In this document: piece after piece, positions 1 through 64,000 of the stretch | Position numbering within the stretch: the first letter of the stretch is position 1 | Layout: the number at the start of each line of letters is the position of its first letter | Origin: Candidatus Paraprochloron terpiosi LD05 | GTDB lineage: Bacteria; Cyanobacteriota; Cyanobacteriia; Cyanobacteriales; Prochloraceae | Reading direction: 5' to 3' | NCBI GenBank assembly: GCA_018141785.1 | Contig: CP073341.1 | Span: 3,129,422 to 3,193,421 of the forward strand | Length of the DNA stretch: 64,000 nucleotides | Notes under the pieces: model-generated | Databases searched by the model: none | The model's input: the letters and a program-made list of their open reading frames with translations, nothing else | What the model was told of the DNA's origin: nothing | Position numbers and translations under genes: made by a program

Positions 1-576
1 CAGATGGCTACGAATAACCCCACCAGCATCTGGTGTCAAGGACACGTATTCTCCTCTTGAGAAGACAAACCAATCTAATTCACCATCAAGTACCCGCCAA
101 ACTATGTATTCCGGCACCGCATTGCGGCGATATACTTCTTTTTTATCCCGGAAGTCAATATTAGCTGTGCTGGCTGCGATTTCAACCACAAGTTCTGGAG
201 CACCCTCAATGTAGCCATCAGCACTGAGGCGAGATTGGCCCCCAGATGAGCCATCGATTAGGAGTACAGCATCGGGTTGTGGTTCGTTGTCCAGATCCAG
301 CCGCACGGTGGGATTATCCCCCAGACGAACACCAGGAGTAGCAATTTTGTAAGTGCCTAACCAGATCATTAAGTCTGCGTGGGGTTCAGCATGGGGTTCA
401 AATCGCAACGGTGATGCCATATAGACAATTCTTTCAATTAGTTCTGCTTTTTTGAGGTGGGGCATAGCACTGTAGCGCCGCTCGAACTCGGAACGGGTCA
501 GGAAGTCGCCATTTTCTAGGGGTAGGGGCGCACTGCCGTCCCCCCGTACTTTTTTGGTTCCGGAAATCCCTGTCAT
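1..576 (-). CDS. Uma2 family (DUF820) endonuclease-like protein; 3' end runs off the window
   Basis: A minus-strand ATG at 576..574 opens a frame reading MTGISGTKKVRGDGSAPLPLENGDFLTRSEFERRYSAMPHLKKAELIERIVYMASP... DNA 1..576 is a near-copy of 721..1283. It is missing from the ORF track only because it is open at position 1. Confidence 0.8.
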   Translation of the reverse strand, partial: MTGISGTKKVRGDGSAPLPLENGDFLTRSEFERRYSAMPHLKKAELIERIVYMASPLRFEPHAEPHADLMIWLGTYKIATPGVRLGDNPTVRLDLDNEPQPDAVLLIDGSSGGQSRLSADGYIEGAPELVVEIAASTANIDFRDKKEVYRRNAVPEYIVWRVLDGELDWFVFSRGEYVSLTPDAGGVIRSHL

Positions 577-590
577 AGTTTACTCCTGCA

Positions 591-1283
591 CTATGGATTT
601 TTTCCGCTCAATTGTTGTCGAAAGGCCGCATGTTCAACGTCCGCTAAACCTGTTTGCAGGGTAGCTAAAACTTGGGGCATATCTCCTGCCAAAAGCGCTG
701 AGACATCTAACCAAAGTCCTGTAAACAGATGGCTACGAATAACCCCACCAGCGTCTGGTGTCAAGGACACGTATTCTCCTCTTGAGAAGACAAACCAATC
801 TAATTCACCATCAAGTACCCGCCAAACTATGTATTCTGGCACTGCATTGCGGCGATATACTTCTTTTTTATCCCGGAGGTCAATATTAGCTGTGCTGGCT
901 GCGATTTCAACCACAAGTTCTGGGGCACCCTCAATGTAGCCATCAGCACTGAGGCGAGATTGGCCCCCGGAGGACCCATCGATTAGGAGTACAGCATCGG
1001 GTTGTGGTTCGTTGTCCAGATCCAGCCGCACGGTGGGATTATCCCCCAAACGAACACCAGGAGTAGCAATTTTATAACTCCACAGCCAACCAATGAGATC
1101 GCTGTGGGGTTCAGCATGAGATTCAAATCGCAATGGTGATGCCATATAGACAATTCTTTCAATTAGTTCAGCTTTTTTAAGGTGTGCCATAGCCCTATAG
1201 CGCCGCTCGAACTCGGAACGGGTCAGGAAGTCGCCATTGTCTAGAGGAGGAAGAGTTTTTTTTGTCTGTGAGATCGCTGTCAT
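591..1283 (-). CDS. Uma2 family (DUF820) endonuclease-like protein
   Basis: 230-aa ORF. The core PELVVEIAASTANIDLRDKKEVYRRNAVPEYIVW matches the (P)D..VE(I/V)-S-...K..Y...GV.EYW pattern shared by all six Uma2-like ORFs in the window. Confidence 0.85.
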   Translation of the reverse strand: MTAISQTKKTLPPLDNGDFLTRSEFERRYRAMAHLKKAELIERIVYMASPLRFESHAEPHSDLIGWLWSYKIATPGVRLGDNPTVRLDLDNEPQPDAVLLIDGSSGGQSRLSADGYIEGAPELVVEIAASTANIDLRDKKEVYRRNAVPEYIVWRVLDGELDWFVFSRGEYVSLTPDAGGVIRSHLFTGLWLDVSALLAGDMPQVLATLQTGLADVEHAAFRQQLSGKNP

Positions 1284-1445
1284 ATTTTCCTAAAATAATA
1301 CTATTGTTCAAAACACTTTGTATGCATACAATAAGCTTTAGTATACAGAGGTAACCTAGTAGTCCACCTGGCGTGGACTTCCCTACAAGAGAGCAATTTA
1401 TGAGCGGGCGGGACCCCCGGCATGGATTAATCGCGGGGGCCAGGT

Positions 1446-3461
1446 CTAGCGCCAACCTTTCCAATCTTCGTTAAAAATAGAAGTACCAGGAAAAGCAGTA
1501 GGATTGCGACTTTTATCTATTTGCCGTCGCAGTAGTTGTAATTGGCGGTTTTTGGGGGAGACATCTTCTACTAATTGATAAGGGAAGATACCTTTTTCTA
1601 ATGCAAAAACAGCAGTCATTCCTGCTGCTACACCAGAAGACCATTCAAAAGAATGGACTCGATAAGCAGCGGCGGCAATATGACTGGTGGCAATACTTTT
1701 ACCCGCTACTAACATATTATCGATTTTCTGGGGAATTAATGCTCTGAGGGGGATCTGAAAGGGATAAGCTTGTCCTGCACCCCTGCGCTCTCCTTCTCTT
1801 TCCGTGTTTCTGGGAGTTTCGGGGGGACTCTGGTTCATACAAGGATGAAAATCGATGGCATAGTGACCAATACCCACACTATCAGGATAAATTCTGGAGC
1901 GTGCGCGCCTTTTTACTGCTTCTAATGGAATATCTCCTAACATTACATCAATTGCATCGTTCCCTGCTAACTCTATCCACAAATCCCGATAGGTGGAGGG
2001 GGACAAAGTATTGCTATAGTATTCATCCCGATAGTTTTGGCGGGAAATATCCAGTTCGGTAATGGTAAAACCTTCTGGATAACTGGAGGAAGGTCTGCCA
2101 ATAATGCGCCTTCCTTCTCGAATATAAGGGTATTTGGATAAGCCATGGACTGTCCCCATAGGAGAAGATAAGCCTGAGAGAAAGCGGTAATTGGGGTGGG
2201 GCTGTTTCACTCCCTCTCCTAAGCGGGAGTCGGTTGTTCCGGCGACGAGCCAATAAAAGAATCCCAGGGCATTTTCTTCTCCCCGTCTCAAGGTTTCAGT
2301 ACGTAAGCCCCCTAACCAGCCTCCGGGGGCTAATTGACCGCTAGTTTCTAGTTGTTCTTTCGTATAGACGAGATTATCCTGGGCTGTTCCGGGACGGTAA
2401 TCATTACCCCAAGTCCAGTTTTGCATGGAGATGTCCCCTGAGGTGGGAACTGTAAAACTAATACCACCAAATTTATCCTTGACTCCTGTTTTGGGACTCC
2501 AAATGCGACGATAAGTGAAGACGAGGTCGAAACTGGCTAATCTTTTCAATTCGTAACTATAATAGGGGGCATAATTGGGATAAAAGTCCGGCATTTGGTG
2601 GGTTTGGGGGGTTTTAGTCGCCTCCATAGCAAAGGTATAGGTAAAACCTTGGGTACAATAAGGATCACCTGTTTCGCTGGAGGAGGAGGGTTCCACAGGG
2701 GAACGGGGATCAACTCCCAAGCGGTAGGGAACGTCAGCGAGAGCAATTATTTCTCCTGTTTCTGTAGCATCGATGATATACTTTGGTGTAAAGCTGATGA
2801 TGGTTTTCTCGAATTCTGTTGAATCTTCATAGCGATACCAATCTTCTATATGTTGGGAGAGGGTTTGGGTTTGCTTCCCATCTTTTGGTTGGTGTTCAAT
2901 GGCGATCGCAGTGGTAATTTGTTTACCAGTAGAGTCGGTTTCCAATTCTTTGATAACGGTGTTGGGATACCATTTGAGGGTACCTTTACCCTGTTTTGCA
3001 GCCGTCAACAACTGCTGGAATAATATTTGGTGGGCGTCTCGGGGGAGAAAACAGGATACACTCACCCAACAATCCCCAGGATTGAGTTTACCGTAGTATT
3101 TGGCAATGCGATCCCGCAGTTCCAAATATCCTCGGGGATAGAAGAGCCGTTCCCGCTGGGTAGGTCGTTCGTCTAGGGCTGAGGTTCCTTGGGAGGATAT
3201 TTGTCCTCCTACCCAGTCGGTGATTTCCGTCATACAGACGGTTTTGCCTGCTAGTAAGGCTTCATAGGCAGAAGCGGAGCCGGCTAGTCCCCCTCCTACT
3301 ACGAGGATATCACAAGTTTCGGTTTTGTCTGGGGTTCTGGGAGGTGCTGCTAGGGTAGGAGGAGATAAAGTTTGGCAGAAGACGAGACTAAGGGGTAGGG
3401 AAAGGAAAGAAAAGAGGGAGCGGTTAGTTACGTTTTTTAATGGAAATGGCCAATATTTCAT
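1446..3461 (-). CDS. Secreted or periplasmic FAD-dependent oxidoreductase
   Basis: A hydrophobic N-terminal signal-like stretch is followed by DILVVGGGLAGSASAYEALLAGKTVCMTE (GxGxxG dinucleotide-binding motif). Uninterrupted 671-aa ORF. Confidence 0.7.
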   Translation of the reverse strand: MKYWPFPLKNVTNRSLFSFLSLPLSLVFCQTLSPPTLAAPPRTPDKTETCDILVVGGGLAGSASAYEALLAGKTVCMTEITDWVGGQISSQGTSALDERPTQRERLFYPRGYLELRDRIAKYYGKLNPGDCWVSVSCFLPRDAHQILFQQLLTAAKQGKGTLKWYPNTVIKELETDSTGKQITTAIAIEHQPKDGKQTQTLSQHIEDWYRYEDSTEFEKTIISFTPKYIIDATETGEIIALADVPYRLGVDPRSPVEPSSSSETGDPYCTQGFTYTFAMEATKTPQTHQMPDFYPNYAPYYSYELKRLASFDLVFTYRRIWSPKTGVKDKFGGISFTVPTSGDISMQNWTWGNDYRPGTAQDNLVYTKEQLETSGQLAPGGWLGGLRTETLRRGEENALGFFYWLVAGTTDSRLGEGVKQPHPNYRFLSGLSSPMGTVHGLSKYPYIREGRRIIGRPSSSYPEGFTITELDISRQNYRDEYYSNTLSPSTYRDLWIELAGNDAIDVMLGDIPLEAVKRRARSRIYPDSVGIGHYAIDFHPCMNQSPPETPRNTEREGERRGAGQAYPFQIPLRALIPQKIDNMLVAGKSIATSHIAAAAYRVHSFEWSSGVAAGMTAVFALEKGIFPYQLVEDVSPKNRQLQLLRRQIDKSRNPTAFPGTSIFNEDWKGWR

Positions 3462-3696
3462 CTAGGAACCTCTAAAACAATGGAAACTGGGTAATTTATC
3501 TTCTGAGTGTAAATTATATATAATTTTAGCTACATATTTGTGGATCCTGTGGGAGAGAAGAGCAATTGATGGTAAACTGGGAACCGGACAAGGGATTAAT
3601 CAATGGTCTCATAAAAATCGAAAATGCTTACTCGTTGCGGTCATCGAAGGTGAGAGGCACAATTTTAGCAAAATTAGAGTGAATTACGCACTTTAA

Positions 3697-4023
3697 TTTA
3701 AGGATTTTTATGTAGATCTAGGTGCCAGTAACCTGCTGGCAGCAGAAAAAGAAGCCCGTAAGATTGCAGTGGAAATTAAAAGTTTTACAGGTCGTTCAGA
3801 TATTAATGATTTAGAAAAAGCATTGGGACAATATATATTGTATCATGATATTTTGACAGAAGTAGAGCCATCACGGGAGCTATTTTTAGCTGTTCCTAAT
3901 ACTGTAGCTGAGGATTTATTTGAAGAACCGGTGGGTAAGCTACTGCTTAAAAAACGTCGGTTAAAGCTTATTTCTTTCGCTCCACAACAGGAGGTAATTA
4001 AGCAATGGATCTTGCCAAATTAG
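3697..4023 (+). pseudogene. xisH: xisH-like remnant, N-terminal third missing
   Basis: The frame from 3697 (FKDFYVDLGASNLLAAEKEARKIAVEIKSFTGRS...) parallels the middle and C-terminus of the xisH-like ORF at 47170 (FFIDLGAERIIAAQKDGKKIAVEIKSFLGRS...). There is an in-frame TAA at 3694..3696 and no recognisable N-terminus upstream. Confidence 0.6.
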
Positions 4024-4406
4024 AATGGTATCGTGAAGTAATTGAATCTGTATTGAATGAATATGCAGCATTACCCTACTCCTATGCTAAAATTGAGGCA
4101 GAGGTTGTCTTCGATCGCCTGCGCGATCGCTATTTGTGGATGGATGTAGGTTGGGATGGCGATCTGGGGGTGGGGCACCTTAGTGCCCCACCCGCCAGAT
4201 CTGTTACCACAGATCGCCGTATACATGGCTGTTTAGTCCATATTGACATCATTGACGGTCAAATTTGGATCCAACGGGATGGCACAGAGGATGGTATTGC
4301 AGCGGACCTGGAGCGAGCTGGTATTCCTAAAGAGCATATTGTCTTGGGGTTTCGGTTGCCAGAAATCCGACACTATAGTGGTTATGGGGTCCCTTATAGC
4401 AGTTGA
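4005..4406 (+). CDS. xisI: XisI family protein with a 17-codon in-frame insertion
   Basis: HIDIIDGQIWIQRDGTEDGIAADLERAGIPKEHIVLGF parallels the second xisI-like ORF (HIDIKDGKIWIQRDGTEIGVANELLKMGVPKQDIVLGF). It overlaps the xisH remnant by 19 nt. Confidence 0.8.
   Translation: MDLAKLEWYREVIESVLNEYAALPYSYAKIEAEVVFDRLRDRYLWMDVGWDGDLGVGHLSAPPARSVTTDRRIHGCLVHIDIIDGQIWIQRDGTEDGIAADLERAGIPKEHIVLGFRLPEIRHYSGYGVPYSS
4161..4211. repeat. 51-nt palindromic mini-insertion inside xisI, at a HIP1 site
   Basis: Perfect 11-bp stem GGGTGGGGCAC / GTGCCCCACCC (4168..4178 and 4183..4193) with loop CTTA. An outer imperfect arm is GATCTGG / CCAGATC. GATC flanks both ends within what would otherwise read GGCGATCGCC. 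Confidence 0.7.
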
Positions 4407-4603
4407 CATTTGATAATCGCCAGCTTCTTCATGCCCATTGTTATCACGAGATAGTTGGGGTTTAATGAAGGGAAACTATCACGTCCGGTAAGATAGCCAG
4501 GTGGAGGGGGCGATCTCTTCACCTAGGTTCATTAGGCAATACAAACTAACCCCAAGCACCCAAACCTTTTCAGATTAGCAGATTAAACTCAAGCAACCTG
4601 ATC

Positions 4604-5332
4604 TTAGTCTACATTGGCATCCTTTATTGAGGGATTACTTACCGCTTTAATAAATGCCTCACCAACGATAGTCAGCTTCCAGTAACTTGCTGGCTTTTTC
4701 TCACGTTCACCTGATCTGTTCTCAGTTTCAACCATTGGACGCTCAATAAGTCCTAGGTTAGATAGATGCACATTGGTAAAGTCTGTAGGTTCTTCGATAA
4801 TATCTTTAAATTTAATTTCAAATCCAAATACCTTAAAACTTAAAGTCACCTTTTTAGGAGGATCAGATCGTTGTGCTAAGTCGATAAGTCGATATGCATC
4901 TGTAGAACTTAGTCTGGATAAAATATGAATAAACTCTGGATGAATAGAGCTATCCGCTAATTCGTTAGCAAGTAAGTTACTCCAAAGCTCTTGTAATGTT
5001 TCATCAGTTTCAGTAGACGAAGATTCAATGACTTTGAGCATTATAGATGCCCTTGGCATTCTAGTTGAGTCATATCTACTGTTTGAGGCTTTTTCGGCAG
5101 CACTTTTTAGTATTTGAGCAGCAAGCCATTTTTCGGCATCAACGAATCTGTCAAACTTGGCATTAATAAGCCTACCAATACCACCTGTAGTAGATGTTAT
5201 TGGTGCTAGTAATTCTTTGAAAGTGTAGCAGACAGTATTAACAATTTGATTCCATGAATCATCGGGAATAGCTTCCGCAAGTTTTCCAACACCCGCTAGA
5301 TCAAGACTACGATCTTCAGTCATATATAGCAA
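4604..5332 (-). CDS. Abi-alpha / DUF4393-like protein (tentative)
   Basis: The central segment ETLQELWSNLLANELADSSIHPEFIHILSRLSSTDAYRLIDLA resembles the conserved core I recall for DUF4393/Abi-alpha proteins. This assignment is from memory only. Confidence 0.45.
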   Translation of the reverse strand: MLYMTEDRSLDLAGVGKLAEAIPDDSWNQIVNTVCYTFKELLAPITSTTGGIGRLINAKFDRFVDAEKWLAAQILKSAAEKASNSRYDSTRMPRASIMLKVIESSSTETDETLQELWSNLLANELADSSIHPEFIHILSRLSSTDAYRLIDLAQRSDPPKKVTLSFKVFGFEIKFKDIIEEPTDFTNVHLSNLGLIERPMVETENRSGEREKKPASYWKLTIVGEAFIKAVSNPSIKDANVD

Positions 5333-5509
5333 TCCTAAATTAGTTGTAAATTTTCTCTTGTTGTCTTGGGAGTGCCAGCCTCCTTACAAGCTAAGGATTT
5401 AACTGGAAGCATTGAGAATTTTCCAGGTCGCTGAAGTCAATTATCTGACGGTAAGAAGCACCCCGGAACTGCACAAAGGTTTCTGGGTCGTAGGCGACCA
5501 CATTTATAG

Positions 5510-5556
5510 TATAGCGTGCTGCGCTTTGCGCAGATCCGCGCTAGCGCGGGTCGCCC
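5510..5556. repeat. GC-rich double-hairpin repeat, copy 1
   Basis: TATAGCGTGCTGCGCTTTGCGCAGATCCGCGCTAGCGCGGGTCGCCC. It matches 15030..15076 except that the first hairpin loop is TTT here and AAA there. Confidence 0.8.
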
Positions 5557-5688
5557 CCAAAGGTAACTTGGAGGGTCAGCTGGTCAAGCACCGGGTGAGG
5601 AAAGGTAGCTTGATGGACTTTCCGAGTGTCAACTCCCAAACTGGCACCTCTTCTATTATAATTACCATGTTAGCATATTATAATAATC

Positions 5689-5886
5689 ATGACCACTCAT
5701 TTCATTACCGCTGAAATCGACCTACAAGCAACTCCAGCTCAATTGCACCGGGAAATAGAAGCCGAATTAACTAAACGAGGAGAACCTCTGCGCTGGGCAA
5801 TTACTAGTATAGACAAGGATAAACAAAAAGCCCATGTGGAGGCGATCGTTACTCAACAGTTACCAAGTACCATGACAGTCCAATGA
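5689..5886 (+). CDS. Small hypothetical protein (65 aa)
   Basis: ATG-initiated ORF in an otherwise non-coding gap, with no overlapping longer ORF. No domain recognised. Confidence 0.35.
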   Translation: MTTHFITAEIDLQATPAQLHREIEAELTKRGEPLRWAITSIDKDKQKAHVEAIVTQQLPSTMTVQ

Positions 5887-6079
5887 GTTAAAATTAAAGA
5901 AAAAATTAATTAGTGAGAGAGGGAAGTGAGTTTTCTGAATTTAGAACATTATTGCTTCCCACTCCCAATGGGTTGACAAAAATTGGTGACAATTTATCAA
6001 AAACAAGCTTGAAAACAATTGTTATCTAAAGTTATTGTATATTGCCGCTGTTTTGAGAAAAAGTAGTCAAGATAAATTC

Positions 6080-6403
6080 ATGCCAAGTACTGCCCTCCCT
6101 ACTCGTTCTGCTTTAATTATTACTGGGTTTCACGCTCTCTCGGCTCCCCGGCGATTGCGGGTACTGGAATTACTCCAGGAACGGGAACTCTGTGTCTGTG
6201 ATTTGTGCGCTGCTCTGAATATTTCTCAGTCGAAACTATCCTTTCACCTCAAAACCCTGAAAGAAGCTGCTTTAGTTAATCCTCGTCAAGAAGGGCGTTG
6301 GGTTTACTATAGTCTTAATGTACCTCAATTTGCTGTCTTGGAGGAGTATCTTGCAGCTTATAGTAAGGCGATGGCCTTACCTGCTCGTCTCTGCCAAGAC
6401 TAA
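6080..6403 (+). CDS. ArsR/SmtB family metal-responsive transcriptional regulator
   Basis: ELCVCDLCAALNISQSKLSFHLKTLKEAALVNPRQEGRWVYYSLN is a winged HTH with the CVC metal-site motif. The first in-frame ATG is at 6080; the track start at 6035 is TTG. Confidence 0.8.
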   Translation: MPSTALPTRSALIITGFHALSAPRRLRVLELLQERELCVCDLCAALNISQSKLSFHLKTLKEAALVNPRQEGRWVYYSLNVPQFAVLEEYLAAYSKAMALPARLCQD

Positions 6404-6457
6404 GAGGGAATCGAGTTTATTGTACATACGGTCAACTTTTAGTCTATATACCTTTCT

Positions 6458-7102
6458 ATGATAATTGGAACACGAGAACCAAAAGCGGAGTTACAGTTCG
6501 GGGAGCAACGGGTGGTGCTGAGGGGTATCTCCTGGAAAGCCTACCTACAAATTTTCGATGCACTCCCACAATCCCGTGGTTCTCGTCTCACTTACGATGA
6601 TGGAATATTAGAAATTACTGTGCCTTTAGAAGATCATGAGTTTTTCTGTCGTTTAATTGAACGTTTTATTTTCACTTTAGTTGAACTTATGGGAATGAGG
6701 CTAAAAACCATGGGTTCAACAACCATGAACTATCCTCAGCTCAAGAAAAGCGCAGAACCTGATAACGCTTATTATATCCAAAATCAACCCCTAGTGAAAG
6801 GTCGGAATGTGGATTTTAGCCAAGATCCGCCTCCTGATTTGGTGGTTGAGGTGGACATTACCCATACTGATATTGCCAAAAACGAGTTTTACGCCAGCCT
6901 GGGAGTACCAGAGTTTTGGCGGTTTGATGGCAAGGTATGGCGGATTTACCAACTTGAAGACGGGGTTTATAGGTCAGTTGAGGTGAGCAATACATTTTCC
7001 CAAGTGCCCAAAGAGCTGCTGTATAGGTTTCTGGAGCAAGCAAAAGAGGATGAAATTGCTGCGGTGCAGTCATTACGGGCTTGGTGGATAGAGCAACAAT
7101 GA
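6458..7102 (+). CDS. Uma2 family (DUF820) endonuclease-like protein
   Basis: Contains PDLVVEVDITHTDIAKNEFYASLGVPEFWRFD, the Uma2 core motif. Confidence 0.85.
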   Translation: MIIGTREPKAELQFGEQRVVLRGISWKAYLQIFDALPQSRGSRLTYDDGILEITVPLEDHEFFCRLIERFIFTLVELMGMRLKTMGSTTMNYPQLKKSAEPDNAYYIQNQPLVKGRNVDFSQDPPPDLVVEVDITHTDIAKNEFYASLGVPEFWRFDGKVWRIYQLEDGVYRSVEVSNTFSQVPKELLYRFLEQAKEDEIAAVQSLRAWWIEQQ

Positions 7103-7139
7103 ACAATTTGGCGCCGTAAAGATAAGCTATAATGAGGAT

Positions 7140-7966
7140 GTGCGGCTCGAAAGTCGCAGTAGTTAGTGGGTGAAAGCCCCATGGGGAGTGTCTTCCCCGG
7201 TTCCAGCCCGAAGGAGCTTTGGCAGTAATGCCGGAGTTTCACAGCTAGAGGGTTAAATGGCCAAGCTACTATCAGTCCGATGGTGGTAGCGGCCTAGGGA
7301 AAGTCTGATATGGTGAGCATAAAGCGAAGCTTGCAGCCTCGTTACGTAGGAAGAGTGAAAGCGGTACTGTTACACTCTAACCAAAACGGTATGCGGCATA
7401 TGTGAAAGATGGAATGTCATCGTCATCGCGTAGACACCACGCCGCCGGGGTATGGAGCAGCCCGCCGTCAGACGTATCTAACTACTGTGGAACGAGTAAA
7501 CCTCCACTGGGTCTGAGAAATCAGTAGGATAGCTGTAAAGCGAACCAATTCCCAGGGGAGACAGGACTCTCCTAAGAAGCGAACGCTGCTAGGACGAAAG
7601 TTCAGGGGAATCAATAACCCGGCAGATAGGCAAATGTCTACCCCCGCCATCCGCGATGCCGGGGGGAGCTGACGTAGGAGAGGGTGAAACGTAACGGTAA
7701 AATCCCTTACCACTTGCGATTTTGCCTGTCCATTAGCTGGAACTTGAAACTCAAAGCTCCTCAGAAGTTAGAGGCGTCGGGCAAACGTCAATGGCGAGGA
7801 GATTGGAATTTAAGGACTCAAAGCCCAATCTGAATGAGACCTGAAAGCCGATACAAGTAATGAGGAGTAAACGCGCCAGCGAGTAGGATGATACACCAGG
7901 AGCCGGGTGCTTGGAAACCTGCACGCCCGGTACTGCGAGGGGGAAAACCTGTAAGGGTCTACCTAT
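7140..7966 (+). mobile_element. ORF-less group II intron-like element (3' boundary approximate)
   Basis: Begins GTGCGGCTCG, identical to the first 10 nt of the ORF-containing intron at 63582. Contains GGTGAAAGCC-type D1-like motifs. A domain-V-like hairpin GAGCCGGGTGCTTGGAAACCTGCACGCCCGGTAC lies at 7900..7933, about 33 nt before the proposed end. The track shows no + strand ORF between 7103 and 7887. Confidence 0.55.
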
Positions 7967-7977
7967 CTCGACATTAT

Positions 7978-8271
7978 ATGAACAAGTCTGAAGAATGGGA
8001 ATTAAAACTGCACCCTCGTCAATCAGAAACAATATCTTTAGAGATCCCCAAAGATACCAGAGAATCTCTGAAAAAAGTAGCTAATAGTCGCGATATGTCT
8101 TTTAAAGCATTACTCAAATTTTATCTTGGTCAAGGTTGGCGACAATACTTAGCTCAATTATTTTACCATCGGGTTAGGTTAGCAACTGAAAAAGTTCTAG
8201 CTAACCCGATCCAGTCAGAAGAAGAAATATCTAACATTATGACAGAAATATGCTCAGAAATAAATTTTTAG
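7978..8271 (+). CDS. Small hypothetical protein, possibly RHH/antitoxin-like
   Basis: The ATG at 7978 lies just after the intron-like element; the track start at 7888 falls inside domain V and is unlikely. ISLEIPKDTRESLKKVANSRDMSFKALLKFYLGQG resembles CopG/BrnA-type antitoxin cores, but weakly. Confidence 0.4.
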   Translation: MNKSEEWELKLHPRQSETISLEIPKDTRESLKKVANSRDMSFKALLKFYLGQGWRQYLAQLFYHRVRLATEKVLANPIQSEEEISNIMTEICSEINF

Positions 8272-8362
8272 CCGTAGGGTGCGTCTTGGCGCGATACATC
8301 TTCGGACAATCCGCTAATTGTACAATTCATGATAGTTAGCTATATCAATTTTATAAATTCGT

Positions 8363-9118
8363 TTACTTTTGGCCACTCACAATTTTTTCTGGGCTCAACA
8401 ACTCCCATAAGTGGGTGATTACCATATCCGGTTGAATCCCTTGAACTCTTTCTTCGGTCTCCCTCTTTTTCAGGGAACGCTGATCCCCTGCAAACAAAGC
8501 AGTTTTAAACCCCAATTGTTGCGCTGGATAAATGTCATTGAGCATGTCGTTGCCTACATATAAAGTCTGACTCGGTTCTATCCCCATCTTCTGCAATTGG
8601 GCCTTTAACAACTCATACAGCCCCACCCCTGGCTTCGCCATTCTTTCTCGGTAGGAATACACACACAAGTTGGAGTGAAAGGGGGGCAAAGGATCGCAAT
8701 CTGAAAAAGGTTCACCTTGCAAAGAGTCTTCTAAGTCACTGTTTACAACATTGCTTAAACCACTGTTTAAAAAGAAGCGTAACAACATAGGGGTGAAAAA
8801 CTGAGCCACCCCTCTTTCTTTAATCTCTGTTAAGACTCGTTTCATCTCTGGCATGGGAAAGGTTGGGTTGTTTCTAAATTCAAAAGCCATGCTCAAAGTC
8901 CGAAAGGCGATCTCTCCCATATCCTTTGGAACATAAACCCCTGCAGTTTCTGATCTCCTAGGCAATTTCTGATTGCTCCGCAACCGCCAAAGGCGTCCCA
9001 CCTCTTTCCAAACTTCCTCGATCAACACCTCTGGAAATGGGTTTCCGGCTTCTTTAGCCTCTGCGTGATGGCGAGCAATGGTTTCTTGATACAGTTGAAT
9101 GGCTTCTTTTCCAACCAC
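8363..9118 (-). CDS. HAD-superfamily hydrolase, C-terminal ~250 aa; gene appears frameshifted
   Basis: TLYVGNDMLNDIYPAQQLGFKTALFAGD is the distal HAD motif. HAD motif I (IVFDVYGTL, 9228..9254) lies upstream in a different frame. Confidence 0.6.
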   Translation of the reverse strand: MVGKEAIQLYQETIARHHAEAKEAGNPFPEVLIEEVWKEVGRLWRLRSNQKLPRRSETAGVYVPKDMGEIAFRTLSMAFEFRNNPTFPMPEMKRVLTEIKERGVAQFFTPMLLRFFLNSGLSNVVNSDLEDSLQGEPFSDCDPLPPFHSNLCVYSYRERMAKPGVGLYELLKAQLQKMGIEPSQTLYVGNDMLNDIYPAQQLGFKTALFAGDQRSLKKRETEERVQGIQPDMVITHLWELLSPEKIVSGQK

Positions 9119-9319
9119 CTTATCCGTACAAGGAAATTCCCAGATAGAGCAATACCTCTTTCAGTGCTTCAGCAGCATACTGAGGGAGGTGATTTGTATT
9201 GCCAATACCCCCGGAATCTAATACCAATAAGGTTCCATATACATCAAAGACAATGCTACGAATGCCATTTAGTTCATCAGGACTTAAACGGCAAAGAGAG
9301 GGTTCTCCTGTGAGTTCAG

Positions 9320-19169: not shown

Positions 19170-19961
19170 ATGCTCATGGGATTACAGTGGATTTGGCGTC
19201 AGCAGCAGAGGAAAGTATCCCCTTGGTTGGCAGCAATATTAATCTTTTGTCTGACATGGCTGAGTTTGTCCGCGCCAGTGGCTGCAAATGATAAGCTGGT
19301 AACGAGACAATTAGAAGCGGAGGTCCTGGAAATTATCCGCAGCCATCCAGAAGCGATCTGGAACTCTTTACAGACATACCTAGCCCAAGAAAAGCAGCAG
19401 AAGCAACAAGCCCAGCAAGCAATCTTGCAGCAGTTGAAGACACTTCCTGCAAAAGTTATTGGCTCCTCTCCTACTGCGGGATCGCCGCAACAAAAAATTG
19501 TTTTGCTAGAGTTCTCCGACTTTCAATGTCCTTATTGCGGCTTGGCTCAGGATACAGTGAAGGAGTTTATGACTGAACACGAGGATGAAGTTACCTTGGT
19601 TTACAAGCATTATCCCCTCTCTTCTATCCATCCTCAAGCCATGGCGGCAGCTACAGCAGCTATTGCAGCTCATCGCCAGGGGAAGTTTTGGCAGTACCAC
19701 GATGCTCTCTTTGAGCAACAAGATAGGTTAGGGGAGGAATTTTATCAAGCTATTGCTAGAGACCTGAATTTGGATCTAGAACAATTTAACCGCGATCGCC
19801 AAAGCGATGCAGCACTGTTTGCTATTGAGCAGGACATTCAGCTCGCTCAGACTCTCGGGATTCAGGGTACTCCTTTCTTCATCATGAATGAGGAGACATT
19901 TTCTGGCGCTATTCCTCTCTCCCAAATAGAGGAGATATTCCAACGACAAAAATCTCGTTAA
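19170..19961 (+). CDS. DsbA-like thiol:disulfide oxidoreductase (thioredoxin domain)
   Basis: N-terminal membrane anchor/signal and CPYC active site (FSDFQCPYCGLAQ). Confidence 0.8.
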   Translation: MLMGLQWIWRQQQRKVSPWLAAILIFCLTWLSLSAPVAANDKLVTRQLEAEVLEIIRSHPEAIWNSLQTYLAQEKQQKQQAQQAILQQLKTLPAKVIGSSPTAGSPQQKIVLLEFSDFQCPYCGLAQDTVKEFMTEHEDEVTLVYKHYPLSSIHPQAMAAATAAIAAHRQGKFWQYHDALFEQQDRLGEEFYQAIARDLNLDLEQFNRDRQSDAALFAIEQDIQLAQTLGIQGTPFFIMNEETFSGAIPLSQIEEIFQRQKSR

Positions 19962-20185
19962 ATAAGTGTGGGAATTAATTGAACGATGAACAAAACAAGA
20001 GGGACAAGTCTGAATAAATTGATGGAAGAGTTTTCTAATATGGCTTTGGCGGAATTTGATGCTCATACTCGGTTTAAAGCGCTTGCTGTAGTGGGAGATC
20101 CAAACAAAGGCTTGATGCTGTTAGATAAGCTAGATGAACATTGGACTCAAAAGTGTTAGTAACGCAAAAGCTTGTAATTGTTGGG

Positions 20186-20581
20186 TTAACGAAAAGAACG
20201 TCTGATTGAGAAGATAACAACATCCACAACCAAAATCACTTCTAGTAATAGGAGCCAAAGAAAATGCCATAATAGAGGATTTGGTGGTCGAGTACCACTC
20301 ATCAAACCTGAAAGGAAAGTCCAGAATAAGTTCAATATCAATAAAAAAGTGACACGCCCTATGGGATGTCTTTCTTTCCGTGGACGCAATACCCAGTAGA
20401 CAAATGTCAGCTCAAGTACCATAATAGTGAACAAAATTACGACTAGAGCAAGATTAGAAGGCTCATAACTGCTAGGAACAAATCCAATCGGTGGATGAGT
20501 AACTTCATAGTAATAGTCATAGCCCATCATGAAACTGACTAATAACCAACTCAGAAAGATACTGTAGAGTTGGAAAGTCAT
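20186..20581 (-). CDS. Small integral membrane protein (about 4 TM segments)
   Basis: 131 aa with four long hydrophobic stretches. It lies immediately downstream of the 403-aa ORF on the same strand. Confidence 0.5.
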   Translation of the reverse strand: MTFQLYSIFLSWLLVSFMMGYDYYYEVTHPPIGFVPSSYEPSNLALVVILFTIMVLELTFVYWVLRPRKERHPIGRVTFLLILNLFWTFLSGLMSGTRPPNPLLWHFLWLLLLEVILVVDVVIFSIRRSFR

Positions 20582-20640
20582 AGCCCTATATTTCTCGTGG
20601 TTTTTGCATGAAAATTAACTTTTTTCATTATAATAGGTAG

Positions 20641-21852
20641 TTACTGTAGGCTCATAACCTTTTCTAGGCGATCAATTCGGTTGATCTTTTCATTCCCGTT
20701 TTGGGGGTTTTGGAGGATTTCGACCTTTGAACCGTAGCCACTACTGTAAAAGTAGGCGACAGCTTGAGGATAATCATTCGCATTCCAGGCACCTCCATTT
20801 TCATTGTTGATGAACGCGATCAAGTGGTGCAAGGTTGCTGCAACGACAATGGGAGCAGTTCTTGGATCAAGGAGAAAGTTCATCGCGGCTTCATCTGGAT
20901 TATCGTTGTATCCTGGAATATCGGAGGCATTTATGTGCCCCTGAGCCACCCTAGCTTTAACTCCATTAATGCTGACTTGACTAAAACCCAGGGTTACATC
21001 CAGATTTGGTAGTTCTTTTTTTCCCACAAATGCGTTTGCCTCACCGCTACGGTTGATCAAAACTTGCTCTATTAAGGTAAATGGGTCAGAACTATCCTGC
21101 CAATCATCAAGAATATCGCGGTGGTACAATTCATCGTAGATTATCGCTGCAACAAACCCAGCGGAGACATCGCTGAATTTACTAGCAGCATTTTTGATGT
21201 AATCCCGTAAGTAATAAATTAAGATTTCGATTTCGTCCATAGCCTGTATCATATTGAACTCGAAATCAAAGGAAAATTTGACGTTGACATCTTTGCGAAT
21301 GGGGCCTTCATAGAAGTCGGTAAAGTGGGTAATGCTGAAGGTTTCTAAATACGAGTACTTATTCTGATAAGGAATGTAATGGGTATAGCTTAACAAGGAG
21401 TGATCATCGTAGGTAGGATCATCTTCATCAATGGTCACTTGAAGCACTACCTTGAAACTGCTGATATCACTAGTTCTGGGATGTCCCAAAGCTGGTATTG
21501 GACTCGTTTCTAAAAAGAAGAGGTCTTCATCTGTAGCATTCGCATTTACTGTTTTTACTTCTGCTGACACCAAAACGGGTGTATCTGGATAAGCCAGCAA
21601 TCCGTGACCAGTAATGTCAAATTCTGGATTGTACATCAACTCCCTTGAGCAATCAATCTTGATTTTTAATTGTCCGCCAACACCAATACCATCAGAAGTC
21701 TCAATATGTAAGCTTTTCAGCTTTACTTTGGCGACATCCTTTTTTGCGTATACAACAGGAAGAAAAATTTCTTCCCCAAGAAACTCAAAGGTAGCACTTA
21801 TAATTGATTTTGCTTTGGATTTGATGTTATTGAGAAAACTAGCAGTTGACAT
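20641..21852 (-). CDS. Hypothetical protein (403 aa): beta-rich N-half, helical C-half
   Basis: Long ORF with no signal peptide. The C-half has E...(35)...LGFSQVSINGV...AYFYSSGYG spacing, faintly reminiscent of lytic transglycosylase/lysozyme-like folds. This is speculative. Confidence 0.45.
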   Translation of the reverse strand: MSTASFLNNIKSKAKSIISATFEFLGEEIFLPVVYAKKDVAKVKLKSLHIETSDGIGVGGQLKIKIDCSRELMYNPEFDITGHGLLAYPDTPVLVSAEVKTVNANATDEDLFFLETSPIPALGHPRTSDISSFKVVLQVTIDEDDPTYDDHSLLSYTHYIPYQNKYSYLETFSITHFTDFYEGPIRKDVNVKFSFDFEFNMIQAMDEIEILIYYLRDYIKNAASKFSDVSAGFVAAIIYDELYHRDILDDWQDSSDPFTLIEQVLINRSGEANAFVGKKELPNLDVTLGFSQVSINGVKARVAQGHINASDIPGYNDNPDEAAMNFLLDPRTAPIVVAATLHHLIAFINNENGGAWNANDYPQAVAYFYSSGYGSKVEILQNPQNGNEKINRIDRLEKVMSLQ

Positions 21853-22286
21853 AATATCTTGGATTTGGTGTTTATAGTGAATACAGATTTTGCAAAATCT
21901 GACACCTTGACGAAACAGTGTGTGATTCAGGGACGGCTGTCAAGGTTTAGAATCGCTGATTTATGAATAACCGTTAAGGTGAAAGTCTCCCCTACCAATA
22001 CAACATACCATAGACTTTAAAAAAAATTGTCAACCCTTTTGGAAAACTTTTTTAGCAATTTTTGCTAAAACCACGATCGCCCCGGTTGCTTGGGATCCTC
22101 AGGATCCTGTCCTCACTTACTGCCGTTTTGCCCGACTGCTCACACCATTTTGAGGTGAAAGAGCAACAGGTGGTGAGAGAAATTATTGGCGATCACCCTG
22201 CCTATAACTCAAAGAGCTTCATATATAGCTAATATGGGAACGTATATGTTATCATAGAAATATAACAATAAAAAGAGAATTCAATC

Positions 22287-22442
22287 ATGGTTTTAACACA
22301 TAGCTTTCAAGAAACTCTCAAAAAAAGGATAGAAACAGACCCATAATTTCGTTTATACCTTCTCCCAGAAGCAATTAATTATCTGTTAAAAGGATAATTT
22401 GACACAGGAAAAGCTATTTTACGATATTATACAGTACAATAA
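22287..22442 (+). pseudogene. Addiction-module antidote (HigA/TIGR02684-like) remnant with in-frame stops
   Basis: Reads MVLTHSFQETLKKRIETDP*FRLYLLPEAINYLLKG*FDTGKAILRYYTVQ* in a single frame. In-frame TAA codons lie at 22344 and 22395. Confidence 0.45.
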
Positions 22443-22470
22443 CATTAAAATGACAGTTACCAACAAGTAG

Positions 22471-25128
22471 ATGCAGCCCACCGACCCGAGTAAATTTACA
22501 GAACTTGCCTGGGAGGCGATCGTTAAATCCCAAGAAGTTGCTCGCCGCTATAAAAATCAAGATCTGGATGTAGAGCATGTTATACTCTCTCTGCTGGAAG
22601 AAGGATTGGCCCAGACACTCCTAGAGAGCGCGAAGATAGATCCATCCCGTTTGCAGGTGCTACTGACAACCTTCGCCAAGCGCCAACCCAAAATAAATAA
22701 TACAGAACAACTGTACCTCGCCTCCAGTCTAGATATGATGTTAGACAGGGCGGAGGCTTGTCGTGAAAGTTGGCAAGATAAATTTATCTCGACAGAACAT
22801 CTCCTGGTTGGGTTTGCAGAAGACGATCGCATTGGTAGGCGTTGTTTACGCAATTTCAATTTGGATCCCCAAGACCTAGAAAAAACAATTAAGGAAAATC
22901 GCACTGAACAAATAACTGAGGAAAATTCAGCTACCACCGATTCCAACAACTCTAGTGTCTTGGAAAAATATGGGCGAGATTTGACAGCACAAGCTTCATT
23001 AGGGAAACTGGATCCAGTTATAGGCAGAGATGAAGAAATCCGTCGTCTTATCCAAGTTCTTTCTCGCCGTTCCAAAAATAACCCTGTCTTAATTGGGGAA
23101 CCAGGAGTAGGGAAAACGGCGATCGCCGAAGGACTAGCTCAAAGAATTGTGAATGGTGATGTACCGGAATCTCTCAAAAACCGCCAGTTAATTGGATTGG
23201 ATATGGGCAGCTTAATTGCTGGAGCCAAATATCGGGGTCAATTTGAAGAGCGCCTCCGCTCGGTATTGAAGGAAGTAATCTCCTCAGAAGGACAAGTAGT
23301 GTTATTTATTGATGAATTGCATACGGTGGTGGGTACGGGTTCCCGGGAAGGAGCAATGGACGCGGGGAACTTGCTCAAACCTATGTTGGCTAGGGGAGAG
23401 TTGCGCTGTATCGGGGCTACTACTTTAGATGAGTATAGGAACCACATTGAAAAAGATGCTGCTTTGGAACGGCGGTTTCAACAGGTTTATGTGAAACAAC
23501 CCACGGTAGAGGACGCCATTTCCATTCTCCGAGGACTGAAAGAACGGTATGAAGTTCATCACGGAGTCAAAATTACCGACTCTGCCTTGGTGTGCGCTGC
23601 AACCCTTTCCCAGCGCTATATCAGCGATCGCTGTCTCCCGGACAAAGCCATCGATTTGGTGGATGAAGCTGCTGCCAAGCTGAAAATGGAGATTACCTCC
23701 AAACCAACAGAATTAGAAGCCATTGATCGCCGTTTACTCCAACTTCAGATGGAAAAGCTTTCCCTGGAAGGAGAAGAACAAAGTCCCACAGTAACTCAAC
23801 TCTATCTTTCTAAGGCTAAGGAGCGTCTGGAAGGAATCGAAGCAGAAATTGACCAGTTGAAAGTAAAACAAGAACAACTTTCCTCTCAATGGCTGGCAGA
23901 AAAGCAAATGCTGGCAGAAATCAATGCTCTCAAAGAAGAAGAAGGACAACTTAGATTGCAGGTAGAACAAGCAGAACGGGTTGGAGACCTGAATAAAGCG
24001 GCTCAGTTAAAATACGGACGCTTGAGGGTACTGGAGGAAAAGTTGGCAGCCAAAGAAAGCAAGCTGTTAGAAATTCAATCTACTGGTACTGCCTTATTGC
24101 GGGAACAAGTGACAGAAGGGGATATTGCAGAAATAGTGGCTCGTTGGACGGGTATTCCCCTCACTCGGCTGTTAGAGTCAGAAAGACAAAAGCTACTCCA
24201 ATTAGAAGGGCATCTCCATCAACGAGTCATCGGTCAAAAAGAAGCTGTAACCGCAGTAGCAGCAGCTATTCGTCGCGCTAGGGCAGGGATGAAGGATCCC
24301 GGACGTCCCATTGGTTCTTTCCTGTTTATGGGACCAACTGGGGTAGGCAAAACAGAACTGGCGCGCGCTCTGGCGCAATTTCTCTTTGACAGCGAAGACG
24401 CCATGGTGCGCATTGATATGTCTGAGTATATGGAGAAACATTCCGTTTCCAGATTAATCGGCGCCCCTCCAGGATACGTGGGTTATGAAGAAGGAGGACA
24501 ACTCTCGGAAGCTATTCGTCGTCGTCCCTATGCAGTGGTGCTCCTAGATGAAGTGGAAAAAGCTCACCGGGATGTATTTAACATTTTACTCCAGGTACTG
24601 GATGACGGGCGCATTACCGATTCTCAGGGGAGAACGGTGGATTTCTGCAATACTATTATCGTCATGACGAGCAATATCGGCAGTGAACACATTCTTAATT
24701 CTGGAGAGCAAGAAGTTAAAAGAGAGGAAATAGAGGAACAGGTTCTGCAAGCATTACGGAGACATTTTCGTCCCGAATTTCTCAATCGCGTGGATGAGTT
24801 GATTATCTTCCACAGTCTCCAACGAGAGGAATTACGTCAAATTGTCACTATTCAGATTAAACGTCTCGAACGCTTGTTAGCAGAGCAAAAAATTACCTTG
24901 GAATTGTCCTCTGCGGCTAAAAACTATATTGTCAATGTAGGTTACGATCCTGTATATGGTGCCCGTCCCTTAAAACGGGCGATTACTCGTGAATTAGAAA
25001 ATACCCTCGCCACCAAGATTTTGGAAAATACTTTTGTAGAAGGAGATACAATTGAGATTGATTGCTTGGAAGATACCCTCACTTTCAGCAAGAAGGAGGT
25101 CAAAGTAGTAGAAGCTCAAGTTGCTTAG
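22471..25128 (+). CDS. clpB: ATP-dependent chaperone ClpB
   Basis: 885 aa with a Clp N-domain, two AAA+ modules ([30 protein letters not shown]) and a long middle coiled coil. Confidence 0.95.
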
Positions 25129-25294
25129 AGATTTATCTTGCACCTAATAAGATATGGTATAGTAGTAAAAACTGACCTAGTAACTGCTTGTGAGCTGGAA
25201 CTTTTCGTCAAAAGCTAAATTAGCCCGTTGTATCTCTGGCAAAATGGTTATTTAACTGGAGCGGAAAAGCAAATAGATTGAAAACAGAAAAACC

Positions 25295-26035
25295 ATGATA
25301 TTAACTGACAAGTTTGTTTATATACATATACCTAAGACTGGAGGAACTTTTGTAACTTCAATACTCAACCAACTTCATTGTCAAAGAGAAGAAGGAACTA
25401 AACTCAGCCGTTTGCTGGCCAGAATATCTGGCTACTGTCGAGGTTATATTGATACCAATAGAAAAGGCACCAAACACGGAACTTGCAGTCAAATTCCATG
25501 GGCTTTCAGAAGTAAGCCCATTGTGTCTAATACCAGAAACCCTTACGATTCATATGTATCAGCCTATGAGTTTGGGATGTGGATCAAAAGATATTGTAAT
25601 CCCAACAGAGATTATTCTTTTTTAGAGTTTGTCAAGCTCCGCAATGGATTAGGAGAAGATTCAGGGATGCACTTTGATGATAAATCTTTAGGTTTCCTTA
25701 GCAAAAGATTTATCAAGTTTTTTTTCAAACAGCCAGATAATCAGCTATCTAGAATAGATGATAGCTATCTGAAAAATAAAACCTACCAAGAAGAGATGTT
25801 TCCGGTCCATTTTTTCAGGAAAGAAAATTTGAATCAGGATCTCTACGAGTATTTACTGAGTGTAAGATATTCAGCCAAGCAAATTGAGTTTATTCTTAAT
25901 GAGCCGAAGATAGTACCGCTTGGAAACATAAGAGGAGAAGACAAAAAATGGTCAAATTACTATACCCCAGAATTGAAAAAATGGGTGAGAATGAAAGAAA
26001 GGTTGTTGTTTGCAATTAATTTTTCCCGAATATGA
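25295..26035 (+). CDS. Sulfotransferase family protein (HxPKTGGT type)
   Basis: N-terminal YIHIPKTGGTF motif, typical of the sulfotransferase-2-like family. Confidence 0.55.
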   Translation: MILTDKFVYIHIPKTGGTFVTSILNQLHCQREEGTKLSRLLARISGYCRGYIDTNRKGTKHGTCSQIPWAFRSKPIVSNTRNPYDSYVSAYEFGMWIKRYCNPNRDYSFLEFVKLRNGLGEDSGMHFDDKSLGFLSKRFIKFFFKQPDNQLSRIDDSYLKNKTYQEEMFPVHFFRKENLNQDLYEYLLSVRYSAKQIEFILNEPKIVPLGNIRGEDKKWSNYYTPELKKWVRMKERLLFAINFSRI

Positions 26036-26072
26036 TATATAAGTAAGATAACAAAGATGCTGGCTCGTTGCA

Positions 26073-26160
26073 ATGCTAGACTTTACCATAGCCATTCCCA
26101 CCTATAATGGATCCAACCGCTTGCCGGCAGTTGTGGATAAGCTGAAAGCCCAAACTGGTA
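26073..26160 (+). pseudogene. N-terminal fragment of a family-2 glycosyltransferase
   Basis: MLDFTIAIPTYNGSNRLPAVVDKLKAQTG is a typical GT2 N-terminus; the frame then breaks off. Confidence 0.55.
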
Positions 26161-26179
26161 AAGATAAAAGCAAGTCAGC

Positions 26180-26219
26180 CAAGAGGGTAGATACGGAAAT
26201 CCGAATCAGTTTTTGGGGG
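26180..26219 (+). repeat. 40-nt duplicate of the 5' end region of the sulfotransferase gene at 28364..28403
   Basis: CAAGAGGGTAGATACGGAAATCCGAATCAG(T/G)TTTTGGGGG is present at both places. Confidence 0.85.
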
Positions 26220-26230
26220 CGATCCAGCGA

Positions 26231-26368
26231 GAATTAGAAAATACTCTCGCCACCAAGATTTTGGAAAATGCTTTTGTAGAAGGAGATACAATTGAGATTG
26301 ATTGCTTGGGAGATACCCTCACTTTCAGCAAGAAAGAGATAAAAGTAGTAGAAATCCAAGTCGTTTAG
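26231..26368 (+). repeat. 138-nt duplicate of the clpB 3' end (24991..25128), including its stop codon
   Basis: Collinear alignment GAATTAGAAAATAC.CTCGCCACCAAGATTTTGGAAAAT...GATTGATTGCTTGG.AGATACCCTCACTTTCAGCAAGAA... with about a dozen substitutions, concentrated at the 3' end. Confidence 0.9.
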
Positions 26369-26381
26369 CTCAGGATGTTTA

Positions 26382-27293
26382 ATGTATTTATTGAACCGTA
26401 AATTTCATATAATCAAACTAGTTGGTGATATCTTAAGTCCCTTAGTAATTGCAAAACAATCACCTATTTATATCGTTGGTATGCCTAGATCAGGAACTAC
26501 CTGGATTACTTCCATTTTAAGTACATCTCCTGGAATTAAATGCTTATTTGAACCGTTTAATGTCAAATTTAGTCCCGAAGCCAAACCTTATATAAAAAAA
26601 TATTTCCGCGAAGAGCACCATGAAGAATTGGCCCTCTATTTTAGGAATATCTTGAGGTTTAATCATAAAGAGTGTAGATTAGGATATCTGGGGCGTATCT
26701 ATAAAAAATTGCCCTGGTGGCCCGGTCGAATCATGATTAAGGATGTACACACAACCATGGCTTTAGATTGGATTGCGCAGCAGATTAATCCTATCATAGT
26801 CATTATCATGCGCCATCCCTGTGCAGTCGCCCTAAGTTGGTTTCGTCTTTCTTCGAGGGTACCAGACTTAGAACCAAACTTAGATAAGTTCCTCCAGCAA
26901 CCCAAGCTGATGGCTGATTATTTAGCCCCTTTTGAATCAGTGATGAGAAATGCTAGGAGTTTCTGGCAAAAGACAGGTGCTCTATGGGGTGCATCTTATT
27001 ATGTCATGCTTGAGCAACAAAAACAACATCCAGACTGGATTGTAATCCAACACGAGACTTTGTGTCAAGATCCACGGCAGCAATATCGCGAATTATTTGA
27101 CAAATTAAATCTTCATTGGACACCAACAACTGACTATCTGCTCAATCTATCAACTAACAACAATAGTGATGATCCTTGGCTCCCGGTAAGAATATCTTCC
27201 CGAGAGCATAATAAGTGGCAAAAAGAACTGGAGCGATCGCAAATCAATCAGGTTAAGGAATTTGTCCAACCCTTTGGCATTCCATATTTTTAG
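26382..27293 (+). CDS. Sulfotransferase (PAPS-dependent, P-loop type)
   Basis: The 5'-PSB-like motif IVGMPRSGTTW lies near the N-terminus. Confidence 0.7.
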   Translation: MYLLNRKFHIIKLVGDILSPLVIAKQSPIYIVGMPRSGTTWITSILSTSPGIKCLFEPFNVKFSPEAKPYIKKYFREEHHEELALYFRNILRFNHKECRLGYLGRIYKKLPWWPGRIMIKDVHTTMALDWIAQQINPIIVIIMRHPCAVALSWFRLSSRVPDLEPNLDKFLQQPKLMADYLAPFESVMRNARSFWQKTGALWGASYYVMLEQQKQHPDWIVIQHETLCQDPRQQYRELFDKLNLHWTPTTDYLLNLSTNNNSDDPWLPVRISSREHNKWQKELERSQINQVKEFVQPFGIPYF

Positions 27294-27302
27294 TGTCAGC
27301 CC

Positions 27303-27365
27303 ATGTTAGATTTTACAGTAGCCATTCCCTGGGAAATTATCGTTGTGGATAATAATAGCACCATT
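27303..27365 (+). pseudogene. Second, internally deleted GT2 N-terminal fragment
   Basis: MLDFTVAIP joins directly to WEIIVVDNNST. The roughly 30 codons expected between these two GT2 motifs are missing. Confidence 0.5.
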
Positions 27366-27431
27366 GTTGCATTGATTATACTACCTCCTTCCCAGGGAGG
27401 ATTACTTTTTCTGATGAAGCGAAATGTCAAT

Positions 27432-28409
27432 TTATTCTAGCCATTTTGATAAATCCCGCTGGAGTAGTTCTTGAAGCTGCTTTATATCTTCCCGAAACAC
27501 CGGAGTCCATTGCTTTCGTATCTCAGGGGTTAGCTTTGGTGTTGGAGTTATGTTACTCCAATAAACTTTAGCAGCTATAGGCTTCCTTAACCTAGCTGGA
27601 ATTATCGCTCTAAGAGCAGTTTTGATGGTATTTTCAGTAAAAAAATTAAACAAAGTTTTGTTTTTCGGAACTTTATCCCAGACAAGATACTTCACGGACA
27701 TATCTGGGATAAAGGTATCATTAACTTCCAGGAAGCGAAAAATATCCTGGATAAAGCGAATGGGATTACTTTTCCAGTCTTCGTAAAGACAAACTTTGAT
27801 TTGAGAAGAGTCAAATATGTCAAAATATCGTTTCAGCTGACGGTGATAAAAACCTATTTGCTGATAATACCAAGTTGGCGCATAGTTTTGAGCGATGCGT
27901 TTTTCTTCTGCTTGCAGCGCCTGGGAAAAATCTGTCAACCACTCTCTACCATTGCGACGGGAATGTATGAAGTGAGAGAAAGCCCTTTCAACTGGATGAC
28001 GGAGGATAGCAATCAATTTGGCATTGGGAATATAATGCTTAATTGCTGCGGGAGCTTTGGATAAATAAAGGTATAAAACAGAAGCTTCACCAATGGCTAC
28101 TTCATCCTTTACTCCTTGAAAAAGTCCCTGGTAAGCTTTTAGGTCGGTAATTGTATACTGATGGAGCCAAGGTTGGTTATCTCCGGGTCTGCGAAAATTA
28201 AGTTTCTCTCCCTCAAAAGCAAAGAAATTGGGTTCCTTGTAGGGCTCAGGGGGCATGTAAATTTGAGGATGCTGTCTGAGGTAATTATACAGGGAGGTGG
28301 TTCCTGCTTTGGGGACACCGATAAGGAGAAAGTTAGGCATTGTCATTACAATCTTCTCCCAATCAAGAGGGTAGATACGGAAATCCGAATCAGGTTTTGG
28401 GGGCATCAC
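27432..28409 (-). CDS. Sulfotransferase domain protein
   Basis: 5'-PSB LLIGVPKAGTTSL and 3'-PB RHPVERAFSHF motifs. The true start is probably the ATG at 28346 or 28340 rather than the GTG at 28409. Confidence 0.8.
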   Translation of the reverse strand: MMPPKPDSDFRIYPLDWEKIVMTMPNFLLIGVPKAGTTSLYNYLRQHPQIYMPPEPYKEPNFFAFEGEKLNFRRPGDNQPWLHQYTITDLKAYQGLFQGVKDEVAIGEASVLYLYLSKAPAAIKHYIPNAKLIAILRHPVERAFSHFIHSRRNGREWLTDFSQALQAEEKRIAQNYAPTWYYQQIGFYHRQLKRYFDIFDSSQIKVCLYEDWKSNPIRFIQDIFRFLEVNDTFIPDMSVKYLVWDKVPKNKTLFNFFTENTIKTALRAIIPARLRKPIAAKVYWSNITPTPKLTPEIRKQWTPVFREDIKQLQELLQRDLSKWLE

Positions 28410-28470
28410 GGGTACAGGTTAGCAGGGAAATGGCTCATAATCAAGAGGAAATAGCGTAAAAGGAACCTAT

Positions 28471-30432
28471 ATGGCTGTACTAGAAAAAGGCAACATTACC
28501 ATTCATACCGAGAATATCTTCCCCATTATCAAGAAGTCTCTCTACACGGATCACGAAATCTTCTTGCGGGAGTTGATTTCCAACGCCGTGGACGCCATCG
28601 CTAAGCGGAAAATGGCATCTTTAGCAGGGGAAGGCTCTGGGGAGGTGCCAGAGGGGAAAATCACCATTACGGTAGATAAGGACAAGAAAACCCTCTCCGT
28701 CTCTGATAATGGTATTGGTATGACTGCTGATGAGGTGAAAAAATACATCAACCAAGTAGCCTTCTCTTCAGCGGAAGAATTTATCCAGAAGTACGAAAAA
28801 AGCGGTCAAGACCTCATCGGTCACTTCGGACTGGGGTTCTATTCTGCCTTCATGGTGGCAAAACTTGTAGAAATAGATACCCTATCGTGTCAGGAAGGTG
28901 CTTCAGGGATTCACTGGTCTTGCGACGGTTCCCCAGGATTTGAATTGAGTGATTCCGAACGTCCTGAGGTGGGTACAACCATCACCCTAACCCTCCTAGA
29001 GGAGGAAAAGGAATATCTGGAAAGTGCCCGAATTAAAAATTTGGTCAAAACCTACTCCGATTTTATGCCCGTAGCCATCGAGTTCGAGAATTCGGTGATT
29101 AATAAGCAAAGGGCTTTGTGGAAAGAATCCCCCCAAAACCTCACTAAAGAAGACTATCTAGAACTATATCGCTATCTCTATCCCTTCCAAGAAGATCCTT
29201 TACTCTGGGTACATTTAAATACAGATTACCCTTTCCTTCTCAATGGCATCCTCTACTTCCCCAAACTCAAACCGGATGTGGATGTGAATAAGGGACAGAT
29301 TAAACTGTTCTGTAACCAGGTATTCGTCAGCGATCATTGCGAAGAAGTGATTCCCGAGTTCCTGATGCCTTTGCGGGGTATGATTGACAGTACGGATATT
29401 CCCCTGAATGTGTCTCGAAGTGCCTTAACCAATCATCGCACTGTGCGTCGCATCTCCGACTATATTACCAAAAAAGTAGCCGATCGCCTCAAATCTCTCT
29501 ATAACGAGGAGCGGAAGGAATACATCCGTTGTTGGGAAGACGTGGGGACTTTTGTCAAATTTGGCGCTCTCAAGGATGAGAAGTTTAAGAAGCAGGTGGA
29601 AGACTTGATTCTTTATCGCACTACCTATCAATCTACTCCCAGTACCCAAGATACTCCGAAGGTGCAAGTAGAATCTAAAGAGGGGGATGTGTGGGAAGAC
29701 GTTAAGACAGAGGACAACGGGAAACCTTATACTTCCCTGAAAGAATATCTTGATCGCAATAAAGAGAGTCACGAAAATCGAGTCTTCTACTGCACCAACC
29801 AGGATACCCAAGGAACCTACGTTCAACTCTACCAAAACCAAGGCTTAGAAGTCCTGTTTATGGACTCTTTCATCGATACCAACTACTTTATTCCTTTCCT
29901 GGAGAGGGAATATAAGGATATAAAATTCTCCCGGGTAGACTCGGAACTAGACAAAACCCTAGTGGAAGAGGATAAAGCGGGGGAAATTGTGGATCCCAAC
30001 ACCAACAAAAGCCGCAATCAGGAGATTAAAGAGCTGTTTGAAAAAGCCTTGAATAAACCGAAAGTGAATATTCGCACCCAAGCGATCAAGTCTGAAGATT
30101 CTCAAGCAACCCCTCCAGCTATGGTACTGTTACCAGAGGCAATGCGGCGAATGCAAGAAATGACGGCTATGATCCAACAACAGACGATGGCATTTCCCGA
30201 AGAGCACATTCTCGCAATTAACACCGCTCATCCCTTAATTGAAAACATTTACCAAATGAGTAAAGGTTCTATTATTCAGGGCTCCGGCGAATCTCCTGCT
30301 GCTGCATTAGCTAAATCTGCTTGTCAGCACGTTTACGATTTAGCCCTGGTAGCTCAAAGAGCTTTCGACGCTGAGGGAATGAAGGGTTTTGTTCAACGAT
30401 CCAATCAGCTCCTAACTCAACTCACCAAATAG
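28471..30432 (+). CDS. htpG: Molecular chaperone HtpG (Hsp90)
   Basis: GHKL ATPase motifs ELISNAVDA, DNGIGMT and GHFGLGFYSAFMVA; 653 aa. Confidence 0.95.
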   Translation: MAVLEKGNITIHTENIFPIIKKSLYTDHEIFLRELISNAVDAIAKRKMASLAGEGSGEVPEGKITITVDKDKKTLSVSDNGIGMTADEVKKYINQVAFSSAEEFIQKYEKSGQDLIGHFGLGFYSAFMVAKLVEIDTLSCQEGASGIHWSCDGSPGFELSDSERPEVGTTITLTLLEEEKEYLESARIKNLVKTYSDFMPVAIEFENSVINKQRALWKESPQNLTKEDYLELYRYLYPFQEDPLLWVHLNTDYPFLLNGILYFPKLKPDVDVNKGQIKLFCNQVFVSDHCEEVIPEFLMPLRGMIDSTDIPLNVSRSALTNHRTVRRISDYITKKVADRLKSLYNEERKEYIRCWEDVGTFVKFGALKDEKFKKQVEDLILYRTTYQSTPSTQDTPKVQVESKEGDVWEDVKTEDNGKPYTSLKEYLDRNKESHENRVFYCTNQDTQGTYVQLYQNQGLEVLFMDSFIDTNYFIPFLEREYKDIKFSRVDSELDKTLVEEDKAGEIVDPNTNKSRNQEIKELFEKALNKPKVNIRTQAIKSEDSQATPPAMVLLPEAMRRMQEMTAMIQQQTMAFPEEHILAINTAHPLIENIYQMSKGSIIQGSGESPAAALAKSACQHVYDLALVAQRAFDAEGMKGFVQRSNQLLTQLTK

Positions 30433-30440
30433 TCATTTCT

Positions 30441-30510
30441 CCCCTCTCTGCGTCTCTGCGCCTCTGCGTGAAACTTCCTCGCGCAAAGACGCAAAGGCGC
30501 AAAGGAGGGG
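30441..30510. repeat. Octamer-repeat element (CTCTGCGN x3, GTGAAAC, then CGCAAAGN x3)
   Basis: Sequence is CCCCTCTCTGCGTCTCTGCGCCTCTGCGTGAAACTTCCTCGCGCAAAGACGCAAAGGCGCAAAGGAGGGG. Related copies lie at 36437-36465, 39335-39369, 39901-39929, 51337-51367, 53178-53208, 55415-55445, 59807-59836 and 63601-63680. Confidence 0.8.
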
Positions 30511-30551
30511 TTGACAGCAATGGCACATCATTGCTATGATAATGATTATCA
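30511..30551 (+). promoter_or_regulatory. Candidate znuA promoter (TTGACA-18-TATGAT) overlapped by a perfect Fur/Zur-type 7-1-7 palindrome
   Basis: -35 TTGACA at 30511..30516 and -10 TATGAT at 30535..30540. The palindrome TGATAATGATTATCA lies at 30537..30551. Confidence 0.6.
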
Positions 30552-30568
30552 TTTTCGTAGGTTGGCTC

Positions 30569-31522
30569 ATGTGGAGACGTTCTTTACTAACTGCATTGAT
30601 TTGTTTGACGACTCTTGGTTCTCTGGTATCTTGTTCCCAGAATCGGCAAGATACCAAGGAAGAGGTCAAAATTGTGGCTACTTTTTTGCCGGTATATCTA
30701 TTTACCCGAGGGGTGACTGGGGATATCCCGGTAGAGATTCTAATCACTCCCAATAAAGAGGTTCACGATTACCAAGCAACCCCGGGAAATGCTCGTACTG
30801 TAGCTGAAGCAAATATTTTGGTAAAAAATGGATTGGGAATAGAAGAATTCTTAGAAAAACTGATTGGGGGGAACTCTCAGCTGACGCAAATTGATGCTAG
30901 TGAAGGGATTGAACCGATTGTGGAAGAGGAAGATGAAGAAAAGGGCGAACACGCACATCATCATGAAGAGGAAGATGAAGAACAGGGCGAACACGCACAT
31001 CATCATCATCATGAAGAGGGAGATCCTCACGTTTGGTTAGATCCAGTGTTGGCGCAAAAACAAGTAACTAATATTCGAGATGGCTTAATTGCTGCGAATC
31101 CTGCTAACGAGGAAACCTATCGCACCAATGGTGATGCTTATATCGCACAACTGCAAGAGTTAGATCGAGAATTTGCAGCCAAATTAGCACCTGTAAAGGG
31201 TTGTAAATTTATGGTGTTTCACGATGCTTTCGCCTATCTCGCTCAACGCTACGGTTTGGAACAAATAGCAATTTTAGGAACTCCGGAAGACAATATGACT
31301 CCCGCCGACATACAAAAAGTGTTAAACTTAGCTAATAGTAATCAAGTTAAGGTATTCTTGGCTGAACCTGGAGTAGAGGATAAGCGACTAGAGCAAATTG
31401 CCAAGGAATCTGGTTTACCGGTGGAAACATTGGATCCCCTGGAGTCTGGGGAAACGGATCCTCAATATTACTTTCGGGTTATGAAACAAAATTTGGCATC
31501 TTTGGAAAAAGCTTGTAAGTGA
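30569..31522 (+). CDS. znuA: Zinc ABC transporter substrate-binding lipoprotein with His-rich loop
   Basis: MWRRSLLTALICLTTLGSLVSC lipobox signal. ZnuA/TroA-type fold with the loop EEDEEKGEHAHHHEEEDEEQGEHAHHHHHEEGDPHVWLDP. The start at 30569 is chosen because 30536 lies inside the operator. Confidence 0.8.
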   Translation: MWRRSLLTALICLTTLGSLVSCSQNRQDTKEEVKIVATFLPVYLFTRGVTGDIPVEILITPNKEVHDYQATPGNARTVAEANILVKNGLGIEEFLEKLIGGNSQLTQIDASEGIEPIVEEEDEEKGEHAHHHEEEDEEQGEHAHHHHHEEGDPHVWLDPVLAQKQVTNIRDGLIAANPANEETYRTNGDAYIAQLQELDREFAAKLAPVKGCKFMVFHDAFAYLAQRYGLEQIAILGTPEDNMTPADIQKVLNLANSNQVKVFLAEPGVEDKRLEQIAKESGLPVETLDPLESGETDPQYYFRVMKQNLASLEKACK

Positions 31523-32283
31523 TGATTACAGATGAACAAGCAGCAGTTAGGGTGCGCCATTTGTCAGTGCTGCGGGGTGACTATTTAGCCCTAGATTCCA
31601 TTTCTTTTGACTTATTACCTGGTACTCATACCGCTATTATCGGTCCCAATGGTGCAGGGAAAAGTACCTTGATTAAGGCTATTTTGGGTTTGATACCAAA
31701 AACCTCGGGACAAGTTCTCATTTTTGGTTGCACGAGCAAAAAATTGAACAAGTTGAGACAAGGGATCGGTTATATTCCCCAAAAATTTCCCTTCCATGGC
31801 AGTTTTCCTCTCACAGTTGCTGAGTTTGTGGGTTTAGCAGTGCCAAAACAGGGATGGTTACTATGCTCCAGCAGAGCAAAACGCCGGGCTGTACAACAAG
31901 CGCTGGAACGAGTTAATTTGCGCCATTTAGCTAAACAAAAAATAGGCACTCTCAGTGGTGGAGAGTTCAAGCGAGTTTTGTTAGCTTATTGTTTGGTGAC
32001 ACCTCGTCGTCTCTTGGTATTAGATGAAGCTTTAGCAGGAGTAGATCAGACGGGAGAGGCAGAATTTGCCGCTTTGCTGGCTTTACTAAAAGAGGAACTT
32101 GGTTGGACTATCTTAGAAGTTTCTCATGATTTGGATTCAGTTAAGCGCTGCTGCGATAACGTTTTCTGTTTAAACCGGAAGCTATTAGCTGAAGGTTGTC
32201 CCCATGTTACTCTTACTCAGAAAAATTTGCAACAAGTTTACGGTGGAACCCATGAACCTACCAGACTGGTTGAGTCTTTTTAG
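31519..32283 (+). CDS. znuC: Zinc/manganese ABC transporter ATP-binding protein
   Basis: Walker A GPNGAGKST, ABC signature LSGGEFKR and Walker B LLVLDEA. Its start overlaps the znuA stop. Confidence 0.85.
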   Translation: MMITDEQAAVRVRHLSVLRGDYLALDSISFDLLPGTHTAIIGPNGAGKSTLIKAILGLIPKTSGQVLIFGCTSKKLNKLRQGIGYIPQKFPFHGSFPLTVAEFVGLAVPKQGWLLCSSRAKRRAVQQALERVNLRHLAKQKIGTLSGGEFKRVLLAYCLVTPRRLLVLDEALAGVDQTGEAEFAALLALLKEELGWTILEVSHDLDSVKRCCDNVFCLNRKLLAEGCPHVTLTQKNLQQVYGGTHEPTRLVESF

Positions 32284-33067
32284 TTTACCTTTCATGCAAA
32301 GGGCTATCTTGGGGGGAGTTCTCTTTGGTATTCTCGGGGGATTATTAGGTTGCTTTGTGATTTTGCGCCGTTTATCTCCCTTCGGGGATACTGTCGGTCA
32401 TGGAGCCATGTTGGGAGTAGTCCTGGCTGCCAGTTTGCAACTCCCTTCAACTTGGGGTTTAATTGGTTATACTGTTATTGTGGGTGTGGCTGTCACTTAT
32501 TTAATTGACCGCACTAATTTAGGTAGTGATACGATTTTATCGATTGTTTTAACTGGTTCTATCTCTTCAGCGATAATTGGCTTGCATTTCTTACCGGGAT
32601 ACAGGGGGAATTTACTTTCGATTTTGTTTGGTGATATTCTGGCTATTAGTAATTTAGATTTAATTTTATTGTTGCTCCTAACAGGTATAATTTTAGCATT
32701 TTTGTTGGTCACTTTACCAGAGCAAATTTTACTCACTCTCAATGCTGACTTGGCTATTATACAAGGTGTTCCTGTTAAATTATATCGTTATTTGTTTATT
32801 ATATTACTTTCCATTACTATTGGTTTAACTGTTCGGGTAGTGGGTATTTTATTGGTGAATGGTTTTTTGGTGATTCCCGCTGCTACTGCTAGACTTATTT
32901 GTCAGGAATTTGTCCCTTTTTTAGCTACTTCAGCGGGTATAGGAGGGCTGAGTGGAGTGGTGGGCATGATTATTTCTGGGACTTTCGATTTACCTTCTGG
33001 GCCTAGTATTGTGTTGGTGCAGTTGGGGGTATTTTTGGGGACAGTTTTACTCCGAAGGCAGAGTTAA
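32252..33067 (+). CDS. znuB: Zinc/manganese ABC transporter permease
   Basis: Polytopic membrane protein. The ATG at 32252 (MNLPDWLSLF...) is preferred over the track start at 32204. Confidence 0.8.
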   Translation: MNLPDWLSLFSLPFMQRAILGGVLFGILGGLLGCFVILRRLSPFGDTVGHGAMLGVVLAASLQLPSTWGLIGYTVIVGVAVTYLIDRTNLGSDTILSIVLTGSISSAIIGLHFLPGYRGNLLSILFGDILAISNLDLILLLLLTGIILAFLLVTLPEQILLTLNADLAIIQGVPVKLYRYLFIILLSITIGLTVRVVGILLVNGFLVIPAATARLICQEFVPFLATSAGIGGLSGVVGMIISGTFDLPSGPSIVLVQLGVFLGTVLLRRQS

Positions 33068-33078
33068 ATGGGGTGTTT

Positions 33079-33774
33079 TTAATCAAGCTTCATTAAGGTT
33101 TTGAGCCGCTCCAGTTCCATTTTGAGAGCATCTCGTTCTGCCACTTGTTGGGCTTTTTCTATTTCCATCAAACGCCTGACTGATAGGGGATTGAGCACTT
33201 CATCTACTGTTAACTTTAATTGGGGCAAAACTTGAGACAGGATCTGCTCCCTTTTCCGAAACTCTCTATGGTGGTAGGGACTACCAGGATAGGCTGAATT
33301 ACACACCCGAATGTGTTCTCGATTCCTGTTGATAATCCAGTATTCGGGAATCCCGATGGCGGCATACTCTTGGTGTTTCTTTTTATAATCCTCCGCCTCG
33401 TTTGTGCTAGTGACTTCTATAACCAGTAATGGAGTTTGGTTGTGCTGAAAAATTCCTGCCTCTCCCACTTGAGCAATATCCAGCCAATGCTCTTCCAGGT
33501 TCACACATATATCCACAATACGGCAGGTATTTTTGTTAATTCTGAATCCCACTTCTTTCCCCGCCCTCAGTTGGGTTTGGGTATCAGCGAATAATTTGTT
33601 GAAGATGTAAACCAAAAACTCGCAGATAACAATGTGTAATCCAGCAGGTGGTGCCATAAGCTGTAAATATCCCTCAACCAATTCGTAGCGATCGCCGGTG
33701 CCATCTTCATAGGAGCAATATTCTTCAAAGGTGAAGATTCTTCCAACAGCGGTTTTGAGCGTAACAGCAGACAT
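33079..33774 (-). CDS. Uma2 family (DUF820) endonuclease-like protein
   Basis: Contains PLLVIEVTSTNEAEDYKKKHQEYAAIGIPEYWII, the Uma2 core motif. Confidence 0.85.
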   Translation of the reverse strand: MSAVTLKTAVGRIFTFEEYCSYEDGTGDRYELVEGYLQLMAPPAGLHIVICEFLVYIFNKLFADTQTQLRAGKEVGFRINKNTCRIVDICVNLEEHWLDIAQVGEAGIFQHNQTPLLVIEVTSTNEAEDYKKKHQEYAAIGIPEYWIINRNREHIRVCNSAYPGSPYHHREFRKREQILSQVLPQLKLTVDEVLNPLSVRRLMEIEKAQQVAERDALKMELERLKTLMKLD

Positions 33775-35675
33775 GTGGGGTTGAAGTCTTGTTGTGGTCC
33801 GCCATAGTACTCTACTTCGTAGGTTACCGTGGCACCATTAACGTTGGCTACTACTTGACTGACGTCTTCATAAAGCTGAATATTGCGGAACTCACTTATT
33901 GCCGTTGGGTTAGAAACATCGTGGTCGTTTACTAAGGTGAGGTAGTTAAACTGACCAGTGAAGAAATCTCCCACCGAAATTTGATAGGATTTCCAGCCCT
34001 CCCCAGTAATATAGTCGTTGAAGGAGTTAATACCCCAATTTTGGGTACCGTAGAGTTGGAAGGTGAAGTTATAGCTCTGTTGGTTGTCATTGTCGAAACC
34101 AATACCATGGATCTCTCCTTGGGCAGTACTGCGGAATTCAAATTCCAGCACCGTATTTTCGGTGATATTGTAGCTTCCTAAGTCTAGCTTCTTCCAACCA
34201 TTCCCTTCTATCTCTACTTCGGTTCCGTCAATAGTGACAGTGGGGTTTTTGTCTTGCCATCCACCACCGTAGGATTCTACTTCGTAGGTTACCGTGGCAC
34301 CGTTAACGTTGACTGCTACCCCATTTACTTGACTGACGTCATCCTTTGGTATAGGGGAACCGCCATCACCTAAAGCTAGAATAGCTTCTCCCAAAGCCAG
34401 CACATCCACCCGCTTGAAATCCAGACCAGTTGCCCCATCGTGAATAGTAACTCCAGTGGAACGCAGGAGACTTTTCAGTTCTGGTACCGTCAGTCGGCGA
34501 TTTATTTCCCGCTCTGCCAATTCCTGAGCTAATGCTGCAATGCCCGCTACATGGGGCGCTGCCATGCTCGTACCTGACCATGTGGAGTAGCCCCCATAGG
34601 CGTTAGCCGCCGTTATGGGTGACCCAGGAGCAAAAACAGTAGTGAGAGTTTCGTGGCGATCGGAGAAAAAACTGATGCTACCAGTGGTGTCATCGACTGA
34701 ACCAACAGAGAAGACGTTGGGGTCGGCTGACATCAGATTAACTCCCCCGGTAAAGCCCCAGTTACCCGACGCAACGGAAACAACAATATCCTGTTCAGCT
34801 AGAGCTTTGTACTCATCGGAATACAAGCTGTTGAAGAAGTGTGTAACAACAAAACTTCCTAGAGAGATATTAACACTGGCTACGTTATAGGTGGAGGCAT
34901 TTGCCACTACCCATTGCAAGGCTTGTTCCTTAACCCTCCAGCCGTAGTTTTCTTGAGGCCCCGGGCTGTAGCCGTTGTCGTCAAGAACTTTGAGGTGAAT
35001 GATGTTTGCCCCCGGAGCCATACTAGCGGCAATACTGGAGACGTGGGAACCGTGTCCGTGTACGTCGCTAGCGTCTGCATCGTTGTAGGCGAAATCGTAG
35101 TGATAGACGATGCGATCTGCCACTCCGTCACCGTCCTTATCGGGACCGAATGCCTCGTGGTCCAAGTCAATTCCTGAGTCTATGATAACGATACTGTAAC
35201 CGCTGCCATCAATTCCCGCAAAACGAGCATCCTGTTGGAAGTCGTCATGGTTAATCAGGGAAGCAGCCTCGGAGTCGATTGCGGTTGCGGTTGCGGTTGT
35301 GGCCACTGTACCAGTAGTATAGACTACTAGTTCTTCGACATTTTCTCCAGAACTTGCCTCTGGAGCGGAACTTAGGAAGGTTACTTGGGTTGCGAAAGGA
35401 ATGATTTGGGTTAGAGAGTCTTTTCCTATGGTTCCTGTAAAGGAGTTTGCATTACTAAAATTAGTAACCTTAAAACCTAATACTTCTAACTTGGGCAGTA
35501 AGTCCTCTGGAGCGTTAGTTTTTATTTTAATGTTGACCCCCAGTCCCTGGCCTTCTTGACTACTTTTTCTTTGTTGGGGGAGCATGGTTGGTTCCAATTT
35601 ACCTAACAAATTCTCATCTAGATTAATCTGATGTTCATTGTTGTTGGTGTTGATTAAGTTAGTGTTTTTAGCCAT
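33775..35675 (-). CDS. Subtilisin-like S8 serine peptidase with repeated C-terminal beta-rich module; 3' end truncated
   Basis: Catalytic triad contexts are IVIIDSGIDLD, HGHGSHVSS and SGTSMAAPHVAG. The ORF nominally continues to 33567, but that tail is an out-of-frame read-through of the Uma2 gene. Confidence 0.8.
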
Positions 35676-35825
35676 TTTTGCTCTCAGTTAATAGGACATT
35701 TTAGGAAAGGCACCTTGTCCTTATATTATCTACTTTATCAGGTATTTGCGAGAATTAGCTGTGATTTGGAACAACTTTTTTATAAATATTTTGTAAAGAT
35801 TTGACAAATTCAAAAAATAACAACA

Positions 35826-36470
35826 ATGAAAAATAAGAAGAAGGAACGTCTGATTATCTTTACCCGTTATCCAGAACCAGGAAAGACCAAAACGAGAATG
35901 ATTTCCATATTGGGAGCAGAGGGCGCAGCATCTCTCCAGCGTGAGATGACGGAATTTACCGTAAAACAAGGACAGAAAATTAAACAGATTCGGGGATTAT
36001 CCTTAGAAGTCCATTTTGCAGGTGGAGACTTCCAGACTATGGAAGATTGGTTGGGTTCTGATCTAGTATATCATGAACAATCAAAAGGAGATTTAGGAGA
36101 ACGAATGAATTCCGCTTTCACCCTTTCCTTTGGTGAGGATATGACTAGAGTGGTAATCATTGGAATTGATTGTCCCGGATTGAATCCACCCATTTTAGCT
36201 AAAGCTTTTGATACCCTAAGTGAATATGACCTAGTTCTCGGTCCTGCAAAAGATGGAGGTTATTATCTCATTGGATTGAGGTGTTCGGTTCCGGAGTTAT
36301 TTCGCGGTGTTACCTGGGGAACAGGTTTAGTTTTGGCTCAAACTACTTGTATTGCAGAAAAGCTAGGTTTATCGTCCTATTATTTGGATTTATTGGAGGA
36401 TGTGGATCGTCCGGAAGATTTGCCTATTTGGACTCGCGCAGAGGCGCAGAGGGCGCAGAGGTTAGGATAA
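35826..36470 (+). CDS. DUF2064 / TIGR04282-type glycosyltransferase-like protein
   Basis: The N-terminal RLIIFTRYPEPGKTKTRM motif is typical of DUF2064. The last ~10 codons (AEAQRAQRLG) are encoded by an octamer-repeat element. Confidence 0.6.
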   Translation: MKNKKKERLIIFTRYPEPGKTKTRMISILGAEGAASLQREMTEFTVKQGQKIKQIRGLSLEVHFAGGDFQTMEDWLGSDLVYHEQSKGDLGERMNSAFTLSFGEDMTRVVIIGIDCPGLNPPILAKAFDTLSEYDLVLGPAKDGGYYLIGLRCSVPELFRGVTWGTGLVLAQTTCIAEKLGLSSYYLDLLEDVDRPEDLPIWTRAEAQRAQRLG

Positions 36471-38876
36471 GACTTGGTATATTCCCCAAATAGCCATAGC
36501 TCTTAAGTAATGACTTGCTCGGAAGGTTCCCGCAGTAGTAATGGCTTCCGGTGTCCTAAATTGCAAGCCATTGTCATATATTTGCTCCACCACTGTTTCT
36601 GCTAATTTCAAACCTTCATCCACCATTCCCATTTGGATCATAAATGCCGCCAAACCAAAATTAATCCCAGTCCAAACTTCCAAAGGATGAGTATCATGGG
36701 GATTTTCCGGAGATCCATCGGGTTTCACCCCATTGGCAGCTCCAAATTCCCCGTGATGAAAGTTCAAGAAACAAGCATCGTAAACCTTCCTCAAGGTAGA
36801 TTCTACATAGGGTTGTTGCACTACATCGGGTAATTGCAATAACTGGGCGTAAAATTGACCACACAACTGATCTGCCATTACTATATCAGAATCGCTTTCA
36901 CTATCTAGGCGATAATATTCTCCATTCCAAAGTGTCTCTTGATAGATAGGTCTTGCTTGGACTAACCAATCTTCATAAGTAGCGATCGCCTTCTCAATTC
37001 CTTCGGGGTCAAAACTTCCCTGACGTTGAGGATAGATACTAGGATTTTCCTTTAAAATCTTCCCTATTTTAACTGCTGCTTCCAAAGCTGCAATCCACAA
37101 TCCCCCACAATAAGCGCTAATTCCCTCAAGTTGCCAATCGTCGAAAGTCTGATCCGGTGCCCCCCCATTTTCGGGAATGCCATCACCATCTTTGTCAAAC
37201 TGTTTCAAATAGGCTAGAGTTTGGACAATCCCATCCCAACATTCCCAAAGAAACTCCCTATCCTCAGCTCCGGTAAAGACAAAATTCCGATACACCTGCA
37301 AAACAAAATCACAACCCAAATCCTTCCACTGATTACAATCTTGATAACTGGTGTAATTAGTCTTTTCCCAAGGATGTTCATTGGGTGCCCCTAAATCGTG
37401 AGGAGTTGCCCCTGGTACCTTCCGCACCGCCATTGTCTGATTATAACCTATCTGCCGTAGGGTATCATCTCCTTGGGAAATAGCCCTGGCAAAAGCTTCT
37501 AACACAGCTTTATCTAACCTGGGCCATAATATAGCCAAAGCCAAAGAACCGTATAAGCGCACATCCAAACTTTCATACCAACGATAATCCATACACTCCA
37601 GCACCCCAAACTGCCCCACCGGGTCATTTTCCGTCGCCACAGTCCAAAGACTACCTCCTTGAGCTAATAAATATAGCTCATTAAACAAGGCCATTTTCAA
37701 CCAACTGGGTAAATCTTGACGCCCTAAAATGGGGTTCTGCCAAGCTTCAATGCTTTCTTTCCACATAGCAGAATGTTTCAGAGCCGTTCTAATCATCGTC
37801 CAAACATTCTTCCCGGTGACACCGAAAAAATCTGTGTAGCGACGATAATATTTTACTCCAGGAGCAAATTCAGTAATAGGCAAGTCCCAAGCGAGAATAA
37901 AAGGAATCTTGCGGGTTTTCCCGGGACGGATCGTGAAGCGAACGGCGATCGCCCCTGCTATTTGTTCACCTGGTGCCGCTGGAGTTTCATCTTCCAGATC
38001 TGCTAAAGAACCATTCATGGCAAAATAATCCCAAATATCCCTTCCATCCTCCACAGGATTCCAGCGGTTGTGATAGAATACTTCTACAGCAGGATTGGTA
38101 ATAGTAGCAATAGACATTTGCCCTTCCCCCGCAGCAATTTCTTCATGAGGACGGACCCGGTTGAACAAGCAGCCCACCCGGTGAAAATCTACAACCCACT
38201 GATTAAAATTCCCCGTACTATCTCCCCAACGAGGTTGATATTCATAAACCGGACTGCCATCATCCCGTACCCTTACTGATGGTTCCTTAATGGCATTAGT
38301 AAACCACCCCATCATATTTTCCCAGGTTAACATTATACTCATAACTACAGATTTAGCAGTGGAGTTATGGGCAGTCCACTCAAAGATAGCGATGGGATAG
38401 CTAGACTCTTGATAACTTCCCGCCCAAATGGGGGAAAATTGTTCGCAAACCAATTCTGATTTAAAGACCCCTGCATAAGTAAACCAACTGCGGGGATAAA
38501 GAGCAGAATAAGTTCCCTTTTCTTCAGGATACCATAACCAGGAGGTTAAAGTTCCATCGGTTGGAAGTTCAGTACTCATAGCATAAGCTTGAGCGGGTTC
38601 ACCTTCTGGCTGCTCAAAAACGCTAAATTGACAGGAGGGAAGACTGCGAAAGATATGTTCTCCTCCGTCAAGATGCCAAAGGTTGAAGTCTCCTCGGGGG
38701 GAACGACCGATGCAACCAGCACCAAAACCCCCTAAAGGCATACCGTGGAAAGGTCCATCGTCTAAATTACTCTCATAGCGCACGGTGTAGGGTTTTTCCC
38801 AGCCCCGACCTATGGAACGAGACCAAGCACAAGAGGGTATAGAGGGTATCGATGGATAGTTAGTCATGGCTACCAT
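36462..38876 (-). CDS. GH116 / GBA2-type non-lysosomal glucosylceramidase (beta-glucosidase)
   Basis: 804 aa. N-terminal GMPLGGFGAGCIGRSPRGDFNLWHL and a long (alpha/alpha)6-type C-terminal domain, typical of the family. Confidence 0.8.
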   Translation of the reverse strand: MVAMTNYPSIPSIPSCAWSRSIGRGWEKPYTVRYESNLDDGPFHGMPLGGFGAGCIGRSPRGDFNLWHLDGGEHIFRSLPSCQFSVFEQPEGEPAQAYAMSTELPTDGTLTSWLWYPEEKGTYSALYPRSWFTYAGVFKSELVCEQFSPIWAGSYQESSYPIAIFEWTAHNSTAKSVVMSIMLTWENMMGWFTNAIKEPSVRVRDDGSPVYEYQPRWGDSTGNFNQWVVDFHRVGCLFNRVRPHEEIAAGEGQMSIATITNPAVEVFYHNRWNPVEDGRDIWDYFAMNGSLADLEDETPAAPGEQIAGAIAVRFTIRPGKTRKIPFILAWDLPITEFAPGVKYYRRYTDFFGVTGKNVWTMIRTALKHSAMWKESIEAWQNPILGRQDLPSWLKMALFNELYLLAQGGSLWTVATENDPVGQFGVLECMDYRWYESLDVRLYGSLALAILWPRLDKAVLEAFARAISQGDDTLRQIGYNQTMAVRKVPGATPHDLGAPNEHPWEKTNYTSYQDCNQWKDLGCDFVLQVYRNFVFTGAEDREFLWECWDGIVQTLAYLKQFDKDGDGIPENGGAPDQTFDDWQLEGISAYCGGLWIAALEAAVKIGKILKENPSIYPQRQGSFDPEGIEKAIATYEDWLVQARPIYQETLWNGEYYRLDSESDSDIVMADQLCGQFYAQLLQLPDVVQQPYVESTLRKVYDACFLNFHHGEFGAANGVKPDGSPENPHDTHPLEVWTGINFGLAAFMIQMGMVDEGLKLAETVVEQIYDNGLQFRTPEAITTAGTFRASHYLRAMAIWGIYQVLS

Positions 38877-38928
38877 TTTACCCTATGATGGAACAATCTG
38901 GGGAAAATTTGGGCCAAAAAGTTGAAAG

Positions 38929-39011
38929 CCGTAGAGCCGTAGGTTGGGTTTCCCGCAAGCGTTACCCAACAAGGATGGGTGCTGTTGGGTTTCGTGCCTC
39001 AACCCAACCTA
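38929..39011. mobile_element. MITE-like insertion with GTAGGTTGGGTT ... AACCCAACCTA termini
   Basis: 83 nt flanked by 46-nt direct repeats (38883..38928 and 39012..39057, 4 mismatches). The same terminal motif occurs at 12238..12275. Confidence 0.55.
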
Positions 39012-39301
39012 CTATGATGGAACATTTTGGGGAAAATTTGGGCCAAAAAATTGAGAGCGATGCAGGTAGCCCCCAAAGTTGGTAGAATAAACGTAGGAGC
39101 CATGACTACCCCGATCGCCCACCAACTCAAAACATGAAAGAAAAGAGCAACAGCTAAAATAGTGGCCAAAACTGCTGCCCTTTTAGTTTGTCGTCCCAGA
39201 AACCACAATAGTAGAGTATAACTGGTGGCGAGCAAATTAGCGGGAACGAGAACAGCGCAAATGGGAATGCAGTAGTGGCGGGAAAATTCAAATAAAGTCA
39301 T
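38999..39301 (-). CDS. Small membrane protein (3 TM) whose stop codon lies in the MITE-like element
   Basis: 100-aa hydrophobic ORF. The last codons ...HHSRLG* read into GTAGGTTGGGTTGA. Confidence 0.5.
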   Translation of the reverse strand: MTLFEFSRHYCIPICAVLVPANLLATSYTLLLWFLGRQTKRAAVLATILAVALFFHVLSWWAIGVVMAPTFILPTLGATCIALNFLAQIFPKMFHHSRLG

Positions 39302-39370
39302 TGGTCAAGTATAGCTTGTACTCTCTTCAAAATACCCCCTCTCTGCGACTCTGTGCCTCTGCGTGAAACT

Positions 39371-39847
39371 TTAACGCTTCCGGTGATCGCGCTGCTCAAT
39401 CAACTCTGCCATTTTATTACGCTGTTGGGGAGTAAGCACCTCCCGAATAGCCAGTATAGTTTCAAAACGTTGATTACTCAATTGATTACGAAGACCCTGG
39501 ATCTGCTGATGTTGTTGACGCAACTGTTGAGGAGTACCAGTACCCGCCATGAGGGAGCGCATTTCTTCTCTTGCTGCTCCCATTTGCTCTTTGAGGGAGG
39601 ACATATTTTCCCATGACTGCTCTTTAATCGCTTTAATCCGTTCTGATTGTTCCAGGGTCAAATTCAATTCTTGCAACCAGCGATCGCCTGAATCGCCATC
39701 GCGCCCCCGGTTATGACGCCCATAACCGTGAGCAAAAACTGGTGTTTCCTGGACTTTAACTTGAGGATTTACCGGGGCAGAATTGATGCTAACTGGTAAA
39801 ATCAGGGCTGCTGCTGCTACTGTTGCTGAAAGAGAACGACAAATCAT
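39371..39847 (-). CDS. Spy/CpxP family periplasmic chaperone-like protein
   Basis: Signal peptide plus two LTxxQ motifs (LTLEQSERIKAI; LTPQQRNKMAEL). Confidence 0.65.
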   Translation of the reverse strand: MICRSLSATVAAAALILPVSINSAPVNPQVKVQETPVFAHGYGRHNRGRDGDSGDRWLQELNLTLEQSERIKAIKEQSWENMSSLKEQMGAAREEMRSLMAGTGTPQQLRQQHQQIQGLRNQLSNQRFETILAIREVLTPQQRNKMAELIEQRDHRKR

Positions 39848-40016
39848 GAAAAATTCCTCTTAATAACGAACCTTACCATTCAATATTAGACAATCTTTCT
39901 CCCTCTCTGTGTCCTCTGCGCCTCTGCGGTTATTTAAATCCCAATCTTCCTAACTCTCCCAGATAAGCTATAATAATTAACAAATCTTTAAAATTCCAAG
40001 CAGTCCAGACAAATAT

Positions 40017-41810
40017 ATGTCTCTTCCCATTCGCAACCTAGCTATCATAGCCCACGTAGATCACGGTAAAACCACCCTCGTAGACGCTCTCCTCAAACAG
40101 TCCGGCATTTTCCGCGAAGGGGAAGAGGTTCCGGACTGTGTTATGGACTCCAACGCTCTGGAACGAGAACGGGGGATTACCATCTTATCCAAAAATACCG
40201 CAGTCCGTTATAAAGATACCCTCATCAACATCGTGGATACCCCCGGACACGCCGATTTTGGTGGTGAGGTGGAACGAGTACTGGGAATGGTAGATGGCTG
40301 TATCTTAATTGTAGACGCCAATGAAGGCCCCATGCCCCAAACTCGGTTCGTCCTCAAAAAAGCCTTGGAAAAAGGACTGCGACCCATTGTGGTGGTGAAT
40401 AAAATCGACCGTCCCCGTGCGGACCCGAATAAAGCTGTGGATAAAGTCTTCGACCTGTTCGTGGAACTGGGTGCTGACGACGATCAGTGCGACTTCACCA
40501 CCCTCTTTGCTTCCGGTTTAGAAGGGTACTGTAAAGAAGACTTAAACGCCGAAGGAACCGACATGGAACCTCTCTTTGCAGCCATTATCCACCATGTACC
40601 ACCTCCAGCAGGAGACCCTGACAAACCTCTGCAACTGCAAGTCACCACCCTGGACTATTCCGATTATCTCGGACGCATTGTCATTGGCCGGATCCACAAC
40701 GGTAAGATTAAAGCAGGTCAAACTGCTGCCATCATAACAGAAACTGGCACAGTTGTCAAGGCTAAAGTTAGTAAGCTTATGGGCTTTGAAGGACTGAAGC
40801 GAGTGGAATTACCCGAAGCCACTGCTGGCAACATCGTTGCTGTAGCAGGGTTTGCCAACGCCAATATTGGAGAAACCATTACTTATCCAGAGAATCCTAA
40901 AGCATTACCTTTAATTAAGGTAGATGAGCCTACCTTACAAATGACCTTTTCCGTCAACGATTCCCCTTTTGCAGGGAAGGAAGGGACTTATGTTACCTCC
41001 CGACAATTGTGCGATCGCCTCTTGCGGGAGTTGGAAACCAATGTAGCCCTGCGAGTAGAAGAAGGGGACACAGCCGAGAAATTCTTAGTGTCTGGCCGGG
41101 GAGAACTCCACCTGGGCATTCTAATAGAAACCATGCGTCGGGAAGGTTACGAATTTCAAGTGTCCCAACCCCAAGTAATTTACCGCGAAGTAAATGGCCA
41201 ACCCTGCGAACCCTATGAGTATTTAGTTCTAGACGTTCCCGAAGCAGCAGTGGGTTCCTGTATCGAAAGGTTGGGACAACGGAAGGGAGAAATGCAGGAC
41301 ATGCAGACGGGAAGTAACGGGAGAACTCAACTAGAGTTTATCATACCCGCCCGGGGTTTAATCGGTTTCCGGGGGGATTTTATTCGCCTTTCTCGGGGAG
41401 AAGGAATTATGAATCATAGTTTCCTGGAATATCGCGGACTTTCTGGGGAATTTTCAACCCGTTACAATGGGATTATTATTGCTTTTGAAGAAGGAATCGC
41501 CACTTTCTACGCCTTGAAAAATGCGGAAGATAGGGGGGTATTCTTTATTACTCCCGGAACCAAGGTTTACAAGGGCATGATTGTAGGGGAACACAATCGC
41601 CCTCAAGACTTAGAGTTGAACGTGTGCAAAACCAAACAACTCACCAACCACCGTTCAGCTACCGGAGATGAATTGGATCAATTGCAAGCGCCAGTGGAAA
41701 TGAGTTTAGAACGGGCATTAGAATATATAGCTTCTGATGAGTTAGTGGAAGTTACCCCAGAGTCTCTTCGTTTGCGGAAAATGAAGGCCAAAAAACTAGC
41801 ACGACGTTAG
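40017..41810 (+). CDS. typA: Translational GTPase TypA/BipA
   Basis: G1 [11 protein letters not shown]3 DTPGHADF and G4 NKID; 597 aa with EF-G-like domains. Confidence 0.95.
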
Positions 41811-42114
41811 AAACGCTCTCAGCACCCCGCTCCGATTATTCAAGAGATTGAAACCAGGAGTGTAAATCAGCTTCCTCTCTAAAATCCAGTAAAGCTTCTC
41901 CCAAAGCTTCCAGTTTGGACAAAGGTAGCATTTCAACTTGAGAGATTAAGTCTGAGGATACCGCCCCAAGACGACGGTTGAGCAGCTTTAGCATATGAGC
42001 CAGAAGCCTGACGGTGTATGCGATAGCATCCTTGCGCCCCTACCGATAAAACCCCTGGTTTAGTACTATGGCGATCGCCTAAAGTTCGTAGGGTGGGCAA
42101 TTTGTACAATATTT

Positions 42115-43005
42115 TTGTCAAAAAATACTAAAGTTTATATGCATACAAAAATACTAAATTGTCTTTGGGTTCATGGTTCACTTAGCTACATTGAACAAGT
42201 TTGCTTAGTATCTGCCCTCAGTGTTGGACATAAAGTGCGACTGTACACCTATGAAGAGGTTAAAAATGTCCCCAAAGGAATTGAAGTGCAAGATGCAAAT
42301 TCAATTCTTCCCAGGAAATATATGCTTAAACATAAGCAAAAGCAAAATTATGCATTAGGCTCAGATATTTTCAGATATGAGTTACAGAGTCTTGGTAAAG
42401 GTATTTGGATCGATACCGATGTCTACTTCCTAAAACCAATTCAAATCGATTCTGATATTATATTTGGATGGGAAGATGAAGGATTGATCAACGGTGCCGT
42501 GCTATATCTCGCTCCCAATACGAAAATACTCCAATTGATCCAAAAGTTTTTTAGTTCTGAGCCTGTTATAGCTCCTTGGTAGAGTAAAGAAGAGCAAGAG
42601 GAGCAACGAAGCCTTTATCTAAGTGGTCAACACAAGAACCTAGAAAATTTACCTTGGGGTACGATAGGTCCGAACGCAATTACTTATTTTGCTCAACTTT
42701 TAGAGTTAGAGAAGTTCGCCCAGCCTCAGGAGGTATTCTATCCAGTACATTGGACTGATGCGGAAAAAATGTTTGAGCCACATTTTGCTTACCGCGATTT
42801 TATTACTGAAAAAACTCTAACTGTTCATCTATGGAACGAGCGTATAAAAAAGTTGAAGCCATATCCTCCTCCAAAAGGCTCTTTTATCTATGATATTTGC
42901 AAAAAACATAACATTAATCCCTGGAAACATGTAAATTTGGCAAAGTATCTCAAGCGTGGGGTCAAGCAAAAACTTAAACAAGTCAGGGAATGGCTAACCA
43001 AATAA
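42115..43005 (+). pseudogene. DXD-type glycosyltransferase interrupted by one in-frame amber codon
   Basis: 42115..42582 and 42583..43005 are in the same frame, separated only by a TAG at 42580..42582 (APW*SKEE). The N-part contains SDIFRYELQSLGKGIWIDTDVYF, a Gly_transf_sug-like DxD region. Confidence 0.65.
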
Positions 43006-43157
43006 TCGTTGACTTTCCGTAGGATAATTAAGGAATCCGCTCGAATCGGTTCTTGGGTCATCACTCATGACCCACTTGTTCTTGTTATATACTAAACCAC
43101 GCCCGTAGGGCACCTTCAACGGATATAATGGTATTGTATAATCGCAAGAAGAAGAAA

Positions 43158-43526
43158 ATGATACTCACAGAACTTGAAATAGCAAAAGTCATTGAGAAGA
43201 CTAAAGCTGCTTTTCCTAATTTTACTGATTGGGAATACAATAATGAAGTGAAGGTCGAATATTGTGGCTTTTCTCTGTGGGGGAAGTTTCTTGTTGATCC
43301 GGATGAACTAATGTCTCCACGCTTTTTTATAACCCTTGCTACCTATGAAGAACAGTGGGAATGTCACTTGACTATGGGACAGCATTCTTATATGTGGTAT
43401 TCTGCTGATGTTGGTGATGCTCATGTACTTGCTACAGAGCGTTGTGATTCCTATAATGATGCTATTGCAGCACTGAAGAAGGCAATTTTAAAATTATTCA
43501 AAGCCTTTTCTGTACTACCAACATAA
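43158..43526 (+). CDS. Hypothetical protein
   Basis: ORF followed by a hairpin and T-run. No domain recognised. The start is uncertain (43128 or 43158). Confidence 0.4.
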   Translation: MILTELEIAKVIEKTKAAFPNFTDWEYNNEVKVEYCGFSLWGKFLVDPDELMSPRFFITLATYEEQWECHLTMGQHSYMWYSADVGDAHVLATERCDSYNDAIAALKKAILKLFKAFSVLPT

Positions 43527-43566
43527 AAAATCCATATTCAGCGGTTAAAAAAAGGTGTGCCATGCC

Positions 43567-43587
43567 CACCCTACGAGGGTGTTTTTT
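43567..43587 (+). terminator. Hairpin plus T6 (CACCCT-ACG-AGGGTG-TTTTTT), rho-independent-like
   Basis: The 6-bp stem is followed by TTTTTT, 41 nt after the stop of the 43158..43526 ORF. It overlaps the stop codon of the convergent ferredoxin gene. Confidence 0.5.
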
Positions 43588-43798
43588 GTAAATCAGGTCT
43601 TTCTTCAGGAACGATCGCCCCTTTAACTGGACAGACTTCCAAACAAATACCGCAGTCAATGCAGATATTAAAGTCAATCCAATACCAATCTGTTCCTTTA
43701 GCATTTTTACCTGGTCCTTGATGAATACAAGCAACGGGACATGCAGTGGTGCAGTCAGCTATTCCTTCGCAAATTTCGGTAACAATACTGTGGGGCAT
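43571..43798 (-). CDS. 4Fe-4S dicluster-type ferredoxin (75 aa)
   Basis: One canonical CIDCGICLEVCP motif plus a second Cys cluster, CEGIADCTTACPVAC. Confidence 0.85.
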   Translation of the reverse strand: MPHSIVTEICEGIADCTTACPVACIHQGPGKNAKGTDWYWIDFNICIDCGICLEVCPVKGAIVPEERPDLQKTPS

Positions 43799-43813
43799 AG
43801 TTATTCTTGGTTA

Positions 43814-44821
43814 TTAGTGGTTCAATTTGGTGATTAAATCTTCATAAATATTGGAGCGATCGCCAAAGATATAATTGGGTGTAAATCCGGTAATATCCCT
43901 CCCTCCTACTCGACGCAAATGTTCCACAGCCGCAGAAACATCTTTCTTGGAGACTACTATAGTGGCTCCATAGCAATCATCTTCTGCTCCGTAAACCTTA
44001 GCTACAGTAGGTCCAGCAAAACCAGCTAAACCTGCTATATCCAAGTCTTGCGTTAGTTTTTGCCCAATTTCTTCAGGAGAATTACCTCGTACATTAGCAG
44101 TGAGGGAGATGTACTTTTTCCCCAGGCTATGGGCTTCAATTAACTCTAACATTACCTTGGTGGTGGCTAACTTCTCCTGATTCCCTTTTAAAGTGTTCCT
44201 ATTACCTATCAAACAAGCTTCCGATTCAATGATATTCCCGTCTAAGAGACGCTTTAAGCGATTTTCCCTTAAAGTGGTGCCTGTGGAGGTTATGTCAACG
44301 ATAGCGTCGGCATAACCCATGCTGGGGGCAGCTTCTAGAGCACCGTGAGCTTCTACTAGGGAGAAGTTAACAATTCGTTTGCTGTAAAACCACTGGCGGG
44401 TTAAATTGGGATATTTAGTGGCAATGCGCATATCTCGACCTTTTTCTTTAAAAACTAAGGTCAAATCTGCTAAATCTTGGCTACTTGTTACATCGATCCA
44501 ACTATCAGGAACCGCCAAAACTAAATCACAACCACCATAACCGAGGCGATGGCAAATAACTATCACATTGTCGTAATCTCTCCCATTTTCCCGCACTACA
44601 TCGTAACCAGTAATCCCCAGATCCACACTTTCTTCTGCCACTTTGGTAAAAATATCAGCAGCCCTTTGAAAAAGCACCGAGATACCTAAAGCGGGAATAG
44701 TACCAACATATTGTCGTTCGTTGGGGCGAGATACTTTTAAGCCAGCAGCAGCGAAGAATTGTCTGGTATCCTTGTCTAAAGCCCCTTTACTGGGTAGGGC
44801 AATTTTCAGATTACTCATCAT
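43814..44821 (-). CDS. hisG: ATP phosphoribosyltransferase, long form with C-terminal regulatory domain
   Basis: N-terminal LKIALPSKGAL, DITSTGTTLRENRLK (PRPP-binding loop context), and an extra ~100-aa C-terminal domain. Confidence 0.8.
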   Translation of the reverse strand: MMSNLKIALPSKGALDKDTRQFFAAAGLKVSRPNERQYVGTIPALGISVLFQRAADIFTKVAEESVDLGITGYDVVRENGRDYDNVIVICHRLGYGGCDLVLAVPDSWIDVTSSQDLADLTLVFKEKGRDMRIATKYPNLTRQWFYSKRIVNFSLVEAHGALEAAPSMGYADAIVDITSTGTTLRENRLKRLLDGNIIESEACLIGNRNTLKGNQEKLATTKVMLELIEAHSLGKKYISLTANVRGNSPEEIGQKLTQDLDIAGLAGFAGPTVAKVYGAEDDCYGATIVVSKKDVSAAVEHLRRVGGRDITGFTPNYIFGDRSNIYEDLITKLNH

Positions 44822-46325
44822 TTTCTCTCCTCATAACCATGACTGCCTCTTCTAAGGGTAATTGTTGTTGTTGGCGAGTTGCCATATTCTTTACTACCAC
44901 TACATTTGCCAATCTTTCTGCTTCTCCCACTACAATAACAAAGGGAATGGTTTGTTTGGCAGCATATTTTAAACTGGTGGACAGATTTTTCCCTCGCACC
45001 TCCAAAACTACTCTCAACCCCTTTGAGCGCAATTTTTCGCCCACTTCTATACTGTAGCAATGTTCAGCAGCACTAAGAGGTACAATTAAAGCATCTACTG
45101 TGCTCTCTTCTACCACTGGCAGTATACCTTCACTTTCCATGGCTAACCTAATTCTCTCAATGCCGAAAGAGAAACCACTAGCGGGGATATCATTATTTCC
45201 TCCCAGGGTTTTCACCAAATCGTCGTACCTACCACCACCACAGAGTTGCCGTTCTTGTCCCAAAGTTTCGTGATGGATTTCAAATATTGTCCCTGTATAA
45301 TATTGCAAGCCACGACTCAAGCCGAAATCCAATCTAATTCGAGTTGAGTCTATATTGTAGGAAGGCAGTATGGCCAAAATCTCCTCCAATTCTCCTAAAC
45401 CCCCACTATCCATATGATAACTTGCCAACAACTGTCGAGCTGAGGGGAGAACTTCCTGGGGTTTACCTTGCAGTTGTGCTAATTGTTCCATAAAATCTAA
45501 GGCTTTCAACCACAGTGGCTTTTGCTCTGCTCGCTGAATTTTCCCCATCAGACTATTAGCGATGTCCATTTTTTGGCGGTTACCAACTAAATTAACATTG
45601 GTATTCTCTAACAGTTCCAAAATAGTTGCCTTAGCCTCTTCTTCGGACAAACCTTGCAAGAGATGTTGTAGCCTTGAAGTTTCTACCAGGTTGTCTGGGG
45701 GACAAATCTCTTCTATAGCTGCTTCTAGAGCGGCTCTCCTCACCTTGCGCAACTCCTCCATTTGGCTCAGGAGGAAGTTCCCCAGACGTCTTTCCAGGGG
45801 CATAGTTCTCAAAAACTGATTCAGCAGGGAAATATTTCCCAGCACCACTCGGTAATCTTTCAATCCCAACTTATCTAAACTCTGACAAGCTAGGGCAATC
45901 ATTTCTGCATCCGCCATGGAACCCGCTGCACCGATGGCTTCCACTCCCATTTGGGTAAACTGGCGATATCTGCCCCGCTGAGGCTTTTCATAGCGAAATA
46001 CCGGTCCTGAGTAGTACAAACGTACTGGCAGGGGTTCCCCTTGGAGTGTGGTCTGGATATAAGCACGAGCCACTGAAGCCGTTAATTCTGGACGAAGGCA
46101 GAGACGGCGATTATGATAGGTAAAGTCGTACATGCGGGAGATTAATTCTTCCCCGGACTTGCGCAAAAAGAGTTCAGTATACTCAATCACAGGTACGTCT
46201 ATGGGACGATAACCAAAGGACTGGAAGCAGCTACTGAGTTGATTTTCGATCTGCTTTTGTAGTCGGTAAGTTGGGGGTAAGACGTCGTTTACCCCTCGGA
46301 CTGTTTCTACTTTCGGATTGCGCAT
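44811..46325 (-). CDS. hisS: Histidine--tRNA ligase family protein (HisS or HisZ-like), overlapping hisG by 11 nt
   Basis: Class II motif 2 FRYEKPQRGRYRQFTQMGVEAIG, motif 3 CGGGRYDDL, and a C-terminal anticodon-binding-like domain (ALIVPLS...IPFVIVVGE). Confidence 0.75.
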   Translation of the reverse strand: MRNPKVETVRGVNDVLPPTYRLQKQIENQLSSCFQSFGYRPIDVPVIEYTELFLRKSGEELISRMYDFTYHNRRLCLRPELTASVARAYIQTTLQGEPLPVRLYYSGPVFRYEKPQRGRYRQFTQMGVEAIGAAGSMADAEMIALACQSLDKLGLKDYRVVLGNISLLNQFLRTMPLERRLGNFLLSQMEELRKVRRAALEAAIEEICPPDNLVETSRLQHLLQGLSEEEAKATILELLENTNVNLVGNRQKMDIANSLMGKIQRAEQKPLWLKALDFMEQLAQLQGKPQEVLPSARQLLASYHMDSGGLGELEEILAILPSYNIDSTRIRLDFGLSRGLQYYTGTIFEIHHETLGQERQLCGGGRYDDLVKTLGGNNDIPASGFSFGIERIRLAMESEGILPVVEESTVDALIVPLSAAEHCYSIEVGEKLRSKGLRVVLEVRGKNLSTSLKYAAKQTIPFVIVVGEAERLANVVVVKNMATRQQQQLPLEEAVMVMRRENDE

Positions 46326-46420
46326 ATCGTGCGGATATAAATCAGCCCACTATTATAGTATAGCGCAACCCCACCCCTACTGTAAGATTACTGGATAGAG
46401 CATTTTAGAGGAAACTCCAC

Positions 46421-47101
46421 ATGAGCCAAACGAAACAAACTGTCATTGCTCCATCTATTCTTTCAGCAGACTTTAGCCGTTTAGGAGCAGAAATTGAAGC
46501 CGTGGACGCTGCTGGTGCAGACTGGATCCACGTAGACGTCATGGATGGTCGATTCGTCCCCAATATTACCATTGGTCCCCTGATTGTCAATGCTATTCGT
46601 CCTTATACCAAAAAACCCCTAGACGTCCACCTGATGATTGTGGAACCGGAAAAATACGTTGCTGACTTTGCTAAAGCGGGAGCAGATATTATTTCCGTTC
46701 ACGCGGAACACAACGCTTCTCCCCACCTTCACCGTACTTTGGGTCAAATTCGGGAATTAGGTAAAAAAGCAGGGGTTGTGCTCAACCCCGGAACTCCCGT
46801 AGAATTCATCGACCATGTGCTGGATCTCTGCGATCTGATTTTAATCATGAGTGTTAATCCTGGTTTTGGAGGTCAAAGTTTTATTCCCTCTGTTGTACCC
46901 AAAATCACCAAACTGCGTCAGATGTGCGATGAACGAGGATTGGATCCCTGGATAGAAGTAGATGGGGGACTCAAATCTAACAATACGTGGCAGGTATTGG
47001 AAGCAGGAGCAAATGCCATTGTTGCTGGTTCTGCTGTGTTTAAAGCTCCCAGTTACAGGGAAGCAATTGAAGGAATTCGCCATAGTAAGCGTCCTGCTTA
47101 A
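46421..47101 (+). CDS. rpe: Ribulose-phosphate 3-epimerase
   Basis: Contains [29 protein letters not shown] and [10 protein letters not shown]. Confidence 0.95.
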
Positions 47102-47111
47102 GCTTTGGCGT

Positions 47112-47133
47112 GTAGGGGTGGGCATTGCCCACC
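47112..47133. repeat. GTAGGG(G)TGGGCATTGCCCACC palindromic repeat
   Basis: Same family as 51582..51600, 53259..53279 and 58345..58365 (core GTGGGCA-A-TGCCCAC). Half copies lie at 11411, 42088 and 43555. Confidence 0.8.
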
Positions 47134-47169
47134 AATTGCTTGCCTACCGAAGTTAGTAAAGATAAGATA

Positions 47170-47586
47170 ATGTCAGCAAGAGATTTATTTCACGATGCTG
47201 CTCGTCGAGCATTAGAAAAAGATGGATGGCAGATTACTCACGATCCCCTCCATATTAAAATTAAAGAGGTTGAGTTTTTTATCGATCTTGGTGCTGAACG
47301 GATTATTGCTGCTCAAAAAGATGGAAAAAAAATCGCTGTTGAAATTAAGTCTTTCCTAGGGCGCTCTAACATTAGCGAATTTCACACTGCATTGGGAAAA
47401 ACACTCAACTACAAACTAGCTTTGAGGAAGAAAGATCCAGAACGTGCACTCTATCTCTGTATTTCACGAGACATTTATCAAGACCTTTTTTTAGGATAAT
47501 TTATTCAAGAAAGTATTTTGGAATATGGGATTAAACTCCTAATCGTCAACATTATATCAGAGGAAGTATTTTTATGGAAAGAGTAG
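47170..47586 (+). pseudogene. xisH: xisH-like gene with one in-frame TAA (47497..47499)
   Basis: MSARDLFHDAARRALEKDGWQITHDPLHIK...DIYQDLFLG*FIQESILEYGIKLLIVNIISEEVFLWKE* reads in one frame. The terminal TAG overlaps the xisI start, as in intact xisHI pairs. Confidence 0.7.
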
Positions 47587-47906
47587 ACTATGGTAAAATC
47601 ATCGAAGAAACTTTAGCTAATCATACAGGTAACGATCTAGAGGAAGAAACAGAGGTTCAACTTATAATCGATCGGGAAGGAAATCATTATCAAATTTTAC
47701 ACTTAGGTTGGATTGAAGAAGAGCAGATTCGTGTTTATGCTTGTATCATTCATATAGATATTAAAGATGGAAAAATCTGGATTCAACGAGATGGTACAGA
47801 AATTGGGGTTGCTAATGAGCTTCTGAAGATGGGCGTTCCAAAACAAGATATTGTTTTAGGATTCCAAGCTCCCTACAAACGGGATTTAATCCAATTGGCA
47901 GAATAG
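47574..47906 (+). CDS. xisI: XisI family protein
   Basis: 110 aa, IHIDIKDGKIWIQRDGTEIGVANELLKMGVPKQDIVLGF. Confidence 0.85.
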   Translation: MERVDYGKIIEETLANHTGNDLEEETEVQLIIDREGNHYQILHLGWIEEEQIRVYACIIHIDIKDGKIWIQRDGTEIGVANELLKMGVPKQDIVLGFQAPYKRDLIQLAE

Positions 47907-47974
47907 GGTTTATAGTGTTTTGATGCAAAAAAAACATTGAGTCAATGCTTTATCAACATCATGGTAGGTTTTTT

Positions 47975-48015
47975 GTAACGCAAAATACAAAATTTGTCAA
48001 TCGAAAGCTGATAAT
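47975..48015 (+). promoter_or_regulatory. NtcA-type activated promoter candidate for nirA
   Basis: GTAACGCAAAATAC (GTA-N8-TAC) at 47975..47988. After a 21-nt gap comes GATAAT at 48010..48015, about 73 nt upstream of the nirA ATG. Confidence 0.6.
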
Positions 48016-48087
48016 AATACCAAGAAAGGCAACAAAAATAAAAGCCAATCTTATCTTAACATAAACTTTTGTAGGGTTGACACATTC

Positions 48088-49629
48088 ATGGTAACGGCAG
48101 TAAAACAGGCGAAAAAACCAGCAAAACTGAATAAATTTGAAAAATTTAAAGCAGAAAAAGACGGACTGGCAGTAAAAGAAGAACTGGAAAATTTTGCCAA
48201 ATTAGGTTGGGAAGCAATTGATAAAACAGATCTTCAACATCGTCTCAAATGGTTAGGAATATTCTATCGTCCTGTAACTCCCGGCAAATTCATGCTCAGA
48301 ATGCGCACTCCTAACGGTATTCTTACCAATAAACAAATGGAAGTCCTGGCGGAAATTATCCAACCCTATGAGGATGGTTGCGCTGACATTACCACTCGAC
48401 AAAATATCCAACTGCGGGGAATTCGCTTTGAGGACTTCCCAAATATTTTCCGTCGCCTTCAGAAGGTGGGAATGACCTCAATGCAGTCGGGAATGGATAA
48501 CGTGCGCAACATTACCGGATCCCCCATGGCAGGAATTGATACGGATGAACTCATCGACACTCGTCCCCTGGTGCAAAAAGTCCAGGACGCAATTACCAAC
48601 AAAGGGGAGGGTAATTATGAATTTACCAACCTACCGCGCAAATTCAATATTGCTATTGAGGGGGGTAGGGATAACTCAGTTCACGCAGAAATCAACGATA
48701 TTGCCTTCGTTCCCGCCTATAAAAATGGAACTTTAGGTTTCAATGTTCTTGTCGGGGGCTTTTTCTCCGCCCAGCGTTGTGCAGCAGCAATTCCTCTCAA
48801 TGGTTGGGTTCAGACTACTGTTGAGATAGTGGACTTGTGTACAGCCATTTTAAGAGTATATCGGGATAATGGTTCTCGGGGTAATCGCCAGAAAACCCGG
48901 ATGATGTGGTTAATTGAAGAGTTGGGGCTGGAGAATTTTCGGTCCATGGTGGAACAAGAATTGGGATATTCTTTGGAGACGGGGGCTGAAAAAGACGAAA
49001 TTAATTGGGAAAAGCGGGATCACATTGGTGTCTTTAAGCAAAAGCAACCGGGTTTAAACTATGTGGGTTTGCATGTTCCCGTGGGGCGACTGTATCCCCA
49101 AGATATGTTAAATTTAGCCAGACTAGCTGAAGTCTATGGCAATGGGGAAATTCGCCTCACTGTGGAGCAAAATCTCATTATTCCCGGTATTGCCGATGAA
49201 AAGTTAGCTACTTTCCTAGCAGAACCATTGCTGCAAAAGTTTGCCATTGAACCCAAGTCTTTAACAAAAGCATTGGTTTCTTGTACTGGTGCTCAATTCT
49301 GTAACTTTGCCCTCATTGAAACGAAAAATCGAGGTTTGGAATTAGCCCGCGCTTTGGACGAAGAATTAGAAATGCCTCGCCCTGTAAGAATTCATTGGAC
49401 TGGGTGTCCCAATTCTTGTGGACAACCTCAGGTAGCAGACATTGGTTTAATGGGAACCAAAGTGCGCAAAGATGGGAAATCTGTAGAAGGGGTGGATATC
49501 TATTTAGGAGGTAAAGTGGGAAAAGATGCCCAATTGGGTAAATGCTTCCAAAAAGGGGTTCCTTGCGAAGATTTAATGCCCGTTTTGCGCAATCTTTTGA
49601 TTGAAAAGTTTGGTGCGCAACCCTTGTAG
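48088..49629 (+). CDS. nirA: Ferredoxin--nitrite reductase
   Basis: 513 aa. Sirohaem/4Fe-4S Cys cluster motifs SCTGAQFC and HWTGCPNSCGQ. Confidence 0.95.
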   Translation: MVTAVKQAKKPAKLNKFEKFKAEKDGLAVKEELENFAKLGWEAIDKTDLQHRLKWLGIFYRPVTPGKFMLRMRTPNGILTNKQMEVLAEIIQPYEDGCADITTRQNIQLRGIRFEDFPNIFRRLQKVGMTSMQSGMDNVRNITGSPMAGIDTDELIDTRPLVQKVQDAITNKGEGNYEFTNLPRKFNIAIEGGRDNSVHAEINDIAFVPAYKNGTLGFNVLVGGFFSAQRCAAAIPLNGWVQTTVEIVDLCTAILRVYRDNGSRGNRQKTRMMWLIEELGLENFRSMVEQELGYSLETGAEKDEINWEKRDHIGVFKQKQPGLNYVGLHVPVGRLYPQDMLNLARLAEVYGNGEIRLTVEQNLIIPGIADEKLATFLAEPLLQKFAIEPKSLTKALVSCTGAQFCNFALIETKNRGLELARALDEELEMPRPVRIHWTGCPNSCGQPQVADIGLMGTKVRKDGKSVEGVDIYLGGKVGKDAQLGKCFQKGVPCEDLMPVLRNLLIEKFGAQPL

Positions 49630-49752
49630 GGTGCGGATGTTTGGCTGTGGGTTGGGCGTCAACCTACAGCTATTTTTCTAACTGGGCGATCGCTATAATG
49701 TTATATTGAGGATTTTCCCTCGATATTTTGCTATCCATTATCCAATTGTGCC

Positions 49753-50565
49753 ATGATTTTAGCCATATCCAAACTCCCCATTATTTACCCAGAAACCGAC
49801 GGGAAACCCATGTCTGAAAGCGACTTTACTCGCGATTACCTGTTATATGGGGTGAATGTGTTGCAGTATTACTTTCGCCATCAGGAAAACGTCTATGTAT
49901 CCGGTAATTTGTTTATCTATTACAAAAAAGGTGTTTCCGACGCCGTAGTTTCCCCTGATGTGTTTGTTATCAAAGGAATCAGCAACAAGAAACGCCGCGT
50001 TTATAAAGTTTGGGAAGAAGACAACAAAGCTCCCAACTGGGTTTTAGAAGTGACATCTAGTAGTACCCGCAATGCTGATAATCTAGAAAAACCGCAAAAA
50101 TACGCTGACATGGGAGTAGCAGAGTATTTTCAATATGATCCCACAGGAGAATATTTGCAACCTTGTCAACTGCAAGGCTTTCGTTTAGTAAATGGAAGGT
50201 ACCAATTAATAATACCAGAGTTTGGACAAGAGGGAATGCTGTCAATACCCTCGGAAGTTTTAGGGCTACAGTTACACCTTATTTCAGGGGAATTGCGGTT
50301 CTATGATCCACTGACAGAGAAATTTTTGCCCTCATACTCCCAAACACGAAGGCTCCTTACACAAGCTCAACAGCAGCTTATACAAGCCGAACAGCAGCGG
50401 GATGCGGAGGCTCAAGCCCGCACACAAGCCGAACAGCAGCTTGCACAAACCCAACAGCGACTTAATAATGCAGTTTCTCAATTACTGACAACAGGAATGA
50501 CTGTGGAGCAGGTTGCCCAAATTTTAGGTTTATCTATTGATGAGGTGCGTTCTCGCTCTATCTAG
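49753..50565 (+). CDS. Uma2 family endonuclease-like protein with Q-rich coiled-coil insert and C-terminal HTH-like tail
   Basis: PNWVLEVTSSSTRNADNLEKPQKYADMGVAEYFQYD core, a QAQQQLIQAEQQRDAEAQARTQAEQQLAQTQQR segment, and the tail GMTVEQVAQILGLSIDEVRS. Confidence 0.85.
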   Translation: MILAISKLPIIYPETDGKPMSESDFTRDYLLYGVNVLQYYFRHQENVYVSGNLFIYYKKGVSDAVVSPDVFVIKGISNKKRRVYKVWEEDNKAPNWVLEVTSSSTRNADNLEKPQKYADMGVAEYFQYDPTGEYLQPCQLQGFRLVNGRYQLIIPEFGQEGMLSIPSEVLGLQLHLISGELRFYDPLTEKFLPSYSQTRRLLTQAQQQLIQAEQQRDAEAQARTQAEQQLAQTQQRLNNAVSQLLTTGMTVEQVAQILGLSIDEVRSRSI

Positions 50566-50599
50566 CAATAACAACTACTGGGAAGTTTAATTTTTTGTT

Positions 50600-51325
50600 A
50601 TGACTTTACCTATATCCAAACCCCATATCATTTACCTGGAAACCGACGGTGGACCCATGTCTGAAAGCGACTTTACTCGCGATTACCTGTTATATGGGGT
50701 GAATGTGTTGCAGTATTACTTTCGCCATCAGGAAAACGTCTATGTATCGGGTCATCTGTTTATCTATTACGAAAAAGGTGTTCCCGACGCTGTAGTTTCC
50801 CCTGATGTGTTTGTGATTAAAGGAGTCAGCAATAAGAAACGCCGCATTTATAAAGTCTGGGAAGAAGACAACAAAGTTCCCAACTGGGTTTTAGAAGTGA
50901 CGTCTGCTAGTACCCGCTATACTGACAGCGAAAGCAAACCACAAAAATACGCTGACATGGGGGTAGCAGAGTATTTTCAATATGATCCCACAGGAGATTA
51001 CTTGCAACCTCAACAACTGCAAGGCTTTCGTTTAGTAAATGGAAAATACGAACCTATAGTACCAGAGTTTGGACAAGAGGGGGTGCTGTCAATACCCTCA
51101 GAAGTTTTAGGGCTACAGTTACACCTTATTTCAGGCTCACTGCGGTTCTATGATCCAGTGACCAAGAAACTTTTGCCCTCATACTCCCAAACACGAAGGG
51201 AGGCAGAACTTGCCCAGCAGGGGCTTAATAATGCAGTTTCTCAATTACTGACAACAGGAATGTCTGTGGAACAAGTTGCCCAAATTTTAGGTTTATCCAT
51301 TGATGAGGTGCGTTCTCGCTCTTAG
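50600..51325 (+). CDS. Uma2 family endonuclease-like protein (tandem paralogue, lacks most of the Q-rich insert)
   Basis: Highly similar to 49753..50565 along its whole length, except for the shorter segment REAELAQQG. Confidence 0.85.
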   Translation: MTLPISKPHIIYLETDGGPMSESDFTRDYLLYGVNVLQYYFRHQENVYVSGHLFIYYEKGVPDAVVSPDVFVIKGVSNKKRRIYKVWEEDNKVPNWVLEVTSASTRYTDSESKPQKYADMGVAEYFQYDPTGDYLQPQQLQGFRLVNGKYEPIVPEFGQEGVLSIPSEVLGLQLHLISGSLRFYDPVTKKLLPSYSQTRREAELAQQGLNNAVSQLLTTGMSVEQVAQILGLSIDEVRSRS

Positions 51326-51433
51326 CCGGAAGGTATCACGCAGAGTCGCAGAGACGCAGAGGAGGGAGATATACCGTAACGATGCAATATATGTATTTTA
51401 TTGATGAAAAAAAAGAATGAATAGGCAATAAAT

Positions 51434-51447
51434 GTAGCGAACTATAC
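51434..51447 (+). promoter_or_regulatory. Possible NtcA box upstream of nrtP
   Basis: GTAGCGAACTATAC is GTA-N8-TAC. Only a poor -10 (AATATT/GAATAT) is found at the expected spacing. Confidence 0.3.
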
Positions 51448-51581
51448 ATATTAATCGATGTAACAGCGTGAATATTTGAGTAAGAAAAGCAAATCAAGGA
51501 AAATGTAAAATAAAAATACAAAAATTGTCTAAATCATGAAATTATCAATGTCCAAAGACAGGAATTGAGATTTCAAATTGA

Positions 51582-51600
51582 TGGGCAATGCCCACCCTAC
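51582..51600. repeat. TGGGCAATGCCCACCCTAC palindromic repeat
   Basis: See the family description at 47112..47133. Confidence 0.8.
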
Positions 51601-51627
51601 ATTGATAAATTATAAGGAAGGTAACAC

Positions 51628-53175
51628 ATGCTAGGAGAAATGTGGTCATTTCGGGGTAGATACAAAATCCTCCATCTCACTTGGTTTGCATTCTTTCTCT
51701 CTTTTGTAGTTTGGTTTAACTTTGCCCCGTTTTCCACTGCCGTGAGAGAGACTTTTAATCTAGAATTGGGTCAGGTGAGAACCATCGCCATTTGTAACGT
51801 GGCTTTGACAGTACCGGCGAGGGTAATTATCGGCATGCTCTTGGACAAATATGGTCCCAGAATTACCTATTCTATCTTGTTAATATACGCGGCTATTCCC
51901 TGCGTAACTTTTGGTTTGGCCCAGAACTTCAGCCAGTTGGTAATTAGTCGTTTGGCACTGAGTATCGTCGGTGCAGGTTTTGTCGTTGGTATCCGTATGA
52001 CAGCGGAGTGGTTTCCCCCCAAGGAAATTGGTTTAGCGGAAGGAATTTACGGGGGCTGGGGCAATTTTGGTTCCGCAGCAGCAGCTTTTACCCTCCCCAC
52101 TATCGCCGGTTGGTTAGCTTTTGGCGGTTCTGGTCTCAACTGGCGGATAGCAATTATAGGGACTGGTATCATTAGTGCTATCTACGGTGTGGTCTACTTC
52201 TTGAACGTCCGAGATACTCCTCCCGGGAAAGTTTATCAGCGACCCCCTAGTACGAGAGGAATAGAGGTGACTACCAAGAAAGACTTCTGGTTCCTAATGC
52301 TGATGAATGTTCCTCTCTCGGGGATTCTCATGGTGCTATCTTGGCGTTTAAAGAAGGTGGGTTTCTTCAATGAAGGTGCATTTACGATAGCTATCCTTGC
52401 CCTACTGGGTTTGTATCTGTTCCAAGCTTACAATTGCTGGACAGTGAATAAAGACTTGCTCAGTGGAAAGAAGAAATATGCTCCTGAAGACCGCTATAAT
52501 TTCTCCCAAGTTGCCATTCTCGAATTGACTTATATTGTCAACTTCGGTTCCGAGCTAGCGGTGGTTTCTATGCTGCCAGCGTTCTTCGAGGGTACTTTTG
52601 ACCTGAGCAAACAAGCAGCAGGGGCGATCGCTGCCAGCTATGCCTTCATGAACTTAATGTCTCGTCCTGGTGGAGGACTGCTGTCAGATAAACTGGGTAG
52701 CCGTAAGATGACCATGGGAGTCTTAACAGCAGGTTTAGGTATAGGTTATATGTTAATGGGTACTATCAGTGGCGGTTGGTGGCTACCTGGTGCTATCTTA
52801 CTAACCATGGCTTGTTCCTTCTTTGTACAAGCAGCAGAAGGTTCTACCTTTGCTATCGTTCCCCTGGTGAAACGGCGCATTACGGGACAGGTAGCTGGAA
52901 ATGTGGGGGCCTATGGCAATGTGGGTGCTGTTGCTTATCTCACTATCTTCAGTCTCTTACCTGAATGGGTTAGTAGTGGTAAGTTTGCAGGGTTCTCTGA
53001 AACAGAAAAAGCTGCTGTCATTGCACAATCTAATACTGCTTTCTTCCAGGTAATGGGAGTAGCAGCCCTCATAGTGGCCTTTTTGTGTTTCTTCATTCTC
53101 AAAGAACCCAAAGGTTCCTTTTCTGAACACCATGAAGGGGAGGTGGAAAAGGAATTGGTTACTTCTAGTAGGTAG
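51628..53175 (+). CDS. nrtP: MFS nitrate/nitrite permease (NNP family)
   Basis: 515 aa with about 12 TM segments and the two NNP signature-like motifs GGWGNFGSAAA and GAYGNVGAV. It lies between nirA and narB. Confidence 0.85.
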   Translation: MLGEMWSFRGRYKILHLTWFAFFLSFVVWFNFAPFSTAVRETFNLELGQVRTIAICNVALTVPARVIIGMLLDKYGPRITYSILLIYAAIPCVTFGLAQNFSQLVISRLALSIVGAGFVVGIRMTAEWFPPKEIGLAEGIYGGWGNFGSAAAAFTLPTIAGWLAFGGSGLNWRIAIIGTGIISAIYGVVYFLNVRDTPPGKVYQRPPSTRGIEVTTKKDFWFLMLMNVPLSGILMVLSWRLKKVGFFNEGAFTIAILALLGLYLFQAYNCWTVNKDLLSGKKKYAPEDRYNFSQVAILELTYIVNFGSELAVVSMLPAFFEGTFDLSKQAAGAIAASYAFMNLMSRPGGGLLSDKLGSRKMTMGVLTAGLGIGYMLMGTISGGWWLPGAILLTMACSFFVQAAEGSTFAIVPLVKRRITGQVAGNVGAYGNVGAVAYLTIFSLLPEWVSSGKFAGFSETEKAAVIAQSNTAFFQVMGVAALIVAFLCFFILKEPKGSFSEHHEGEVEKELVTSSR

Positions 53176-53177
53176 AA

Positions 53178-53208
53178 TTTCACGCAGAGGCGCGGAGGCG
53201 CAGAGAGG
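53178..53208. repeat. Octamer-repeat element, left inverted copy flanking the ATPase/nuclease cassette
   Basis: TTTCACGCAGAGGCGCGGAGGCGCAGAGAGG is 29/31 identical to the reverse complement of 55415..55445. Confidence 0.85.
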
Positions 53209-53258
53209 TGGGAAGAGATTTTTCGACGCCCACCGACAGCCGTTCGAGATTTAACCTT

Positions 53259-53279
53259 GGTGGGCAATGCCCACCCTAC
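53259..53279. repeat. GGTGGGCAATGCCCACCCTAC palindromic repeat
   Basis: Full copy. It supplies the stop codon (TAG, 53278..53276) of the 184-aa ORF. Confidence 0.8.
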
Positions 53280-53830
53280 CCAACTAAACCTTTAAAGTTG
53301 AGATATTTCGGAGAGCTGATTTTTAGCATTCGCTCTGGGCTATCATGAATACCCTTTTTTGGCTTAGTTATGGTAGGCTTTTTATTAATCCGAATATTTT
53401 TAATACTAACAAACCGATACTTATATCCCTCAAGAAAATCTTTTTTATCCCAAAACACCCGACCAATTTCTCGACAATAGGCAACGAAACACTGGGAACC
53501 TTGAAGTTGTTGCTTTATTTCTTTCGTTCCTCCTCCCTTACCTGCTTTCATCTCAATACAGACAATAAATTTCTCTTGTTCAGTATTAGCAATAATAACA
53601 AAATCTGCCCGTTTACACTCACCCCGTGAATTAGCAAATACTGTCTTAGGTGAGGGAAAGTCATCTGTCTTTATAACAATTACATCATCATCCTTAGGCA
53701 TTTTATGAATTGTGACGGAATAGTCACCAGGAGGAGGTTCTTTCAATATCACTTTGTCACCGTAGGGAGGTTTCAATGAAACAGTAATAGATTTTTTGAA
53801 CAGCTCTTTGAGGATGGCAATATCAGACAT
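53276..53830 (-). CDS. Small PD-(D/E)xK nuclease-like protein (184 aa from the ATG at 53830)
   Basis: ECKRADFVIIANTEQEKFIVCIEMKAGKGG gives a D-x17-E-x-K pattern within alternating beta-like hydrophobic runs. The ATG overlaps the ATPase stop (TAATG). The track start at 53845 is TTG. Confidence 0.5.
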   Translation of the reverse strand: MSDIAILKELFKKSITVSLKPPYGDKVILKEPPPGDYSVTIHKMPKDDDVIVIKTDDFPSPKTVFANSRGECKRADFVIIANTEQEKFIVCIEMKAGKGGGTKEIKQQLQGSQCFVAYCREIGRVFWDKKDFLEGYKYRFVSIKNIRINKKPTITKPKKGIHDSPERMLKISSPKYLNFKGLVG

Positions 53831-55218
53831 TACTCGTCTTCCCAAACGATTTTTTCTTGAATTCGATTCATGGTGTCAATAGTGATATCAAAACTGGGGG
53901 CGTCAATCCCAAATTCTGAATCTATATTTGCGGCGACAAGAGTATTACATTGGGTTTTCCTGCTATTGCCATCCATTTTTATAGATGCTTTTTGAGCAAT
54001 ATAAACTTTAATTTGCTCAGATTTTATTAATTCTTCTGACTGATAACCTTCTTCCTCTGCGATTCTTTTTAGATAGGGTTTATCATGATTGAGCATAATT
54101 AACGTGTTCAATTCTTTGATGATATAATCACTGTGGGTAGTAATGAACACCTTGATACCAAGATTAACCAATTGAGCAAAAAGTCGTGCAACCCGACGCT
54201 GGTTCTCAGGATGCAGGTTAAGTTCCGGTTCATCTACAATCAACAAATCACCTAACTGAGCTTCATGTTTCAGATAAAATCCAATATCTAACAAAGAGCG
54301 TACTGCACTGGAACTTTCATCCATAGAAAGTTTTGTTCGTTTTCCTTTTTTGGGTACATAATAGAGGGCGTCATCTTTCGTGACGGTGTATTCACCGCCA
54401 ATTAAATCGGCAAAATTGGCTAAGATATGGGGATAATGTTCAGCAATGAAGCTGCGCTGTTTAGAAATTGTTTCTAGGTTGCGGGTAAACTCTACATTCT
54501 TCTCTACGGGTAGGGCATAGTTTTGATAGTTTTTGAAGAGTAGTGTCCTTGGATCCAGATCCGTCTGGCTAATTTCCTCTAGCAGGCGGTTTCGCGCAAA
54601 GTTTAATTCTTTTCGGAATATAGCCGCACCTGTTCGTTCAGCACTGGCAATGAAAGGATTAGGGAAAAGTGATGTTAAAATAATTCTCTGAAGGTAATAT
54701 GCTATGACATCTTTGATTATAGAAGGCGGAATTTTTACCTTTTCTGTCTCCCCAAGCAAGGTAATGACAAGCTCAGTACTATCTTCACTTTTAGAGATAA
54801 AGAACTGCTCTTCTCCACTTGCCGTACTTATTTTTTGCTCAAATTTTGGGTTCAAGGAAATATCTTGAGTATTGATAGTCACCTCAAATACTGTTTCCTT
54901 AAATCTCTCTGGCGGAGCTGCAAAAATTTTGGGTAATTGCTGAGAATAAGCTTTACAAGCTTGAGTTAAAACTTGCTCTGCTTGTTCAACATATGTGTTT
55001 AAATCTAGAGTAACGACACCTTCAGAAAGGAGTTGTTCAATTTTATCATCGCCAATTTTAAACGGTAGCTTTTGTTCCCGCCACAGATACAAAAAACCAC
55101 ATAAAGCATAGGTGGCATAGGTTTTACCCGTGTTATTTACTCCACAAATAATTGTTAGTTCCCCTAAGGTAAATTCAGCTTGCCTTAAAATTCCAAGATT
55201 CTTGAGTTTAATGTCCAT
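53830..55218 (-). CDS. ABC/SMC-type (AAA_15/AAA_21-like) ATPase, soluble
   Basis: Walker A ICGVNNTGKTYA at the N-terminus. About 300 aa later come the signature-like DESSSAVRSL, Walker B LLIVDEPELNLHPENQ and H-loop FITTHSDY. No TM segments. Confidence 0.75.
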   Translation of the reverse strand: MDIKLKNLGILRQAEFTLGELTIICGVNNTGKTYATYALCGFLYLWREQKLPFKIGDDKIEQLLSEGVVTLDLNTYVEQAEQVLTQACKAYSQQLPKIFAAPPERFKETVFEVTINTQDISLNPKFEQKISTASGEEQFFISKSEDSTELVITLLGETEKVKIPPSIIKDVIAYYLQRIILTSLFPNPFIASAERTGAAIFRKELNFARNRLLEEISQTDLDPRTLLFKNYQNYALPVEKNVEFTRNLETISKQRSFIAEHYPHILANFADLIGGEYTVTKDDALYYVPKKGKRTKLSMDESSSAVRSLLDIGFYLKHEAQLGDLLIVDEPELNLHPENQRRVARLFAQLVNLGIKVFITTHSDYIIKELNTLIMLNHDKPYLKRIAEEEGYQSEELIKSEQIKVYIAQKASIKMDGNSRKTQCNTLVAANIDSEFGIDAPSFDITIDTMNRIQEKIVWEDE

Positions 55219-55414
55219 GATTGTTTCCTCCCTCTTCTCTCGGATCCTCCATTTTACACCTCACTAATCTTTCACAATCAGCTCTAGTTCCTTTCCCGTA
55301 TTTGGATTGCGCAAAATCACCTGAGTATAACCCCGCCGTGCTTGTTCTTGAAGTCCTTTCTCAATAGCAAGGGCAATTCTAAGCGCCCAAACGGGGGTGG
55401 AAAATCTCTCCCCT

Positions 55415-55445
55415 CCTCTCTGCGACTCTGCGCCTCTGCGTGAAA
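55415..55445. repeat. Octamer-repeat element, right inverted copy flanking the cassette
   Basis: CCTCTCTGCGACTCTGCGCCTCTGCGTGAAA. Confidence 0.85.
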
Positions 55446-55501
55446 CACAATGCTACATATGCATACCTCTAATGCTTCAAAAGAATAAAAGTCAAGAATT
55501 A

Positions 55502-55543
55502 GTATTCAAATATACAGGAAAAGAAGTCAAAAATAAATAATCT
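55502..55543 (+). promoter_or_regulatory. NtcA-type activated promoter candidate for narB
   Basis: GTATTCAAATATAC (GTA-N8-TAC) at 55502..55515. After a 22-nt gap comes TAATCT (TAN3T) at 55538..55543, 34 nt before the narB ATG. Confidence 0.55.
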
Positions 55544-55576
55544 AGTGATCTAACAACCTATCATATAGGGAAACAA

Positions 55577-64000: not shown

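Follow-up and report, generated by a model that had tools for sequence, protein, structure and literature searches.

A probable ORF-less IIB-type group II intron of a recently mobile multi-copy family, situated ahead of a small antitoxin-like gene in a Prochloron-lineage cyanobacterium

Introduction

In Thermosynechococcus elongatus, driver IEPs bring about both the splicing and the mobility of ORF-less group II introns (Mohr, Ghanem & Lambowitz 2010, PMC2882425). The TeI3 introns of this organism plainly arose by deletion from resident TeI4 introns and still carry ORF remnants, and in TeI3-in-TeI4 twintrons the outer IEP splices the inner intron (PMC2882425). In Trichodesmium erythraeum, the ORF-less introns of dnaN owe their splicing to the maturase encoded in the RIR intron; they lie within an essential coding sequence and are structurally related to the intron of their helper (summarised in PMC12584367; twintron work, PMC4649490). 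In Arthrospira platensis, 101 group II introns have been counted (Miura et al. 2022, PMC8919778).

Here we analyse a 64,000-nucleotide stretch of DNA from a Prochloron-lineage cyanobacterium, referred to as the window, and focus on an element at 7140..7972 (+ strand) which we hold with good confidence to be a structurally intact, ORF-less (non-autonomous) group II intron of IIB type, belonging to a multi-copy and recently mobile family. Taken alone, it is an unremarkable copy of a mobile intron, of a kind known from Thermosynechococcus, Trichodesmium and Arthrospira, with the ORF-less TeI3 introns as its closest known counterparts. Like these, it is one of many copies of a cyanobacterial ORF-less intron of IIB type and about 0.8 kb in length; sub-families have different EBS sequences, most copies occupy sites with 0–1 mismatches between EBS and IBS and are largely located outside genes, and some are nested in IEP genes as twintrons. 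Splicing of the element would likewise call for IEPs acting in trans. Unlike TeI3, the element has no ORF remnants and no similarity to the only ORF-bearing intron within the window, has a fixed A.A mispair in domain V, belongs to a lineage whose ORF-less copies extend over several genera (Prochloron and Waterburya, plus four metagenome contigs), and resides in a mesophilic symbiont.

By analogy with the dnaN introns, splicing of this ORF-less element, and hence expression of its host gene, would depend on the IEP of another intron; unlike them, it occupies the 5' leader of a dispensable-looking gene, at 5 nt from the start codon. Its estimated copy number is of the same order as in Arthrospira (tens to about a hundred), another of the expansions of CL-type and ORF-less introns in Cyanobacteriota, whereas filled and empty alleles of one site in natural Prochloron populations set the present case apart. 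Our literature search found no description of group II introns in Prochloron, which now joins the list of intron-rich cyanobacteria.

Results and discussion

An element with exact ends and two allelic states

The original prediction, made from the bare sequence of the window, had placed an ORF-less group II intron just 5' of a small gene, and this is borne out by Rfam domain V/VI, by empty sites and by a co-varying fold. The intron extends over 7140..7972 (+), 833 nt from GUGCG to ...CUCGAC, as delimited by empty-site alleles, unitig breaks and a full-length match to the family profile. Its 5' end, GUGCG at 7140..7144, fits GUGYG and is shared by 10 of 10 aligned copies, and its 3' end, ...GAC at 7972, fits AY; the end initially proposed, 7966, had to be moved to 7972 on account of the Rfam alignment, of all sister copies ending in ...CGAC and of the empty-site alleles. 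The segment had also been described as GC-richer and free of ORFs, which agrees with a GC content of 52.4% versus 43.9% in the window and with the absence of any internal ORF longer than 81 aa (the longest, at 81 aa, is on the opposite strand); a listed ORF at 7888..8271 is merely an upstream extension of the real gene at 7978..8271. A tblastn search with 58 IEPs yielded no match to the element at E < 0.07 that would represent an IEP remnant, and blastn of the element against a plasmid collection gave no match.

The product of 7978..8271 has a counterpart, 98% identical, on a Prochloron contig of 4.7 Mb, and this locus (L107) represents an empty-site allele. Here, the upstream Uma2-family gene and the small gene are separated by 42 nt, and the contig reads ...GCTATAATGAGGAT followed directly by ATTATATG (over a longer 3' stretch, ...GCTATAATGAGGAT followed by ATTATATGAACAAG), which equals the window sequence minus 7140..7972. 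The empty site itself reads GAGGAT and then ATTATATG, within flanks 92–97% identical to those in the window. In addition to that, contigs from three public runs join 7139 directly to 7973 with 0–4 flank mismatches; the kind of run is given as 'DNA?' for one of these (X13) and as '?' for the other two (X14 and X19). Since the joined contigs have flank-level depth, and the same three runs lack a filled junction, we read the joints as intron-free DNA alleles and not as spliced RNA. Filled junctions were found in seven runs (X1, X2, X3, X5, X6, X7, X11). Unitigs break at 7166/7168 and at 7946/7973, and flank contigs end 27–29 nt inside each end of the element, as expected at the boundary of a repeat.

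The element is therefore a presence/absence polymorphism among close relatives, with exact boundaries at 7139 and 7973. The coexistence of filled and empty alleles in near-identical flanks in natural Prochloron populations indicates that the insertion is recent, and the intron would have entered the 42-nt spacer between the Uma2 and brnA-like genes by reverse splicing at a near-cognate site with one EBS1–IBS1 mismatch. Such a pair of alleles offers a clean before/after comparison for a non-autonomous intron.

Exon recognition in the window copy and its sisters

The original prediction had suggested looking for an EBS1–IBS1 pairing with the ...TGAGGAT that precedes the element, and such a pairing was found. 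EBS1 (GUCAUC, 7416..7421) lies in the loop of a hairpin closed by 7408–7412/7423–7427 and pairs at 5 of 6 positions with IBS1 (GAGGAU, 7134..7139), which doubles as the Shine-Dalgarno-like GAGGA of the downstream gene; the exception is A7419, facing G7136 in an internal A.G mismatch. In all ten copies compared, the EBS1 column complements the exon that adjoins the copy in question: in the nine others it matches the last 5–6 exon bases, with 6/6 pairs in eight (L008, L078A, L078B, L078C, L007, L110, L109, L111) and 5 bp in the ninth (L108). The EBS1/IBS1 combinations include CUAUCU/AGAUAG, UUCCUU/AAGGGA, AGAUAC/GUAUCU, UAGGCA/UGCCUA, CUACAC/GUGUAG, ACAGUA/UACUGU and GUGUUU/AAACAC, and the stem of the EBS1 hairpin co-varies as well.

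A second contact is formed by EBS2 (GUUA, 7341..7344, within the loop GUUACGU at 7341..7347) and IBS2 (UAAU, 7130..7133, exon positions −10 to −7), which pair over 4 bp including one G.U. The EBS2 loop varies from copy to copy and matches the copy's own exon at positions −13 to −8, reaching 5 bp in four sisters (L008, L078B, L078C, L110; alignments read by hand). The third contact joins EBS3 (U7453) to IBS3 (A7973), the first base of the 3' exon; with G.U counted as a pair, the EBS3 base tracks exon position +1 in 6 of 6 copies, a figure that becomes 9 of 10 once metagenome copies are included, and the identity of IBS3 is confirmed by the empty allele. An EBS3–IBS3 pair is typical of subgroup IIB. 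Intron nucleotide 79, which co-varies equally well (6/6), was discarded as an EBS3 candidate on account of being base paired in the stem 7213–7224/7229–7240, and U7453 was kept.

As GAGGAT is also found in the empty allele, the EBS1–IBS1 mismatch was present at insertion, making this a near-cognate site. "One or no mismatches" in EBS/IBS pairing is the normal range for retrohoming, and EBS/IBS pairing is needed for splicing (PMC2882425). The internal A.G mismatch, together with an EBS2–IBS2 pairing of 4 bp, compares with perfect pairing in sister copies, and splicing at this site may hence be inefficient.

The host locus and the predicted consequences of splicing

The intron is flanked by a Uma2-family gene upstream (6458..7102, +; putative restriction endonuclease fold; Pfam PF05685, 71.8 bits) and, 5 nt downstream, by the ATG at 7978 of the small gene (7978..8271, +), whose 97-aa product is a BrnA/CopG-like ribbon-helix-helix protein of antitoxin type (PF12441, 25.6 bits against a cut-off of 28). 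Homologues of this gene with 62–82% identity come directly after a BrnT toxin gene and overlap with it. At this locus the gene is an orphan without brnT, and only ~14 nt of its old upstream sequence is left.

The positions given in the original prediction for a TATAAT hexamer (7128..7133) and for the ATG proved correct; the predicted distance of ~13 nt between the spliced GAGGA and the ATG came to 6 nt on recounting, the same as in the intron-free L107. No −35 partner for the hexamer was detected in a sigma-70 scan, and no terminator-like site was seen on the + strand between the Uma2 gene and the intron, which makes read-through from Uma2 the likely source of the 5'-exon transcript. A reading frame spanning the intron was considered and dismissed, since joining the exons leaves an in-frame TGA (7133..7135) ahead of the ATG; this places the intron in the leader and not in the coding sequence.

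We propose that the intron would be co-transcribed with the Uma2 read-through RNA, and that its splicing would be aided by the reverse transcriptase/maturase of some ORF-bearing intron elsewhere in the genome. With A7965 as the branch point, the intron would leave as a lariat and GAGGAU would be ligated to AUUAUAUG, bringing the Shine-Dalgarno-like GAGGA back to a distance of 6 nt from the start codon. Because unspliced RNA carries ...CUCGAC in the place of GAGGA, translation of the small gene is probably splicing-dependent; both splicing in vivo and this effect on translation are predictions made from the sequence. A role of GAGGA as the ribosome-binding site of the small gene is plausible, albeit uncertain, given that GAGGA was not found to be conserved before brnA in more distant brnTA operons. 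With the intron placed between GAGGA and the start codon, protein would come only from spliced RNA, providing a simple in vivo read-out of splicing.

A literature search for cases of a group II intron lying between Shine-Dalgarno and start codon returned nothing specific. In Clostridioides difficile, a c-di-GMP-dependent group I ribozyme reportedly brings a ribosome-binding site beside the start codon upon splicing, and is said to be an allosteric riboswitch with an evolved regulatory role. By analogy, splicing in the 5' leader would bring Shine-Dalgarno and start codon into proper spacing here too; unlike in the C. difficile ribozyme, the simplest view of the present arrangement is that it came about by chance, through the choice of landing site by a mobile group II intron.

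The best-surviving alternative accepts the recent insertion as genuine and sees in it a dead end: at a mismatched, ectopic target the intron would splice little or not at all, and the orphan brnA-like gene, uncoupled from upstream signals, would be silenced or translated without a Shine-Dalgarno. The mispaired EBS1–IBS1 and short EBS2–IBS2 described above speak for it, as does the expectation of Mohr et al. that splicing is good only at well-matched sites (PMC2882425), and loss of an orphan antitoxin without toxin partner may cost nothing. Against this, a single mismatch is still within the normal retrohoming range (PMC2882425), the EBS3–IBS3 pair and the whole fold are intact, and the small-gene protein is 98% identical between the filled and the empty genome. 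We consider the dead-end scenario unlikely, and continue with the reading of a recently mobile intron that is structurally intact.

Copy number and sister copies

Copy number was estimated from Logan unitig depths. Over 7140..7972, summed unitig depth greatly exceeds flank depth in all runs (in X2, about 70,000–380,000 in the element versus 1,660 in the flanks). For the family it comes to roughly 30–160 times flank depth, although summed depth does not equal true copy number. Unitigs identical to the window copy reach 12–18 times flank depth; in X3, for instance, the segment 7366..7462, which includes EBS1, has a depth of 381.7 versus 25.8 in the flank, with similar ratios in X6 and X7. This suggests about 12–18 near-identical copies and tens or more of related ones.

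Sister copies have unrelated flanks and lie at different sites. Many of them lack 7695..7737 (joint 7694 to 7738), and most carry U at 7919, where the window copy has C. They are repeatedly found inside introns of the type of a full-length intron that occupies 61057..63582 of the window (L059, L073 and L078A, as well as a loose end in X12); the cases at the three former loci include insertion in frame within the RT0-coding part of the outer IEP gene. Searching metagenome contigs with the exact EBS1-region pattern gave no match, and the A.A-type domain V pattern retrieved four more ORF-less members from these contigs.

ORF-bearing relatives and the helper maturase

The intron at 61057..63582 (−) carries an intact 592-aa IEP gene at 61144..62922 with Pfam domains RVT_N, RVT_1 and GIIM, and accounts for the other match to Rfam Intron_gpII in the window (RF00029; 61059..61137, −, 59.9 bits); there is no third. 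It is unrelated to the element. The original prediction had noted that GTGCGGCTCG starts the element at 7140 and that the same 10-mer starts the intron at 63582 (−); this holds true, and with a blastn E-value of 3.1 the match is insignificant alone.

The family profile matches domains I–III of five ORF-bearing introns from Chlorogloea (L098), Geminocystis (L026 and L053) and uncultured cyanobacteria (L035 and L009). The IEP in the window is 31–34% identical to the IEPs of these five relatives, and the IEP of a Prochloron twintron (L059) is 38–44% identical to the same five. The Chlorogloea IEP, the one relative IEP that was searched against the PDB, matches the TeI4h maturase (PDB 6ME0) over its full length with 402.6 bits, a further likeness to the TeI3 system; the window IEP scores 260 bits against the same chain. 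TeI4h is a CL/IIB1 intron (PMC2882425), and the element, having no IEP of its own, may be linked to this class, indirectly, by way of the TeI4h match of the Chlorogloea IEP.

These relationships bear on the model of the original prediction, in which the element would depend on the maturase at 61144..62922. If the element were a deletion derivative of the 61057..63582 intron, serviced by its maturase, one could account for the shared GTGCGGCTCG start, the intact IEP with its three domains, and the sister copies nested in introns of this type in the manner of TeI3-in-TeI4 twintrons. We regard this as very improbable, and have rejected such a derivation: blastn between the two introns gives nothing beyond chance matches of 10–32 nt, the element contains no IEP remnants, and its domains I–III come from a different lineage, one whose IEPs are just 31–34% identical to the window IEP.

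For the mobile ORF-less intron that we favour, one part of the predicted model stands, namely that lack of an ORF calls for a maturase in trans; the naming of 61144..62922 as the helper is a guess, because the two introns share no nucleotide similarity and the window IEP is so distant from those of the relatives. Cross-lineage help by the maturase of the 61057..63582 intron is possible. The frequent residence of sister copies inside introns of that type is the sole hint favouring this maturase as the helper.

Overall fold

To describe the fold, we aligned six copies with 68–80% identity, for which RNAalifold returned a consensus of 201 pairs. Paired cells amount to 92.5%, as opposed to 36–44% when partners are slid by 1–3 columns, and 73 pairs have changed on both sides, compared with 10–17 after sliding; none of 500 shuffles reached the observed fold values. 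The window copy breaks 3 of the 201 consensus pairs, the fewest of all copies. What emerges is a large co-varying fold with a closed domain I, several central domains that we treat as one block, domain V and domain VI.

Domain I (7145..7497, +) is closed by 7145–7149/7493–7497 and 7154–7166/7478–7490, both from the RNAalifold consensus and both with compensatory changes. The central domains II–IV, taken together, occupy 7498..7896 (+), include the stretch 7695..7737 that is dispensed with in many sisters, and contain helices supported by covariation at 7567–7574/7675–7682, 7751–7762/7796–7806 and 7813–7820/7835–7842. Three candidate elements were set aside: a 5'-terminal hairpin (nt 3–18), replaced by the long-range closing helices of domain I with their covariation support; the RNAalifold helix GUGCG/CGCGC (7140–7144/7872–7876), distrusted for its lack of compensatory change; and a GAAA-receptor-like CCUAGG...UAUGG (7293–7313), which clashes with supported helices.

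Among the Rfam models that the original prediction had named as a check, Intron_gpII (RF00029) matches 7898..7972 (+) with 50.1 bits and E = 7.4e−07 for the whole window, the gathering score being 40, while the D1–D4 models stay below threshold (only RF02003, at 15.9 bits). The sub-threshold D1–D4 scores are what might speak for some other structured RNA or a repeat with a chance domain V-like hairpin, a reading whose probability we put close to nil in view of the domain V/VI match above the gathering score, the GUGCG 5' end and AC 3' end, the EBS–IBS co-variation across ten copies, the homology of domains I–III to IEP-carrying introns and the precise presence/absence polymorphism.

Domains V and VI

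Domain V of the intron is a 34-nt hairpin at 7900..7933 (+), delineated by RF00029, with the AGC triad at 7901–7903, a 2-nt bulge and a GNRA loop (GAAA). The first base of the triad forms an A7901.A7932 mispair, and the upper stem contains U.U and U.C. The original prediction had described this hairpin exactly, with its triad, its loop, one A.A and two upper-stem mismatches, and had seen in the mismatches a sign that the element may be decaying. Decay does not fit with U.U and U.C being class-wide, with A.A being lineage-wide, or with the few consensus pairs broken in the window copy.

A scan for the domain V core (AGCCGNNUGCUUGGAAACYUGCACGNNCGGU), using one genome per species, gave at least 100 loci, and the matches listed come from Planctomycetota, Alphaproteobacteria, cyanobacteria and other groups. 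The two free pairs of the pattern are complementary in 99 of 100 matches listed (GA/UC, AG/CU, GG/CC, UA/UA, UG/CA). Among these 100 listed matches, 58 have an open frame of at least 300 aa upstream of domain V, and most of the 58 frames end 12–40 nt before it, as an IEP gene would. The upper-stem U.U and U.C are thus not a mark of decay, being common to at least 100 introns of several phyla in which the neighbouring pairs show compensatory changes. Judged across these loci, tandem U.U or U.C is a conserved trait of a large intron class, many members of which have an IEP-sized ORF.

The A.A mispair has a narrower distribution. Other matches listed in the core scan have U opposite the first triad base, giving A-U, whereas A.A is invariant in 14 of 14 members seen of the ORF-less lineage, which takes in the window copy, copies at four loci of Prochloron sp. 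OZ240666.1, a single copy from Waterburya and four from metagenomes. A more far-reaching reading, which we put forward as tentative and rather unlikely, is that the A.A-type domain V may mark a long-lived, exclusively ORF-less IIB lineage, by now distributed over several cyanobacterial genera and with active transposition continuing in Prochloron populations; it would be driven by an IEP of an unrelated lineage, possibly that of introns of the window type, and would at the present locus have made translation of an orphan antitoxin splicing-dependent by separating the Shine-Dalgarno from the AUG. A family that spreads while keeping A.A at the base of the catalytic triad constitutes a natural test of how important that pair is. 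The A.A opposite the first triad base, which may affect catalysis, speaks against the explanation that we prefer.

Domain VI, at 7937..7969 (+) in the Rfam alignment, presents a bulged A7965 as the branch-point candidate, 7 nt from the 3' splice site. Both of its helices show compensatory changes among the copies (A-U/U-A and C-G/U-A).

Relationship of the ORF-less copies to IEP-encoding introns

The full-length group II intron of the window (61057..63582, − strand) has a standard domain V, scoring 59.9 bits against RF00029, and carries an intact intron-encoded protein (IEP) of 592 aa with RVT_N, RVT_1, and GIIM domains and a C-terminal HNH-like CxxC...HH motif. The sequence of this intron is unrelated to that of the ORF-less element at 7140..7972 (+). 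Genes for IEPs of the window type serve as hosts for sister copies of the ORF-less element, forming twintrons (L078 3718..4549, − strand; L073 2..707; and L059 400..3707), with insertion points lying in frame, either within the stretch that encodes RT0 (…QLN.G|.K.PGVDG…) or within the N-terminal region. The L059 copy itself hosts an ORF-bearing intron at about 706..3190. Nesting of one family copy within another was also seen on the − strand of L078, where an inner copy (421..1340) lies within an outer one (36..1984). Elsewhere in the genome, two family copies stand head to tail with a 38-nt spacer (ATAAGCGAGAAACAGCAAGGAGAAGATGTTATCATGGC), as evidenced by contigs from public sequencing runs X1, X2, X3, and X6 that join window position 7974 to 7140.

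Inserts and length variation within the family

In the domain IV region, the window copy has 43 nt (7695..7737) that are replaced by TCCGAAAG(T/A) in many sister copies, with the corresponding 7694-to-7738 joint present in runs X1, X2, X3, X6, X7, and X12; the length of domain IV is therefore variable within the family. The sister copy at L008 (1290..1590) has an insert in the same region, made up of approximately 260 nt of tandem repeats whose units measure roughly 46 and roughly 24 nt. GC-rich palindromes of 25–30 nt (CCTGCTCAGGCGCGGC.GCGCAGGAGCAGG) were found inserted into intron copies at L059 (3086..3116), in the L078 copies, and at several loose ends from the sequencing runs near window position 7643, one of them interrupting domain V of the inner intron at L059. 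They are absent from the window copy.

Neighbourhood of the brnA-like gene

The brnA-like gene directly downstream of the window copy (7978..8271, +) is an orphan. A paralogue, recovered at L101/L102 from two Logan-assembled public runs (SRR18788998 and DRR530893), shares 82% protein identity, is uninterrupted by an intron, and overlaps an intact brnT. At the orthologous locus of the intron-free Prochloron allele (L107), neighbouring genes were called as Abi_alpha and an ArsR-type HTH regulator; the presumed counterparts in the window are the ORFs at 4604..5332 (−) and 6035..6403 (+). The surroundings of the brnA-like gene look like a defence/mobile-element island.

Follow-up and report, generated by a model that had tools for sequence, protein, structure and literature searches.

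A candidate PDC-M47 ATPase-nuclease pair, related to the anti-phage system PD-T4-4, between nrtP and narB of Candidatus Paraprochloron terpiosi

Related systems and the family of the nrtP-narB pair

PD-T4-4 (RCO57999.1/RCO57988.1), an operon of two genes ordered A to B, has been validated in E. coli, where it protects against phage (Vassallo et al. 2022). In vitro, no DNA substrate was cut by the EcPD-T4-4 complex. Adams et al. 2025 linked the WonAB system of Vibrio cholerae WASA-1 (AWB73975.1/AWB73976.1) to PD-T4-4 and cite, as their ref. 33, a survey of ABC ATPases in connection with 'OLD-ABC ATPase + novel REase' operons. An Anaerovibrio pair (SHI83489.1/SHI83462.1) serves as a reference for this group of operons. 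WonAB likewise protects against phage, provided that neither gene is missing and that the ATPase motifs and the lysine of the nuclease are intact, and it aborts infection by a block of translation in which DNA is not degraded; overproduced WonB is toxic, and this toxicity depends on WonA and on WonA ATPase activity. The survey is presumably that of Krishnan et al. 2020. The logic of a sensor ATPase and a nuclease effector is common to Septu PtuAB, retron-associated PtuAB and the OLD, Gabija and PARIS systems. Finally, PADLOC holds a candidate family, PDC-M47, which is the candidate cassette CAS_00156 of the 'guilt-by-embedding' study (Payne et al. 2024) and for which our literature search returned no paper using the name.

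We analyzed a stretch of 64,000 nucleotides of contig CP073341.1 of Candidatus Paraprochloron terpiosi LD05 (the window), in which two genes, A and B, lie antisense between the nitrate genes nrtP and narB (Table 1). Both open reading frames, their one-base overlap and their orientation opposite to nrtP and narB agree with the initial annotation, which had presented the pair as an unclassified module that could not be placed in a named family. That part does not hold, because the pair matches a system already named in PADLOC, namely PDC-M47, sister of PD-T4-4: gene A aligns through residues 1-461 with positions 1-460 of the 461-position PDC-M47A profile (E 9.6e-227), and gene B through residues 1-183 with positions 1-183 of the 186-position PDC-M47B profile (E 1.9e-79). 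For A and B alike PDC-M47 is the best-scoring model rather than PD-T4-4, to which A is nevertheless homologous at full length (PD-T4-4_A, E 3.5e-155 for PDLC04033 and 2.8e-73 for PDLC04032), while B gives a weak PD-T4-4_B match (E 3.5e-6) confined to core residues 68-166. A matches the PtuA, GajA, Old and AriA models with scores that fall short of the one for PDC-M47A by 130-200 orders of magnitude. We therefore regard the pair, with a probability of roughly 0.8, as an intact candidate two-gene anti-phage module of this PADLOC candidate family, and it is an ordinary added member of a catalogued family, not a new kind of system.

Table 1. Coordinates of the two genes and of neighboring features in the window.
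Feature	Position	Strand	Basis or remark
Gene A: 462-aa OLD/PtuA-like ABC ATPase (PDC-M47A; PD-T4-4_A homolog)	53830..55218	-	ORF, profiles, motifs, model
Gene B: 184-aa predicted PD-(D/E)xK-type nuclease effector (PDC-M47B)	53276..53830	-	ORF from ATG, profiles, motif
TAATG junction: A stop codon / B start codon, one-base overlap	53828..53832	-	direct sequence reading
Remnant of 70-aa ORF: last 40 codons and stop, no start codon	55264..55386	-	translation, comparison with L081/L082
Left copy of dispersed octamer-repeat element	53178..53222	.	flanking context, outside the system
Right, inverted copy of dispersed octamer-repeat element	55401..55445	.	flanking context; same place in close relatives
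Palindrome GGTGGGCAATGCCCACC, directly past the B stop codon (53276-53278)	53259..53275	.	dispersed palindrome family

The window pair shares with PDC-M47 the full-length matches to both profiles and the adjacent, co-directional A-then-B order, with no structural difference from the candidate family; it differs in setting, as it forms a solo locus within a nitrate-assimilation cluster whereas the candidate was first found embedded in BREX, DISARM or type I RM systems. Its surroundings are not a defence island, PADLOC giving only weak PDC-S03 matches to two nearby Uma2 genes. The likeness to PD-T4-4 extends to the operon order, to occurrence on mobile elements and to a small partner with an alignable D...(D/E)xK...Q core, but the kinship of B with PD-T4-4_B is remote, and A stands at 25-30% identity to the E. 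coli and Vibrio phage examples. By description, WonAB has the architecture predicted for this pair, in which an OLD-like ABC ATPase extended at its C terminus is accompanied by a small PD-(D/E)xK-variant nuclease; WonB, at 16.1 kDa, is smaller than B. Septu differs in its HNH nuclease PtuB, as B has no HNH or PtuB match and A matches PtuA at E 1e-11 only, and OLD, Gabija and PARIS differ in their TOPRIM nuclease, since Pfam and PADLOC give neither a TOPRIM nor a DUF4435 match in A or B. The earlier description of an effector that is neither HNH nor TOPRIM is thus upheld.

The ATPase and its predicted nuclease partner

Gene A carries a Walker A motif (GVNNTGKT at residue 26, its lysine being K32), a signature motif (DESSSAVRSL, residues 300-309), a Walker B/D-loop segment (LLIVDEPELNLHPENQ at residue 325, with Walker B D329/E330) and an H-loop (ITTHSDY at residue 359, with histidine H362), as had been read from the sequence, and these motifs are all kept in 57 homologs of 57-71% identity and in a further alignment of A. 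In WonA the corresponding motif residues lie at other positions (K34, E300 and H333 instead of K32, E330 and H362). A conserved SAERTG contains R195, which may occupy the Q-loop position by analogy with R182 of WonA, and a beta-rich extension covers the C-terminal residues from about 400 to 462. Pfam assigns the protein to AAA_15 (1e-22) and AAA_21 (2.8e-15), and the best Foldseek matches of its AF2 model (pLDDT 76.5) are the OLD-family effector of retron Eco8 and PtuA (E 1e-10 to 1e-8). In NCBIfam, transporter matches reach only 12-27 bits against cut-offs above 130, and a match to UvrA is likewise far under its cut-off; weak similarity in sequence and fold to the ATPase cores of UvrA and Rad50 was also observed. 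These data support the assignment of A as a defence-type, OLD/PtuA-like ABC ATPase and not as a transporter subunit, in line with the proposal that it is a defence rather than a transport ATPase and that a permease partner is absent.

For B, Pfam, NCBIfam and PHROGs hold no family, and its profile gave chance-level matches only against the sequences of solved structures, among whose matches the PD-T4-4, WonAB and PDC-M47 group has no member. Its reading frame can begin at an ATG (184 aa) or at a TTG (189 aa); homologs begin with MSDI, which supports the ATG start. The restriction-endonuclease-like D...E-x-K core proposed for B is present and conserved, with a spacing of x16 rather than x17 (D76-x16-E93-x-K95): in the homolog alignment E93 and K95 are invariant, as are E71 and Q108, and D76 is conserved in at least 90%. 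Comparison with PD-T4-4_B-type partners in hhalign (E 7e-4 and 2.5e-3) aligns the catalytic motifs, at KRADFVII, IEMK and QQL. The AF2 model (pLDDT 86.9) has a strand at 77-82, a strand at 87-94 and a helix at 102-126, an order that fits a restriction-endonuclease fold. Foldseek searches of PDB and BFVD with this model gave nothing at E <= 1e-3, and the weaker matches are enriched in proteins of that fold (FokI, BsmI, BamHI, MunI, Hjc, RecB and VRR-NUC); since no match is significant, the predicted nuclease fold rests on motif conservation, the order of secondary structure elements and this enrichment.

Distribution, persistence and flanking repeats

Whether the two genes occur together elsewhere is answered by metagenomic loci, where full-length A lies directly upstream of B in 59/59 cases with full room upstream of B and A does so in all 18 cases with partial room, and the junction reads TAATG or TGATG in 59 of 77 homolog loci. 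These observations support an obligate pair that, judging from its sequence, would be translationally coupled, as initially suggested. The B profile gathers 705 clusters at 50% identity and the ATPase more than 4,700 homolog clusters. Organism-named matches of the family are mostly cyanobacteria, whose copies are mostly chromosomal solo loci, patchily distributed and in variable contexts; one PDC-M47 pair resides on an Annamia dubia plasmid (A identity 62.5%), and a P2-like Vibrio phage carries a PD-T4-4-type pair, flanked by its CI repressor and integrase genes.

At the position studied here, the nrtP-narB gap is short and without the pair in 65 other cyanobacterial species (median 338 bp, against 2401 bp in the window), and the pair has a GC content of 37-38%, compared to a median of 44.9% for ORFs. 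The gap comparison supports the reading of the pair as accessory at this position across cyanobacteria, but this does not extend to the closest relatives, which at about 93% DNA identity carry the cassette beside narB, one copy being decayed; because it is kept there, its insertion is not of very recent date. One close relative is a sponge-symbiont cyanobacterium. A general link between the pair and nitrate genes was considered because nirA lies 6 kb from the pair at one locus (L170) and another (L154) holds a NarB-like fragment. It was rejected as a general rule, since a NarB-like match was seen at a single one of the 80 metagenomic loci and the remaining contexts are unrelated.

The cassette could instead be a silent or decaying relic, with intact reading frames that have lost expression or selection, a possibility that we consider unlikely yet still to be reckoned with. 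Silencing and decay of such modules are frequent in symbiont lineages losing genes, and a symbiont is found among the close relatives. In the closest of them (L081 and L082) a complete 70-aa ORF sits upstream of A, whereas in the window about 140 bp are gone, including the 5' half of that ORF (Table 1), and a promoter and terminator scan of the locus did not surpass shuffled sequence, promoter-like sites being no commoner than there; with regard to expression, we count both observations against our preferred explanation. An Rfam search of the locus returned nothing credible. Moreover, A is interrupted by a premature stop in the L081 copy, whose B carries D76N, and dN/dS within the clade is 0.56-0.66 for B, compared to 0.24-0.34 for A and 0.11-0.14 for narB, values that fit relaxed or diversifying selection, either one. 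On the other side, both window genes are full length with all catalytic motifs intact, dN/dS is below 1 (0.24-0.34 for A), and the 70-aa ORF, which has no Pfam match and was not found at distant loci carrying the pair, lies outside the conserved unit in other genomes, so that its loss need not matter. A by-eye assignment of this ORF as a ribbon-helix-helix regulator was dropped, given the lack of a Pfam match and of conservation beyond the close clade.

That the pair serves mainly as a selfish addiction module, stabilizing its carrier in the manner of a toxin-antitoxin rather than conferring immunity, appears to us improbable. PD-T4-4-type pairs do fill most of the coding capacity of small Col-type plasmids of 4-5 kb, and WonB is toxic in excess; however, WonB is toxic only when WonA is present and active as an ATPase, a dependence that speaks against mere sequestration by an antitoxin; PD-T4-4 and WonAB are phage-protective, and the cyanobacterial copies are mostly chromosomal and solitary.

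Slightly less probable still is a mobile unit, similar to a MITE or a composite transposon, with the flanking inverted repeats as its own termini. The bracket noticed initially is real and longer than described (45 nt instead of 31 nt, with arms 91% complementary), it encloses exactly the two genes, and its left arm, which fills the space from the nrtP stop codon (53173-53175) to the block common with close relatives (from about 53230), marks the synteny breakpoint with them. Nevertheless, the window contains 15 matches to the octamer element to which the arms belong (0.35 expected), spread over about 9 intergenic sites and with five near-full copies, and the palindrome GGTGGGCAATGCCCACC, which abuts the B stop codon rather than enclosing the end of the small ORF as previously thought, belongs to a family with five sites in the window; as each repeat forms a family scattered over intergenic sites, the bracket is not specific to the cassette. 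Close relatives carry the cassette with the right arm but without the left, comparable inverted repeats are absent at four unrelated loci with the pair, and ORF and Pfam analysis found no transposase at the locus. We thus rejected the repeats as termini, and with them the bracket as evidence of mobility.

A housekeeping DNA-repair pair of the RecF, SbcC or Rad50 type, or the ATPase of a nitrate-uptake ABC transporter, which the resemblance to UvrA and Rad50 and the adjoining nitrate genes might evoke, is effectively refuted by the sub-threshold NCBIfam matches, the absence of a permease partner (nrtP encodes an MFS transporter), the 65 species without the pair at nrtP-narB and its variable contexts elsewhere, and best PADLOC matches that are all to defence models.

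Proposed mode of action and implications

By analogy with its relatives, the PDC-M47 pair is likely to act as an ATPase-gated nuclease in abortive infection, possibly by RNA cleavage. In a model built on homology with WonAB and PD-T4-4, A would dimerize around ATP and hold B, probably via its C-terminal extension, until an infection cue elicits an ATP-dependent switch that licenses B; as a metal-dependent nuclease, B would then cleave nucleic acid, RNA of the translation machinery being a likelier substrate than DNA, and the resulting halt of translation would abort the infection. The cassette itself was probably already present in the ancestor of a small clade of Candidatus Paraprochloron relatives and was passed on from there to this genome. 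A more far-reaching version, in which PDC-M47 is a functionally distinct, cyanobacteria-rich branch with a nuclease aimed at translation-machinery RNA, and in which, within this clade, the antisense placement of the module, with nrtP on one side and the NtcA-type promoter of narB (55502-55543) on the other, couples expression to nitrogen status via convergent transcription from the nitrate operon, strikes us as speculative and rather improbable.

The locus is also of value for calibration: a reader with only the sequence at hand rightly saw a defence-type ATPase-nuclease pair, and profile searches show that it had already been catalogued. As PDC-M47 is an abundant PADLOC candidate family, the locus keeps some value for its study, and it offers a clear case of a conserved nitrate-assimilation cluster in which accessory genes have settled in the two intergenic gaps.

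Identity of the ATPase-nuclease pair

The cassette between nrtP and narB pairs an ABC-type ATPase (A) with a smaller PD-(D/E)xK-like protein (B). In PADLOC both products match the models of the phage defence candidate PDC-M47 along their full length (E 9.6e-227 for A against PDC-M47A; 1.9e-79 for B against PDC-M47B), whereas likeness to the validated sister system PD-T4-4 is full-length for A (PD-T4-4_A, E 3.5e-155) and limited to residues 68-166 for B (PD-T4-4_B, E 3.5e-6); NCBIfam matches all lie far below cut-offs. PD-T4-4, an E. coli defence system carried by an ICE-like element, came out of experimental selection. PDC-M47 is one of 145 'phage defence candidates' proposed on the basis of genes lying inside BREX, DISARM and type I RM systems (Payne et al.), where it appears as cassette CAS_00156 (Payne et al., supplement). 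Adams et al. connect the V. cholerae system WonAB, an OLD-type ABC ATPase with a PD-(D/E)xK-variant nuclease, both with PD-T4-4 and with an 'OLD-ABC ATPase + novel REase' operon present in 0.96% of bacterial genomes. Given the PADLOC match and these records, the pair already has a name and a literature, and the label 'unclassified' in the initial annotation falls by the criterion which that annotation set itself. We regard the PADLOC match as decisive for identity, and put the probability of the assignment (PDC-M47, sister group of PD-T4-4) at about 0.8. The initial observation stands, with minor corrections given below. The functional reading offered earlier, a coupled and accessory defence ATPase with a PD-(D/E)xK-like nuclease, is supported.

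The TAATG at the junction makes the A stop and B start codons overlap by one base, the ATG being supported as B start because homologs open with MSDI. When a B profile was run against metagenome contigs, 80 loci were recovered: full-length A ends at the B start in all 59 that leave room for it (1400 bp or more ahead of B), the corresponding portion of A is present in all 18 with partial room, and the junction is TAATG or TGATG in 59 of 77 homolog loci. A and B are thus an obligate pair, and the translational coupling first read from the overlap is supported.

Coordinates of features in and around the cassette
Feature	Position	Strand	Remarks
A	53830..55218	-	462-aa ORF
B	ends 53276, ATG at 53830	-	184 aa from ATG; 189 aa from upstream TTG
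A/B junction TAATG	53828..53832	-	read from sequence
GVNNTGKT	A residue 26		ABC motif, initial annotation
SAERTG	A residue 192		conserved
DESSSAVRSL	A residue 300		ABC motif, initial annotation
LLIVDEPELNLHPENQ	A residue 325		ABC motif, initial annotation
ITTHSDY	A residue 359		ABC motif, initial annotation
Inverted repeat arms	53178-53222 and 55401-55445		45 nt, 91% complementary
Dispersed repeat, core GTTTCACGCAGAGGCGCAGAGnCGCAGAGAGG	30443-30470, 39338-39365, 51337-51364, 53181-53208, 55415-55442, further partial sites		tandem GCAGAGnC octamers
17-nt palindrome GGTGGGCAATGCCCACC	47117, 51580, 53259, 58345; 43554 (degenerate)		between genes, in many cases just behind a stop codon
Remnant of 70-aa ORF	55264-55386		last 40 codons only; upstream of A; from comparison with relatives

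Predicted folds and catalytic residues

A belongs to Pfam families AAA_15 and AAA_21, and its previously quoted ABC motifs are all present and kept in homologs of 57-71% identity. In its AlphaFold model (pLDDT 76.5, less confident at residues 208-252 and 278-301) A adopts a defence-type ABC fold, as first proposed; among solved structures Foldseek puts the retron Eco8 OLD-family effector and the PtuA proteins of Septu and of retron Ec78/Ec83/Eco7 nearest, followed by Rad50 (E 1e-10 to 1e-8). The more than 4,700 homolog clusters bear the sole annotation 'AAA family ATPase'.

The nuclease motif of B reads D76-x16-E93-x-K95: the claimed D/E/K core is present, but its spacing is x16 instead of x17. 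Among 39 sequences there is no variation at E71, C72, R74, E93, K95 or Q108, and at least 90% keep D76. The sole natural exception is D76N, at the predicted catalytic aspartate of P0002, the B homolog in L081 (a close relative's locus on a 4.7-Mb contig; ATPase 8610-10001, nuclease 10001-10561), where A also carries an in-frame premature stop; this copy looks like a naturally inactivated cassette. In the B model (pLDDT 86.9) D76 immediately precedes strand 77-82, E93 and K95 end strand 87-94, and a long helix (102-126) follows, a predicted strand-strand-helix order as expected for a PD-(D/E)xK core. This order fits the nuclease reading, but fold searches gave no match at E <= 1e-3. B has no Pfam family; its weak top matches are rich in nuclease domains of BsmI, FokI, BspD6I, BamHI, MunI, PaqCI, Hjc, RecB and DdmD, and in VRR-NUC and PD-(D/E)XK phage proteins. 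Profile comparison with partners of PD-T4-4-type ATPases aligned two segments of B: KRADFVII (KSCDLVIV or SRCDFVVI in the partners) and IEMK (LDLK or GDLK). The B family comprises 705 representative clusters at E <= 1e-3, nearly all of 180-200 aa.

Cassette history in the nitrate locus

The nrtP-narB gap was compared in 65 cyanobacterial species that have the two genes in this order. Its median length is 338 bp, in 57 it does not exceed 700 bp, and neither A nor B occupies it at any of 80 loci; in the window it spans 2401 bp. The closest relatives (L081-L084, 92-95% DNA identity) carry the cassette beside narB in the same divergent arrangement, collinearity stopping at window ~53230, with genes other than nrtP beyond B. 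Because they keep the cassette beside narB and their collinearity with the window ends next to its left repeat arm, we infer the presence of the cassette in the ancestor of this small clade, with later rearrangement of the nrtP side at the dispersed repeat. Its absence from the gap in 65 species upholds the proposed accessory status across cyanobacteria, yet it is no fresh insertion. Its low GC (36.8-37.7% against a window ORF median of 44.9%) is weak evidence, since a conserved nitrate-reductase-associated gene is equally low. Within-clade dN/dS is 0.24-0.34 for A, 0.56-0.66 for B and 0.11-0.14 for narB. Upstream of A the close relatives encode an ORF of 70 aa, in some of them accompanied by one of 95 aa.

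The inverted repeat around the cassette does exist, and its arms exceed the 31 nt first reported; its left arm exactly fills the space from the synteny breakpoint to the nrtP stop codon, and close relatives have the right arm only. As a sign of mobility we reject it, since the repeat is dispersed and no comparable bracket occurs at four unrelated loci with the pair. Octamer repeat and palindrome both form dispersed intergenic families, the former with about 9 intergenic sites in 64 kb, one at the breakpoint next to nrtP. The palindrome at 53259-53275, once thought to contain the end of B, abuts its stop codon. Elsewhere in the window a near-identical 44-nt sequence occurs at 25036 and 26276 (+), 1240 bp apart, which suggests a local duplication involving ORFs 25295-26035 and 26382-27293.

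Upstream of narB (ATG 55577) lies a canonical NtcA-type promoter candidate (55502-55543: GTATTCAAATATAC, 22 nt, TAATCT), with both boxes identical in three close relatives and a varying spacer; over the whole window the composite motif shows no enrichment (4 copies versus 4.2 expected). With the operon split by the antisense cassette, narB now probably has its own nitrogen-regulated promoter. Two tandem Uma2-family paralogs (putative restriction endonucleases; 49753-50565 and 50600-51325, +) lie between nirA and nrtP, so that with the cassette both gaps of nirA-nrtP-narB hold accessory insertions; the nirA-nrtP gap is 77 bp to 8.3 kb in other species.

Distribution and proposed mechanism

Around the cassette PADLOC returned weak PDC-S03 matches on the two Uma2 genes (E ~1e-10), generic RT matches on a group II intron protein and nothing else; the locus is no defence island. 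A group II intron reverse transcriptase/maturase (RVT_N, RVT_1, GIIM; 61144-62922, -) follows a NurA-domain protein (59878-61023, -). Elsewhere the pair usually stands solo among housekeeping genes, sometimes beside other ABC-ATPase modules, and also on a cyanobacterial plasmid; PD-T4-4-type pairs are carried by Col plasmids of 4-5 kb and by a P2-like Vibrio phage, there between CI repressor and integrase. Near some cassette copies lie an AAA_15/AAA_21 + DUF3226 pair (L082, 11459-13155) and AAA_21 + RloB with a 336-aa AAA_15/21 gene (L166, 1996-8686); these ABC-ATPase pairs may be additional defence modules. On the unrelated cyanobacterial contig L170 the pair (8616-10561) lies ~6 kb from nirA-nrtA (16553-19668), probably by coincidence, as a NarB-like neighbour occurs in just 1 of 80 metagenomic loci.

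For the window pair the analysis shows that it belongs to the family, that A and B form an obligate pair, that the motifs are intact and that the ABC fold is of the defence type; the mechanism is drawn from WonAB and EcPD-T4-4. WonAB works only with both genes present and with its ATPase residues and nuclease lysine intact, it acts after the start of phage DNA replication, and its WonB is toxic on overproduction only with functional WonA; EcPD-T4-4 assembled into higher-order complexes when purified and left all 11 DNA substrates uncleaved. By analogy, A would dimerise as an ATP-gated ABC protein, keeping B bound before licensing it, B would be a metal-dependent PD-(D/E)xK nuclease using D76, E93 and K95, with RNA as a tentative target, and the outcome would be abortive infection. 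The remaining value of the locus lies in PDC-M47 being still a candidate, and one abundant in cyanobacteria.
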